A DNA stretch of 64,000 bases from Botryllus schlosseri (taxonomy: Eukaryota). Below, piece by piece: positions 1 to 64,000 of this stretch; positions within the stretch are counted from its first letter, which is position 1; each line of letters opens with the position of its first letter. Made by a program: the position numbers and the translations under genes. The notes beneath the pieces were generated by a model, which had not been told where the DNA came from, searched no databases, and saw nothing but the letters and a program-made list of their open reading frames with translations. The stretch lies in contig CM119376.1 in assembly GCA_051294905.1 (NCBI GenBank), positions 18,414,001 to 18,478,000 of the forward strand, read 5' to 3'.

Positions 1-1067
1 GCTGTCAAAATCCCCCGCAACTTCGTAAAAGTTAGTAACAATTCATAATTTTTGAATGTGAATGTCTGCTGTTAAATAACGTGAATTCAGAGAATAGTAA
101 TAGCATCTTGGAAAATGCATCGGAGTTCGGGATATATCTATGAAACAAGTGGTTCCAGATCAACTGGAATTTCACGTCGAGCTCCGCCTCCATTTCCGTT
201 AAACCTCGGTAATGGACTCCGGCAAGATCCAAATCTGATATGCTTACCCGTCCAAATTAATGAATAAATTAAAAACTGTTACGCATGGCAACTCACCACA
301 TATATTCATTGGTAGTAGGATTCAAACAAGATATCTGATTCATATATATTCGAATGCATTGAAATATCTCGGACGTAAACTATACGAAGATACGTAATTG
401 TACAAAGACGGAAAAACGTTAGAGAACGAACAGCGTGAAAATATTCCGATATATAACAGTTAAGAAACCATTGCTACGATTAAGCACACACACAGTGACT
501 TTGAAAAATCACAATACTATATTTGGCTTTGGTACGATTAGTAATTAAAAGTATGACCAATCGAATTTCCCGATGTCAGCCTTCAACTAGTAATCAAGAT
601 AAAGAGTGATGAAAACGGTATTAATTCCGTCGTAAAACCATAGCCTTATCCGTGTGTAATGTGTATATCTACCGCACAAATTAAATTTAACTCAATTTAC
701 CATCCAGCTATTCAAAATAGACATATCGAAAACATACGAAAATGGCTTAGACTGGCAGTGCAGATTTCGCCCGAAGGCGGTTAGATAACATACGAGGAAG
801 GGGCTATCAAAGAATATAAGCTTCGAATATTGTGACGTAATGACGAAGCAATGCCGTTTCTCCCACTAAATAACATTTTCTGCATCATTCATTTTTCCTG
901 CCGATCGGATATCCATTATTGACGATTGCGGTGGTCGACATACTCGAAATAGTTTGGATTTAACGCGGTGTCCAACCTCTCAATTCTGTAAGTGTCACTC
1001 TATATCTGTCCCCGAACAGCACTTGCGGCGCTACTTTCAAATACTCGATCCTGAGTCTTAATTTGCG

Positions 1068-1570
1068 TCACACGTAATATTCCTGATCCACGTTACTACC
1101 ATTTTTCCGTTTCGATTTTTTCTTATTGTTACGTAACGTTCCGTTTCTGCTGTTGCTAGCTACCGGCGCGTGGCCGTTAGAATGACACGGAGACGATCTG
1201 TGTCCTTTCCGGTACCTGTTGTTTTGTCTGTGTTTGAACTTGAAAATCGCCCATAAAAGTGTCGCGATCGTCAACACCGCAGCTCCAATGATACCGGCGA
1301 TTACGGCCGTGGTCCCGTTGAAGAATTTTCCGAACATGCTCGTTGCTTTGAGCGTGTCGTCGGCTTTTAAGTTGTCCATCCCCGAGCCGTTGTTTGAAAT
1401 GTTGTTTGCAGCTCGTGTCGTCGGACTGGGGTTTACTAACGAGGGTCGGGTTGTTTTTATCGGTGTAGCAGACGGGGTTGCCTTCGTCGTCAGAATAACA
1501 ACCGATGGTATTTTGGCTCCAGGCGTAATCTGCGATGTTTGACCGTCGCGGAGCATAGCGTTTTCGAGGT
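1068..1570 (-). CDS. NRXN: neurexin terminal exon (stalk, TM helix, cytoplasmic tail, PDZ-binding EYYV)
   Basis: ctctag| phase 1 (alternative aag| at 1585); [34 protein letters not shown]. Confidence 0.95.
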
Positions 1571-4500
1571 CTAGAGTGGTGGTTTCTTCAAGAGAGTGTT
1601 GTTGCCGCCATGGTGCGTTGTGATCATCGTCATCAGGTGTCGACGGGTGTGGATGGGTGGGAAGAGAAGAAGAAAATGATCAAGATCGTAAGCAATGCGT
1701 AAATGAAATGAAGGGTGTGCGAAGAAGCAGTGGAATCTGAGATTTGAGCAGTTTCGTGGGATCGGGAGATGAGTGTAGTGTCAGAGTGAGATGCAGATGG
1801 AGGATAAGAACGACGGTCTCGGCGGCCAGTTGCGAATTAAATACAGACCGTTATTTATCCGCAGTCCGCACCCAACTACCACACGAGCTGCGTATGCCTA
1901 TTTGTAACTGTTGGTCTAACGAGGCTGGAAAATGATCGTCCCTAGACTTGGAGTTTAATTTTTGTATATTTGATACATTCACTAAACATGAAAACATTTT
2001 GATAGACATATAGCAGGTCGATATTTATTGAGTCAATGGTTTCGTAACCACAAGAAAGTACTTTTAAGGATATATTTTTCTTTATAAATAATATAAATAG
2101 GAATTGGTCAGTGCAGTACTACGCGTAAGACATTTCTAACCATATCTATATGGTTATTGAATACAAAGTCTGATTATTAGAAACTTATTCGATAGACATT
2201 GCGTGCCTGCGCCATAGCGGTGTAAGAGGTACTAGATTGTGAACGTTTGCAAAGGTTATAAAAATGTACTGCATAGATTCGGACAGCTTTCGATAATCGA
2301 TTGCGATCATAGATTGAGTTCAACGGAAAAATATCGCAACGCTTGATAATAATAACGTTAGCAAAGTTAGGTAATTTGACTTGCACGTGTAGGATCGGTT
2401 GCCTGACCGCGTCTGAAGAAAGAACAATATGCCTGAGGGTAAATGAGATAGAGAGAGAGAAAGAGATGTAGATTGGCGTAAGAAGAAGGTGGCAGAACAG
2501 AGATGAAGGAAAAGAAAAACAAAGAATCAGTTGCATGCACTATAAAGTTATTACACTGCATATTCGGGTGTGGTCGTGTATATGTATATTGTATAGCCAA
2601 TACCCTATAAGGAGTTACATTTGACTTGAACAAATAACATGTATATTAAAGGGAAGTATTTTTGTAGGTAAGGACATATACTAGATTGCGTACCATTTCC
2701 AGAATCCCAGAGACCTCACAGGATTGTAAGTTCAAACACTTCTATCGGTAACAATGACATCGCTAGTGTAGGTAAGAAGGATGAATCACAGTCTAAATTT
2801 AATATATGTCCCCTGCATTGAGTTCTCCGAGAAATTGGTTTTTCGGGTTGCAAAAAATATGGGAATCACTAGTTACGCGCCAATTACAAGTCACGTGGGA
2901 TGAATAGATTTCAGATTATGATAAAGGCAGTTAAGGTATAGTCACTGTATACAATTATGCCTAGCCTACGTGGAACCAGAGTGCAGGCGTGGATCAGATT
3001 TGGATAGCATGTGATACAGATATATTGCTTTCGTATCAGTACACGCAATTGAATAAATGGCTGTAACAAAAATACTATTGCGTTTTTCATCACGGACATG
3101 TAGCAGGGTGTTGCTTATTTAAGTAGTAAAGCTGTATAATAGGATGATCGTGGATAAAATAAATACCACAGATTCATAAATATATCCCTCCGCCAAAAAG
3201 GAAAACAGTAGGCTACTCACCATTACTCTCGTCACACAACTCTTCATTACAAGCGCTCGCGTTCTAAACGGTCAAAAAAGAAAGTCATTGAGATTCTCTA
3301 CACAAGAAAACTCAAAATCAAAACTCACTCCAATGCTCAAAGACTTCGACGAAGACGTCCTAAATGTCGTCATGGTAACCATAGTGGTAGTGGTTACCGA
3401 GAGAGGTGTGGGGGTTGCGGTTTCCACATACCTGGTGACATCCCCTATTATCTGCACCCTCGGGTCGCCTGCACGAAAATATACTTCTTGAGGCCGACTA
3501 ATCAACTTCGTTGAACCGAAAGTACAGACCGTTGTTGGCAAGAGAAAATACTCTGATGCCACTAAACGAAAATGCAGTCATCATCCCGGCGCATGTGTCA
3601 ATTATTTGCCCATTCGAAGAACTCGCCAGCCGGCCTCCGATTTGGATCCTGGACTTGGAATTGAAGACGGTGTTCTTCTCTTCTAAATTTCGTAGTCGGC
3701 GGATAAATGTCAGATATTGATTGGTTTCACCAATTATAGTAGAGACGTAAAGAAAGGCATGCCAAACAGCTGACAAAGTACTTGCGGTCACAGCAATCAC
3801 ACAAGCATGCTCGACACAGCATACGGTTATGGCTAAGAAAATGGTGATTTTAGTATTAACATGTATTCAGATCGAAGAGATATCATTTTGGCAGGAGAGA
3901 GTAGGCGAAAACGACCAGACGGTATATAGTTGCCAATAGCGGGTTTTGTCGGATCGATACGCTCCACGCATTGTATGTTCAAGATATCCCTGTTGATCCA
4001 TCGTTTATATATAGATAACTAACCTCCGTAGGTTAGTTATCTATAGTTTATATCAAGTTTAATCACGCTATAGTTGGCGAAAGATGTTTTATGATATAGG
4101 TAATAAACAAGTGAATAGATCGAATTATCCATGTCATAGGGCTAATACCGTTGCGGTGTGCGGAAGCAAAACATATTTGTCCCACGTGATTCGATTCTGA
4201 ATCGAGCAATATAGGCTTCGAGTCGATTCGAGGGGTCGAATCTCACTCACAATGACCTCATGAAAGCATTTGATGATTGAGTTAAAATATGTACCTTTTA
4301 TGCGACCAGAAAGAAAATAATGCCGGTCATATACATGATATACATCACATTAAATATTATTCGGAAGCTTTTCGACTATATATACCTATTTCATTGTACA
4401 TGTGACAGTGCCATGGGTTGATCATAACGACTTCGTAGAAACGGCCATTTCTACTAACGTGTGAGTAGCTTTGAACTATATGTTCCTGATGCTATGATAT

Positions 4501-7500
4501 CGCACCAATTGCGAGATTCAAGGGAAACAGTATTGGAACTATAATTATTATGATATAACTCTTCGTGGAAATGGGTCTATAATTTCAGTACGTATTGCAT
4601 AGTACCACTGTAGCGTACAATAGAACCTTGGCCAGTATGGCGTTGAGTAGGGATGGTGTGAAAGGTTCAGGTTCGTGTGAACACGAACCTTTTTGAAGGG
4701 TTCTGTGTGTACGCGAACGTGAACCTCATGACGTCACGTGACGTCATATTGCAAATTCCAGCCCCACATTTCAGTGAAGTGATAGCCTATATTAATGTAC
4801 ACGGACCTAGCGACGACTCGGGCCACCTAATGCCACAATGCTGAAGTACATATTGACGTTTTGAACGTCGCCAAATGTATCAACTGGGGCAATCAAATGA
4901 TATAATATTACCATAAAATCAATATCTTCCGTCGCTTTGCCAACAATTTCGACGAGGACTTGCAAGGGAATATATGCTTACGCCATAACGGTATAGGCCA
5001 GACCGGGCAATGTATTTGGCGTCTGAGTATTGCTACGTTGAAATTGAGCAGGGTGTAAAACGGGTTTCTATACTTGCTACCGACATTACCCCATTAAAAA
5101 GTAATACAGCAGTAGCCAACACCTCAATCGCATGGATTTGGATTTTATGGTACGATTAACATAGAAAGTCAAGATTGATTGACCCCGTGCGCCTGCTAGA
5201 TTTTTTAGCATCACGCAACGATATCAATTTCATTGGTTGATTGAGTAAGCATCATTCGCTGGCTACCTGCATGTAGTGTATTTCACTCTTGATGTTGTGT
5301 GATTGCGAGTCAAGCTCACAACAGAGAGTCACTAAATATTCACAACGGAAAGCTGGATATTTCGAGCAAACTTTTGCAATAAAGCAGGTAAAATTTTTCA
5401 GATTGTCAAGGTCCATGCTCGATTGGAGTTGATTTTTTTGCTGCCACCCCCATGCATAGAGTGTCCCGCAGTTGAAATGCAAATAATTTCAATCAAAGAT
5501 GCTATAATGAGGTGATAAGTGTAATATATGAAAAGTTTCACAGTACAGAACCTACCAAGGTTCGTTTGTGAACGTGAACCTCTAAATTTCTGACGTTCAC
5601 ACACAGAACGTGAACGTGAACCTCACGTTCACACCATCTCCAGTTGAGAATATGTGCTGTGATGTGGAAGCAAAATGGGTAACGCATCACATATTTTCGA
5701 CGTAATTCCCAACGAAATTGGATTAAGACGGTGGTCTCGTCGAGAAAGTGCAGCAGTGGAGAAAAGTTTGTCAGAAATTTCGCAAAGGGTTAAAAGCCGA
5801 TGACGCGTGATCTCGACACCACAGAAATATATGGAGTGGAATGGTGCCACTCGCTAAAATCTTCACACTTCCAACCCTAATTTGAGACCACATGGTATTT
5901 AGAGAGCGCAGTGCCCCTTTCTCGTAATCAAAGGCGCTCGTGAGACGGGGTCATTTATGCAGATTATACTTTACGTCTGTCGGGGATGTAGCTCAGATGG
6001 TAGAGCGCGCGCTTAGCATGTGCGAGGTACCGTAAATGAATATAACCCCCCCCCCCCCCGACCCACCCTCATCACCAATCACTACCCCTCCCTCCCCCCC
6101 CCCCCCCGAACAGGAAATCCATTAGAAGAGCTTCTTGGAGGTACAGAATTTCAATATACAATTGAATGGTATATTCATGTTGGGGTGGGCCCGGGTGTTT
6201 TCGGCTGGCACTCTCGGGGGTAGTCGTCAGCAACTAGTAGCTTACGATTGCCCCTGGCGGGTGTCGGCCGGGGTGTTCGGGTTCATGTCAGTGTGGATGT
6301 ACTATTTAATTGGAAGTCAATTAGGAGAAAGGACACCCAACCATCCAGTCACCACAAAGTCTATCATTGTCAGAACCATACGGCAACATAATATGAAATA
6401 TTGAAATATGAATTGAAGTCAGGCAATAATAGAGTCACAACCAACCACCCAAAAGTGGGTAGACCTCGTTCAAACCAAAAAATTGGAAAAACCCCAAAAA
6501 CAGGAAAAGTCGATTGACACGCATCAATAGGTTTCGTCCCACAGACACCACAAACCCTGAAAATTTCCAAACATACAGCTAGCGACCACACCCACTTTTT
6601 GCTAAAGATGAACTCATCTACAAAATAGCAAACATCCTTAAACCCAAACCAGTACCGTCCCCAATAGCCGCTTGCCTATTTATTGATTGTCTATTATATA
6701 CTTCACATTTACTTTATTTGAATAAACCACTAAAAGAGGTACCGGGATCGATGCCCGGCATCTCCACTTTATGATGTTATTTCGTAAACTGATAAGTTTT
6801 CCCTTTCCACAACTGTGCTATGTGATATTTGCTAGAATTTTGTTTGTCATGTCGCGTATATTATTTCACTTCGATTTCTTTCATCTAAAATCCTGCTGTC
6901 GAGCCATACTACTGAAAATGTACGGCTTCACGTAACGCCTGGATACTTGGCAGGAATACAAACTTTCGAGATCATTTTCTAGCTTCGAATCAACGCTACC
7001 GCGAGAATGTACCTCTGAAAACATGAGGTTGATTCGAAGTCAGAAATTATCTCGAACTTATGTTCTCCTGTCAAATACGGCTCTGAACAAGTAGACAGGT
7101 CTTACGTAAAGCTCTGCATTATGATTTACATTTCCAGAAATAGCAACATCCATGCAGCAGACAATAACATCTTAAAATCGGCATGCGCAATACGAAGGTT
7201 TAGTATGAAGCGGAAGGGTTAGTAAGCTACATAAATCATAGTTTAGCCGCGCTCTTAAATTTTGACTTCGGCCTGCTTAAAAGTGATACCATAGGAGTTA
7301 TCTCGATCTTCTAGGATACTCATCGCAATATATTATACAGTGGTAAAGCTCGCCGGGAAACCTTGCTTCATAATTCATAAATATAAATGTTTTGCGTACA
7401 ACACAGGCAATATCAATAGTACGAACTATACGATGGTGATGAACTGAACATCAATTCTATACCTCTACTCCTTAACCACCCCTCTGAAGCCATTTGAGCA

Positions 7501-10500
7501 AATGGTGGTATGGAGGTTCTCGCTATGTCATAGCGTTCGTTTGCGTTTCCTACAAAACACGTAGCATTAAATCGCAGAAGAAATCGTAGATCGATATACT
7601 GATGAAGCGGAAGCTGTCGTATTGTACATATTATACAAATTCTTAACTCACGCGTAATCTCCGACGGAGGTTTACTGGGAGTCTAGCTTATTTCATATCA
7701 CCAAGAATATATCACGAGAACAATATCAAACTTGGTCATGATGAAGTTGGATTATAAATACCCAGGCGTCGTTTTTGTGTTGAATGAAATCGTCTCGAAG
7801 ACTGGATGACGTAACCCGCCATAGTATACATACAGTCGTGGGATTCGTCTTGCATTTTCACTGATTGGTAAAACTTTCCTCCATACAACTTTAGTCAAGG
7901 AAAGGATTAGGTAGTTCTCATGGATAACACTTAGCCATATATAAGTATATCCTGACTCCTTGACAAATCGTTTTAAACTACTTTTTCAAGCTACTGATCT
8001 TTCTATGTCTACTTAAAGTACCGTATATAGCTTTAGCCCGCCTTCGAAAGAACTATTTTTGTTTGGGCGCAAGTTGAATTCAATTTCCCAACTGGTTAGA
8101 CTCGAATTGCCCCATCAACTCTCGACTTCAGACACCTCTTGTCATATAGAAGAACTAAATGATATGGGACAAGGTTACGAATTAGAGACATCAACAGAAG
8201 ACTGTGTACTAGTACTAGTAGTAGCAGCAGCAAATAAGTCTACTGTAAAGGATTCTCAGGATAGCACGCAAGAGATGTTAGTAAACTGTGATGGTTAGCT
8301 CCCTTTGCGACAGATCCACGCTGCACTCTGTATAAGGTTAATATGCAGAACACATGGAAAACAACAGTTCGGAATCAGCACGCGACACGCACTAACACGG
8401 ATACCTTTCGGCGCCACCCTCTGAATTGGCGATCTGTCGACTACCATCGACGCGTTCATCCAGCGCCTCTCGACAACCGCAACGTGGTATTGACCGTCGG
8501 CGACATTCATGTAACTGGTCATGGTAGTCGACTTCGTGCCGATGTTGAATGTGAGTTTCAAGCGGCCGTTTTTCTGCAAAACGATATCGACATCACGGAA
8601 ATGCTCGGGAATTTGACAGTAGAAAACACTGATAGAGAGGTGTCCTTAACCATAACCGCGGAGCTTGTCAAAGTTATAAACGCATATTTTATCAGTATAT
8701 CGGAGGTGGCCGCTTTCGAAATTACAAGGTACATCTGCGCGACTAGCGAAAAATCACTACAAATATAGGTGAGATTTTCGAAAATATATTCAGTTACCGT
8801 AAGGGGCTCTATCAGCCAATTGTCATAACAACTAAACGCCTAAAAGTGTTTCAATAAAAATCTCAAAACTACTTACTTCTTAGAAAATGGAAAGTGTATA
8901 AAAGTGAGTGGTTTTGCCTAAAAAGACTGTCAAATAGTAGTTGAGGTAATAGTCTATAAATAAACAGCAAGTTGTTCAAGTAGGCAAAGACTTGGAAAAA
9001 AGTATTATAGTATTTCGTTATTGGTTACTTCTTACTATTTCGTCGCAGATATCTATGGATATCGCAGTAAACTATAAATGGGAGTGTACAGCGAGCAATG
9101 TCCCGACTTAAAATCGTGGTTTCACTGTAACGATTTTTGTGATGGTGGCACAAGCAAAACGAAGTAACAATGTTCAAATTCAAAATCTAGAGAGCAATGG
9201 CGAACAAAGATTCATCAATTATAATGGCTAACCACAACAAATGACTGGTGAACGCGCACACCGGTATTTGATACAGAGCAATTGCAGGTGAATAACCAAT
9301 TTTGGAAATATGCCAGTAAAAAGATTTCACGGAGGACTCACAATTCTAAGTTCCATAAATTCCTTCAAATTGCCGCGCCTCAGTCCGCTGTCAATGCGCG
9401 CCAAAACGCAGTTCCTCGTCGACGTGCTGAAGTGGATGACAAGCCTATCCTCTCGCGAACTTGGCAAGCCATCCGGAGGCCAGTTATATATCATTACTCC
9501 CTCGTTGAATACGTACGAAGGCCGACCTAATCGTTTGACGGGATGAGATGTTATAATGGCGTAAAGGTGATGAGAATCCGTGCAAAATTTTATCGCCGTC
9601 GCAACGCTTGCGTAACTGTGTATAATCCAGTTCAAATATTTGAGAATATAGAATTTAGTTTTGGAATGAAAGAACACGATCACGTGGAAGGTTGTAATAG
9701 AAAGTGTACCACAGAATACAGTTACGGATATCCCTGAGCAGTGTCGACACATTCATTCAGACAATGTCACGATAGAAACCAGATTATATATATAGGAATA
9801 AAGCATGGAGAGTTTATGCATGGCTTGTGCCTAAAATACATAACGGTATGTGCGGTGCAGAACATACATATATATCAGCCAAGCAGTAAAGGCTAAAGAC
9901 AAGGCAGGTTCACACAAAGAATCAGGAAGTAACAAGACAATCTACAAAAGTAAAAACCCGTAATAACAAAGTCGATTTTCATAATATTATAATTACCGCC
10001 ACAATATACGTATGTATATGATACTCAGTAGAAAATTTGGATACATTCAATGTTATTTCCACATCTCATTCGACTTTATTCGGCATGTATGTCAAAACCA
10101 TACAGTGGGGGCGCATGCGCATTCATGCTCCATCATTGTTCAATTTTTTCATGCCACATCAGCCAATAGATGGGAGCAAAGTCACCCTGGAGCTCAAATA
10201 TATTTCAGAGCCACCGTATATATCTATGCAGTTATTCAAATCAAAGCGTGTGAAATATTTCAACAATTTTATATAGCTCAGTTTAACGCGTATACGAATT
10301 AGAAATTTTTACTCTGTATTAACGTTTAATAAGGTTGAAAAAACTACTACTATACACCTACCGGTCGTCTAGGGTGACTAATAAACACGTGTTTTCCAGT
10401 CATCAATAATTAAAATTTCAACAATGACTCAACAGGGTACTGAAACATTGCGATAACGCTGCACCGGAGTGAAAACCGCCATCCAAAAACCCCGTCCATT

Positions 10501-13074
10501 AAATTGATAAGAATCAGCGATAAGTATGCCGAGACACACAACGCCAGCAGCCGCAAGAAACTTGAAAATTCTGAGTTTCGGACCACGCAACGATGCTTCT
10601 ACAAGGTGAATCACGAAATGCCAAATAGGAAGGTATTCCAATTCCTTTCGGTTAGTGTTAGTAGATGCAAAATAACGTGCCATTTCTACATACAGCATAG
10701 ACAAATCTTACCGGAGAAAGTCGAGATATCTGTGGCGTAAGGCAAAGGATAAGGATTTATTGCAAATTGCGTTCGATCAGCTACAAGATTATCCCGTTTT
10801 TAGATAGAGTATAGAATATTCAACCATACGTGCAACCAATGAGTCATATCGAAATGTTGCACGAGGTCCAGTAATTTATGGCCTTAAGATATAAAGAAAC
10901 ACTCATTCCACCCAATCTCAGTGGGGGTCCATAGCCTGGATTAAAATTTGGGAGTACCATTGTAAAACTTGGAAAGAGCGGGGTATTTTTATAAAGGCGC
11001 GACGGCAAGGATTTATAATGACGTAGTGAGTTCATATTACGCCACAATGACAAAGCCAAACAATAATTGCCACCGTCGCACCGTGACTACGCTGGTATCA
11101 GAGGCTAATGTATTTCTGGTCTACGCGCGAAGCAAGCAGATTCAAGGTGCTATTCAGTGCCATCAAATTTGGACTTGAACGTCGGTAAGTTTGTGACATC
11201 ACCATAGATCTATGAAATCCGAAATAGCCTCCGGTATACTATGCAACATAATTCGAACAACATTTACAAACTCCATACGTTGTTGACACTTCCCGCCGCT
11301 GTACGCTGTCATACTGCAATCGCACGAATAGCCGCTCCACTCCTGCCGACACACACCGTTGTTCAAGCACGGTCGCGAGTCGCATGCGTTGTATGGACCT
11401 GTCAACAGTCATTAGCCGCGCGCGGGTTAAGAGCTGATAGGCCTACTTCACGAGCCTTATAGTCGCTCACCCCTGCATCCTTGCGTTACTTTCCCGGAAT
11501 TGACGAGGGCGGCTTCGCTAACCAGATCGGGATTGTATCCGTTGAGATCGAATGTGGCCAGGCAGCCTTGGAAGCCGAAGCGCGATTGTATGGCGGTGAA
11601 TATGGCCTTGGTGTACATGTCTTTACGCACGCCGCCAATGTACAAGTCACCTACAACACACGCCATGCGTGAAAAGTTTGAGATAATATTGAGGCGTATG
11701 TACGATGTACGATTCAGGCATCGCCCTTCAAAATATGGACACATATTAGAAACAAGGACAGCATGACTAGCCCGTCGTCTAGGCTACATTGGTTTGTAAC
11801 CCCAACCCGTCGTCTTAAACTAGGTTGATAACTCTCTAGGCTAGTGGTTCTCAAACTTTTTCAAACACGCCCCTCTTTATGATAGTGAAGAATTTCGCGC
11901 CCCTTATAGTCATATCACAAAATCTAACCAGAATGCTAGCAATCCAAACGGATAGTTTGATGGCATGGAACGTTTTGACTGTTGATGACAGAGTTCTCAA
12001 ACATGAAATTCGGATTATACACAGAGCAATAACTATAACTATGCATTGTGGGCTAATCGCGCGGAGCGCGAAAAAAATTCAGTTGACCGCAGTGCGCGCG
12101 CCCCAGTTTGAGAACCACTGCTCTATAGGCGTCTTAATACAAAAGGCAAACTAAGGAGCGTGGTGAAAAATTGAGATTTTCGGGAAACTTGTAGGCATAA
12201 ATATGCTCTTTTTTAAATAGAAATCACTCGAATTTAAAATTGAACCCAACTGAAATTGGTGCGATATGCAAACTTCAGGATGATGGTGGAAATCCAGATT
12301 TTTGGGAAACTCGAAGGCGAAAAGATACACTTTTTTCAAATTGAACCTCTTCCATACCTCCCCAAATTTAACATTGAATCTAACTGAAAATGATGTGGAC
12401 CCCTGATTCGAAGACCCTCAGGATCAGAACCACTCCCGCAAGATCTTACAAGGAATCTAATAAACAGTCACGCCTGAAATTTCATATATTGAACAAAACC
12501 AAAGAGAGCGACGCTGCATATATTTTGCACCATTTGATGACAATTCCAGCTTCGCAATGGCAAGCATTATGCGCGAGTTTTTGAGAGCCACGGGAAATTA
12601 CAGAGTGTGCTTGTTTGATGTGAGTTGCTGTTGTTGTTGGTTGTGGTATTCGTGGTGTTTGTCGACTACTGTGGTCACTGGTCATTTACACCAGGCCAAT
12701 TTTCTTCATTTTTATTCCGAAGCTGCCGACTTGTAGCACAACCCACTTCTAGGCTTTTAATTATAAGACACCGCTTACATGGATGATATGGCGAGGAGGA
12801 GCCTACTGCCTAGATAAACCTCCAACATTTAGGTAGAGGAATTCTGGAATCGACTTCCGTCGGACTCGAACCCGCAACCCTTTGGTGTTGGAGCTGTGGA
12901 TTATACCACTACGTTATCTCGCCGGGTCTGTTTGGACCAGTTGACATCTACGATCGTATCGATCATCCATATCTGATTGCGAATTCTGAGTATGCGTTTT
13001 CTTCTATATGATCATCGATGATGTCTGTGTGTTATGTATTTCGATTGGATGAAAATAACGACTCTCTCTATCTC

Positions 13075-13117
<43 letters not shown>

Positions 13118-16100
13118 CACCAGGAGAGACATATGACACCTAATTTAAAGTAAAAGGCAATCCCTGGTTAGTGGAAGCATACTCCAATACACATACCATC
13201 CAAATCCAAATTGACATTTTCTCTGCGCCCGTTCTGAGTCAGCGACACGCCGTCCACAGATAAGGTATGTTGATTCAGCCTCGTGCGTATGATCCTGACT
13301 TGATGCCATTTCCCGTCGCTAATCGGAGCTTGATCCGGGGCGCTCAGAAACTGAACAGTTTCGTCATTCAATACCCTATCGCGAAGTACGCTCGCTACGG
13401 TCAAAGTACCTGAGGCCCGTTTCCAAGATCGTAGACATATCGAACGAAGCCGTTGTACAACTCTACGGCCACAAAGTCCCCGGAAGGCCCGTCGTTGTAT
13501 AATATCAAACCGTCGGCCACTGTCGTGCGAAGTGTGAAGTACAGGTTCATCGATCTGCTGCAAATACATTACGGAACTAAATCGTGTAAAGAATTTCGAA
13601 AGAATATTTATGTCCCGACTCGTAAGCGTTCAGCTTTTCCATCCAAATGTAGTTGTATCTGTTTTCAAATGTGACCGAGTTTGAGATAATGACGGATTCA
13701 CCTCGCGTCCCATCGAACTGGCACGCAGATTTTTTGTTCGACAAGCACCTGTTAATAGGCGAGCTGTTTATGTACATTGTACAGCGGTATCACTGCATAA
13801 TATATCTGATTAACTTCTCCGTGATGTTCAACTGTATGATAATGAAAATGAAGGGGTATGTCAACAGAATGAAATATATTCATAATCATATATTGATCGT
13901 CTAAAATAGATGGATGGATGGATGGATGCGGCGGTGAGACCTTCAGAGTCAGTCAAGACCAGTAAGAGCATTTACTGCAATAGCTTTTCATATCGAAAAG
14001 CACGTTAGAGAACTATAGTGGATTTTCAAACTTTAAACGGCATAACTCAGCAACCGAATGGTATCAGGGTAGTATATATTAAACTTTCAATTAGGCAGTG
14101 GTATCTGGCACAGTAGTTGACACTAGAGCTTACATTTTGATCTGGAATATTATGACGTGATCATATCAAATTCTACCCATTCATCACTGATTTTACTATT
14201 AGTAGAGGACAGTATATACACTCTGCTGTTGCTCCATCACCTTTCGACAACTTGATTTTTGTTGAATCGCACATTCTGTATCATTCCGACAAACGCTGGG
14301 CCAAAATCTCGACGCGGGTTAGGAAACACATCTCCAGTAACTTTGGCGAGATGGATGTTGTTAAATTCCAGTTCAAAGTACCCGTTGGGTAGTTCCCCTG
14401 AACGTCAAAAACAAGTTATTGGACACCTAATGAAAAAATCTCAATTGCTCTATTAATGAACCACTACAAATTGTGGTCGATGCAAGTCGAGTACGTTTTA
14501 TGTACCGGGTCCAATATGTAGGATTTGCCTTACTTGCTTTAGCGGTGCTATTGTCAACTGTTAGTGACACAATGTTGCCGTATCGTCTAACCGCGATATA
14601 ATGCCAGCGGTTATCGTTGAGACTTGACCCATCAGATAAGGTAGTTCCTCCTTGTCCTAAAAGAAGAATTGATGTGGAGCCGCAGTCATATTCGCCTCTT
14701 CGTAAATAAAACGGCGCCCCAACTGCTATATACGCCATTTGCTACTAGATCCGTTTATTCATTTTCATTTTCGACAGCGATCAATGCCTATCGGCGTATT
14801 ATTTTGTGGACGTTTCTACGCATAGGGTGGATGTTACAGATATGTTCATACGATGGGGAGACTTGAGAACATATCAGCCCGTATCGATATCGTTGTAAAT
14901 GCGAGAGCGCACTTCTCTAATCCAGCAATTCACCCAATGCAATCATCCACTCCGAAGGTAGCCTATTCATAGATTAATGAAGTCTAGTAAATCATCAGTT
15001 GAGCGTGTAATTTGTATCTAGACGCCGGTCGGGATCGGTCTACACACTACACGGTAACAATAAATCCGCATCTGATTATCATAAACAGTAAATTCGACAT
15101 TGATTTTCTCATCCGCTAAGAATATTGATGAAACGTTGAAACGAAATTAGCGTTGAATATTCATACTCATGCAATATACAGCATGCCGTAAATCATGCCA
15201 TGCACTACACATAGAGAATCGACGTCCACAAAATGAGCGGCTAATTTTGAATAATTCATACTCTAGGTCCCATTCGACAGCAAAGACCCCAGTGTCGAGT
15301 GGTATTGTGATTCCATCGGAACAAACTTTGTTGCTTGGCTATTAGGGTTGCGCTTAAAAGAAGACCTGTTGAAAGCGCTCTGCTTTAAATATAACTCTTT
15401 CCGTTTAAAATTTGATACAAAAATCCGGAGAGAATTTATACATAAAATGTCCGCATGAGGGTTTCAATATATTACCTATCCAACAAAATGGGTACAAAAC
15501 AATGGGAAAACGCTTGTGATTCAACATACTTTCTTAAAATTTACTTATAAAATTTAAACGCAACCCTATTCGTGCCGCATACAGACGTGGATGTGGGACT
15601 ATGGCAAACACTGCCGAACAGCGTACGGAAACTTGAAAGTACAAAAACATGACGATAATTTCAAATATTTATTCAATAATCGTACACATAACATACGGCT
15701 GGACCTTGTACATATTCGTGACCCTCTTTCCTCGCTGTTACATCTCTTGTGATTTATAAAATATAGATGATGTCGTCCAACGCATTGCAGTACAGTAGCG
15801 ACCGATATTTACTGTTGATATTTAACACACACGATGGTCGAAACTTGAAATGTCTCCAGAAAGAGATTCATCAGTTACGGCAATTAAAAAAATGGAAAAC
15901 CAAGTGACAATAAAATGTATTTTGAACTTGACATTAGGCCGCCAGCGTGTCTGGAAGCTTCGGCTCGTATTAATATTTCAAAACCTCAACGGCAGCAGAA
16001 TTGCTTTGGCCATAAATAACAGTACACGCAATTCAGTCATCGAACCACCTGACGAATGGCATGCCCGACTGGTTTGGTCTGTCTGCTAAATAACAAACAC

Positions 16101-19100
16101 CACAGCAGCATTGGGTAGAGCGACAGCACGTGCAAAGTGAGAGTGCAAATATGACTTACGAAGTGTCACGTTTGTGCAGTTCGTCTTGAAGCAATCTGAA
16201 ATGCGACGGCACCACATAGAGAACAGAAATATATTGAATTGAGGCAAATACCAGCGCGTCATTTATTACACTTATATCACCAAGATGCGGCCAGATCAAA
16301 ATCGAAGTAGGATGAGGTACAATTTTATGTTGGAATATTTTCTATAATCCTGCGGAAATGAGATGGGTTTCTGCTGTTTAGGTGGTCAATAATACTATAG
16401 TCAGTCCTCGAGATTACCCGATCACGGTCTGACATATCGACTTAGCTAATGCCTACCGACCCATGTCACATTCATTTTCATTGGTTGTCCTTCTATATAT
16501 TATCATCTATTACTTTTTATTCAGTGTACTGTGCGTGCCTCTTATTTTACATGCTCTATTGTATGGGTCAAGGGGGATGGATGTCTGACCAAAATAGCCT
16601 ACTGTCGTTTCGACACTCTCCTATATTATCATTATATCGCAATCTTGTGGTGATATTGAATAGAGAAGAATTGTAATAACTGACTGAGCGATTTTATCAA
16701 ACCTGACAAGATCTAAGCAAGAGGCATTGAGTCTCGCATTTACGATTGACGGTGATACAGTAATCAGAAAAATATTCTCAATAAAGGATATATTGAAGAA
16801 CAGTTTATTATTTAGTATTGTCCCATGGCCTACTAGTAGGCCATGATTGTCCTTAAAATAAAATCTGGGGGAGAGTGAAAGACGATATTTGTCCACAGCC
16901 GTATAATGACGGTCGGTACATAAGACATCATATGAGACGAGGTGGGACGTCTTTGTCGCACGTAGAATTTCTCCCTCGGCTCCACGCAATAAAGCTCCAA
17001 GCAAGGAATAAATCGATAGGTCCGGCGTGACCGTACGATTTAATGATATAGTCGCCAGATGTCACAACAACGCACACACTATTTCCACGTTTTCGCACAG
17101 CCTTTAACTCCATTAAAGCAGCAATCAAAGGGGTTAAAACGCGTCATACTGACAGTCCTTCGCGGAGTGTGATTAAATTGGAAGCCTCTCCTAACTCGGT
17201 TTCCGATTCCGCGATAACCGTCAATTTATTTCGGTCTCGACAATCGGGGGCGCCCAAAGTAGAGGATCAAATATCGTCTTGATTCGTCTGTGAAAACTGC
17301 AAAGCATAGATACAGACGGGAGAAGTCGAATCGATAGCGCGGGGATCACACAAGTCTTCCGTGATGATCCATTAATATTTATGTACTGAAGTTTGATAAT
17401 TCTACGGACATGCTTTGCGCTTACCGATGTTGACTGTCAGCTCTACAACGCCGCGGACCAATCTGAGCAGAAGGATATCGGCGGTGTTGGACGATGTCGT
17501 GGCGAAAAGAAGGCCGGAGCTGAATGGGGTTTTGAACCTCAAGCTAAGTTCTTCCGCCTGGTATCGCTTCGTGTTGGCTGCGGGAAGACGTAGACATTGC
17601 GATCCGTTGAATCCAACCACCATTGTAGCTGTGAGAATCGAAGTTATGTCCAAGCTTAAATTAGTGTTTCAGGGTAGGCCTATATACATACACCCAATAC
17701 GGATATATAATGTGATGAGAGCAAGGAGCACTAAATGTCATGCTCACGATCTCATTATGATGACATTAGGACAATAGTCGTTTTGCGATATGAAAATAAA
17801 ACTATCACAACACTACAAAAGATTAAAGTTCTTTTAGAAACTCCCCCATTTCCTCAACTCCTCACAAAATACGTCCACAACTCCAACAAGTTATTATTTC
17901 CCTTGCGCAAGTGATAAACGATCTTCAAGATTTGATCACAAGAAGTGAGGAGCCCTTCATAAATTACTGCAGCATACAGAACATTTCATTTCTGGTTAAG
18001 TGACGGGCGGTTTCCAAGCAATATCCTTGTAGAGAATGATTACAGAACAGCAGCACACAACACCTTACTGTTTATTTAAATAAAACGCGAAGCGTCAAGC
18101 TGCCACGAAAAGCAATATTCGAAAGCATGTTGAAAGTTTATGATCCAGACAAAAACATTCGAACACGCACTTCAATATTTCAGCCGGAATAAGACGCCAG
18201 AGAATTTCATAGATGTTGTTCTAGTATGCTCAAACTCTGCGAGTATGTATTCCCTGGATACGATTCTAGTTATTTTATTATTAACCATTAGCATCGATGT
18301 ATGTAATTGGATTACAAAATTTGGAAAGGGGTGATATATGTTTGCAATTAAGTATCACCACGTTTATACATAAATCGACGGCAGGAACGTAGCGTTCATT
18401 TGCGTCTACCACACAGTGCCAGAATCATCATTTATAGTCTGGTATCTCGAATTACCGAAGTCACTGTCTAAAGCAGGGGTTCTTAACAGTGGACTTATTA
18501 CATGTACGAAGTACCAAATCGAGGAGGGATACGAGATGCATTGTGGAATTATACATATATGCTATGCAAAGCAATAAAATATTTTGCAAACCAAAAAAGG
18601 GATCTTTTCTAGGGCAAATTAAACCAACACAAAATGTTTCTCCAAGTCAATGGTCTTTTTGATTTCAATATAGGTAACCATCAGAAATTGTGTTGAAAAC
18701 GGGCAAAAGGCACGAGAAATAATATCGAAAGCTCGAAGGGTGCGAGCGCGAAAGAGGTTAAGCGACACTGGTCTAAAGTCTCCTTAAAATGTCGACTGCG
18801 TGAACAACTGTTATTAGCTGCTTGAGTCCAGACATGTTGTTTTAAAATTAGCGGCAGCTTATATAGGGCTACCGCAATGCATATAATCTCAGCATACTTA
18901 GAAGTGCAGGATTTAAACATGATACACATATTATTACATACGTTATACCTGTATCGCAAGTATCGCCGGAGTAAGCAGTTGCTGTGCAGTCGCACGTAAA
19001 TCCGTTCAACTGATTCTTGCAAACGCCACCATTGCGACACGGTTGACTGTCGCAAAAATTTCCTCCGTAGTTTAGGCATTCTGGTGCTATGCTCGAAGTC

Positions 19101-22100
19101 CCTCGATATGACTGCTTTGCGATTGTCTTGAAAGAAGTATTTCGACTTGGTAAACTATATACTGTATACCATACATACAGTTATAGCTAGGGTTGCATTT
19201 AAAACAAAAATCAATTTAAAACAATGGCCCTTGTTCAAAACATGTTTTATTGTTGTTGTTTTTAGCCGTGACGTCAGGAATCCTTAATGGTGACGTCACA
19301 CTAGATTGAAATTGATAATACAGGGTAAATGTAGCTCCTTCAACGAAAAAGGCTCCCGACCACTGTCATAAACAGACTAGAAATATCTTTAACCGGGACT
19401 ACATCGTTATGAAGCATTTTTACGGTTGGCGATCATCAATATCAGAGCATCCATTCCGATATCGTTGATCTATATCTACATGATATAACTGTTGAACTGA
19501 CTACGATTTCGAGGGTTCCATCCTCCCAACATTGTATACGTCGACTAAAGTGAGTGTAAATCGTTCATAGGCTCACACTACATGTTTTAAAAAAAAAGTA
19601 TTTACACAATTATGGCATAATTATACAACGTCTGAATAAAAACAAACAAATTTGTTTTATTCTAAAGGCATTTTTATAAAACACAGTTTAACTATGTTTT
19701 TAACAAAGTGTTTTAAAACACCACTTGTTTTAAATGCAACCCTAGGCATAGGATAGTCACACAACATAACACATTTTGTCGCGGAATGAATTTTTACCGT
19801 GCATTGGATCTAGAGACCGAAGTGTCGTCAGCGGTGGTTCCCAAAGTGGGAGCTGGCGTTAGCGACATCGGAGGAGGAGTTAGATACAAACTGGGCGATT
19901 TGGGATGCTGAGAGAAAAGGGAGCAATGTGCACTACGGATATCTGCTTGGGGATCTGTAAATCAGTAGCTCTATTTGTGCACCAAGAACAGACTAACAGG
20001 GCGCAGTCAATCCAATATCGCCACCAACGCTCTCCGTATATGTTCATCATTGTGTAACCAGCATGAGTTTTACTCATCAATCAACTACTCTATCAATCAA
20101 CGAACAGAATTATTATACAGCGAGGTTTGTTCAGTGCAAGTCCTGAACACGAATTTATACGTCTATACAACGAGGAGGACGAAGTTCTAAGTGTCTAATG
20201 TACCACAACGAAGGACAATGGCATTGGTGGGCAAATAGCACTTCACACTATTATTCCTTGGTTCTGAGTTGCGATTCTGGCATAACGTGGATCGAGCTAC
20301 CTACGGTATGTATCGTATCAAATGGAAAAGGACACAAGCGCCAGCGTAATTTGTATGTGTAATAAACAAAACATTTTTTCGAAATTAGGGGCGGGGCATT
20401 TGGTACCTGGTTCGTTAACCAGGGGGTTTGGGAAACATTGTTCAGTGCATATATTCATACTTTTTTCAATATGACTGCGTTATTATTTCGCATTTAATGA
20501 GTGAGTTTCGAATTCTACGATTATAGAGCTAGCGTTCCGTCAATTTCCGCACCTGCGGCAAATGCGCTGTATGGCATGGCCACATGCTACTTCAGTAGGC
20601 CTAAATATGCAAATGCCTGCTCTCTTGCTGCATGATCAATGCGCAGTGCGCACTAATTGAACCTCAACGTTGATTAGTTGTTTTCGTTGTAGATAGCTTT
20701 CTTCCACTCACCCCGTATAAAAGGCACGCAGATGGAATGTTCAGTTGCATGCATTGTAAACAAATCAAGGTGACCTCAGGAATACTTAAGGTTTTCGGCG
20801 AGATTGCGGGACCTCCATAATCCATTATGCGATGACGTACAACAACAGGTCGTCCTTAATATACCGATACCAGCCTCTAATGGTGGTATAAAACAATACA
20901 CACCAAGGAATAACCTACATAGGAATTGTTTGATAAAGCTAATGATTTCATTTTTGTAACGGAATATCATCCAAGGCGGTTTTCTGCTGGTCAGGCAATA
21001 TAGTAAACTCCCGTCGCAGTAAAGTAATCTTTCAAATTATTCTTTTCGTTTCATCACCGTCCTTATTCACTAAAGCACTTAATCCCTGAGAAAACTGTGA
21101 TAGGAATGGAAACGACAGCTCGCTTTTTCCCCAACGTCAAGTGTCATACTAATTCCTTTCCTCGATCCATCTGAATTTGATATCATCATCCATCACTTTT
21201 TATATACACGGTAAATTAAAACTGGGAATTCAAACAAGAATTCAATCGATTACTTAATATTTGGCACGTATAATGCATACACTTGAAGAAACGGTGACCC
21301 GCATAAATGCGCTTGGGTTTCTAATCCTCTGATCCACTAATGCTACCATTCTTGTATAGATAATACATCAAGTGTGAACAGATTACTTCTGCATTATTGT
21401 AATCCTCCGATTTTTCTAAGTGAGGATATTAGATGTCAAATTACATTTCGGTTACAACAAATTGTTCATTTATACATGCACCTCTGTCCAAATTAGTCAA
21501 CGTTTCCGAATATTACATTGTATTTCTACATAGCTATAGACAGGGCCTATACAGTATACACCCAGTCTCAACGTTGCTGTCTACGAGAACTCAATAGTTC
21601 GTGTTCAATCAATTTCAACACTTTCACGTCACCTCGATGAAAATCTCAGAATTGATTCTATTTAAGCAATACATTAGTTGCCTGCGTCGCTTGCTATGCT
21701 ATACGCATGCTTGTGAGCTAATGCAAGCTGTCTTCAAACGCATCATACATCACAACGGATAGACGCTCAAACTTCGCATTACTGACTGACCCACAACTTT
21801 AAAAGTTCTGTCATCTACAATCTGGACTGTGAAATCGACAAGGGGATCCTTCCCCGCAAGGTTTGCCTATAGTATCCCGAAGCATGCATAAATTCGGATC
21901 TCGGGAGAATAGAGCGTCTCTAGACAGCGCCTCTCCTTTTTTCATATCCTTTCTCTTCCGCGAAAGAAAATCGTTTCGAAAATTAAGAGATCTGATAGCG
22001 AACAGTTGATGACTGACTGTATTTTTACGCGACAAGAAAAGAACAACGCCATTTGCAGTTTTAGCACAGGGCACTCTCACGAAGATGTGTCCTGAAATAG

Positions 22101-25100
22101 TTCACGTGACTTGCAAAGATGTAAGAGTACACACACCTACGCGTGGATTCGATATGAATGATACCGCCAAGTCTACAATAACAGTGTAAGAGAAAAACCG
22201 ACTGTATTGGATCCATAGCGTGGCGTAATTGATTCAGTAAAGGCGCCGGTTAGGGACGTACGGATCAAAGCATCAATCGTGATCGTGATTTATTCATATC
22301 TCCATCACCACACGCCCGGCAGTAATATTATCGCAATTGGTGGGAGTCGCTGCTGATGTGGAGCAAGATATGGTGAAAAGAATCGCGCTGTATCACTATT
22401 TTATGGTGTTGCATGATTTCAGTGATATCACCGGCGTCACAAAGAGTCAGTAACCTCGTTTCACTGAGAATGCATTTCGTGGTTTGCTATCACGCTTCAG
22501 ATACAAGCAACTCCAATTAGTCATATCGAGTATTATTGATAACACTGCACAAAGAGAATGGCAAGGAGCATATACATGATTACATGATTAACCTAAAAAT
22601 AAACCATATATTCATTAATATTTAAACTGGGATTTTCGGGAAGGTGTTGGCGACATATATGGTGAATGTATATAGGATCGTATGTATTTGTCGATCGAAA
22701 GGCCAATGCCTTTGCCCCGATAAAAGGAACTTTTTGTGGCGATGTCGCATCAATCACGGTACATTGTTTTGTCTAATTCGTGACCATTGGCTTGGGGGGG
22801 AGGTTAGCACGAAGCGCCCATTTATCAAGGCACATCGATCAACTATCATCGCATTGGAGTGATAGATATGATCTGCTATGTTATGTTAGTGATGCAGAAG
22901 ATCAGGAGACCTGCACCATCATGGGACTGCGGCGCGAAGGGTGTAGACGGGAATATAACCGCTTCATAAACTTCGCATGACAGTGATGGGAAGGTCATGG
23001 TTTAACCCACCGACACCCAAAGGTTGCATTTCCAATCTGCGATTATTTGCAGAAATTCAATCTTAGTTATTCGGCCGCGATAGAGCTCCAAAAGAAGTAG
23101 TCTACCAAACAGGCTGTCGATATACTATGAATAGAATTCGGTGCAATAGCTTTTTAGACGCCTATCGCGAAATGGCAGCGACCTAATTATTAATGTCATT
23201 CCTCGACATTTTCGTCAATCACCGTTATTTTTCGTGTTAAACTCCCCACCGACGACAGTGACGAGTAAATATACTTGCGCGTTTATTCTCTCGGGATCCA
23301 TTAGTTTGATCAAACGAGAGGTTTGGAAATATCTCAGGGAATTTTGTTCATTTTCGGTATACGCACGGAACATTGATATTAACGTGTTTCCGTGGGCGGA
23401 TGACGCCGCATAGCACTGTACAGTGTACACTGTTCATAGTGTTCACTAGGAAATGCTACAAGTATAAATGTGAACGGGACGAGAATTTTCAACAATGACA
23501 TGGCGTATAGTGGTTCTTGGCCTTTTTTTTCTCCAACGCCCCCTTTCCAAAATTGCCTGGGTACGCCCCCCCCCCTATTTTGCGGACTGTAGTAAAAAAA
23601 AACAATGGGTAAGTGGTCGAAGTCCGGTTTCGGATTGGGACTTCACTATTAGACCACCCGACTAATTAACGGTATAATCGTATGTGCTATTTTCGGGATC
23701 AAATCCAGGTTGTTATAACAGCCATCGGGTAAGGCCTACGGGCTCATAGCATTTGGTTCGATATCGATGTACATATCCCGAATTCTCCTCTGCGATTGGC
23801 AATACGGGGAAGTTAATTGTATTAGGTTTTAGTGCTTTGTGTGACTACTAAATCAACTGAGAATGTGGTAGAGATTTGCTCACATTAAATTTAGTGCTGC
23901 ATTAATCTCTCAACTTTAACGTGAATGGGGGTAACAACACTTAGCAGTATCATCCTTTATGATACGATGAAGAAATATTCTGACGATTTAATTTTGTAGC
24001 TCTCGAATACAAGTATATTTAGTTAATCATTTTGGCCAAAAAGCTTTAAAACATCTTTAATGTACAAAGGGCATCACTCTCGAAAGTTGTACAGTACAGT
24101 GCCTTTTCGATTTCGACACGCAGTGCGCTGCAGGATACAATACCTGGTTCAAAACATCTTGAGGAAAATAACGACCAGTTTATCATTATTTTCATCATTT
24201 CAAAACACCACAAAACTGCGATATAATGAAAAGATAGGAAGGTGTCGAAACAACTTCGAGTAGCCAGCGTGACGGGAGTGTTTTAACGGGGGATTGGCAA
24301 TCCAAAAGTACGCCTAACTCATTTTACATGAATAAAAATGAACCACTGCATTCATAGAAACATCGTCGGTGGATATTTCGAGATGAGCGCAACGAAAAAC
24401 GTTGTGATTTGATAGATTTTGTCGAATGTTAGTTTGCAATGAGAACTCGGGGATATATACACCTATTGTTCTACTATTTAATCATATATCCTTACCCCAC
24501 CATCTACTGCGAGGCCATTTTTCTTCAGCGTCCCCTATTTCGCCCCCGAGCGTTTTCGCCCCCTTCAAAATCCAAATCGCCCCCTGGAGGGGCGCTGGAG
24601 ACAAGGTTAAGAACCACTGGGCCGTATACCGTCTGACGTGATAAACGGATATGACGCCACAAAGTCGAATACACAACATATGCGGGTACCTCACTGCACG
24701 CACCCACACGCTCGCATAAGTACAGAATTTCAAATGTTATACATATTGCTCCTTCATCCCGTAAAGGAGTGGTTGACATATCCAAGCCACCAATCACATT
24801 GTCATGTATTTATAACGCATATTCCACTGTGGATTACATTCAAAATGAGGCGGATTGTCATCAAGTATAAGATATATCAGAAGTAACTCAATCGCAGACA
24901 GAAACTGTCACATGCAGCCAGGAAGGCGAAATTGCGAAGACTCACTGCGTCTGTACTTGAATGGATATTATATTTCGCAGCATCGATATTATCTGGTGTA
25001 GACTCACCGCAGCAGACTGAAACACGACCGCAACGCAGCGGGCAACGTTGCAGCTACATTCAGATTTCGAGATAAAATTACGGAGATGACACTTTGGCGA

Positions 25101-28100
25101 ACGGAACTCAAAGCGAACAACCTGCGTGAACTTCGAACGATGCTATTTGACCAATTCCCTTGGTGGAATATATTCGCTTCGTATATTTCCAGGCTCGCAA
25201 GAAGTGTCACGGAGATTACGTTTGAGCTCCTGATTTTAAACCATAGTGTTCTGTATTAAGCATGCAATTGCTAACAAATTATGTGTATGAAGCGACGGGC
25301 CCATTTCCATTTCAAAATTTCCAATCGCAGACAAATCTATAATGTTCTTCAACTTTAATGTATTCCATTTTATGTTAATTACTGCTGTCGCTTCGTATAC
25401 GCTCCACTGTCGTCAGTGGGAGAATTAGGGATACACAGCGGTGAAACTCGCTGCTTCGCAAAGAACAACAAGTCCAATCAACTGTGATAGCTCTCTATTT
25501 CAATTAGACACGTGGAACAATTGAGCGTGATGGAATTCTCCAAGACAGGATTCATTATTTCCAAGTATAGTTATCCCTAATGCACTACATATGTTGGCGG
25601 TAATAGTTGCTCGATTTGGCGAAGGGATTTTAAAGTCTGTATTTACTGTACTACATTTTTCTGTCGGTGCCGTAGTGTTTTACGTCGCCGAAAGAAAGAT
25701 TTATATAAAAAATTAAACATTTCTAGGCTGATTACTAAAATGTGTTATTTCTGTATTTTTGCCACTATGTTTTCATTTAAAATGTAAGTTTTGCCTCGGA
25801 CATTGTTCCTAACAATTCTATGAGGAGACCATTGTGTCTTAAATATATGTTAAGTAAACAGTTGTGTGTATACAATAATGCAGGGACATATCACTAGGGG
25901 CTCAGGCGCTCAGCACTCCGGGATAGCGTGAAGACGGAAATGGTGGTGCAGACTGGATGACTCGTATCTCCATCGCCAAAGCACCTCGATGGCACAGACG
26001 AAAATATACTGAATTTCTCTTGCTCTCTCTAGTGCAGTAGTTTCAACCGATGGGCTATCTCCCACTGGTGGGTCACAAGAGCATTTTGAGGTAGGTCACA
26101 GATGTATTTTAAAATATATGAAATTGGTGCAAACGTTAGTTTTGTTTATCTCATTACTTCAACAAAGATGTATTCATACTGCTAAATCAATTCTACTACA
26201 AGTTTTTCTCGACTGACTCATCATCAGTCAACTTCAAGAAATGCAATGACGTGAGTTCGAAATATCGACAGAATTCGGTCGCTATGACGCAATCATAGTG
26301 AACATTGAACATGCTCTTGAATGCCATATGACGAACCTGACTATCTGCAACGAGATGAACCTATACAATAGTCATCATGCAGGACCGTGACTGCCACACT
26401 CCAAATTCCCCAATTGGGGGGGGGGGGGGGCTAGCTCAAATGGACCCCAAATCATTTCGCAAATCAGCACGAAGTAGAGAATTCGTGGAATATTTACGTA
26501 ACTTGAATTTTTTCTCATCGCTTGACGCGATTAATGTCACTGCATTTCGTGCATTTTAATATGTGTACCGATCCAGGAAAAATTGTTTCTTTAAATACGC
26601 ATAATCGACATAAATTAATTGAACTGTGTTCGCTATTATGAAAAATGGTATATTCCTAGTTCAAGTAGGCTATCACTCAGAGGTGGTCAGTAACGAAGAA
26701 TTTTTACTTCTTCGAAATACTCAAGTAGTTTTTCACTACTTGCAGTATTTACTCAAGTAAATGTGATTTTCTGCTACTTCTACTTCTGCTTCGTAATATT
26801 TTGTGATTTACTTATTTTTCGCTCTATTTTCAGTTTGTGAAGTAAAAGTATTATATTCTGCCAATTAGAAGAGACTGACTGATGAATTCCGGCCTGTTTA
26901 TCATGGAATACCAACAACAATTTAATTTTTACAAATGTTAAGTAAAGCCCAGAATCTTCGTCGCGTTTCGCGCCAAGTAGATATGGAGTGATAAAAAAAT
27001 TTTCACGTAAGTATAGGTGATTATAATTTAGGAAGCGGGTTGCGTGGTTCCGTTCACACCGCATTGCCGCCCATATGAATGTTTAATTACAATAAATATG
27101 GCTCATCAAAACGTTTGGAAGTACCGTTTCGCAATATACCGCAGCACATGATCTACCAGCCCACGGCGTGTCCTAATCTGGTCTCCGACTTTTTTGAGCG
27201 TTTGACCTGTTTTAGCTGACCACGGTTGAAGCTTTCTGGACAAAAGACATGAGATCTATTTTCGGTTTTTAGAAATGGTATTTGTATTTCTCTTTCAATT
27301 CACAGTATCATTACTTTGAAATCTTATAATTAATTTCAGTTCTTTTCTCTGGAGAACTTACATGTTGGAGTTTAAAACTAAGTGTAACATTGCATCTATT
27401 TCCCGGAAATTAAATATCAGGATATGGCATTTGTACGATCTGCCATAGTCTATTAACGTATACTAATCGCGCAAAGTGTTAACACCGTATCCGACACTTC
27501 TCCGTATTGCTCTTCGTCTAAACTACGCCCCTTATAATACAGCTGAGGGCGCCATGCCATGACATTTTCTGAAACGGGGTGTTCGGGTAAACAAAAGATT
27601 AGAATCGCTTCTCCATAGCAAAACTGTCGTTTGATCCCATTATGCAGTCGAATGTTTATGCTGTCGACAATTATTACCTCCGGGGATACATCAATATGAA
27701 TCAAGCTCTCTGCACCTTCGGTACAGCTCAATTTACAGCTTTTGACAGTCCATGCGAACGTATTATAACTGTTTTCAGGACTACTTACTTATACTTAATT
27801 AAATAGATTTAAAGCAGTCAATTTCACTTCTACTTGAAGTAGTTTTACTAGGTTGCTACTTCTATCTTGGTACTAATTCTACTCATAGTTGAGTAGGCTT
27901 TTGCGTCGCTACTTCTATTTCTACTTAAGCAGCTTCCTCGACTACTTCTGAATCACTTGAGTTCGTTGAGATGCCATTTCGAACCCGGCTCACACCATGA
28001 TATGAAGTTCAGACGGCGATATTGATATGTCTTAGAGCCGGGATATGAGGTTCAGGTATGTCTATGCAATCTGAGCTATACCCGGTACAAATGCCATCCG

Positions 28101-31100
28101 TGGAGGAATAGTCTTGACCGTGTGGCATGAGCATGACTCAATTAGGATGTATCATTATGAGCCATAAAAATGTTGATTTCTATTTAGTAACATTAATTCT
28201 CTCAATTTTCGTGCGTAGTAAACCAATGGAAACAAATGACAAAGGCCTTGCGTTCGCCGTTAGGCATATATCTCTTGCGACACGTTCGTAAACTACTTGA
28301 TACCGGACTCGTCTCGCTACAGAAAGAGTGTTTCTTTGCTTAATATTCATGGTGTTGCGACTACATTGGTCATTTTACACCTGGCCGATATACAGAAAGA
28401 GTGTGTGCGTGTGGTTGGTAATTGTTATGTATAATCGCTATTACATTACAGTGGAAGAATTTCTCTATTTTTCGAGCGAGAATACGGAACATTTTCAAAA
28501 TAGAATGTGGGACATGTAACAATATAAAGTGGTTGAAATCCACTTCTCTAGTGTATGCAATATACATTCTCTAAGCGCGATCTACATGTCCACATGGGTA
28601 CCGTATGTAACTGCGTAGAGGCAATGAGCTCACCATTAAATCAATACTACCGCCGTCCTTCAGGACATTCTGAATGCATCCAATAAAACCGTATTTCAAC
28701 GATGCCGTCCACAGCAATTGCGGTGTCCTACCCGTCGAGTACATGGTAGAAAAATCAGTCCCACCTAAGCGTATAGATCCCTGAAGTTTCCAGTCAAAGT
28801 CACCACTCTGTTATAAATATATATTATTACTAGTTAGCAATATGGAGATTCGAGAACAAAAACCCTCACCAGGTTGAATATCAAAAATCTTCCTTGGTCT
28901 ATTTTGATGCGCAATTCGTTCCGGTCCGTTTGAAGGAACAACGCTACCGTGTGCCATTTTCCGTCCGTCAAATTTTTAGGCGGGACCATCTTATCGTGAA
29001 AATAGCAATATGAAAAAATAGCATATAATATAGATACAGTATAGTATATACAGCAACATGTCAAACATATAAGGCCTTCGGGACGGATCAGGATCCAAGA
29101 GTCGGAGTGGGTGGTTTCCGCGTACACGTGATCAGAATCACTCTACCCCTGGGATATGTATCCATGAATATTGGTGTATATGACTCGCTTTCATCCACTT
29201 GAACGGATGTGAAACCAAAATATGGTACCAGGAATTGCATATGACCTGATTCGTGCCCTGCGTTCTGCGTTCTGCGTTCGTAGAACTCTCATAATACACC
29301 TGCGACCAAAGGGGTTAGTAGATAGGTCTACCACTCTACTGGTTTAGTGGTTTGTGAATCGCTAACCTGATCGTTTCATTTCTACCAACTGCATTATTTG
29401 CGAATAAAGGTGTTGCTTATAATAGAGCCCTACTGATCCAGTCTTATATATTATTTATAGGATTTATAATAACGCACTGAAAAACGAAGGCATTGATTTG
29501 AAGGTACCGATTTAACATCATTTGAATGGTTAGAGCCGCAAGCGATCAAGTGTCTCAATCCCGATGCGAAATGAGTTCAACATGCATGTCATAACGTATA
29601 CAGTATGCAGTGCGTTTCATACATGGAAAATTGACCATTGACCCATTCCGTGCCCAACGGCACTGCCGTACAGCAAGTACGTACCGCTCTCTTGGGCATT
29701 CCGGACCTGCTGGAAACAACATAGAGATTTCCATCGAAGAATTCAAGCGCGATGAAGTCGTTGGTTGTGTTGTCCTCGACGTATAACACCAGGCCACGCT
29801 GCAACGTAAATGAGAGGTGTAGGCTATTACAGAGAAATGCATATACATTGGGCATATACGGACAGTAGCAGTTGAGTAAACTGAAGAACAGAAAAATCTT
29901 CAGCAATCTTCAATAGCCACAATCGCCTGCAATTTAGTTATAGTTGATTATATCCAGTGAATATTTGAATACTCTAACTTTTCAGTGGCAAGATCTGTTA
30001 AAGTCCAGAGAGGCGTTCGCAGCCGAGTGAACTGTAATCTACCAGTTCAATTGACCGGAATTTGGGTCATCCTATAATCATTTTACTACAGAGGATTATC
30101 AGAAGAAGGGCCGATATGACATTACATCAGACCTACGTCGATATCTCAAGAGTAATCTATTGTATTTTGAGATGCCCGTGTAAACGCAATCGCAATCAAT
30201 CACAGTGAAATTGACTCGCCCCCACTTTTCTGCATGATATTCGGGTGCATCAAAATACATCGATGGATAAAGAGCGTTGTTGATATTATTACCAGTATAT
30301 TTTATGTTGCAATCACACACCAGCTTCTTTATCTCATGGCATATCCAACCTCTTGTAGAATTATAACGAATCGTATGAGGGAGGATATAATCTCAATTTA
30401 TCTGCCTTATTGGGGGTAGGGCCCATCATTCTCCCGTTACTGTCCCATCGAATCCTGTCAGCTGTCACCTATCACAATCGTAACATTCAACTCCCGACTT
30501 ATAACCTCTTAGTCCTGCCAGAGTTATTAACACCTGTTGCCGAGTTTGTGATATCGTGTGATAGATTCCCATAATATGATCCATATAGTCCAAGTTGAAT
30601 TAGGTTCCAAAGTAACTTATAACAGAAGGTAATTACTAAGGTAAGTTTTTGCAACTTTTACAACTTTTTTTTACAACTTCCGGCAGCTTCTCCAAATACT
30701 CAGAAGTTATGTAGTATGGTGTTTTAAGCTGTTTAGAGGAATCTTATAATGCAGTCTTCGCTTTTTATGCAACTAACTTTCTACTGGAAGTATCTGGCAC
30801 TATATGTAAATATAGATCGCTTGATTATTTCACTGTCGTTTAGACTTGAGGTCCTCTCTGATTTGACGTACAGTCAGGCTAGACCGCCGAAGATTATATT
30901 TTCAATTGGTCAATTTTCTCAGGCTATTGATTGTGTTGAAGTCACCAACATTGAGTTTTGCCACAGTGCCTTGGATACGGAACTATTTGATTATCTCATA
31001 CCCTAATAATTTCAAGGAACTTGTCTATAAATGCAACTTTTTACTGCAACTTTTGTGAAAAATAAGTCCAACTTTCCACGGATTTGACTGCAACAAAATC

Positions 31101-34100
31101 TTGCCCTAGTAATTACAGATCGTGGCGTAACAGTCCCACATGGCAGATAAGCGCCACAACTACGTTTTACAGAACTACTAAAAAATTCTCTCGTCAGTGA
31201 AAGATTCGATATGCACGTGTTTACCAACCCTAAAGGTTCTATAAAGGTTCCCTGCGAACATAAATGTGAACACGACTCTATGAGGTCTCGTGTTGTCAGA
31301 TATCTAATAATTCCCAAGACTCTCAAAATGTATGCGATACTTTCGAGACCAAGTAGATATTAATAGTATCGCAACATCAGCGCTGATATGCAATATACGA
31401 TGACCTCACAGTGCATTGATACAAAGCCTAGATGAGGACACTTGAGCGTCATTGACTATCCTAGGGTACATCCACACTTACATGTCGACATGTAAGTTCA
31501 AGGTTCATTTGGATTCATAAATGTGACAGTCCTGATCGAATTGTTTGTCAATTGTCAAGTCGAGTAGCATTCAAATTGCAGGAGAATAATTAGAAAAATA
31601 TCGACGACCAGAGGTGGTCAATGTAGTCGTCGGTGGTACTCAGGGGAAAGTGGAAGAAACGTCGTAAATTTCTACTAAGTACAAGTAGCAGTATGAATTT
31701 CCTAGGAAGTAAAAATGTAAATATTCTAAGCCGAAAACTGTAGAAGTAGAAATAGTCTTAAATCGTAAAGTAGGAAGTTTCGGATACAAAAAACTGGAGA
31801 GTAGAAGTGAAAATAGTCTAAAAATGGAAGCACTCGACTGACTCGAGTAAGCAGCGCAAGTATAGTCAAAACATACTTGGGTAGTCTGAAAAATTAGAAG
31901 AGCTTCGTTACTAATCACCTCTGTCCGTGACAGAGGCAGTATGTGCTCGGACATTTTGGCTCCGGATTTTAACATTAAAACGGGCTCCGAATTGGATCAG
32001 GATTTCGTTTTATCATACGGGATCGGATCCGGACCTCGAAAAACCGTGATCCGTACATCTATACGGTGAAATAGTGTCACCTAGCGAATATTGTACGGGA
32101 TATGACACAACCTCCGGTTCGCATAATAATCCTTCCTGGTCGCTTACATCAGCGTGGCTTAAATAACAACCTACAGGTATCTCTCTCTATACAAATCTAT
32201 GAAAAATTCTCCAAATATTCTGCTGATATCTAGTTTTTATTTTCCATGTAGGTCTATATAACGTGCATACGCCTGATTCATAGTGGTGGTGTTGTTGTAT
32301 TGTTATTCATGGTGCTACGACTGTGGTCATTTTACACCGAACCGATATTCCTTATGATTCCTGATCGGCCGACTTGTTGACTATAGACCAGAGGTCTCAA
32401 ACTCAAATGTGCTCGCGGGTAATTTCCCAGTTTTTGATGACGCCACGGGCCGCAGCATCAATCTTAGGGATATCCAATGTATAATTTCAAAGTAGGCCTT
32501 ATTTGACGGGACCGTGCAGACCTGCATTCCACAAACATCGTGGCAATGTAATTTGCTATTGCATTATTCACTCTTGACACGAAAATAAAACATATTTTCA
32601 AATGTTCGAATAAAATTGTTTTTGTACCGGGCATAATTTTTCTAATTAATGAGTTATAGACATCATACGAGAGGATGCATCATGACATCGTAAAACTGTC
32701 GGGTTATAATATTGAAGCTAGTGGACCTTTGAAGTGCCACAATTTTATGTAGAATATTTTAAAATCTACTGAAGATTTATCTGATATCAGAGCATTTGAG
32801 GGGTGTAGCCTAATTATGGTTTTGATAAAGTCGTGATAAGTATAGGCTATTGTTATTGTCATTGCCAAAGTCAAATTAAATCAGCGTTAGATTTTGCCTT
32901 CGATTATTATTGGAAGCTATCAATAACAACTTAAATATAATCATTATTGAGCCATAGTAATAGCATTGCTTCTTAACCTTTTTAGCGATCGTACCCCTTG
33001 TGCTTCCAATGAGATTTCTCGTAGCCCCTGTCCATTTTTAACACAATTTCTGATGGCACCTATATTGAAATCGGAAAGCCCATTCACATAAAATAGCTTT
33101 CCAGTTGAATAAATTGGCCAAGAAAATATTACACAGCATATTGGCCTAATTCCACAATGCATCTCGCACACCCTGATTTGGTGCTTCGTAACCCGATGGG
33201 GTCTACGGACCCTGGTTAACAACCCCTGGAATAGAAATGTCCAATCGGCGATTAATTCATTGGTGTTACTAGTTACAGCTGTGGAGCGTAGTACTACCCT
33301 TCTAGCCACCAGAGGTGGTCAGTAACGAAGAACTTCTACTTTTTCGAAGTACTCAAGTAGTTTTCCTCTGCTTCTGGTACTTACTCAAGTTGATCTGATT
33401 TTTGCTACTTCTACTTCTACTTCATAATATTTTGTGATCTACTTACTTACTTTTCGCTATTTTCAGTTTGTCAAGTAGAAGTAGTTGAATCTTCCAATCA
33501 GGAAGATAGCGTGAGGAATTTCGGGGCTGTTTTCACGGAGTACCAACATTTAACTTCCATAAAAGTTGAGTAAAGCCCTGAATTTTCGTCGAGCTTCGCG
33601 CGCAGTGGATACGGCGTTACCAGTATGATTTCACGAAAGTATCAATGAATATAATTTAGGTAGCGGGTTGGCGTGACTCCGTTCACACAGGGATATCTAG
33701 AACTAGATATCTAGATATCCCTGAGTTCACACCACATTGTCGCCCTTCGCCCATATGAAATAATTCATCGCAGTGTATATGGCTCATCATAACGTTTGAA
33801 ACTGATGTTTCGCAATCTAGCATTTACTTGTCATATCGTAATCTAGCATGTCCATGGCGCTTCCTAACCTGGAAAAGTGGACTCTGACATTTTTTGTTGG
33901 TTTTAGAGCTGTTTCAGCATACCACCTTTGAAACTTTCTGGACTAAAGGCATGAAAAACGTGTTCCACTTTTAGAACTAGTATTTATGTTTCATTTTCAA
34001 TTCCCAGTATCATATACTTTGAGTTATAATTAATATCAGTTCTTTTGTATGGATAACATACATGTTGAAGTATAAAAGCAAGTGTAGTAATGCCTTTAAA

Positions 34101-37100
34101 TTCCGGAAATAAAGCTACACAATATGGCATTTTTACGGTCCACAATATTTTTTATTAACGTTTACTAATCGCGCAAAGTGTTTACACCGTATCCCATACA
34201 ACTTCTCCGTATTGCTCTTCGACTAAACTACGGACCTTATAATATGGGGGATGGCGCCATACCAAGCTATTTTCTAAAACGTGCTGATTGAGAAAACAGG
34301 ATAAGTATCGCATTTTCATATCAATCCTATCATTTTTAACCCATGATGTGGACGAATGCTTAATTGCTTATGCTATAGAAAATTGGATACCTGCTGGTAT
34401 GCATCAATATGAATCAAGCTCGTCACCTTTCGCATAGCTCAATTTGCACCTTTATACAATCCATGTGAACAAATTAGGATCGTTTTCACAACTACTTACT
34501 TACTTGAGTACTTTTAAAGTCAGTCAATTCTACTTCTACTTCAAGTAGTTTTCGGTTGCTTATGGAAGAAGTACTTCTACTCGTACTTAAGTAGATTTTT
34601 TTCGTCGCTACTTCTACTTCTACTTGAGTAGCTTTCTTGACTACTTTGACCACCTCTGCTGGCCACCGATAAAAACATGGATAAAGAGAACAAACAACAC
34701 CCAGCATGTATCCAACTACACGTCACGGGGTCATAGAATGCCAATGGTTGCCATACTGACCTGATTAGATAGCTATATACCCTACGCAACGCAAGCTACG
34801 ACCTTATGATATATTACTATTCCCCATGACAGTTGCATAGATTGTTGCATCCGTAGGATTAACAAGTCACCGTTCCGAGTCGCAAGTCCTTCTCTGATTT
34901 TAAAGTTTGACCCGACTCAACTCGAGTCATTTTTATTTAATCACCCAGTCAATCCGAAATCGAGTAATTTTACGAGAAGATCGAACCAAACCAAATCACA
35001 ATCTTCAGTCACGAGTCATCAACGGGTCATGTTTTATTGTCATGAACTGGAAATGTGACGTAATAGCTGACCTTCTACCGCATGGTAGCTTTTAAAAGTG
35101 ATGTGATAGTGAAGTTTGTTGAGATTTCAGTGACTTTTATAATTATTTACATCTAAAAAGATATATGGCACTTGAATATATTGTTGAATACTTGAAATTC
35201 CAAAATGCTGTCGCGGGCCGCACAAAATGAACTCGCGGGCCGTGTGTTTGAGACCTCTGTATAGACTGATTGACTAGATAAACCTCCCAAGAGTTCGAGG
35301 CTGATTCCATTAATTACGGTTACACCGTGTACTAGCTTGACCTGGTGGCAGGCTCTTGGCCCCTGACTAGCCGGAAATTGTAGAAATCGTTTTTTATGTT
35401 TATTTAGTCATCATAAAATTTCACAATCTCTCTATTAATCTCATCATTATGTAATTTTTCAGATTTTTACAGTCGATAATTTTTTTCAATTTATGGGTCG
35501 TTTCGAAAGTATGTAGGGACCACTGGCCTACGGAAAGTTGAAAGTTTTTCAATTTATTATATATTGGATTCTGGGACATAAACCTTCGTCGTAAAAATGC
35601 GTGCGGTTGAGAATGTTTGGTGTGTCATATAGGAGCAAGGTGGAACTATGATCATTTTATTTCCATACCACATTTCCAGCTTGAATGATGTAATAATCAA
35701 CTATAGTTTATAATATGCACGGTAAAACTAACCTATTCTAAAAACCATCTTAACGCGTAAGGTGTGAACGTTGTCATGGAAACGCCTGGTGGGATTTGCG
35801 TCATGCAACATATTACATAATCGATCACACCGTGACGTTGTTACGAAATTTCTGCATGACTTTACACCAATTCGGATTTTATAGATATCAATATTTAATA
35901 GAGACTGCGAACGTTGCTGTAACTGCAAAATAAGGGATGCACGAAAAATAGCATATTCGATGAAAACATATCTTTAGTTTCGCAAGAATTTTCAAGCGCA
36001 TTACATTATGTAGGGTAGGAGCTCCCCTATCCCACTGTAACCATCTACTACACATTTTTAGGTCAGTTATATCTAATTCTGTCAAGTTTGAATATCTTAC
36101 ACTCACTTGTTCAACAGTTTTAAAGTCAAACTTGAAGTTTGCGCTGGGAGATCTTTTCCATTGTGGCAGCATCAAAAACGCGTCGGAAGTCACGAACGAC
36201 ACAGGATCTGCGTTGAGAATGTCTCGACAGCCTTTTTCAACTCCTCCCACAGTTCGTAATCTCGGATCGCTCTCCACGGCTAGTTGCGAAAACTGGTAAG
36301 TGGCATCGTTGCTAGTATACACCACCTGGAATATGACAATATGTTGAGGAAAAACCGAGTATGATGTCTACACCAAAAATTCCTAATAAATTATTAACGC
36401 AGCCTAGAGGCTTATATGTATACCCTGAGTCACTCCTCGAATTCGATATTGGTCGTTATTCGATGACTCAAAAAGTGTTTGAGTGCATTTTTATCCAAAC
36501 CCACGCGTTAGCTTTATCATCAAAATACATAGGCAAAATCGATCCACACCGTAGGACTGCTTAGCTCAGGCGTGTTCCCTCTTTTTGGTCGTGGCCCGTT
36601 TTCCGGTTTGAAAATGTTCTGCGGCCCATCTCTTATAGTCTTAGTCGAATTCTGACCTTGTGATGCATTAATAGCAAAGTGTAATCATACAATTGAGATT
36701 GCCAGTATAAACTGTGACGAGGGAGAATTTGAATGGACGGTTTTCCTATACACGTGATTGTGGCTAACCCGGGTTTGTTATACTTATATATTGCGATCAA
36801 TTATTACAATGGGCTTGATAACACTGTGCTGCGTTTGAAAATTATTTTTCAAAGGTCAAAGATGTTTTAATTGATTTTGAATCAATTTTTCGCGCTGAGC
36901 TCAAAAATGCAAGCAGTTTTTTCAATCATATCAAGTTTTTTCTTCATCACATATTCAATTATGCTAGCTTTGGTCATTATTCTACACAAACAAATCAAGT
37001 TCCGTGGTATAGCTTAATTGGTCATGCATGTTGTAAATTTTTGCAAGATGGTATTTTTATTTGAATTCAAGGTTTTTGCAAGGACAGCCGTTTTAAATAC

Positions 37101-40100
37101 TACTAAAATATAATAACACAGTTGAAATGAAGGCACTTACAACTAACCAAGAAAGCATAATTTTCTTCAATGGTGCTCAACCTAACAGAAGAAGGTATAA
37201 GTTAATATATTACACTATAGACACGTAAACACTTAACACAAATGTGTTTTAAATGCGAAATCCTTGCCAACATAAATGTGTGAAGGGGGAAATGAAAACG
37301 AAGTATTCAAAATACCTTAAAAAAGAAAGCGTTGTGCGGAACATGATGATAAATTAAACTGACACTGATATTCCCACGATAAATACAATAACAATATATG
37401 ATGTAAATGATTTATGCTGACAATAAATGTCGCTTCAAAGATTTTCTTTCAATAGTAGAGTTATGTGGATCTCTCTTTTAGCACTAACGGTAATCTGCTA
37501 ACATGTTTAAGTCCCTGTATCTTTGATACCTTTCTGCCATCTGGCGAAAGTCTTGGAGGAATCTCTCTCCTTGTTATTCGCAGTAATCACCACAGTTGAC
37601 TGGAAAGTAATCCTATTGAGAAGTCAGAAAGTGCATTTTCACAGACATCAGGGTTTCTATGCTTTCCGGGGAAGTTTAAAACGACTACTCGAAAAGCTGC
37701 CCATGGTCATTTTTCTACTGCACCCAATGTGTGCTGTGAGACCTTCGTCTTTGGTCAGTTCACAGATCTGCGGCCTATGCTCAAAGCGGATAATAATCAT
37801 GAGACTTCTTTGCAGTATACTTTAGGGCAGTGGTTTTCAAACTTTTGTTAGACACGCCCCCTTTTTGATAGTGAAAAATTTAGCGACCCCTCCTCGTGAT
37901 ATTACGAAATATTACAGAGAAATCAGATTGCTAGCAATACCAACGGATAGTTTAGTGGCATTGAAGGTTATGGTTATTGATGATAGAATTCTCAAACATT
38001 AAATTCGGAAAATAGACAATAGAAATACCATGAGCTGGGACAATTCGCGCGAAGCGCGAAAGATTTTCCTGTTGACAGCGGCTTCGCGTCCCCCACTTTG
38101 AGAAACATTGCTATAGGGAATGGTCTTCGTCATAATTGAAATATTTTCTAAACTCTTCATCAAAACATCATTGCTAAATCATTTTTATGACGTCACAAAT
38201 ATTAGCCGCATGACGCTGAAAGCTGCAGTTTTCGAAAATTCAGATGCAATTTGCCAAAAATCTAGACCCGATTGAAGAAAACGGTCAACAGTTCTGGATT
38301 CAGCATCAAAAAGTACAATAAGAACCGTCAATACTTTGGTAACCTCAAAATTAACGCATCACATTCACAGTGTAATGAGAGGTTTATCAGCAATCCGAAT
38401 GTTTAGGAACCGACTCTTCATTCCTATTGCGTGCCGGACGAACGGAAGTGCCCAGTGTCCATACATGTATGCATTGTAATACTTCGATACCAATTCGCTA
38501 GCTGGTATCAGGTAGTAGGAAAAATCGAATGAACCGTTTTCGTGGCATTCCTGTAAGTGCCCGCAATCTGTGTCCTAGTTTCTAAGATGTCATTCATGTA
38601 GAGCAGGAACACATTCGCTAAAATGTCCCAATGTGTATTGCTTATTAAAAACAAACGTGCGGTGAAACACAATGTTGATGGTTGGCAGCGTTTCATCGAC
38701 TAGTCGAAGAGAAATTAAAAAGCTGTAGCAATTCGTGACGGGCAAGGCCAACAACTTCTCAGGACATTCGGGCTTTGCGAGCACGTTACCGGATGGTGGA
38801 GTGCGGCTACTGGAGTTGTTAGCGTGACGTCACTATGAGATTCAACAATATAATGTGCGGGTAGATCGATGACGTAGCTATGGCATTACCATTGAGGCCG
38901 ATTTTCGGGAACATCGTTGTGGATTTTCATGAAGATAAAGTCATCTCTCTCTATAGCATGCCGCCATGATGCCGTTGCTATGTCTATAGTGGTCTATAGA
39001 AGATCAGATGTCAAATATTTTCTAGCGTGATGAAAAATAACTGTATATCGTTCTTTTTCGTTATTTTTTTCGAAAAATACAAATGCGACGATATCTTGAA
39101 AATGTGATGTGCTAGGAAAAAACTAAAGGCATATTCCGAAACAGAGTGAAAACTTCATCTAAAATAACATAGTCAAGTCCTCGTCTAAAAAAATTAGTGA
39201 AAATTTGTCGACCAGTAATAATTGATCATAAATTGCAATCATAGCTATTTTCATGTTACAATATTATGACCTACCCCGGTACCGCATCACTACAGTACCT
39301 ACATGCATTTCACTTCAGGCAGAGTTTACTGGACACCCTTTTGATCGGTATATGACATAAAACAACACTTGGTTAATCCAGAATTAACTTCCGGTAAATT
39401 ATATAATTGAAATTATTCTCGTTGCTGCTTACCGTGGGTTGTCATCATACTAGTAACCTGGGGTCAAAAGACGCCTTCACTCACCCCTCCCAATTTTGAC
39501 TTGTAAATTGTGACGGCAAAAGTGTCACATTATCTTGGGCAGCTGAAAAGCTTGATGTACGTATAATTCTACAACATGAATATATGTTGTGCGGCAATAA
39601 TATGACACAAATTCCACAATTTTCCAAACAGCTCTGTGGTCCACCTCAAAATGCTCCTGTGGCCCAACTGTTGAGACAATTGGCTTAGCTACAGATAGGC
39701 AAATTCCTATTGCATGGTTACGAAATAAAATATATTGTTATGATGAGAAATGAAGGCACGGAATCAGCCCATACTTCCGATTCAATCCATTGGATTCCAA
39801 CTTACCGGGCATCTTTTAGTAGTCGCAATCGATATTGCCAAGGTCATAATAAGAGCACGGATTCCACGCATCTTCATAATTTTTAGCTAGTCTCATTCAC
39901 ATCATATGTGCGACTCCGCACCAGCTAGCGCACTATGCTATAAATGAAAGTAAAACGTCGAACGCTAGCTACATTTATATATCTTTGCTAATCTGCATAT
40001 ATATTAGTATTGATCCGTGTATATTCAGAAATTGACACGGAAACTGGGGAATATAAATCAGAAGTTGCATTGGCTAATTTCAAGTAATTAGTTGTTCCGA

Positions 40101-43100
40101 ATTGTTACTCGATACGACCTCGTTACTTCGTGTAATCATTAGTAGGGTGGGTCGATTTCACTTCGCAGCAGAGTCGCGGTGGCGAGAAGCGTATAGTTCA
40201 GGGGCGGGCAACTTCTCCAGTCGGCGAGCCGGATATAGGTAAATTAGGTACTTGGATTGCTGAATCTATACATTATTCGCTCATTTATCCACATATACAA
40301 GGAATAAATCGTATTTAATGAATGTATTTTAACATTCAGCAATGACATTTCAAAGCCAATTCTCGTCGATAATGACGTAGGCAATGGTGATTTGAGAACA
40401 GCATTGTCATATAGGCGCCACCATGTCTGCTTCTCTCTGAATAATCAACACACGGTGCAAGATTTCGAGGCGTTCGATAAGCCCGGTACCCCAAATTTAC
40501 CAATATATCCATTCATTAGGGTTGAGTAGGTGGCGAGATAGCATAGTGGTATAATCCACAGCTACAACACCATGGGTTGTTCGATCGAGGTCGGCTCCAG
40601 AATTCCTGCCTAAGTGTTGGAGGTTTATCTAGGCTCCGCCTCGCCATCTCATCCGCATAAGCGATGACTTACAAAAGCCTAGGAGTGTGCCGTGCTACAA
40701 GTCGGCGGTTACGGAATCAAAAATAAGAATGATCGGCCTGGTGTAAATGACCATTGTAGTCGACGAACACCATGATTACCACAAACAACATTAGGGTTGA
40801 GCAGATCGTAAATGTCGATAATGCAAGTCTTTTCGCTTCGACGAACTTGCGCGTAAGCTCCACTCTCGCACGCTGCGCACACACGTATATAATAACTAGG
40901 GCGATTTTTTTTTGCCTAAAAACGTAAGATTTTGACCCTAAAATATGAAAATTTTGACATTTTTTTACCTTGAAATTCTTAATTTCGACAAATTTGACCT
41001 AACGTATGCAAATTAGGTGTTTTCCCACATAATGTTAGAATTGTACTACTTATTTTCATTTCTGGTTGGCACTGTCTGTCCTTACGAAGTAGTTTGGCTT
41101 GAAAAAAACTTTTTTGCCTCAAAAACTGACAAATTTTTACATGAAAAAAAAAACACTTTATTTTAACGAAATCTGGCCCTATGATGAATTCCAGTAGTTA
41201 CATTACGCATTAAGGTAGAATTTTTTTTTTTAATGTAGTACAACGAAAGATACTTTCCTACATTCTCGGGTAGAAAGTTCTGTCTTTACTAAGTAGCTTG
41301 CCAAGAATGGAGGAAGAACGATCAACAGCAGCAGTTGTTGGCTAACAACACTGAAGTTGTGGGTACACTGCTGGTGACAAACCGTGTTGCTTCATTCAGG
41401 TGTCTACATCACAATTTTTCATCATGCGCTTCTTGATATAAGAACCATGCAATGCCCACGCAGTCTTGCTGCAGTTGGGATATTGCGGTATGTTGAGCGT
41501 AACACCATGTCAACCTATTTGTTTCATTTGAATGTTTATGATTCACAGTAAGCAGGCAATGAGCCGTCTACAACGGTAGGCCTATAAAGTAGGCTACAAG
41601 CTGTAAAATATCAAATGATAAGTTCACCGACAGTGCAAAATCTACGATACAAACGAAATGCAGGTTGCAAAAAAGTTTTAACTTTGTAAACAATTTTGAC
41701 CTAATTTTGACTTTTTTGTCAAAAAACATCGCCCTAATAATAACATACAGTCACTAAAATTTGACGTAGTAAGCAAGTAGTGGGGAATATTGGCTGCGGT
41801 CCACATTGTCCGCTGGCCGTATGTTGCCAGCCCATGTACGTTCCACTGCTGCAACGTCAATCTGTTGCAGTTTTGCTTACACGGACCGGGCAGCTATGAT
41901 GTCATGATATCGGGATGGTATAGTCCTGTAGGTGAATCGAAGATTACAAAAGTGACTTAATTGTTTCGAGCGTGAGATGATCCATTACTTATTTGAATTA
42001 AGGACTGTATTATCATATACAAAATGAGTGGAATATTTTTGAAGTTGTGTTTTTCATAAGTACCTTGAAACAGGGGGAATTGGCTTGGTATTTGCTTCGG
42101 ACGTTATTGTCCAATAGCATGACAAGAAGAGATCGACTTCAACGTATATAGCAGCGGTCAGCCACCTATGGCTCGAGAGCCATATATGGCTCTTTTGGGT
42201 ATAAGATATGGCTGTTTGCCAAATATTAATTTTTTTATTGAATTGATTAATATTGCAGCAACTAGTTGGTAAATGTTCGTCACGACCAGAATAATTATTC
42301 TCGTGACTGAATAAACATGTCTTTGAGAGGTAAAGACAATGCCGTCTTCAGGGTTAGGGGCTCGGACGGACAACCCTTTTCAAAATCTCCAAATTGAAGT
42401 TGCTGTCGCGCCGGCGACCAATATCACTCGCGAATTCGATGTACCCGCCTCGAAATCTTGCATTGCACGATACGGTGATTGATCAAAAAGATTAGCAGAC
42501 ATGGCGATGCCCATATGACACCGCAGCTATCAAATAAATCTACGGCGCGAAATTAACTGCCGTGGAAGCGACATTCGCAATTACAAATAACGCCATAGCT
42601 ATCCACGTTCTTGATTGGTAAGTCGCTTTGTAGCACCGGCGATAAAATGTAGGCGTGTAGCGCAACGTTATATGTTCCCGCCGAATACTTTGAGAATTGA
42701 GATGGCGATCAGTATTTAGATTTTCGGAATCAGTGCAACAGTTACATTCAATTCATATCAGTTATTATGAATTCTAAGCTATATACGGTGAATTGCGGTA
42801 TCAATGGCGATGTTTGGCCCGTCTGTGCGTTACCTCTCGCTTCGGGGTGAATTCTCGAGTAATAAATATACAAATCGCCTTATTGTGTTTAAAATTCAGT
42901 CATTCACATCGATAGATAATACCAATAGTTATTGAAGGTTTCACAAGTCTCGTTCACTCATTTCGGCGACAGGTGTCGAACTGCCTCGCTGGCCTCCCCT
43001 GACCCCATGTCACTGATGTATCACACCTTACATGGGGTATATACTGCTGTTGTGATCATATTTGGCTCCACTTACGCATGTGATCATGAGTTCTCGCATG

Positions 43101-46100
43101 TAAAAGGAGCATCACAACGAAGCTACGTTCTCGGAACTCAAGTTTCGCAAGCTCGAATAAGGTTACCAGCATGATTCGTACGAGTTTTTATAGAGAAAAT
43201 GATGCGCACACGACGAATCCCATGTTGTTAGTTTATAAAAGTGCTACCATGACGTCACGAATTTTCAATTGTGACGTAACAGTTGATTGACATGTATGGC
43301 TCTTTGGGAGTTAAAATGGAAAAAATGAGCCAATATGGCTCTTCGGAGGAAAAAGGTTCCCGACCCCTGGTATATAGGCTGTGCAGTGTGCAAGTGCATT
43401 ATATTGTTGCATCCTAATTACTGTAAAACTGAGTCGTCTACCTTATGGTTTTTAACACGCGAAAAATATCCTTCATATTTGTGAAGTGTTTTAGTGTAAT
43501 TCAAAATAAAAGGTTCCCAATCTAATATTTAATGAAGCAAGCAAGATGCTGAGAAGATTCGTGGCTAAAGAATATTATATAAATATATAACAATTTTTTG
43601 CGTCAAAATATCCGTCTACCCTACTGATTATATGGAGCTGATTTATATCGACCAGGCGACCATCCATCAAGTCTCCTGGGATTTTCAAGCAATCGCAAGC
43701 TACATCTCGAGATCATGGGAATAGGCTATTGACAGGACTTCGGTTACGTGATTGCTCCATCCAATCCACGTTATCGGTGTCTTACAAAATCCTAGAGCAT
43801 AAGTGGGCCGAGCTATAAGTCGCTATCGCCATATCAGGAATCATATTACGCAATATCGGCCTGCGGGTGTAAAATGATCATTGACCAATTGACCATGGAT
43901 GTCAAAACTCCATGAAAACTGAAACAACAAAAACAACAACAAAAATGAACAAACGTATTATGGTTGCGTATAGCAACGATTGATTGGTTAGCTCTTAGCA
44001 TACTCTCTTATGCGTCTGTGCTAATGGCAAACCCTAATTTGAAACCTGTATAGTAGGGTTCTAAACGTGACGGCAGTAATTTGAGACGCTAGGTTAGATG
44101 TGTCTCCTTCACAAGGAACTGGCACTTTTTGGTCAAAACACGAAGTATTATTTGGTTTTGTATAGCCGTACCGCGGCAATTAACATACATTACCGCACAA
44201 AATACTTCAATAGTGGTCGGGTACTGGCTCGTTTCATTGCAATATTAGAAGCCGTTTATTATAGCAGTATGCATTGTAATTCTTGTAGTCATCATGAGGC
44301 TAGACTATGAATGTCATTTATTATAATCATACATTGAGAATTATGGTCCGACAAACTCGCTTTCTCAGACATATCCAAAATATTGTGCGGGATTTCAATG
44401 ACGTCAGTTGAATTGTGATGTGGCTGCGACCGGAAAATACTATGAAGCAGAGGTGCTCACACTTATTCAGCATGCGAGCCACTTATCGAATGGTCAAGTC
44501 CCACATGTCACTGCACTTCTGACTAACTATAAAACGATATATATAACTATGGCGGCATATGCGCATTGTACATCATGCACTCATGGTATGCAATGCATAT
44601 TAGGGCTCTTCAAAAATGACTTTTTTTCTCAAATCGTACTGGCTACTTGATAAAATTGTTAGGTTACCTAATTTAAGCCTACACACAAAATTTGGTTCAA
44701 TTCCAGCCAGTAACCGCTTTGCTACAGGAGAAGAAACTTTCTATTTATTATATAAAAATAAATAATAAAAAATTTGAAAATTTTCTGTTCACCCCATGAA
44801 AGTGTTAGGCTGTCTATAGAAACGATCCTCACCAAATTTGGTTCAATTCCAACCAGTGGAAGCGGATTTATTGCCGTCGAAAAATTTTGATTTGAATAAA
44901 ATAATATTTACGGTCAGCACAACTTTTATAAATAAACAAAGAATCGGTCACCGTAAATACTATTTTATTCAAATCCAAATTTTTCGACGGCAATAACTCC
45001 GCTTCCACTGGTTGGAATTGAATCAAATTTGGTGAGCAGCGTTTCTAAAGACAGCTTAACACTTTCATGGGGTGAACAGAAAATTTTCAATTTTTTTATT
45101 ATTTATTTTTAAATAATAAATAGAAACTTTCTTTTCCTGTAGCAAAGCGGTTACTGGCTGGAATTGAACCAAATTTTGTGTGTAGGCTTAAATTAGGTAA
45201 CCTAACAATTTTATCAAGTAGCCAGTACGATTTGAGAAAAAAAGTCATTTTTGAAGAGCCCTAATGCATATGCACAGATCATGTGTAATTATATCATGGG
45301 TCGGTTTATATGCCGCAAAAACATCAAGGACAAAAATATGCATCGTCCTATTCCTATATTATTATTACTTGCCCAATACCTTCTCGCAATCTGGACTTCT
45401 GGGTCGTAGTCATTTATTTCTACACTGCGCATTCGCTCCCAGATTCATGATTACCAAAAGAAACATGGATATGGAATATGTCCTTTTATATACCCTTGAA
45501 ATCCGACGATTACAAGGATTTTGAGTAAACTAAATGCATACTGTATAACCTACTGTTATGATAAGAGCAGTAGGCTACTCCTGTACAGTGTACAATAAGG
45601 TCATGACTAGAAAAAAATTCAAAATTTTGTGTGTCCTGTAGTCACAAACGATGAACTTTTGTGTCCTGATTTCAAAATTAACAAAAGTTAAAACTGGTTA
45701 AACAAAAACCTCCCGCACAAAAATTTTCCAGTTTTCACCGTATGAAGGACAGGCTTTTTTTGTAGATCCAGACTATATAATATATATACCGACTTATTTG
45801 AATTGCGAAGATTTAAAATAGTATTTTGGTAAATTGTGATTGCCCAGATTGAATTTATCCTATCGTTTTCTTGCCTAAATACAAAATTAAATAATTATTA
45901 AATAATTATTAATTTTGATTTTAGATGTAGACTGTATATATCGTATAATTTCAATTTGTCTGACACAAATCCAACTGGCTGTTCGAAAAGGCGAAAGTAG
46001 AACAACTCAACATATTTTCAGCGGTCTAGAAAACCGATTCGAGGAATATGATGAAAATTTGAAAATGCCATATCATATGTGACTCAGTATCTGTTGATAC

Positions 46101-49100
46101 TGGGTGGCGGAATGTCGTTGTGAAACTGCAAATTGCAATGATGAGCAAGGGTTTTCATAAATCACAATACATTGGTTGCCAACATAATATTATCCATTCT
46201 TAAAGCATATGTCAGAGTTCTTCAATCCAACATCCTTAATAAATCCAACTGTCGGCTACAAATTTGGAGATGAAATGGTAAAGCACTACGAAAACTTGGT
46301 GCAATCCACCGAGCCATAATTTCAAATGAAAATATTAGAAAACCGAGGATGGAGTGATGATTTTAAGTTTATCTATGTGCTGAGCAGAGCGTGCCGCTCT
46401 TTCATGGAAAAGAGTAGATTACCACTAATCAAATAGCATAAACTTCCATCGCTATGCGATGCGAGATGGAGCTCAAGGGTATAATTCCGTACTCCCAAGT
46501 CTCCAGATGGAAAGTAACTCTTGAGATATCATGCTTATTCATCGCAAATGCGTGTCAGGTAGCCCGGTATTCTAACTACATGTCTATAGATGGAATATAC
46601 TGGAGCCCGACCTATTATCGGTTTGCCGATATTATCGGGACGATATCACATTTTGAAAGAATTATCGGTATCGGCCATTGAAGCTGAAAAATTATCGGCA
46701 ATTTTCGTGACGTCACAACATTGCGGTAGGAAGTCAGAAAACTATCATCTTTGACCGCTAGACTGAGAATATTGATATATGTCACATAGCTTACACTTAA
46801 CTAGTGTCCAGATGTAGCCTTTCTAGTTTATTTCATGTTCAAGTATAGCAATGGCTGTAAAGATGTTCAAATAAATGCTCTGAAGCTTTGAAGACGTGCT
46901 TATGTATATCCAACTTCTTTTGAAGATCGGCTGAATGTATTTGGGTTCTCGGTCAAGGTGTGAGATATCGTTATCGACCAAAAAATTCAATATCATTCGG
47001 GCTCTAGAGTATACCAAAGTTTATTTGCTGTTATCTTTGCGCTAGAATGTCCTGCAGCGATAAAGTGACTAAAAATCCCATTGCAAGTCGGACATGTCTG
47101 TTGTAGATGTCCCTGGCAGTAACATAATAACAGAAAGGGAAGTCAAATTGATGGATGAACTGTACCAGAAGTGCAAAAGGACATATATATGAAGATTAAA
47201 TTTGTAGCAAAGAGTACCTTTGAATTGCAAATTTTTTGTATATTTGGACCAGTGTCGAAAATTGAAGTTAATTTGTGCGGGACATTTTTTTCGTTTTGAA
47301 CAATATGATTATAATTTTATTAATTTATACCAAAATATTCATCAATTCCTGCTACAGGCATTTTTTTTCTAGTCATAACCCTAGTGTACAACTCTGCTTG
47401 GACGCGTAGCTTAGTCATGCAAACAAGTCGTTCAATCTACTGTTTAATGGCACTCTGCTAGCCACTCTGAAATTCGTCTACCTAGCCTAATAGTCTATCT
47501 ACAACACAGCTACCGTATGTCCTAAATGTTACCACAGTAGTATAGGATAACTCATTTCTAAGTGTCATATTCAATAAATGTATATAACCTATGACGGCCT
47601 ACGGGAAAGAGATCTAATCGCAAAGCATTGGAATTCTTACCTAACCAAGTTATTTACTATACGATTACTATACTCGAGCATAAGAAGTCCAAATGGATCC
47701 ACTACAGATACGCTAACAGCGCTCTAAGAAGCGCAGTTTGTCTTCTGTCTTGCTGCATTCGGCAGCTCAAGTATTAGTAACATCCTATAGTATAAGTTTG
47801 TACATAATCTAGGAGTCCTCCTTTTCATCATTCAGCTAAATTAATGCGAAATTTACTCTGTTTAAAATCATATTGTAGGCTTCTGCCAATTCTATAGTCT
47901 GGCCTGGTTATCAGCACTTCTTTATATACATTTTCGATATTGCAAATCCTCTTCCTTCCACTAAATGGACTTCATGTGACCGACGCCAAATTTCGTGACG
48001 TCGACGTTACAAAAATGGCGAGCGAACGGCACTACATGAGGACTTTGAAGGAGCAACTCACACATGTAATCACAACCATGAACTATTCTAAACCTGAGCT
48101 CATAATCCATTGCGAGTATTAAATATTCATGTCTAGTGGAATCCTCAACTGCTGATGTGGATGATAAAACTTTTTTTGACTGCGGCGTAAGAGTTCCGGA
48201 AGGACAAGTATATACAAAAACTTTTCGCGGGACTCTTAAATTACATATTCGATCACCGTAAAAGGCCGCTACTGAACTCGGTAAGCATGAGTGCAAATGG
48301 CGTAGGCCTAATAAAGAAGCAGGCGGGGCCTACGATACGATAAGTTATCGTAGGCCCTGCTGCAAGTAAATAAAAGAAATCCCTACGAACGTTACAATAC
48401 GAGGAAATGGCAATTATTCGATTTCGCATCGAACAGCGTATTCGGCCACCTTCAAATTACAGCAGCATAATGATCCCACTCCGTTTCAAGATACAATGAT
48501 TAATATTTGAGCCTTCGCGGTACCCAGACGCGACTGATGAATAATGCCTCGAAGCATGGTACCGAGTTCGTATTAATTTACCACAAGGAATGGTATCGTC
48601 TTCTGCTAAATGTTTGTTGCTTATACTCGCTCGCTAACCAACTCACTCATTTGTGCCAGGTTTAGGCACAACGCACATTTGGCCAGACGCAACAGATACA
48701 TGTGTAACGATTTGAAATCTCTGGAAGTGACAGGATGAATGAAAAAAATATTCGAGGATTCAGCCAATGATACGCGGAAATTATTGATTACGCGCTTCCT
48801 ACACATCGTTATTCTCACTATTGATTGGATTAATAACGATACATCAGGAGCAATGTTCCCTCTATAATTTTTCACGGGTGTGCGCGCACTCACCAACACA
48901 CTGCAGTGCACCGCTCAACAGTGCGTAACGACTAAAAAAGGTCATCACTTCGGCTTTTTTGTGCGGGCCACATATTTTTCTGTACGCGCAGACTTTGTCG
49001 GCAGTGCGCGCGCGCGCAGCTTAGAGGGAACATTAATCACTAGCAAGGGTCAGCAACTTAAGTGGGGTAAAGGACAGGGCTATGGAGTGTGGAGTCGTGG

Positions 49101-52100
49101 TTTCGTTAAATTTTCTCTGGATGGAGACGAAGTCCGAGTCAGAAAAATTTTGTAACACTCTTTGGAGGCAGGGTTGGAGTTTATGAAATACTCGGACTCC
49201 GACTCCATCTGACCCAAGTAAAATGTGTCTTTGCAGTTACAGAGGCTACCGAGTTTTTCGCGTATACGCGGATTTTTACAAACTTAATTTCTTCCTGCCA
49301 GGACAGTTTTTGTTAAATTCGCTAAATGCTATGTCACTTGGTAAAAATAGTCATTGGAATGTAATATAATAAACGTATAATTTCCTGAGTAGATTTACAG
49401 TCTGAAAGTCTGAAACCCAGCTTGCATTCGTCGGAGTTCCATGCCGTATTCTCTCTCATCCCCTCCATTTCTATCTCGAAGGCGTTCTGTTTCCCTCAAC
49501 TCAAACAGCCTCGTCGGATCCAGATCCGCTTGCGTGCAGTAGTGCCTGACGGAATCCAGTGACTATACATTCTGTTTTCAAACCCAATGAAGAGATTTCA
49601 ACCACGTGCGACCGTCTGTTATTAATCACGAATATCCTACAGTCTATTCGAAATAGGCGTCGCGAAATCACGGACTCCCAAAATACCCTGGAGTCTCACT
49701 TGCACGTGAGAGAGTGACTGTGCAGGCGAGTTTTCGTTGAGGGAAAGCAATTCCTTCGCGAAACATCAAGTCGATCGATGCTTGGTAATGAGCTCTTATC
49801 TGGTTTCGTACAACAACGAAAGCGGTACATGCCGGGCGCGCAGAGTGAGGAAAATCACCGATGTATATCGATCATATTGAAGGATTGTGACCAGAACGTG
49901 TAAACAAGGACGGTCTATATAGTTCACTTGCGGTGAACCAGTATAGTGTTCTCTGGGGATCCAAAGCGGTACCTCGTAGTTTCGATGTGCGGAATTGTGG
50001 CGTGGCAGGGAATCAGTCAGGCGGTTTTCAACGAGAGAGTAAAATCCTCTCATTGCCGTGAAGCGGTAATGGATATCGAGTCGTTATGATATTCGTCTTG
50101 AATATTGTATCATGGTTTGAAATTGGAAATTTCGGGAGTTCCATTCACGCCAGGAAATATACGACAAGGCATCATGCCTACTCCCATTTATTACAACGCG
50201 ACTTTCATACTTCACCAATACAATTGACTAGAACAGTGCGGTCCAATCGGAGTGCACGGTGTGGGTGTAGGGATGCATGAAAATCCAAAAATCTGCATCT
50301 GGTGTACCAGTACATGAAAGGGTGCACAGGGGTGCATAAGAAGCATAATACTTCAGCAACGATTTGTATGTAACGGGTCGTGACCAACGACGAGCGGCGC
50401 TGTTAAGGTGTGTTTTTACTTTATTTTTTAGTAGGCAAATAAAAAAAATGGCAGCGAGCAAACCTATATTCGGCCTTTTTTTAGCCATCACATATTCTCA
50501 GGTCGACCTCAACGCTGAAAAGGTGTAAAGGGTGCGTATGAACTGAAGATCTGGGGGAGATCCAATAAGGATCGCATCGCTGCAGAATGTATAATATTTT
50601 GATTCAATTTTTGTTCCATATAGCTCTCTATATGTCTGTTTCATGGACAGACCATGGAAACAACTACCATAAAGTACTTCTTATTATCGAATTTCACGGC
50701 AATTTTCTACACCATAGACTGCCAGTTTTACGACTATAAGAAACATGGTTATGGATGATGTGAATCGTGGATTTAAGTCTCCTGAGCTGCACTTCGACTC
50801 GCCTACGTTTGTTGTGTTCTGCGACGTTTGGGGATACCCGGCATTTGAGGAAAGCGGAGATGAAGTAAAGGCATTCAGGATTTCGACCGGATCCCCATCA
50901 GATTTGAATTAACGATTTACATTACACCGGTTGTGATCCGAACTGTGAATGGGATACCGACTTTTCTTGGGATCACCCAACAAATTTCAGTCATCATACG
51001 AGACTGGAGTGGACTCAGTTTGACAGAAGAAAAATATGATTGCAAGAGATATATCCACTTATTCCGGTTGTAAAAAAACAAATTGGCTCATATCCGTCAT
51101 TGCTACGCTCTTGTCCCCGTAACGAACTGGAACGAGATCACAATAACGACGGTTCTATTATTTCAAATTAAGCCTATTTCTATTATCTTCCAGAGCAGTA
51201 GAGGAGTTGGTTGATGCCTGATGCAATCGCACTGCGTTTATAAGATCATAATATGACTTGTCGCTCCAGTAACATCGTCACGTGAGACATCTATTACCCC
51301 GGCAATATCTTGCACGGACAGAGGCGTAGACAGGTAAGCAAAAGTGGTTTTGCCATACTGACACTGTGTTAAGAATCTCATTCCCCGTTTCTTGGTGTGA
51401 CGATTAAAAACCTCTCTATCTTCGATATAACTGTACTTTAATTTGCATGGTGAAGTCACGTGACATCATATGCTCATTGTTCATTCGTGTTCACTTAGTT
51501 AGAACCTTTGATAGAATCTCGTATTCACGCGAACCCTACTATGCGCCTTTTATCGATTTCAATAAGCCGTTATCGAATTCAGAGCCGACTCGCTATCATC
51601 ACCATACGGAGACTAAAGAAATGGCGACGGCGTTGTTGCTCTTCGTATTCACGACGTTTTGACTATATTTGACAATGGTCATTACACTTACACCAGGCCA
51701 TTATTTTTTTGAATATTTCTGAGCCGCTAATTTTTAGCACGGCTCACTTTCATTCTAGTAGGGTTACCATATGCCCTCTTTTGAGAGGATTTGTCATCTT
51801 TTTATCAATAAATTGAAAGTGTCCTCGAAGGACGCCTAAATGTACTCATTTTCTGGAACAGTGTTAAAATTCGATCAAAAACTGGACCCCGACGAAGCAA
51901 ACGCTAGAGTTGGCAAGACAATCAACAAAAATACGGCGCCACAGGTAGTTTGAGAGTGGAGATGTGAAAGATGACACCTTTTTAGTCAACACAGTAGGCT
52001 ACAATTGGTCGAAAATATTTCAAAATCATCAGTTTTTATTTCCGGTACTAGAGCTTTCAGAATATCGGTATGCGCAGCTCTGTCTACATTGAAAAACTTA

Positions 52101-55100
52101 CATCTCTCAGGCATCCCACGAAGTTACTTTTCACAGGCGATCCGGGCAGAGTACTCGTTGACGGGGTGCCCCCGACGTAGAACACATCGTTCAAACTGAG
52201 ATAGGAATACCTCTCCTGCGTGAACCGTTGAGTGGTACAAGCGTCGTCCACAGTCAAGTTGACCTGCCGGAATATTTTGTGCAATATGATGATGATCATG
52301 TGCCCGTGCATGAACGACAGTGCATGGCTAAAACAACTAATATGAACAATCGCACATGATTCCTGTTGCAGAATTTCGGATGCATGTATGTTGCAACATT
52401 TGTGAAGACGGATTTGTAAACATCATGAAGCTTGCTACAACTTCACTAGCCGTCACTGTGATATGACGCATTCATAACGAACTCGGTGATCTTGTATGTA
52501 CCAAGCGCACAGTGCCGGATATCTTTTAGCAGCAATACATTCCATTAAAACAGGGCTTCTCGAACTGAGGGTCATAATATGCCGGAATGACAATGTCATT
52601 CTTCGACACCACTGTCGCAGGATGACTATAATACCAATGAGTTTATAGTGCGAACCCTTGAAATGCTCAGGTACGCTAGCGCTCGAACTTTTATGCAGAG
52701 TTCAATGGCAACGAGAACTCGTATGACGCCACATTAATAATACCGTTGTGTACTAAAAGGTGGTATGGGTCGACAGTACACTAAAATGCTTCGTTTATTT
52801 TGCATGAATAAATTAGAAGAATATTTTGGGCAAGAATTATGGATCCTCCTACCTCAAAAATGTTCTTCGCGTCTCGCACATTAGATAACTAGTTATCTAT
52901 ACTCTCACGATCTCCTCTAAATGGCGTACACTGCGAACATTTTCAATTAGTTTGGCCACATGTACAGACAAGTTGTTACAGCAATATAGCCGGCACCCCA
53001 AACAGTCTGTCCATTGTCCACCCTGACGTAGTTAGATTGAATGTTATAGTATAAGGTTGTCTTCTTTGGTATGTGATAAGTTCTATATAGTTTTCACGAG
53101 CAAACCGGATAAGGAGAGACAGTTGACCAATTGGCTTGTTGGGTGTAGGGCAGGCTTGGGCATCGTGCGGCCAGCGACGCGATTCTGACGGCCCGCAGAA
53201 ACTTCTTTGGAATCAAGACCATACAATATATTTGTTAATTTTAATGCGTGGACTAAAACTGTATAGGCTGTATAAACTGAATCGGACATGCGTTTACTTT
53301 GAAGTCTAGTTTATTTATGTATCGTGATTCGTAATTACGTAACTTTCGTACGTCGTATGAGTAATCCAGGTCCAAATAAAGCCAATACAGCAAAGTATGC
53401 CGTAACAGGCAAAGGTGGGTGTCTGATCTCAAAGACTACTCCAAGTCGTTTCGGCACCTTTCTATCATTTCACTGTATCGCAATTTTTGTGGTGTTTTGA
53501 AATGATGAAAATATTAATAAACTGATACTGATACTGACAATTAAAATTACAAGACACTGTTTCCATATTCAAGTTCAGATCTTGTGTGTTGCCACTGATA
53601 CATGAGCAATTACAAACGCTTTTCTTTAACGGTTACGTGATACGTTTCCAAATCCTAATTCGTAAAATAATGTAATTATAAGACGTGATTAGCGGTCATC
53701 CTCACCTCACTCATTCACGATGTTATGTCAAGCAACGAGAGGTAGGCTACAACTGGAGGCCGACATTTAAACAAGATTTGAAGCACTCAATATTTGTTTA
53801 CTGAAGTCAGTCGAGAATCAGTCATTTTTAGTGTATGATGAGTACCGAGCAGGTCTCCGTGTTTAAGGAATATAATTTGAATCGGCACTATGATGCCCCG
53901 AAATATATACTCTCGGCTGGTGTGGAACACCTACTACTGAAGCTCAAGCAAAACAGCAGGGCTATTTTACCAAGCCACACAGAGCTCTGGACGCAGCCCA
54001 ATATTAACAAATCCAATTAGCATGTGTTAATAATGTAAATTCACTGACTTCAATTTGGATATAAAACTGCACATCTTGGCCGGCACCGTATTTTCTGCTT
54101 CACATTTGACTCGCCGGGAAAAATAACTGCCCACCCATGCTGTAGGGGCTACTTCAGAAGCGGCCGGTTACTGCGAGGTGACGTAGACAATTATTTGTTA
54201 AAGAGAGTTCCGGAACATAAATTTGGAGATACTCTGTTAAATAACATGGGTAGGCTCACGTTGAAAGAAAGTGAGTTTTTTTATCACCTTACGAATCCAG
54301 TGTCGTGATCGTGACTATAGAACCTTTGTGCGCCGAATGGAAGCTGATATCCACAGCGATTCCGGTTTCAACGTACACAATACCGTAACTGCGAAGCTGT
54401 TATCCGGGGCGTTTTTAACAATCGTGCCATTGGAATAGATAAAATTCCATTGCCTATCTATAAGTTTAAAATTCTACAATTCCCCTGTTAACACGACGAA
54501 TTGTGTACCAGGAGAGGCGCTAGAGCGCTACAGGACCTGCATTGCACTGGAAAATCAGATTTCGAGTCTATCCATTTTATATATTTTATTCCGTGAGGTT
54601 CACGTAGTTGTTTTTTATGGTTTCGATTAGTCATTTAGTCATTAAGTCATTTACAACCACTTTCAATCTAGGCTTTTTTGTAATGCACCACTTACGCAGA
54701 TCGGGTGGCGATGGCGAGGAGGAACCTAGACAGAGCCTGCTGGCAGTATACGCGACCAAATGGGATTGCTACAGTATATGTGCGTGACATGCGACGCGGC
54801 AAGCACGTGAACTCTGATGAATCATTCACGAAGTGATTAAGACCCTTCCTGACAACGCATACCAGCACTCAGCAGGTGTTATGGAAAAACTGAAGGTTTG
54901 CCTCATATCAACTTCGTTTCACACTGCAACGCGAAACATATAATCATGTAGGGACGGTATGCCCGATGCAGCGGTACCCAAATATGGATAAAAAGATTTG
55001 AATTATTTAGTATTTTAGACAGTGACTAACCCACAGCCATCTCATGGCATGTAAGCTGTAATTACTGTACTGTCGTAAGCACCTATGGCTGCAGCACAGC

Positions 55101-58100
55101 ATTAAGAAAGAATGCGGTCGCGCCATTCCCAGACTCCGTATCAATTCAAATTGATAACAAACTAGACTTTTATAAACAAAAAATGTTCGAACACATTCGT
55201 CATGTACTCTGCCATGTCGTATGCTAGAAATGAACCTACGTAGAATTTAGAATATCTCACTACCAGCGAATTGATTAATACCTCCCTTACATTACGCAGT
55301 TGATACTCGTATAGACTATATATATTTATAGAAAATTGAGTATAAAAGGTTCAAAGATCTAGTTCCAGATGGCAAGACCTTTTATATTCCGGAACTATAT
55401 CGACTGATTCCTGACTGTAACGACGCGTAAATGGTATTAAATAAAGATGCAGTCTCATTATTAATTTATTAGGAGGGTTAGCTTCAAAGTGCATCGCGGC
55501 ATATATCTAAATACGGGCTATGGCAAATGGGAAAGTCAGGAGCCGGATTACGTTATGGTTAAAGTGATCTATCTCTCTGTCAGCTCACTGGCACATTTAC
55601 ATGATTACATCACATCCAGTAATATATACTATCTGGTCTGTTCATGATGAGTATTGTGGTACAGATAATAATTCCGGAGAGAATATGTTACTCAATTCGT
55701 ATCATGCGAAGAGCAAAACCATGTGTTGTGGAATATCAATTTACGGTGTGAAACCGGGAGACGCCTTCAACATTGGGCTCTTATGGAAGCTGGTGTCTTG
55801 TATCATAATGCTCGCCATTTTTACCAGTTAAGCGTTGTATTCTCATCAGCACCGAAACATCGTATGATAAAACGCAGGCCATCGGTCACAATACGATAAT
55901 GGGAATATTGATGTCATGACTTGACATTATGTCGGGTATATTTTCCATAGGCGTAGTTAGGAATCTAATTTGGAGGAGCACATCATAATTTGGACGGTAA
56001 TGAAGCAAACAGATTATTATCAACAATGATATGACGTCAAGGATTCGCTGATAGTGACCAAAGATGAAGATACAATGCACGGCCAAAAATTTAGGAGGGG
56101 CAAAATCGTTGATACTATCGCAGTTATTAAATACCAGTAGCTCTTGGGTCGTGAAGGGTATAAATTTGGGTCGCGTCCGCATCAGAACGTTTAGTATATA
56201 GGTTATATTTGCCTAATTATTTGTACTAAAATATATATATTTCAGAAAAATTTTCCGAGCTTCGCGAGAATTTATTTGTGTATCACTTATAAATTTCCAG
56301 ACCCGCCCGGTTAGGTGCTAGCCAATAAGCAGCACGAGGAGAAAATTTGTTACGACAATATGGCCTGATCATGAAAAGTCGTGCGTTACGAGAAATTTCA
56401 GTGACACATTCGGTGTTCTACATCTTCTCTGTCGTAACTCAAAACATACAAAATATATTTAATTCTTGACGCTTGTGTCGCAAGGCGTTAATACAACTCA
56501 GATTTGGGTCGCGTTTCAGAACCACTGTCATAGCCCAACGTAAACTAAACGTTATCGCATCTCATCCTGACTTCAGTAGCATGCAACACCTTTCTCGTTG
56601 TGTTTATATGAAATATAGTAGCATTTAATCGCGATGGAATGCCAAACATTAAGATGGCAGGTGGGACAGACGCGGCGACGACACTGAGACATTCCGACTA
56701 AGAACAGACGGGCGGACAGCGAGAGTCAAGATGCGACGGCCACACCGCAAAATCAGGGCGCACGACGATGATACCCATAGACAGACTGATGATGGTTGAG
56801 GGGAAAACAACGACGACTGTGGCCATGATTTCGAGACTTGTGAAGTTACCGATGCGCCTGCGCAGCAGCCACCGTTCTTCTTCTGTTGTGCAGCAGGCGT
56901 TTGAAAGAAAAATGTCACGTGATATCCAACGTGTGCCATTCTAATTTGAGGTTTCCCTCCATCCGTGTAATAGCTTGGGGAGCGATTTTTATATTTCCAA
57001 CCAACACAACATAATGTTACTAAATGACAGGTGCTGCGGGATCAAGCTTAGCTGAGATGCTAATTTTGATCGGATTAGTGCTCTAGCTTATAGGTGTGGT
57101 GTAAATTACCTATACCAACGTTGTCTAAAGTTTTTAACCTGTCCAATGACTGTAAATACCATTTGAAACCAGCCCGGCACAGTTTTGTTGATCAGCAATC
57201 CTGAAATGGTGTACTGTAGAGTTGCGGTGTCGAGCTAGCAACCCGAAGCATTGAAAGAGTTGATGTCAATCATTATAGGAAAGTCATTATCATATAAGTT
57301 TAGTACAAAACAAACGGCCGACCGTAACTTCCATATTCCGTTCATTCACAAAAATATTCGTCAGGTACACAACTACCGCGTTATAAGATGTTTCGGGCAA
57401 AATTAACAAACCTATACAATTGATCCCTTCGTCACAAAAAGTAACTAGTTGCATCTAATTGTGATACGACTGTTAATATATTGGTGCGAGAGTAATAACA
57501 ACCCAAGTCCCTCGCAAAATAGTACACGCGCGACACGATGTCCTAGAGTTAAAGTAAAATCGTTGCAGAAAAAAATATGTCAAGTATTTTCGCTTTGCAA
57601 TTTCCAATAAATAAACAACAGTTACTTCCTAGAGCAATATCACATTGAATGCTTGTTTAATGAAAGCTATCGCATACAAAGATACTTTACAGCATGAAAA
57701 GTGCTCTGCGTAAACAGTCAATATCAAAATTTCAAACTCGGGTCACAACTAGATGCGTGTAGTAGGCCGGACATAATATAACGTTGGAAAACTGAATTGA
57801 TTATATACGCCCTATGCATAAAGATCAAGTGACAGTCGCCGTCTTTTTTGTAGAAGGCCGAAATATTCTGACGCCACGGTTCGATCAATTCGTTCTGGAG
57901 CTCTAATGCGCGAAAACGCAACGTTTGCTTACCCGATGCAGTTCGCGATTAACTCGCACTGAATGCCATACATTGTCGCTGAACGTTCCTTCCACGGGTT
58001 CCAGCAGTACCGAGATAGATCCCGCCCCGAGATTGGCCATAAGCAAAACGCTGCCATCTTTGATGGAAAGTGTCACGTAATCAGAGGACATCCCTGTAAA

Positions 58101-61100
58101 TACATGAATTGGCTCTCACCAAAGCGAAGTACCGATGTAAGAGATGTTGACATTGATTTCAGATTTTCGACTGAATTTTGTCATTGATTAGTAGTTTCAC
58201 ATATTGCTATCTAGCATTTATCCTTTCTCAGCCCATCATGTGATCAGATTCACCGGTAGAGTTGATGGAGTGGGTGTTTTTAAAAATGTAGGGCAAGTTA
58301 TAAATGATGATGCATCTTCGGGTCAATTGTTATCAGTTACTTTGTTGCATGCTGTTATTTGTTAATCTCCCATCAGGATTGTCGGTATAATGGAAAATAT
58401 TGGAATCGCCGAAAACTACCTGAAACAATTTTTTTTCCGAGTTGATATAACAATACTTATAATAAGGAATGTGCTGGTATAAACTATTGTAGCAAAAGCG
58501 ATACCGCATAGCTGTAAATAAACAGATCGACAGTGGCGCAATTCCAGAACTGAAAGTGCTTTCGGACTAATGACGTTTGCGTTGCGTGTCGCAGCTGCGA
58601 ACGACCTTCCGTTATGTCTGGTTCCGACATTTTACGTAATTCATATAATAATCCATAACAGATGTTCCTAATGTTAATAACAGCATATGTCATCATCGAC
58701 CTCGCATCATACGAAACTAATTCGTACAGATATCGAATCATCAAAGATTTATCAATAATTCCCAACGATCAAGAACAAGGATTTTGTCACACAAGCACAC
58801 GGCGACATGAAATACAGATACAAGACAAGCACGTTGAAATAGTCGGAGGTTTTTCGTTTGCATCGTCGAATCCGTGCTCAAATTCTCAAATGCGGAGAAA
58901 TCTGGAGATCGGATCACAATATCTTCAATGTCCGTAAATTACTATTGATTCGATCACTTTGTACATGTAAGCTTCAAATTAAATAAATCTCACGTTGTTT
59001 TGCAATACCAGTACATCATAATATACCACATCATTTCAACTGTTGACGGCATCTCAATGCAAAAGTCGTTAGGGTGACAAGAATTTTTCGTGTTCTGATA
59101 TTGAATCGAGACAGAAAGACGGGATCCGGATTGAAAACGGAATGGGATAATCGCACGGGTCGATCGGACAGTGGACGTTGAAGCACATTTATTATACGCT
59201 CGAGAGCGCGCTTTTAACACCGGCAGTAAATTACGATTGCATCATCTATGATATAATCCAACGTTGACGTCAACGGATTTCTACCACGAATGGCATTTCT
59301 TTTATTATGTTCCCGTCGACAGACGGAACTCTTCTTTGATCTGCCAGCTTTGCGCGGCTTTTCAACGCAGGATGCTGTTTCGTTGAAGGTATCTGTGGGT
59401 GAATCCTTAGATACTATATAGACTGCGGTGAGAAGTGGGTTGGCGACACATGACGGAGTACATTAATTATTCATACGAGTCCATTTGCGTTGAAAACCAG
59501 AGTATTTAATGAGAATTTGAAAAATGGCACATCTTCGCGTCAACAAAAGGCAAACAAACACGGCCTAGGAAATTGATGCCCAAGACATACCAACATCATT
59601 CCTTTCCAAACTTCACTGACATTAGTCATTAAACTGTTGGGTTGCCTGAGAAACGCTCCACACCAAATTTGACACAATTCCGAACTGTAGCAGCGGTTCA
59701 ATTCCGATTTGAAATTTTGACCATTTAATATGTGGTAATAGTATTTGCGACGGCAAATTCATAGTCACTGCGAAATGATCAAAAGGCATGCCTAAAGAAA
59801 GAGTGATGGTTTTTCGATGCTGGAAAGTAATACATGCGATAGAGTTTGGATAAAAACATTGCTAATCAAAGAAAAAAAAATACAACGCTGATTCGTTGAG
59901 AATTAGTCAACTTCATTGAGATAGCCTCGTTAAAAGGATGGTGACATAGTTCGAAAATAAAATACGTTTCACGTTGATGTCGGCGACTACGAAGAGGAAA
60001 TACACTGGAAAACAGGTGAAATACAAGAAAATATATTTTCCAAGTGTTCGCCAATATCTGGAAGTATCTTCTGTTGCGCGAATGTATACATTGTATATGC
60101 ATAGATCAGCATATATATTGATTTCACCAAATCAGAACGGAACTTACGGCTGTTTTCTTCGTAATACATTATGTTAGGAAATTTTCTTTTCGGGACTCCT
60201 GCGGAAGAGTTGGTTTACTCCCCCAGCAAGCGAATTACTGCTTACGAAACATTATTGTCGAGGTGTCACATCATCACCCAGACATTTATATACGGGGAAA
60301 TATTGGACGAGCTAATAGAATCACACCAATTAAGTGACGTCACAAATTTATTCTGGCGTAATAAATGCAAATAACGTCACGAATCCTCCAAATCCAAAAT
60401 TCGACAGGAATGAGTGCATCGTTTTGCATACATGCCGAGACATGAGTTCAGTAAAAATCGAAACGCAATTGTCAACTCTAGGATTTTCTATCTCGTCCCA
60501 AATCGACTGTCAACACGTTGACGGCGTGTCAATACGCATAAAGACACGGTATTATATGAGTATGTATAATTGTATATTGAACAGGTCAGCAAACTAGGAT
60601 GCCTCACTTCCCTTGAAACATATGGATTACGACATATACATAGGTCATAGGCAATACTAGGGTTACCATACGTCCTTCTTTAGGAGGATTTGTCCTCCTT
60701 TTTCAGGTTTTCGAAAATGTTCTGCGAGGACGCCTAAATGTCCTCCATTTTGGCAATTCGTCCTCCTTTAGAGCTTTTAGAGCTAAGATAGTGGATAGAT
60801 TCGAGTGAAAATGGGCATAAATAACGCTAAATAGAAAATTCGTGGTTCGAACGAAAGTGACGACCTTCCTTTTTTAGTCAACCAACGTAAAAAGTGAAAG
60901 AAAAACTGCTTTTTCCGGATTTTACTCCAGCATTCGAAGTCTGAAAATTTTGAAAAAGTGTTCTTCTTTCCCGATTCCAAAATATGGTAACCCTACTATA
61001 TACGCTACGGCTACACAATCCCGCAATGGTTATTTCGCCAATATAAAAGTTATTACTATATAACAGACGATAGTGCGTCACAAATGTTCACGGTGTTGTG

Positions 61101-63572
61101 TTTTATCACGCATCATATTGCTTGGTAATGGATGCGAGTCGCAAAAGTGTTATTACGGAATGTATTTCGGTAATCAATTTCTTATCCGTTATTCGCATTA
61201 TTGCCTGTTAATTACAACCGGGAATTCCCTCGGGAGATGAAGGCAATGCAAATCCCGGCGCCAGACGTTGATAAAGTGGCGAGAGTAATGTGAACAGAAA
61301 ATGAAAATCGACAACTGATGGCAACTCATAGGGAGCGTTATCGCTCCCAGTTGACAAATGTAAAGAGGAACGTATCCTCCGTTATCGATTCGGTATCGCT
61401 CGGGTATAGTGAGTCTCTCTCTACATGGCAGTTGGAACATGTCGTGAATGTGTGAATAAAATCGGTCAATAGATTTCGGTCGTGGTAAATCTGCGTGAGG
61501 TTATAGTGCACATATGTTATGTAACAAATAATACAGATTGACCGACTGCAATTATATTTCTTCAAATCGAACTTTCTCTCCACACTCACTTGCTTTCATA
61601 ACTTGCATCGCGCACCATCCACCGGGACTATATAAGAAAAGTTGTTAAGCATTCCTAGTATAGGGTTGCATTCAAAACATTAGTGTGTTTTAAAAACATG
61701 TTTTTAAGCGGTGTTTTTAAAAAATGCCTTTTAAATAAAATTGTGTTTTTTCAAACGTTGTATAATTATGCCATAATTGGGTAAATACTTTCGAAAAAGC
61801 ATGTAGTAAGAGCCTACGGACGATTTGCACCCAATATAGTCGACGTATACGATGTGGAGTGGAGTGGCTGGAACCCTCAAAATCGCCGTCGATTCAACGG
61901 TTATGGCACGTAAATATAGATCAGTGGTTCCCAACGTGGGCGATATCACACGGGGCGAAAATACCAAATGGGCGATTGGGAGGCGATAGGGGGAGAAAAT
62001 GTTAGAACTTCAAGTGAGATATATTTAATTAACACTGCCAAAAATGCATTTGAAGGCAGTTTATTCTGCATATGACGCGAGAGTTGACTAAAAAGCGGTC
62101 AATACAGAAACCGGTTTTCCTTGCGCCTATTCGGAAAACGACTATTTTATTCAAATCACCAGCGATCAGAGTTAGTGAATAATTTTCCCGTTTACATGTC
62201 CTCTTTTTCGGATCCGCGAATATGGGGGGGGGCTGAAATTTGTGTGTAGCTTGATAAGGGGGTGATGAATCGAAAAAGGTTGGAAACCACTGATATGGAT
62301 CATTGGTACGGAATGGGTGTTTTGATGATGATGATCGCCGACCGTAAAAATGCTTCATAACGATGTAGTCCCGGTCAAAGATATTTTTAATGTGTTTATG
62401 ACAGCGGTTGGATGACTTTTTCGTCGAAATATCAATATTTACCCTATGTAGTTTCTATTGTCCGGTGTGACGTCACAATCAAGGATTCATGGCGTCAAGA
62501 CTAAAAAATGCTTTAAACAAAGGCCATATTTTAAACATGTTTGTTTTAAATTGATTTTTGTTTCAAGTGTAACCATACTACCAAGCATCCTTATAATACG
62601 CAGTATACATATGCATTGCAATGTTGCAACGTGCACCTTGAACAATGAACATTGAACAATCTGCAGGCCGAGACGTGACTTTTTCGAATTTAAAGTTACA
62701 TGCTTTTAATCAATTTTTACTGATTTTACATTTTAGGTTTAGACCTGGACAATTCTTCGCTTCACGTTACGTTCATTACGAGAGAAATCTGTCCATTAGC
62801 GCTATGTCCGTGAGAACTGAGAACAGAAGTCATGGGGTCTCATTGATCTAAATAACCGCCGCCTACATGTTTATCGGAAAGCTCTCTATCGGATATAATC
62901 TGATAGATGTGAAAAAGAAATTTGGCGTTCGTAAATCCTTCTCTGGCAAGAATAGAGGGAGACATATTGATGGAGTTCTCTCGCCAAAATATAGGTCTTT
63001 GGTCAGATTACAGGAATACATAATGATTGAGTTACCATGTATTATCGCAGACGAAAGTGAACAATATTTTGGTTCGATCGATTCCGAAGAGAGTGGGCGG
63101 ATCCCGCCCGCCAATGAAATTATTAGGCTAGCATAAAGTCACCTTAAAAATATCGCAACTAAAACTCATAGGAGCTCAAGAATGCATGGCTCTCATGCAT
63201 CACTCACGGCGAGTTTCGCGTCCCATAGTTTGAAAACTGATGCGCTGATCGTATATACTACAGCAAACGGAAGAAGTACAAGGAACTCAAAGTATGATTG
63301 ATATTCGCATTGCAATTGAGACCCCCGTGGAACTGGAGCTGATCGCAATCACATATACACACAAACACGCTCATGAAATGGTGAAACGGTCAAAAATAAT
63401 TAGGATGCATTCATGCATGACATTATCCACTGACCCGTGTGTAAAATCAGCCCGTTGCTCCGTCTTGTCTTGAATGATAGCGATATCGTGTCGCGAAGGC
63501 TTTGTATTTGCTCATCATTCAGGCTGTACTCAAGTCTGCCGTTTCCGCTGAATGTTTCGGAATTATCGAAAC
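1068..63572 (-). CDS. NRXN: alpha-neurexin gene, 5'-partial (LNS2 to C-terminus, 22 core exons in window)
   Basis: Hand-spliced exons join in one frame with compatible phases. They encode five laminin-G (LNS) domains, two EGF repeats, a Thr/Ser stalk, a Cys loop, a TM helix and the C-terminus DQEYYV, collinear with vertebrate alpha-neurexins as recalled. Confidence 0.96.
1633..1736 (-). CDS. NRXN: candidate alternative acceptor giving a second hydrophobic tail ([34 protein letters not shown])
   Basis: atctcag| after pyrimidine-rich sequence, phase 1 entry, hydrophobic run [14 protein letters not shown] near the stop. Confidence 0.5.
2024..2029 (-). terminator. putative polyadenylation signal for the 2320-2432 exon
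   Basis: AATAAA on the minus strand about 290 nt downstream of the stop; the motif is common in AT-rich DNA. Confidence 0.3.
2320..2432 (-). CDS. NRXN: candidate alternative terminal exon with GPI-signal-like tail ([37 protein letters not shown])
   Basis: Very long polypyrimidine tract ending ccctcag, phase 1 entry, small-residue site SGN, spacer, 15-aa hydrophobic tail, stop; AATAAA at 2024-2029. Confidence 0.6.
3221..3263 (-). CDS. NRXN: neurexin exon u (acidic cysteine loop)
   Basis: ttttgaccgtttag|..|gtgagt, 43 nt, phase 0/1; [14 protein letters not shown], equivalent to the vertebrate VASAECPSDDEDIDPC exon. Confidence 0.88.
3329..3468 (-). CDS. NRXN: neurexin exon t (end of LNS6 and Thr/Ser-rich stalk)
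   Basis: cgtgcag|..|gtgagt, 140 nt, phase 1/0; [32 protein letters not shown]. Confidence 0.92.
3530..3682 (-). CDS. NRXN: neurexin exon s (LNS6, after the SS4 position)
   Basis: aatttag|..|gtctgt, 153 nt, phase 1/1; [28 protein letters not shown]. Confidence 0.9.
4648..5642. mobile_element. non-autonomous TIR element (TAGGG terminus, hAT-like), 995 bp
   Basis: Imperfect TIRs tagggatggtgtgaa / ttcacaccatctcca, subterminal GAAC(G)TGAAC repeats, flanking direct repeat GTTGAG (6 bp). Confidence 0.75.
5982..6766 (+). pseudogene. tRNA-Ala-AGC: tRNA-Ala(AGC) gene split by an insertion (5' part 5982-6032, 3' part 6736-6766)
   Basis: Removing the insert and one repeat copy gives the 73-nt GGGGATGTAGCTCAGATGGTAGAGCGCGCGCTTAGCATGTGCGAGGTACCGGGATCGATGCCCGGCATCTCCA, with a complete cloverleaf, AGC anticodon, and A and B boxes. 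Confidence 0.95.
6033..6735 (+). mobile_element. 703-bp unclassified insertion in tRNA-Ala with a 9-bp duplication (GAGGTACCG)
   Basis: Identical GAGGTACCG at 6024-6032 and 6736-6744; no TIRs; ends AATAAACCACTAAAA; poly-C tracts at its 5' end. Confidence 0.85.
8405..8573 (-). CDS. NRXN: neurexin exon r (LNS6)
   Basis: ttttgcag|..|gtatcc, 169 nt, phase 0/1; [39 protein letters not shown]. Confidence 0.95.
9342..9526 (-). CDS. NRXN: neurexin exon q (start of LNS6)
   Basis: gattag|..|gtgagt, 185 nt, phase 1/0; [37 protein letters not shown]. Confidence 0.95.
11279..11398 (-). CDS. NRXN: neurexin exon p (EGF3)
   Basis: ttgacag|..|gtatgg, 120 nt, phase 1/1; [33 protein letters not shown]. Confidence 0.96.
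11471..11650 (-). CDS. NRXN: neurexin exon o (LNS5)
   Basis: ttgtag|..|gtgagc, 180 nt, phase 1/1; [27 protein letters not shown]. Confidence 0.95.
11842..12120. mobile_element. hAT (Charlie/Buster-like) MITE, 279 bp
   Basis: TIR (c/t)agtggttctcaaact; related copy at 37828-38110; degenerate TSD. Confidence 0.85.
12624..12923 (-). mobile_element. tRNA-derived SINE copy
   Basis: Head GGCGAGATAACGTAGTGG (A box) ..GGTTCGAGTCC (B box), shared body, CAA-rich tail; inverted homologue at 40532-40790. Confidence 0.8.
13081..13112. repeat. (AC)16 microsatellite
   Basis: Direct reading. Confidence 0.95.
13197..13350 (-). CDS. NRXN: neurexin exon n (LNS5)
   Basis: gttcag|..|gtatgt, 154 nt, phase 0/1; [27 protein letters not shown]. 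Confidence 0.93.
13410..13554 (-). CDS. NRXN: neurexin exon m (LNS5); NAGNAG acceptor, alternative start 13557
   Basis: ttgcagcag|..|gtactt, 145 nt, phase 2/0; [43 protein letters not shown]. Confidence 0.93.
13620..13748 (-). CDS. NRXN: neurexin exon l (LNS4/LNS5 junction)
   Basis: ttaacag|..|gtcggg (weak donor), 129 nt, phase 2/2; [34 protein letters not shown]. Confidence 0.88.
14241..14397 (-). CDS. NRXN: neurexin exon k (LNS4)
   Basis: gttcag|..|gtgatg, 157 nt, phase 1/2; [35 protein letters not shown]. Confidence 0.9.
14534..14656 (-). CDS. NRXN: neurexin exon j (LNS4)
   Basis: cttttag|..|gtaagg, 123 nt, phase 1/1; [35 protein letters not shown]. Confidence 0.95.
15343..15568. mobile_element. 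TAGGG-terminated MITE, 226 bp
   Basis: TIR tagggttgcg(c/t)ttaaa at both ends; no clear TSD. Confidence 0.65.
16160..16195 (-). CDS. NRXN: 36-nt SS3 alternative microexon ([12 protein letters not shown])
   Basis: catttcag|..|gtaagt, phase 1/1; same position and C-x4-C pattern as vertebrate SS3 DCIRINCNSS. Confidence 0.88.
17425..17628 (-). CDS. NRXN: neurexin exon i (LNS4)
   Basis: ctcacag|..|gtaagc, 204 nt, phase 1/1; ..[30 protein letters not shown]. Confidence 0.95.
18949..19126 (-). CDS. NRXN: neurexin exon h (EGF2)
   Basis: ctttcaag|..|gtataa, 178 nt, phase 0/1; ..[44 protein letters not shown]. Confidence 0.92.
19188..19744. mobile_element. TAGGGTTGCA MITE, 557 bp
   Basis: TIR tagggttgcatttaaaaca; inverted homologue at 61661-62577. 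Confidence 0.85.
25008..25016 (-). CDS. NRXN: candidate 9-nt microexon (SAA)
   Basis: gtgtttcag|tctgctgcg|gtgagt, phase 0/0, several TGC motifs upstream of the acceptor. Confidence 0.4.
26678..27950. mobile_element. CAGAGG hAT-type non-autonomous element, about 1.27 kb
   Basis: Left TIR cagaggtggtca, CTACTT-rich subterminal repeats, collinear with 33310-34658. Confidence 0.85.
28634..28807 (-). CDS. NRXN: neurexin exon g (LNS3)
   Basis: taacag|..|gtgagc, 174 nt, phase 0/0; [43 protein letters not shown] (not in the ORF track). Confidence 0.93.
28870..28989 (-). CDS. NRXN: neurexin exon f (LNS3)
   Basis: gataag|..|gtgagg, 120 nt, phase 0/0; [20 protein letters not shown]..; the acceptor is AAG-type, so the start is less certain. 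Confidence 0.85.
29685..29798 (-). CDS. NRXN: neurexin exon e (LNS3)
   Basis: ttgcag|..|gtacgt, 114 nt, phase 0/0; [28 protein letters not shown].. Confidence 0.9.
31609..31923. mobile_element. short deletion derivative of the CAGAGG element, opposite orientation
   Basis: Both termini match those of the 26678 and 33310 copies in reverse. Confidence 0.75.
33310..34658. mobile_element. CAGAGG hAT-type element nested in 32389-35259
   Basis: TIR cagaggtggtca; TSD ctagccac / ctggccac. Confidence 0.9.
33688..33723. mobile_element. 36-bp mini TIR element
   Basis: 13-bp TIR cagggatatctag, TSD cgttcaca / agttcaca; absent from the paralogous copy near 27055. Confidence 0.8.
36107..36325 (-). CDS. 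NRXN: neurexin exon d (end of LNS2, start of LNS3)
   Basis: ttccag|..|gtgagt, 219 nt, phase 0/0; [41 protein letters not shown]. Confidence 0.95.
37828..38110. mobile_element. hAT MITE, 283 bp (same family as 11842-12120)
   Basis: TIR cagtggttttcaaa; TSD ctttaggg / ctataggg. Confidence 0.85.
40532..40790 (+). mobile_element. tRNA-derived SINE copy
   Basis: GGCGAGATAGCATAGTGG head; body is the reverse complement of 12624-12923. Confidence 0.8.
40897..41736. mobile_element. TAGGGCGAT hAT-type element, 840 bp
   Basis: TIR tagggcgat; perfect 8-bp TSD ataataac. Confidence 0.9.
42152..43369. mobile_element. hAT (Charlie-like) non-autonomous element, 1218 bp
   Basis: TIR cag(c/g)ggtc(a/g)g..acc, tatggctc subterminal repeats, perfect TSD gtatatag. 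Confidence 0.9.
44601..45263. mobile_element. palindromic (foldback) hAT-type MITE, 663 bp
   Basis: 314-bp near-identical inverted arms (44601-44914 / 44950-45263), 35-bp loop, TAGGG ends, perfect TSD atgcatat. Confidence 0.93.
45596..47383 (+). mobile_element. decayed hAT transposon, 1788 bp, with transposase remnant
   Basis: TIR ta(a/g)ggt(c/t)atgactagaaaaaaa, perfect TSD gtgtacaa; 46093-46200 reads [20 protein letters not shown], resembling a hAT CxxH region as recalled. Confidence 0.8.
51660..51860. repeat. SINE 3' fragment abutting the left end of a TAGGGTTACC MITE (51759)
   Basis: cttacaccaggcc..tagcacggctcac matches the SINE body; tagggttaccatatg.. matches 60658. Confidence 0.6.
52102..52263 (-). 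CDS. NRXN: neurexin exon c (LNS2)
   Basis: ggcag|..|gtaagt, 162 nt, phase 0/0; [34 protein letters not shown]. Confidence 0.95.
56850..56882 (-). CDS. NRXN: candidate 33-nt alternative microexon at SS2 position ([11 protein letters not shown])
   Basis: ttttctttc..tgctgcacaacag|..|gtaact, phase 0/0, in the intron equivalent to vertebrate SS2. Confidence 0.5.
57933..58093 (-). CDS. NRXN: neurexin exon b (LNS2)
   Basis: tttacag|..|gtaagc, 161 nt, phase 1/0; [41 protein letters not shown]. Confidence 0.95.
60658..60995. mobile_element. TAGGGTTACC MITE, 338 bp
   Basis: 13-bp perfect TIR tagggttaccata; no clear TSD. Confidence 0.8.
61661..62577. mobile_element. TAGGGTTGCA MITE (inverted relative to 19188) carrying a nested MITE
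   Basis: Collinear reverse complement of 19188-19744 apart from the insert. Confidence 0.85.
61922..62292. mobile_element. nested hAT MITE, 371 bp
   Basis: TIR cagtggtt(c/t)ccaac, TSD atatagat / atatggat; a single atatagat at the empty site in the 19188 copy. Confidence 0.88.
63435..63572 (-). CDS. NRXN: neurexin exon a (start of LNS2)
   Basis: cacgaag|..|gtcagt, 138 nt, phase 1/1; [46 protein letters not shown]. Confidence 0.9.
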
Positions 63573-64000
63573 CTTCGTGAAAGAACGTAGAATTGAGTTA
63601 TCTATATAGACAAGGATATAATTTTAGAGTTCAAAGTCACCGAAACCCGCTACAAAAAATTGACGGAACAAGTTCAATGTGGAATACCTAATGTAACATG
63701 CATGGTGCAGCTACCGGTGGAAATTTGATCTGAAATCAGACCAGATGGGAAGATATGCTTGTATATGATATGCATTTGTACAGCGAGGACTTGGCATTTT
63801 AGTGTTCAGCAGTCACGATATCATGTAAATTAGGCTGGCCATATAATAGATCGCGATAGTAAACATTGCATCCCGAAATAGACAGATATACGATGGCACG
63901 GTTCCAAGTTACATTGTCAAATAGCAACATACTCGAGGTGATGCGCTACAATGGCAGCGTATAGGTAGGTCCACAAATACCGCAGCAATATTTGCACCGA

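Follow-up and report, generated by a model that had tools for sequence, protein, structure and literature searches.

An alternative exon in the last intron of an ascidian neurexin gene encodes a putatively GPI-anchored tail

Results

The neurexin gene and its canonical 3' end

The window analysed here is a stretch of 64,000 nucleotides from Botryllus schlosseri (GCA_051294905.1, contig CM119376.1, positions 18,414,001 to 18,478,000), and it holds the 3' half of an alpha-neurexin gene encoded on the minus strand. Repeated LNS (laminin-G) domains alternate with EGF domains, as is characteristic of alpha-neurexins (Pfam Laminin_G_1/2 and EGF matches on minus-strand exons, 8298-29909), the tblastn matches are collinear with residues 305-1639 of the Ciona neurexin, and among the sequences compared the gene is closest to the neurexins of the ascidians Ciona and Phallusia. 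As far as could be seen, this gene is the only neurexin of the animal. A search of representative proteins with the LNS6 exon returned no protein from this species, only distant relatives, thus there were no annotated isoforms of the animal itself to draw upon.

At the 3' end of the gene the exon that closes LNS6 (3530..3682, minus strand, donor GT at 3529-3528; 44% identity to Ciona residues 1294-1359) is covered by RNA contigs at 3529-3684 and is joined to a Thr-rich stalk exon (3329..3468), which ends in phase 0. A 43-nt exon (3221..3263) follows, encoding the Cys loop as 14 residues plus one base (G) and leaving phase 1; the joints 3467<->3529 (cut +1) and 3263<->3329 were present in the RNA runs X3, X1 and X4. 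The canonical terminal exon (1068..1585, minus strand) carries the rest of the stalk, the TM segment and the cytoplasmic tail ending QEYYV, with the stop at 1070-1068. It has two acceptors, 1585 and 1570, which include or omit ETTTL, and each of them was found joined to the Cys-loop exon (1585<->3221 in X1, 1570<->3221 in X4), while its 3' UTR reaches at least position 357 (RNA contig 357-1586). The junctions connecting stalk, Cys-loop and TM exons are backed by RNA contigs, and translation of the spliced exons gives all the expected parts: the Thr-rich stalk, the Cys loop, a single TM segment, the start of which (TTAVIAGI) is identical in the Ciona neurexin, and a short, PDZ-binding cytoplasmic tail ending EYYV.

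An alternative exon in the last intron

Between the Cys-loop exon and the canonical terminal exon a further acceptor is located behind a long polypyrimidine tract (2433..2535, minus strand, CAG at 2435-2433). In the 100 nt before it 80% of the bases are pyrimidines, and in the last 40 nt 82.5%, whereas the sequence leading to the canonical acceptors 1585 and 1570 has 45-50%. The coding part of the exon (2320..2432, minus strand) comprises 113 nt including the stop TGA at 2322-2320, and the join 3221->2432 yields a tail of 37 residues with this in-frame TGA before any TM-coding sequence. A putative 3' UTR (2012..2319) contains AATAAA (2029-2024), which follows the stop by 291 nt. The acceptor, the pyrimidine tract, the phase, the tail, the stop and the AATAAA were all recovered where the first-pass annotation had placed them. 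Three SNPs fall in the alternative reading frame, of which 2326 and 2355 are synonymous and 2332 changes I to M; neither an indel nor a stop is introduced. The intron that harbours the exon was also compared with the rest of the window for a repeat origin, and no further copy of it was found there.

Transcript evidence

The junction 3221->2432, proposed earlier as a check on the exon, was found in assembled RNA contigs of two independent studies from different years (runs X1 and X4). The joint 2431<->3220 (cut +1) reads CT..AC on the plus strand, that is GT..AG on the minus strand, and the donor of the Cys-loop exon, GTGAGT at 3220-3215, is common to the canonical and the alternative splice. 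The alternative exon is confirmed as real. Its k-mer depth was 5.2 versus 7.08 for the canonical 3221->1585 in X1, and 3.52 versus 8.97 for the canonical 3221->1570 in X4, corresponding to 28-42% of the summed k-mer depth when the contigs of the alternative and of the canonical junction are taken together, so that the two kinds of junction are of comparable depth; these values refer to assembled contigs, the sides of which are short (28-31 letters), and are not read counts, and the contigs carry neither strand nor tissue information. The raw-read run X20 contained almost no reads on the neurexin gene.

The interval 2040-2440 was represented in the RNA runs by 47-82% of its words, and in study P2 better than the canonical exon. 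RNA contigs cover 1543-2012 as well, and in X3 an unspliced contig (1642-2662) spans the alternative acceptor; since this contig and the covered intron (1543-1941) are unspliced, a part of the RNA signal derives from unspliced RNA. A gamma-neurexin-like internal start behind the X3 contig was considered and rejected, because no Met with a signal peptide precedes 1585 in the TM frame.

The description of the exon as an alternative terminal exon was upheld in its first half by the RNA junction; its terminal character was not, as contigs cover 1543-2012 and one of them crosses the acceptor. Contigs of the alternative exon either run on unspliced or stop near the AATAAA: an X1 contig (2012-2388) stops 12 nt past the hexamer, and the X3 contig continues beyond it. 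In three RNA runs no contig joined the alternative exon to 1585 or 1570, although rare junctions can be missed by contigs. One X1 contig departs at position 2065 into a sequence for which the window has no match.

A second route into the same tail had been suggested, in which the Cys-loop exon is skipped. In silico the frame is sound: from the stalk exon, which ends at 3329 in phase 0, a second CAG (2415-2413, exon start 2412) leads into the frame used by the 2432 acceptor. The corresponding junction 3329->2412 did not occur in the RNA contigs of the runs examined.

The tail as a candidate GPI signal

The tail is composed of small residues (S-G-N-R-S), a polar spacer of 6-8 residues and an uncharged hydrophobic end of 16 residues, with N-R-S as the best candidate omega site. 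It passes a crude GPI rule (omega site, spacer and hydrophobic tail; scored here as a spacer of 6-9 and a hydrophobic end of 14-17 residues), which is not a validated predictor; the rule is passed by 0.3-3% of the stop-terminated frames in the window and by 1.2% in a Markov simulation of the intron containing the alternative exon, so that a tail of this kind is rarer than expected by chance. ILFFL, a hydrophobic patch directly before the candidate omega site, is unusual for the linker of a GPI protein. The rule-based check of a GPI-anchored product is positive, and the attachment itself stays a prediction from sequence.

A parallel isoform in Ciona

Conservation of the frame in relatives had been named as a check of the proposal, and an annotated Ciona isoform with the same boundary, phase, length and layout was found; none of the three checks named beforehand, on junction, GPI layout and frame in a relative, refuted the proposal. 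The computed RefSeq model 'neurexin-3 isoform X13' of Ciona intestinalis (XP_026689399.1) departs from the TM isoforms at ..CEDEDLCLNSS|, directly after the Cys-loop exon as in the window, and enters AYKYWAMTPCNSAKQKTLYSNIPLMLWTCMLILVNNTV. Its exon is likewise found within the last intron, is preceded by a pyrimidine tract and has phase 1, and in the assembly GCA_018327825.2 acceptor and stop are 113 nt apart, exactly as in the window, although the introns differ in length (682 nt in Ciona versus 1635 nt). The Ciona tail of 37-38 residues has an aromatic patch, T and small residues (CNSA); a polar spacer with N as its last residue follows, and then a hydrophobic run, which is shorter (13 residues, then NNTV) than the 16 residues of the window. 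Two Ciona alleles of the tail exon differ by an in-frame 3-nt indel, and one of them narrowly fails the crude GPI rule. The chance of an open reading frame of 35-37 codons is about 2%.

The residues themselves are hardly shared: only about 3/37 are identical, the alignment of the window and Ciona tails showed no similarity, with a score below those of shuffled sequences, and the correlation of the hydropathy profiles was weak (r=0.48, p about 0.1). No published description of X13 was found in the literature searched. Taken with its Ciona counterpart, the alternative exon is probably conserved in ascidians.

Among environmental sequences, one polyadenylated mRNA of a tunicate-like animal, from a marine metatranscriptome (L001), encodes a signal peptide, LNS6 and a stalk and stops at NPGCDTQHV. 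Like the window isoform it ends in the stalk/Cys-loop region, lacking TM segment and cytoplasmic tail; because its end has no hydrophobic stretch, plainly soluble TM-less neurexins exist in this group. L001 and the proposed secreted NRXN3 variants end in polar residues, whereas the window tail is strongly hydrophobic. Contigs from TARA and Logan that carry an LNS6 exon (L003-L005) stop short of the stalk and Cys loop, no protein fragment of the stalk or of the Ciona tail was found in a 5.8-billion-protein collection, and two metagenome scans detected no relatives.

Discussion

A neurexin isoform without TM segment

We regard it as somewhat more probable than its opposite that the alternative exon yields a TM-less neurexin which is anchored to lipid through its GPI-like tail. 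The pre-mRNA has two fates after the Cys-loop exon, to be joined either to the weak acceptors 1585/1570 or to the strong acceptor 2432 in the middle of the last intron, and the choice might be regulated by competition between the strong and the weak sites. Use of 2432 adds the 37 residues and the stop, and the encoded product keeps all LNS and EGF domains, the stalk and the Cys loop and loses the TM helix together with the PDZ-binding tail; the 3' end of this isoform may be its own. Cleavage by the transamidase and addition of GPI at the new C-terminus would then give a lipid-anchored protein that may bind extracellular partners and would not signal through a tail, as in mouse NRXN3 AS5+/exon 24. 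The TM-less isoform is most likely GPI-anchored.

The exon could also be functional while its product is not GPI-anchored, its hydrophobic end serving instead as a short membrane anchor that leaves one residue on the cytoplasmic side, or the protein being a soluble ectodomain, secreted or shed. The RNA junction and the Ciona parallel would fit such a product too, the tails depart from textbook GPI signals in that the window has ILFFL before the omega site and Ciona has the polar NNTV at its end after only 13 hydrophobic residues, and L001 provides a soluble TM-less neurexin in the tunicate-like group. Nevertheless, hydrophobic runs of 16 (window) and 13 (Ciona) residues are short for a stable TM helix, an uncleaved hydrophobic C-terminus usually leads to ER retention rather than secretion, and a small-residue cluster is positioned at the right distance in the window, in Ciona and in mouse; we consider a product of this kind unlikely, yet deserving serious attention. 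Unproductive splicing appears less probable still. Here the acceptor would be cryptic, or the exon a 'poison' exon that lowers the amount of full-length neurexin, and the layout of the tail a by-product of a T-rich intron, the translation of which is rich in Leu, Phe and Ser. The premature stop, the unspliced RNA nearby (the X3 contig 1642-2662 and contigs at 1543-1941) and the lack of sequence conservation between the tails of the species agree with it, and mouse exon 24 too was once considered a target of NMD (PMC9275415). On the other hand the junction accounted in two studies for 28-42% of alternative and canonical junction depth together, a GPI-like layout arises by chance at about 1%, and a poison exon requires neither the same phase, nor the 113-nt distance, nor the in-frame allelic indel observed in Ciona.

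That the junction itself is an artefact of genomic DNA in the RNA libraries, of a chimeric contig or of a deletion allele at the DNA level seems very improbable to us. RNA libraries can contain DNA, the support is given by contigs with sides of 28-31 letters instead of counted reads, and the X1 contig departs from the window sequence at 2065; against this, the break coincides exactly with the donor of the canonical splice on one side and with a CAG preceded by a long pyrimidine tract on the other, its ends are GT..AG, it was recovered in two studies of different years, and the intron is non-repetitive within the window.

Origin and significance

Tunicates are the sister group of vertebrates, and this placement narrows the meaning of an 'invertebrate equivalent' of the vertebrate switch. 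The GPI-like exon occupies the position from which the GPI-anchored form of mammalian neurexin-3 is made, so the switch may predate vertebrates; as the tails of the window, Ciona and mouse have no detectable similarity, common origin and convergence are not separable. That the common ancestor of tunicates and vertebrates already chose between TM tail and lipid anchor at splice site 5 is put forward only tentatively, as a possibility we judge rather doubtful at present. If it did, an exon-24-like GPI exon would have been present in the last intron of the single neurexin gene before the duplications, kept in ascidians and in vertebrate NRXN3 and lost from NRXN1 and NRXN2, and the tail-less, lipid-anchored proteoform would date back more than 500 million years and have a conserved role instead of being a peculiarity of mammalian NRXN3.

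The stop-containing SS5 exon has been described as unique to Nrxn3 (review, PMC9812575), and extensive neurexin splicing as exclusive to vertebrates (review, PMC12665717). An RNA-supported tail swap at the corresponding position of the gene in an ascidian, mirrored in Ciona, argues against both statements. The question why a synaptic organiser needs a form without cytoplasmic tail becomes testable in a simple chordate that has a single neurexin gene and whose larval connectome has been mapped, and the very divergent tails represent a natural comparison set for the requirements of a neurexin GPI signal.

Comparison with NRXN3

The GPI-anchored proteoform of mouse and human NRXN3 (AS5+, SS5, exon 24) has been described earlier (Ushkaryov and Sudhof 1993; Hauser et al. 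2022, PMC9275415). In mouse the anchor was demonstrated by 3H-ethanolamine labelling, and exon 24, initially taken for an NMD target, is an internal cassette spliced to the acceptor 25a, so that the TM exon becomes part of a long 3' UTR (PMC9275415).

The two systems differ in several respects. GPI anchoring is proven in mouse and predicted in the window, and mouse exon 24 is spliced onward, whereas no downstream junction was seen for the window exon in three RNA runs, so that in this point it does not appear to behave as an internal cassette. The small residues stand at the very start of the mouse exon (ARSSNAA), but in the window they come after an 8-residue hydrophobic/aromatic patch, and by eye no similarity was detectable between the window tail and the mouse tail (first 23 residues only). 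NRXN3 is one of three paralogues, while the window gene, as far as seen, stands alone.

In their architecture, however, they are alike. In both, an in-frame stop precedes the TM segment and the TM exon is located downstream in the same transcription unit, and both tails have a small-residue cluster followed by a hydrophobic stretch. Mouse exon 24 is preceded by exon 23, which we take to be the Cys-loop exon of the vertebrate gene, and in the window, as is typical of SS5, an alternative exon with RNA support is situated between the Cys-loop and TM exons. The HA tags of the knock-in donor published for mouse give the frame of exon 24 and place its acceptor in phase 1; thus the phase of the exon is equal in the window, in Ciona and in mouse, and in the window and Ciona it occupies the same intron.

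Organization of the gene and its relatives

The alternative exon is situated in the last intron of a minus-strand neurexin gene, whose laminin-G and EGF domains were recognized by Pfam on minus-strand exons from 8298 to 29909; the tblastn comparison of Ciona neurexin with the window gave collinear matches descending from 63555 to 1071. At its 3' end the gene consists, on the minus strand, of the exon that ends LNS6 (3682-3530), a Thr-rich stalk exon ending in phase 0 (3468-3329), a 43-nt Cys-loop exon coding for 14 residues plus one base (3263-3221) and the canonical last exon (start 1585 or 1570, stop 1070-1068), which encodes further stalk, the transmembrane (TM) helix and a cytoplasmic tail with QEYYV at its end. 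The two acceptors of this last exon are 15 nt apart; RNA run X1 shows the use of 1585 and X4 that of 1570. The choice between them decides whether the stalk contains ETTTL immediately behind the Cys loop, which makes it a further, minor splice alternative at this site. The cytoplasmic tail (1071-1260, minus strand) has diverged strongly from Ciona and the other neurexins compared: conservation is confined to the TM start and the EYYV terminus, and an 18-residue stretch of its own stands where the others read ..YRYRNRDE.SY...

No protein of the species itself was found when the LNS6 exon was searched with HMMER against 1.84 billion representatives. The same search matched a neurexin-3-like protein of Phallusia mammillata carrying the stalk, Cys-loop and C-terminal motifs of the window, and Ciona intestinalis neurexin-1a was recovered by a follow-up search. 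By summed tblastn score against the window, Ciona ranked first (1048 bits; others compared, 605-812), and it shares with the window the lineage-typical motif ..GMM..F.F..(V/I)RVF.LA..GDP.VQ.IGDV, together with TTTM.T.TTF (stalk), TTAVIAGI (TM start) and EYYV (end). With about 42% identity, Ciona is a remote relative of this animal.

The alternative exon and its junction

All of the features named in the first-pass annotation were found in place. The CAG at 2435-2433 is preceded by 100 nt of 80% pyrimidine, as compared with only 45-50% at the two canonical acceptors; the phase left by the Cys-loop exon opens a frame of 37 residues up to the TGA at 2322-2320, and an AATAAA lies downstream at 2029-2024. 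A second CAG (exon start 2412) would reach the same frame in silico if joined to the stalk exon, which ends in phase 0.

The RNA check on positions 1-6000 covered, as Logan contigs, one run from each of three studies (X1, X3 and X4), and one raw-read run with almost no reads on the gene; junction support is thus expressed as contig depths. Each of the three contig runs contained the joint 3263<->3329, two contained 3467<->3529, and the canonical joints appeared as 1585<->3221 in X1 (depth 7.08) and 1570<->3221 in X4 (depth 8.97). The predicted junction from 3221 to 2432 was matched exactly in contigs of two independent studies (reported as 2431<->3220 'cut +1'; CT..AC on the plus strand, i.e. 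GT..AG on the minus strand), with depth 5.2 and side 31 in X1 and depth 3.52 and side 28 in X4, which is about 28-42% of the combined junction depth in contig terms. Since the donor is common to the alternative and the canonical splice, the joint is most unlikely to stem from a DNA artefact or from contig chimerism. We regard the junction as very probably real, and an artefactual origin of the finding as very improbable. The other anticipated route, 3329 to 2412 with skipping of the Cys-loop exon, was not seen in the runs examined on 1-6000.

Among the variants of the RNA runs neither indels nor stops were seen in the alternative reading frame; its 111 coding bases contain three SNPs, of which 2326 and 2355 are synonymous and 2332 changes I to M. 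Another phase-1 frame behind an AG (1736-1633, minus strand; exon start 1736) gives 34 residues and a stop; none of the three RNA runs shows a junction 3221->1736.

Transcript end and unspliced RNA

Public runs labelled as RNA from this organism contained 47-82% of the sampled words of 2040-2440. One X1 contig (2012-2388) terminates 12 nt past the AATAAA. An X3 contig (1642-2662, depth 6.5) is unspliced across the alternative acceptor and the remaining intron, the canonical exon being barely covered in X3, and unspliced coverage of 1543-1941 occurs in X1 and X4 too. In the study of X3 and its sister runs X7-X9 the alternative region is better represented than the canonical exon, an excess that would be compatible with a separate 3' end, though it does not define the molecule. 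In X7-X9, 2040-2440 contributes 43-64% of all 1000-3600 words present. No junction from the alternative exon to 1585 or 1570 was seen in the three contig runs. The protein is identical whatever the 3' end, being set by the stop at 2322-2320, and an isoform without the TM segment is very likely.

Two side observations concern the same RNA data. An X1 contig matches from 2065 upward and continues into 255 letters absent from the whole window, at a break without splice consensus, for which a structural variant or contig chimerism could account. Within a neurexin intron, 4200-5800 contains stretches whose word depth rises into the hundreds to thousands in every RNA run, with many variant letters and odd joints; they look like expressed repeats or transposon fragments.

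The predicted GPI signal and the Ciona counterpart

The tail was evaluated by a crude rule modelled on the classical description of GPI signals: omega S/N/D/G/A/C, omega+2 G/A/S/T, a polar spacer of 5-10 residues and, at the C-terminus, 12 or more uncharged hydrophobic residues in a run whose mean Kyte-Doolittle value is 1.6 or higher. It is recognized as GPI-like with N-R-S as best omega site, the spacer YTCKSN(Y..) and a 16-residue hydrophobic end. Of the window's stop-terminated frames taken together, 0.7% pass (0.3-2.9% when the settings are tightened or relaxed), against 1.2% in a second-order Markov simulation of the last intron; as the acceptor was picked by the RNA data and not by the tail, the relevant chance figure is about 1%, for a rule written after the candidate had been seen. 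GPI anchoring as such is predicted, with somewhat better than even confidence.

The Ciona 90% cluster has 16 sequences, and 12 of the 15 listed end in the TM/EYYV tail, the rest being P0043, the UniProt model F6WKV2 and the N-terminal fragment P0032. F6WKV2 ends by reading through the donor of the Cys-loop exon (..LNSSGKHIFILPHFMI). The computed RefSeq model neurexin-3 isoform X13 (XP_026689399.1; length 1464 aa) departs from the TM isoforms where the Cys-loop exon ends, ..GCEDEDLCLNSS|AYKYWAMTPCNSAKQKTLYSNIPLMLWTCMLILVNNTV, and then reaches a stop. In the stretch of the Ciona genome that was compared (from GCA_018327825.2; positions are those of that stretch) the Cys-loop exon has one additional base, at 24132, as its last; the alternative exon, preceded by a C/T-rich tract, begins at 24327 within the 682-nt last intron; acceptor to stop takes 113 nt (24327-24439), the same length as in the window, with the canonical acceptor next at 24815. 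Frame conservation in a relative, called for by the first-pass annotation, is thereby supported in phase, length and boundary. The X13 protein differs from this assembly by L>I, C>Y and a 3-nt indel that is in-frame; the two alleles thus share one reading frame. By chance, a random AG would be followed by 35-37 open codons in about 2% of cases. The RefSeq allele is accepted by the crude rule (omega N-S-A or C-N-S), while the other narrowly falls short in mean hydrophobicity.

Both tails show a common layering: an aromatic/hydrophobic patch, Thr at 8, small residues at 10-14, a polar spacer with N at its end and a hydrophobic run. Their sequences show no significant similarity, the alignment score lying below shuffles, and their hydropathy profiles correlate with r=0.48 (p ~0.1). 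Conservation of the arrangement within ascidians is considered probable.

Interpretation

The most likely reading, held with a modest preference, is a regulated choice in which the strong intronic acceptor would compete with the weak canonical ones; a GPI signal would then replace the TM helix and PDZ-binding tail. The resulting neurexin would be lipid-anchored and retain every extracellular binding site, the Cys loop included. The suggestion of an invertebrate GPI-anchored neurexin is partly supported by the junction, the frame, the tail layout and the Ciona parallel, the anchor itself staying predicted and the 3329->2412 route unseen.

A functional TM-less form, either secreted or retained via an uncleaved hydrophobic end, is a less probable alternative. 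In its favour, a polyadenylated mRNA of a tunicate-like animal from a marine metatranscriptome (JGI 3300018975; positions 36-995 of the mRNA) encodes a plainly soluble short neurexin: beta-like, with a signal peptide, one LNS domain and the TTT-rich stalk typical of tunicate neurexins, it ends as NPGCDTQHV within the Cys loop. Unproductive splicing, one of the early suspicions for comparable mouse mRNAs, seems unlikely here.

Comparison with vertebrate Nrxn3

In mouse Nrxn3, mRNAs with exon 24 (AS5+/SS5+) carry a stop ahead of the TM exon and were viewed early on as coding for secreted forms or as NMD targets; their products were then found to be GPI-anchored, by 3H-ethanolamine labelling and by moving the exon-24 peptide to a reporter, and to act at dendritic inhibitory synapses (PMC9275415; PMC9812575). 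This stop-containing exon has been termed unique to Nrxn3 (PMC9812575) and extensive neurexin splicing vertebrate-exclusive (PMC12665717). The library searched yielded no publication describing a tunicate neurexin that is TM-less or GPI-anchored, which does not prove absence.

According to the printed knock-in donor, the first two bases of mouse exon 24 finish a codon and the exon starts with ARSSNAARSLRAALTWTWRLTYT (PMC9275415). The acceptor phase is the same in mouse, window and Ciona, and a small-residue cluster is present in mouse as well. Vertebrate exon 23 probably ends just after the Cys loop. However, the mouse small residues stand at the extreme exon start, unlike in the window, and mouse exon 24 is an internal cassette joined to acceptor 25a, whereas the window exon has no downstream junction seen; over the first 23 mouse residues no tail similarity is evident by eye. 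Common origin with exon 24, rather than convergence, is a tentative proposition, taken as less likely than not. The interest of the finding is that it would move the NRXN3-type tail switch outside the vertebrates, into an experimentally simple chordate.

What the first reader, a model, noticed from the sequence alone, without database searches (positions are those of the whole stretch)
5982..6766. tRNA-Ala(AGC) cleanly split by a TIR-less 703-bp element: candidate tRNA-targeting mobile element
Seen: an otherwise perfect 73-nt tRNA-Ala is interrupted at the variable loop/T-stem junction, with GAGGTACCG duplicated on both sides. The duplication contains the palindrome GGTACC. The insert has no TIRs and no convincing ORF, ends in AATAAA-N4-TAAAA, and carries a short direct repeat near both ends (TGAATATAACC at ~6037, TGAATAAACC at ~6719). 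Known: Dada DNA transposons and some Tx1-clade retrotransposons target small-RNA genes. Inference: the intact halves and exact duplication suggest a recent, possibly sequence-specific insertion. It could be a 5'-truncated non-LTR element, a non-autonomous Dada- or MuDR-like element, or a recombinase product using the tRNA as an att-like core. The A and B boxes are now more than 700 bp apart, so the tRNA is probably silenced.
Basis: partly seen in the sequence, partly recalled or inferred. Interest (0 to 1): 0.82.

Follow-up and report, generated by a model that had tools for sequence, protein, structure and literature searches.

The report
Truncated LINE copy inside tRNA-Ala gene
One of about 45 alanine-tRNA gene copies in this animal genome was hit, apparently by chance, by a dead 5'-truncated piece of an ordinary LINE jumping gene, whose other copies sit at unrelated non-tRNA sites, so this is not a tRNA-targeting element.

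Summary
Window 5982-6032 plus 6745-6766 rebuild a perfect 73-nt tRNA-Ala(AGC). A 703-bp insert (6033-6735) is flanked by an exact 9-bp duplication, GAGGTACCG.

The insert is not a new kind of element. It is the last ~505 nt of the 687-nt 3'UTR of a low-copy LINE. That LINE has ORF1 with CCHC knuckles and ORF2 with an APE endonuclease and reverse transcriptase, and its nearest solved relative is human L1 ORF2p. A 191-bp copy of a very abundant short repeat with its own 8-bp duplication sits nested at 6121-6311.

Six copies in the genome share the same 3' end (...AATAAACCACTAAAA). They start at different 5' points, from ~0.5 kb to ~5.3 kb. This is the signature of target-primed reverse transcription with 5' truncation.

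None of the other five copies touches a tRNA or any Rfam RNA gene, and none of 16 further loci carrying the tail motif is followed by the tRNA-Ala sequence. All other spanning tRNA-Ala(AGC) sequences (43) are uninterrupted at this site.

A public contig from a second sample bridges the 3' junction, so the insertion is real. The gene copy is very likely dead but redundant. This is ordinary and of low interest.

The parts
5982..6032 (+). 5' part of tRNA-Ala(AGC): acceptor, D arm, anticodon arm, variable loop and first 3 nt of the T stem (51 nt)
   Evidence: ARAGORN on the rejoined sequence. Identical to other genomic copies.
6024..6032 (+). left copy of the 9-bp target-site duplication GAGGTACCG
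6033..6120 (+). LINE 3'UTR fragment, first part. Starts at the 5'-truncation point and includes two poly-C tracts. Its last 8 nt (6113-6120, GGAAATCC) are the left duplication of the nested repeat.
   Evidence: Aligns to the 3'UTR of five other copies.
6121..6311 (+). nested copy of a very abundant short repeat. Left end ATTAGAAGAGC..., right end ...CTATTTAATT, with two ~85-nt inverted arms abutting.
   Evidence: Absent from the five other LINE copies, which read straight through GGAAATCAATTAGG. About 87% identical to many genomic copies. Family ends and 8-bp duplications seen in 7 loci.
6312..6735 (+). LINE 3'UTR fragment, second part. The first 8 nt (GGAAGTCA) are the right duplication of the nested repeat. 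It ends AATAAA(6721-6726)-CCAC-TAAAA(6731-6735), the family's fixed 3' end.
   Evidence: 86.7-91.0% identical (gaps counted) to copies on C9, C11, C7, C13 and C1, all ending at the same base.
6736..6744 (+). right copy of the 9-bp target-site duplication GAGGTACCG
6736..6766 (+). 3' part of tRNA-Ala(AGC): the duplicated 9 nt, then the rest of the T arm and the acceptor 3' strand (6745-6766)
   Evidence: A public contig of a second sample runs from 6693 across this part to 7188 (record 31).

Best explanation
A 5'-truncated ('dead on arrival') copy of a low-copy LINE landed by chance in one member of a multi-copy tRNA-Ala(AGC) gene family. The LINE is an APE-endonuclease plus reverse-transcriptase element of the L1/Tx1 group. 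Inferred mechanism: the endonuclease nicked the bottom strand opposite ...GTGC|GAGG... The freed 3'-OH primed reverse transcription at the fixed 3' end of the LINE RNA (...AATAAACCACTAAAA), possibly helped by a 3-nt GAG match. Copying stopped about 505 nt in, within the 687-nt 3'UTR. A staggered top-strand cut 9 bp downstream produced the GAGGTACCG duplication. Later a 191-bp copy of an abundant short repeat inserted into the LINE fragment. The A box and B box of the tRNA are now over 700 bp apart and T-runs lie between them, so this copy is most likely not expressed as a tRNA. About 43 uninterrupted copies make the loss harmless.
For: Shown:
- Six copies share one 3' end and have different 5' extents. 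The window copy is ~0.5 kb, C11 ~0.55 kb, C9 ~2.3 kb, and C1, C7 and C13 are 5.0-5.3 kb.
- The C13 copy has a 410-aa ORF1 with CCHC knuckles and a 1095-aa ORF2. ORF2 matches Exo_endo_phos (5.6e-14) and RVT_1 (2.7e-33), with a weak zf-RVT hit.
- The nearest solved protein is human LINE-1 ORF2p at 2e-81, against R2 at 4e-22.
- The window insert is colinear with the last ~505 nt of the 687-nt 3'UTR.
- The 9/9 duplication exactly restores a canonical tRNA.
- The C11 copy also shows a duplication of at least 8 bp (GATGGATG).
- Flanks of the other five copies differ from one another and contain no tRNA or Rfam match.
- Of 17 loci with the tail motif, only the window is followed by tRNA-Ala sequence.
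- 43 spanning tRNA-Ala sequences are intact at this site.
- The 3' junction is present in a contig from an independent sample (record 31).
- The window copy has 6 private substitutions in 322 columns (1.9%). Zero changes in the 82 nt of tRNA plus duplication are therefore expected about one time in five.
Inferred: the order of the nicking and priming steps, from the known TPRT mechanism, and loss of Pol III expression.
Against: - Duplications of the long copies (C7, C13, C1, C9) could not be defined cleanly. The TSD evidence therefore rests on the window and C11.
The copy census is a lower bound, and one more near-identical ORF2 copy (C1:5.69 Mb) was not examined.
- No empty allele was found, so the pre-insertion state is inferred from paralogs only.
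- The 5' junction was not confirmed in an independent sample.
- The clade (L1 versus Tx1) was not resolved. Tx1 relatives are known to be target-specific, and other site-specific LINEs were noted in this genome by earlier scan agents.
Confidence: 0.9

Rival explanations
1. The LINE family is a tRNA-Ala-specific (Tx1/Dewa-like) retrotransposon, and this is its preferred target.
For: The ORF2 belongs to the L1/Tx1 group. Many Tx1-clade elements show target preference (PMC4494074). Three of six family copies are followed by GAG, which hints at some short-range preference. The target is a multi-copy gene.
Against: Only 1 of 6 family copies and 1 of 17 tail-bearing loci is in a tRNA. The 43 spanning tRNA-Ala sequences are unoccupied at this site. 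GAG is only a 3-nt motif.
Confidence: 0.03
2. The insert is a non-autonomous DNA transposon (Dada-like or MuDR-like), or a recombinase-mediated insertion that uses the tRNA as an att core.
For: A 9-bp duplication fits MuDR. Dada elements lack terminal inverted repeats, and one family targets tRNA-Ala in fish (PMC3706591).
Against: The whole insert apart from the nested repeat is colinear with a LINE 3'UTR downstream of an APE/RT ORF2. Copies share the 3' end only. Dada makes 6-7-bp duplications, and Dada-tA sits in the anticodon loop (PMC3706591). There are no terminal inverted repeats. No transposase or integrase ORF is present.
Confidence: 0.01
3. The structure is a template-switch chimera. 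The reverse transcriptase jumped from the LINE RNA onto a tRNA-Ala molecule, so the 5' 'half' is a retro-copied piece and not the original gene.
For: L1-type enzymes are known, from general knowledge, to make small-RNA/LINE chimeras. The 5' tRNA part abuts a truncated LINE.
Against: This would not explain a matching 3' tRNA part downstream, nor why the two parts overlap by exactly 9 nt and rebuild a perfect gene. A simple insertion with a target-site duplication needs one event.
Confidence: 0.02
4. The split is an assembly artefact that joins a LINE copy to tRNA repeats.
For: tRNA-Ala and the LINE are both repeated. Public short contigs break at the tRNA.
Against: A contig from another sample (X7, record 31) runs from the LINE 3' end through the tRNA 3' part into 420 nt of unique flank. 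The exact 9-bp duplication is the expected product of a real insertion.
Confidence: 0.02

Closest known systems
5'-truncated L1-type LINE insertions made by target-primed reverse transcription
   Same: APE endonuclease plus RT ORF2, and ORF1 with zinc knuckles. There is a fixed 3' end with an AATAAA signal, variable 5' truncation, a short target-site duplication and dispersed non-specific sites.
   Different: There is no long poly(A). Every copy ends in just ...CACTAAAA, and the same tail occurs in LINE families whose ORF2 is only 57-60% identical. This suggests recognition of a specific 3' end rather than of poly(A). The copy number is very low (6-7).
Tx1-clade target-specific LINEs (Keno in U2 snRNA genes, Mutsu in 5S rRNA genes, Dewa in tRNA-Leu spacers)
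   Same: An APE-type LINE of the L1/Tx1 group found in a multi-copy small-RNA gene (PMC4494074, PMC3706591).
   Different: Those families have most copies at one target position. Here only one copy of at least six is in a tRNA.
Dada DNA transposons (Dada-tA in tRNA-Ala genes of fish)
   Same: No terminal inverted repeats, and an insertion inside a tRNA-Ala gene.
   Different: Dada encodes a DDE transposase, makes 6-7-bp duplications, and Dada-tA sits at the anticodon loop (PMC3706591). The window insert is a LINE 3'UTR with a 9-bp duplication at the variable loop / T stem.

Membership tests
APE-type LINE (L1/Tx1 group), 5'-truncated copy | Full-length relatives encode an APE endonuclease and a reverse transcriptase in ORF2 | tested here: met
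   Pfam Exo_endo_phos 5.6e-14 and RVT_1 2.7e-33 on the 1095-aa ORF2 of the C13 copy. Human L1 ORF2p matches at 2e-81.
APE-type LINE (L1/Tx1 group), 5'-truncated copy | Copies share one 3' end and differ in their 5' extent | tested here: met
   Six copies all end ...CACTAAAA. Lengths run from ~0.5 to ~5.3 kb.
APE-type LINE (L1/Tx1 group), 5'-truncated copy | Target-site duplication of variable sequence flanking each copy | tested here: inconclusive
   Clear for the window (9 bp, exact) and C11 (at least 8 bp). Not definable for C7, C13, C1 and C9.
APE-type LINE (L1/Tx1 group), 5'-truncated copy | Clade assignment (L1 versus Tx1) by an RT phylogeny with reference elements | not testable with these tools
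   No Repbase or reference clade sequences were available. Only proximity to human L1 in the PDB could be shown.
Target-specific LINE (Tx1-like, tRNA-targeting) | Most copies are inserted at the same position of the same target gene | tested here: not met
   Five of six copies have no tRNA or Rfam gene in their flanks. Sixteen of 17 tail-bearing loci have non-tRNA flanks. 43 spanning tRNA-Ala sequences are unoccupied at this site.
Dada DNA transposon | DDE transposase in autonomous copies; 6-7-bp TSD; family-specific RNA-gene target | tested here: not met
   Longer copies encode APE/RT and not a transposase. The TSD is 9 bp. There is a single tRNA hit. Criteria are from PMC3706591.
MuDR/MULE non-autonomous element | Terminal inverted repeats with a 9-11-bp TSD | tested here: not met
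   The 9-bp TSD is present, but the termini carry no inverted repeats and the copies differ at their 5' ends.

The most novel reading that the evidence does not exclude
The LINE family may have a weak integration bias. It could prime through a 3-nt GAG match next to its fixed non-poly(A) tail, or favour open, Pol III-transcribed DNA. Either would make tRNA-Ala variable loops (…GC|GAGGTA…) slightly favoured targets. In addition, the tail AATAAAYCACTAAAA, shared by LINE families only 57-60% identical in ORF2, would be a conserved recognition signal for their reverse transcriptases.
Probability: 0.1. Interest if true: 0.3.

Novelty: already known. Interest (0 to 1): 0.12.

Why it matters
It matters little. 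The finding documents one chance knockout of a redundant tRNA gene copy by a dead LINE fragment in a tunicate-like animal genome, and it removes a false lead for a tRNA-targeting element. The reusable points are minor. There is a low-copy L1/Tx1-group LINE family with a fixed non-poly(A) tail that diverged relatives share. There is also an abundant short repeat whose 8-bp duplication is always followed by ATTA.

Tried and rejected
- **Empty allele:** I laid Logan contigs of four public runs on 5400-7400. A 'joint' from 6023 to 6736 appears in three runs, but its shorter side is only 31-36 nt, which is the length of the tRNA part itself. It therefore comes from the other intact tRNA-Ala genes and is not an empty allele.
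- **Paralogous empty site:** both flanks are unique, apart from an unrelated 140-bp repeat at 5500-5640 and the tRNA itself.
- **RNA genes in the window:** Rfam at gathering threshold found nothing, which is expected because the tRNA is split.
- **Too-perfect tRNA halves:** I suspected the halves were too well kept for the age of the insert, which would point to gene conversion or selection. BLAST identity of ~90% suggested this. Counting only substitutions private to the window copy gives 1.9%, so zero changes in 82 nt is unremarkable. I dropped the idea.
- **Nested repeat as a tRNA derivative:** a 30-nt, 70% similarity between the tRNA/LINE junction and the left end of the nested repeat (D1) was judged to be the chance extension of a 7-mer seed.
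- **More copies from the genome:** I did not try another route.
- **LINE clade:** I could not assign it. The homology search returned almost no named relatives.

Full report
**Observation**

ARAGORN finds no tRNA anywhere in the 64-kb window. Joining 5982-6032 to 6745-6766 gives a 73-nt tRNA-Ala(AGC) with a normal cloverleaf. GAGGTACCG stands at 6024-6032 and again at 6736-6744. The insert between them is 6033-6735, 703 bp. It has no terminal inverted repeats and only short ORFs of at most 89 aa, all with non-ATG starts. It ends AATAAA-CCAC-TAAAA.

**What the insert is**

A search of the window's own 495-Mb assembly showed that the 703 bp is composite. Positions 1-97 and 280-703 match five other loci, on C9, C11, C7, C13 and C1. 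Identity there is 86.7-91.0% with gaps counted and 92-95% counting substitutions only. The middle matches a very abundant short repeat.

Aligning the six loci shows that all end at the same base (...GAATAAACCACTAAAA) and diverge immediately after it. Upstream the other copies run on beyond the window copy's first base. C11 stops about 50 nt further up (~0.55 kb in all). C9 is ~2.3 kb. C1, C7 and C13 run for 5.0-5.3 kb.

The C13 copy carries a 410-aa ORF1 and a 1095-aa ORF2.
- ORF2 has an APE-type endonuclease domain (5.6e-14), a reverse transcriptase domain (2.7e-33) and a weak zf-RVT match.
- ORF1 has CCHC knuckles.
- The nearest solved protein is human LINE-1 ORF2p at 2e-81, against R2 proteins at 4e-22.
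- The closest database relative is only 55% identical, and almost none of the hits are named.

The window insert is therefore the last ~505 nt of this LINE's 687-nt 3'UTR. It is a 5'-truncated copy made by target-primed reverse transcription, and the 9-bp duplication is its target-site duplication. The C11 copy also has a duplication of at least 8 bp. Those of the long copies could not be defined.

**The nested repeat**

Where the other five copies read GGAAATCAATTAGG, the window has GGAAATCC, then 191 bp (6121-6311), then GGAAGTCA-ATTAGG. The 191 bp belongs to a family with more than 1,600 first-look candidates. The family's ends are ATTAGAAGAGC... and ...CTATTTAATT. In seven loci it has 8-bp duplications, each followed by ATTA. 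This second insertion came after the LINE copy arrived, so the LINE insertion is not brand new.

**Is it tRNA-targeted?**

No.
- The flanks of the other five copies are unrelated to each other. They contain no tRNA and no Rfam match at E ≤ 0.01.
- A 236-nt 3' probe finds only these six copies.
- A pattern search for the tail (AATAAAYCACTAAAA plus 20 flank bases) finds 17 loci, against 6 matches to the reversed-pattern control. Only the window is followed by tRNA-Ala sequence.
- The genome holds 46 matches to the tRNA-Ala(AGC) 5' part. They include a 150-bp-period tandem array on C10 and a cluster on C6.
- 43 sequences span the insertion site uninterrupted. The only other oddities are a 2-bp indel copy and array members with a 21-bp internal duplication.

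Three of the six family copies are followed by GAG, and a fourth by GAA. This may reflect a 3-nt priming match or a nick preference. It is the only hint of any site bias, and it is far too short to define a tRNA target.

**Is it real, and how old?**

Contigs of four public runs were laid on 5400-7400. A contig from a different sample (X7, record 31) runs from 6693 in the LINE, through the duplication and the tRNA 3' part, to 7188 in unique flank. The 3' junction is therefore not an assembly artefact.

The apparent joint from 6023 to 6736 has only 31-36 nt on its shorter side. It comes from the other intact tRNA genes and not from an empty allele. No paralogous empty site exists.

The window copy has 6 private substitutions in 322 columns where the other five agree, or 1.9%. 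At that rate, zero changes in the 82 nt of tRNA plus duplication occur about one time in five. The perfect halves need no special explanation.

**Consequence for the tRNA (inferred)**

The A box and B box are now more than 700 bp apart. T-runs of four or more lie between them at 6198 and 6596. This copy is therefore very probably not made into a tRNA. With about 43 uninterrupted copies, the loss is harmless.

**Comparison with known systems**

- **Dada transposons.** They do target tRNA-Ala genes in fish. They encode a DDE transposase, make 6-7-bp duplications, and Dada-tA sits in the anticodon loop (PMC3706591). None of this fits.
- **Tx1-clade LINEs.** They include target-specific families: Keno in U2 snRNA genes, Mutsu in 5S rRNA genes and Dewa in tRNA-Leu spacers (PMC4494074, PMC3706591). 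The present family belongs to the wider L1/Tx1 group but does not show the defining concentration of copies at one site. I could not assign it to L1 or to Tx1.
- **Earlier scan notes.** They describe this genome as sea-squirt-like, report other site-specific Tx1-type LINEs in it, and place a neurexin gene in this window. I did not test any of these.

**Limits**

The census is therefore a lower bound. One further copy with a 99% identical ORF2 (C1:5.69 Mb) was not examined. The 5' junction was not confirmed in a second sample.

**Verdict**

This is an ordinary chance insertion of a dead LINE fragment into a redundant tRNA gene. It is a known kind of event and of low interest.

Noticed in passing
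window 6121-6311, and loci L008-L030: A very abundant short repeat (more than 1,600 first-look candidates) has left end ATTAGAAGAGCTTCTTGGAGGTACAG and right end CTATTTAATT. It has ~85-nt inverted arms, and the left arm is subterminal. In 7 loci the 8-bp flanking duplication is always followed by ATTA. Either the duplication is really 12 bp ending in ATTA, or the element strongly prefers that target. The superfamily was not determined; an 8-bp TSD would suggest hAT-like.
   Followed up: partly
window 5500-5640: A second high-copy repeat (~1,400 candidates, 90-94% identical) of ~140 bp is rich in GTGAACG/CGTTCAC hairpins. It lies 340 bp upstream of the tRNA and is unrelated in sequence to the nested repeat.
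   Followed up: partly
G000 C10:15354582-15358022 (loci L051-L064, L068-L070): A tandem array of about 24 tRNA-Ala(AGC) genes has a 150-bp period. It includes 171-bp units in which 21 bp of the variable loop and T arm are duplicated inside the tRNA. A second dispersed cluster of about 12 copies lies at C6:27.63-27.72 Mb.
   Followed up: partly
G000 C1:15668213(-), C1:40720332(-), C10:11910561(-), C11:6429610(+): The 15-16-nt LINE tail AATAAAYCACTAAAA also ends LINE families whose ORF2 is only 57-60% identical to this one. Three loci share the same 20 nt after the tail (CAGGCATAGTTCGCTCTTTC). That sister family either has a longer 3' end or sits in a repeated target.
   Followed up: no
G000 C13:17263779-17267063(-), C1:5694840-5698124(-): Two loci carry open 1095-aa ORF2 frames that are 99% identical to each other. 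More than 2,500 first-look candidates of related LINE ORF2s (42-64% aa identity) exist, and many have no internal stops. LINEs of this group therefore look recently active in this genome. This is a description only.
   Followed up: no
L033 (C13), L031 (C7): 5' ends of the long copies: The 5' ends of the C7 and C13 copies both carry GTCTGA..ACGCGCACGTGCGG. The C13 3' flank (GAGTCTGATCAC) resembles its own 5' junction (TAGTCTGAACAC). This could be a microhomology-mediated 5' join or coincidence.
   Followed up: no
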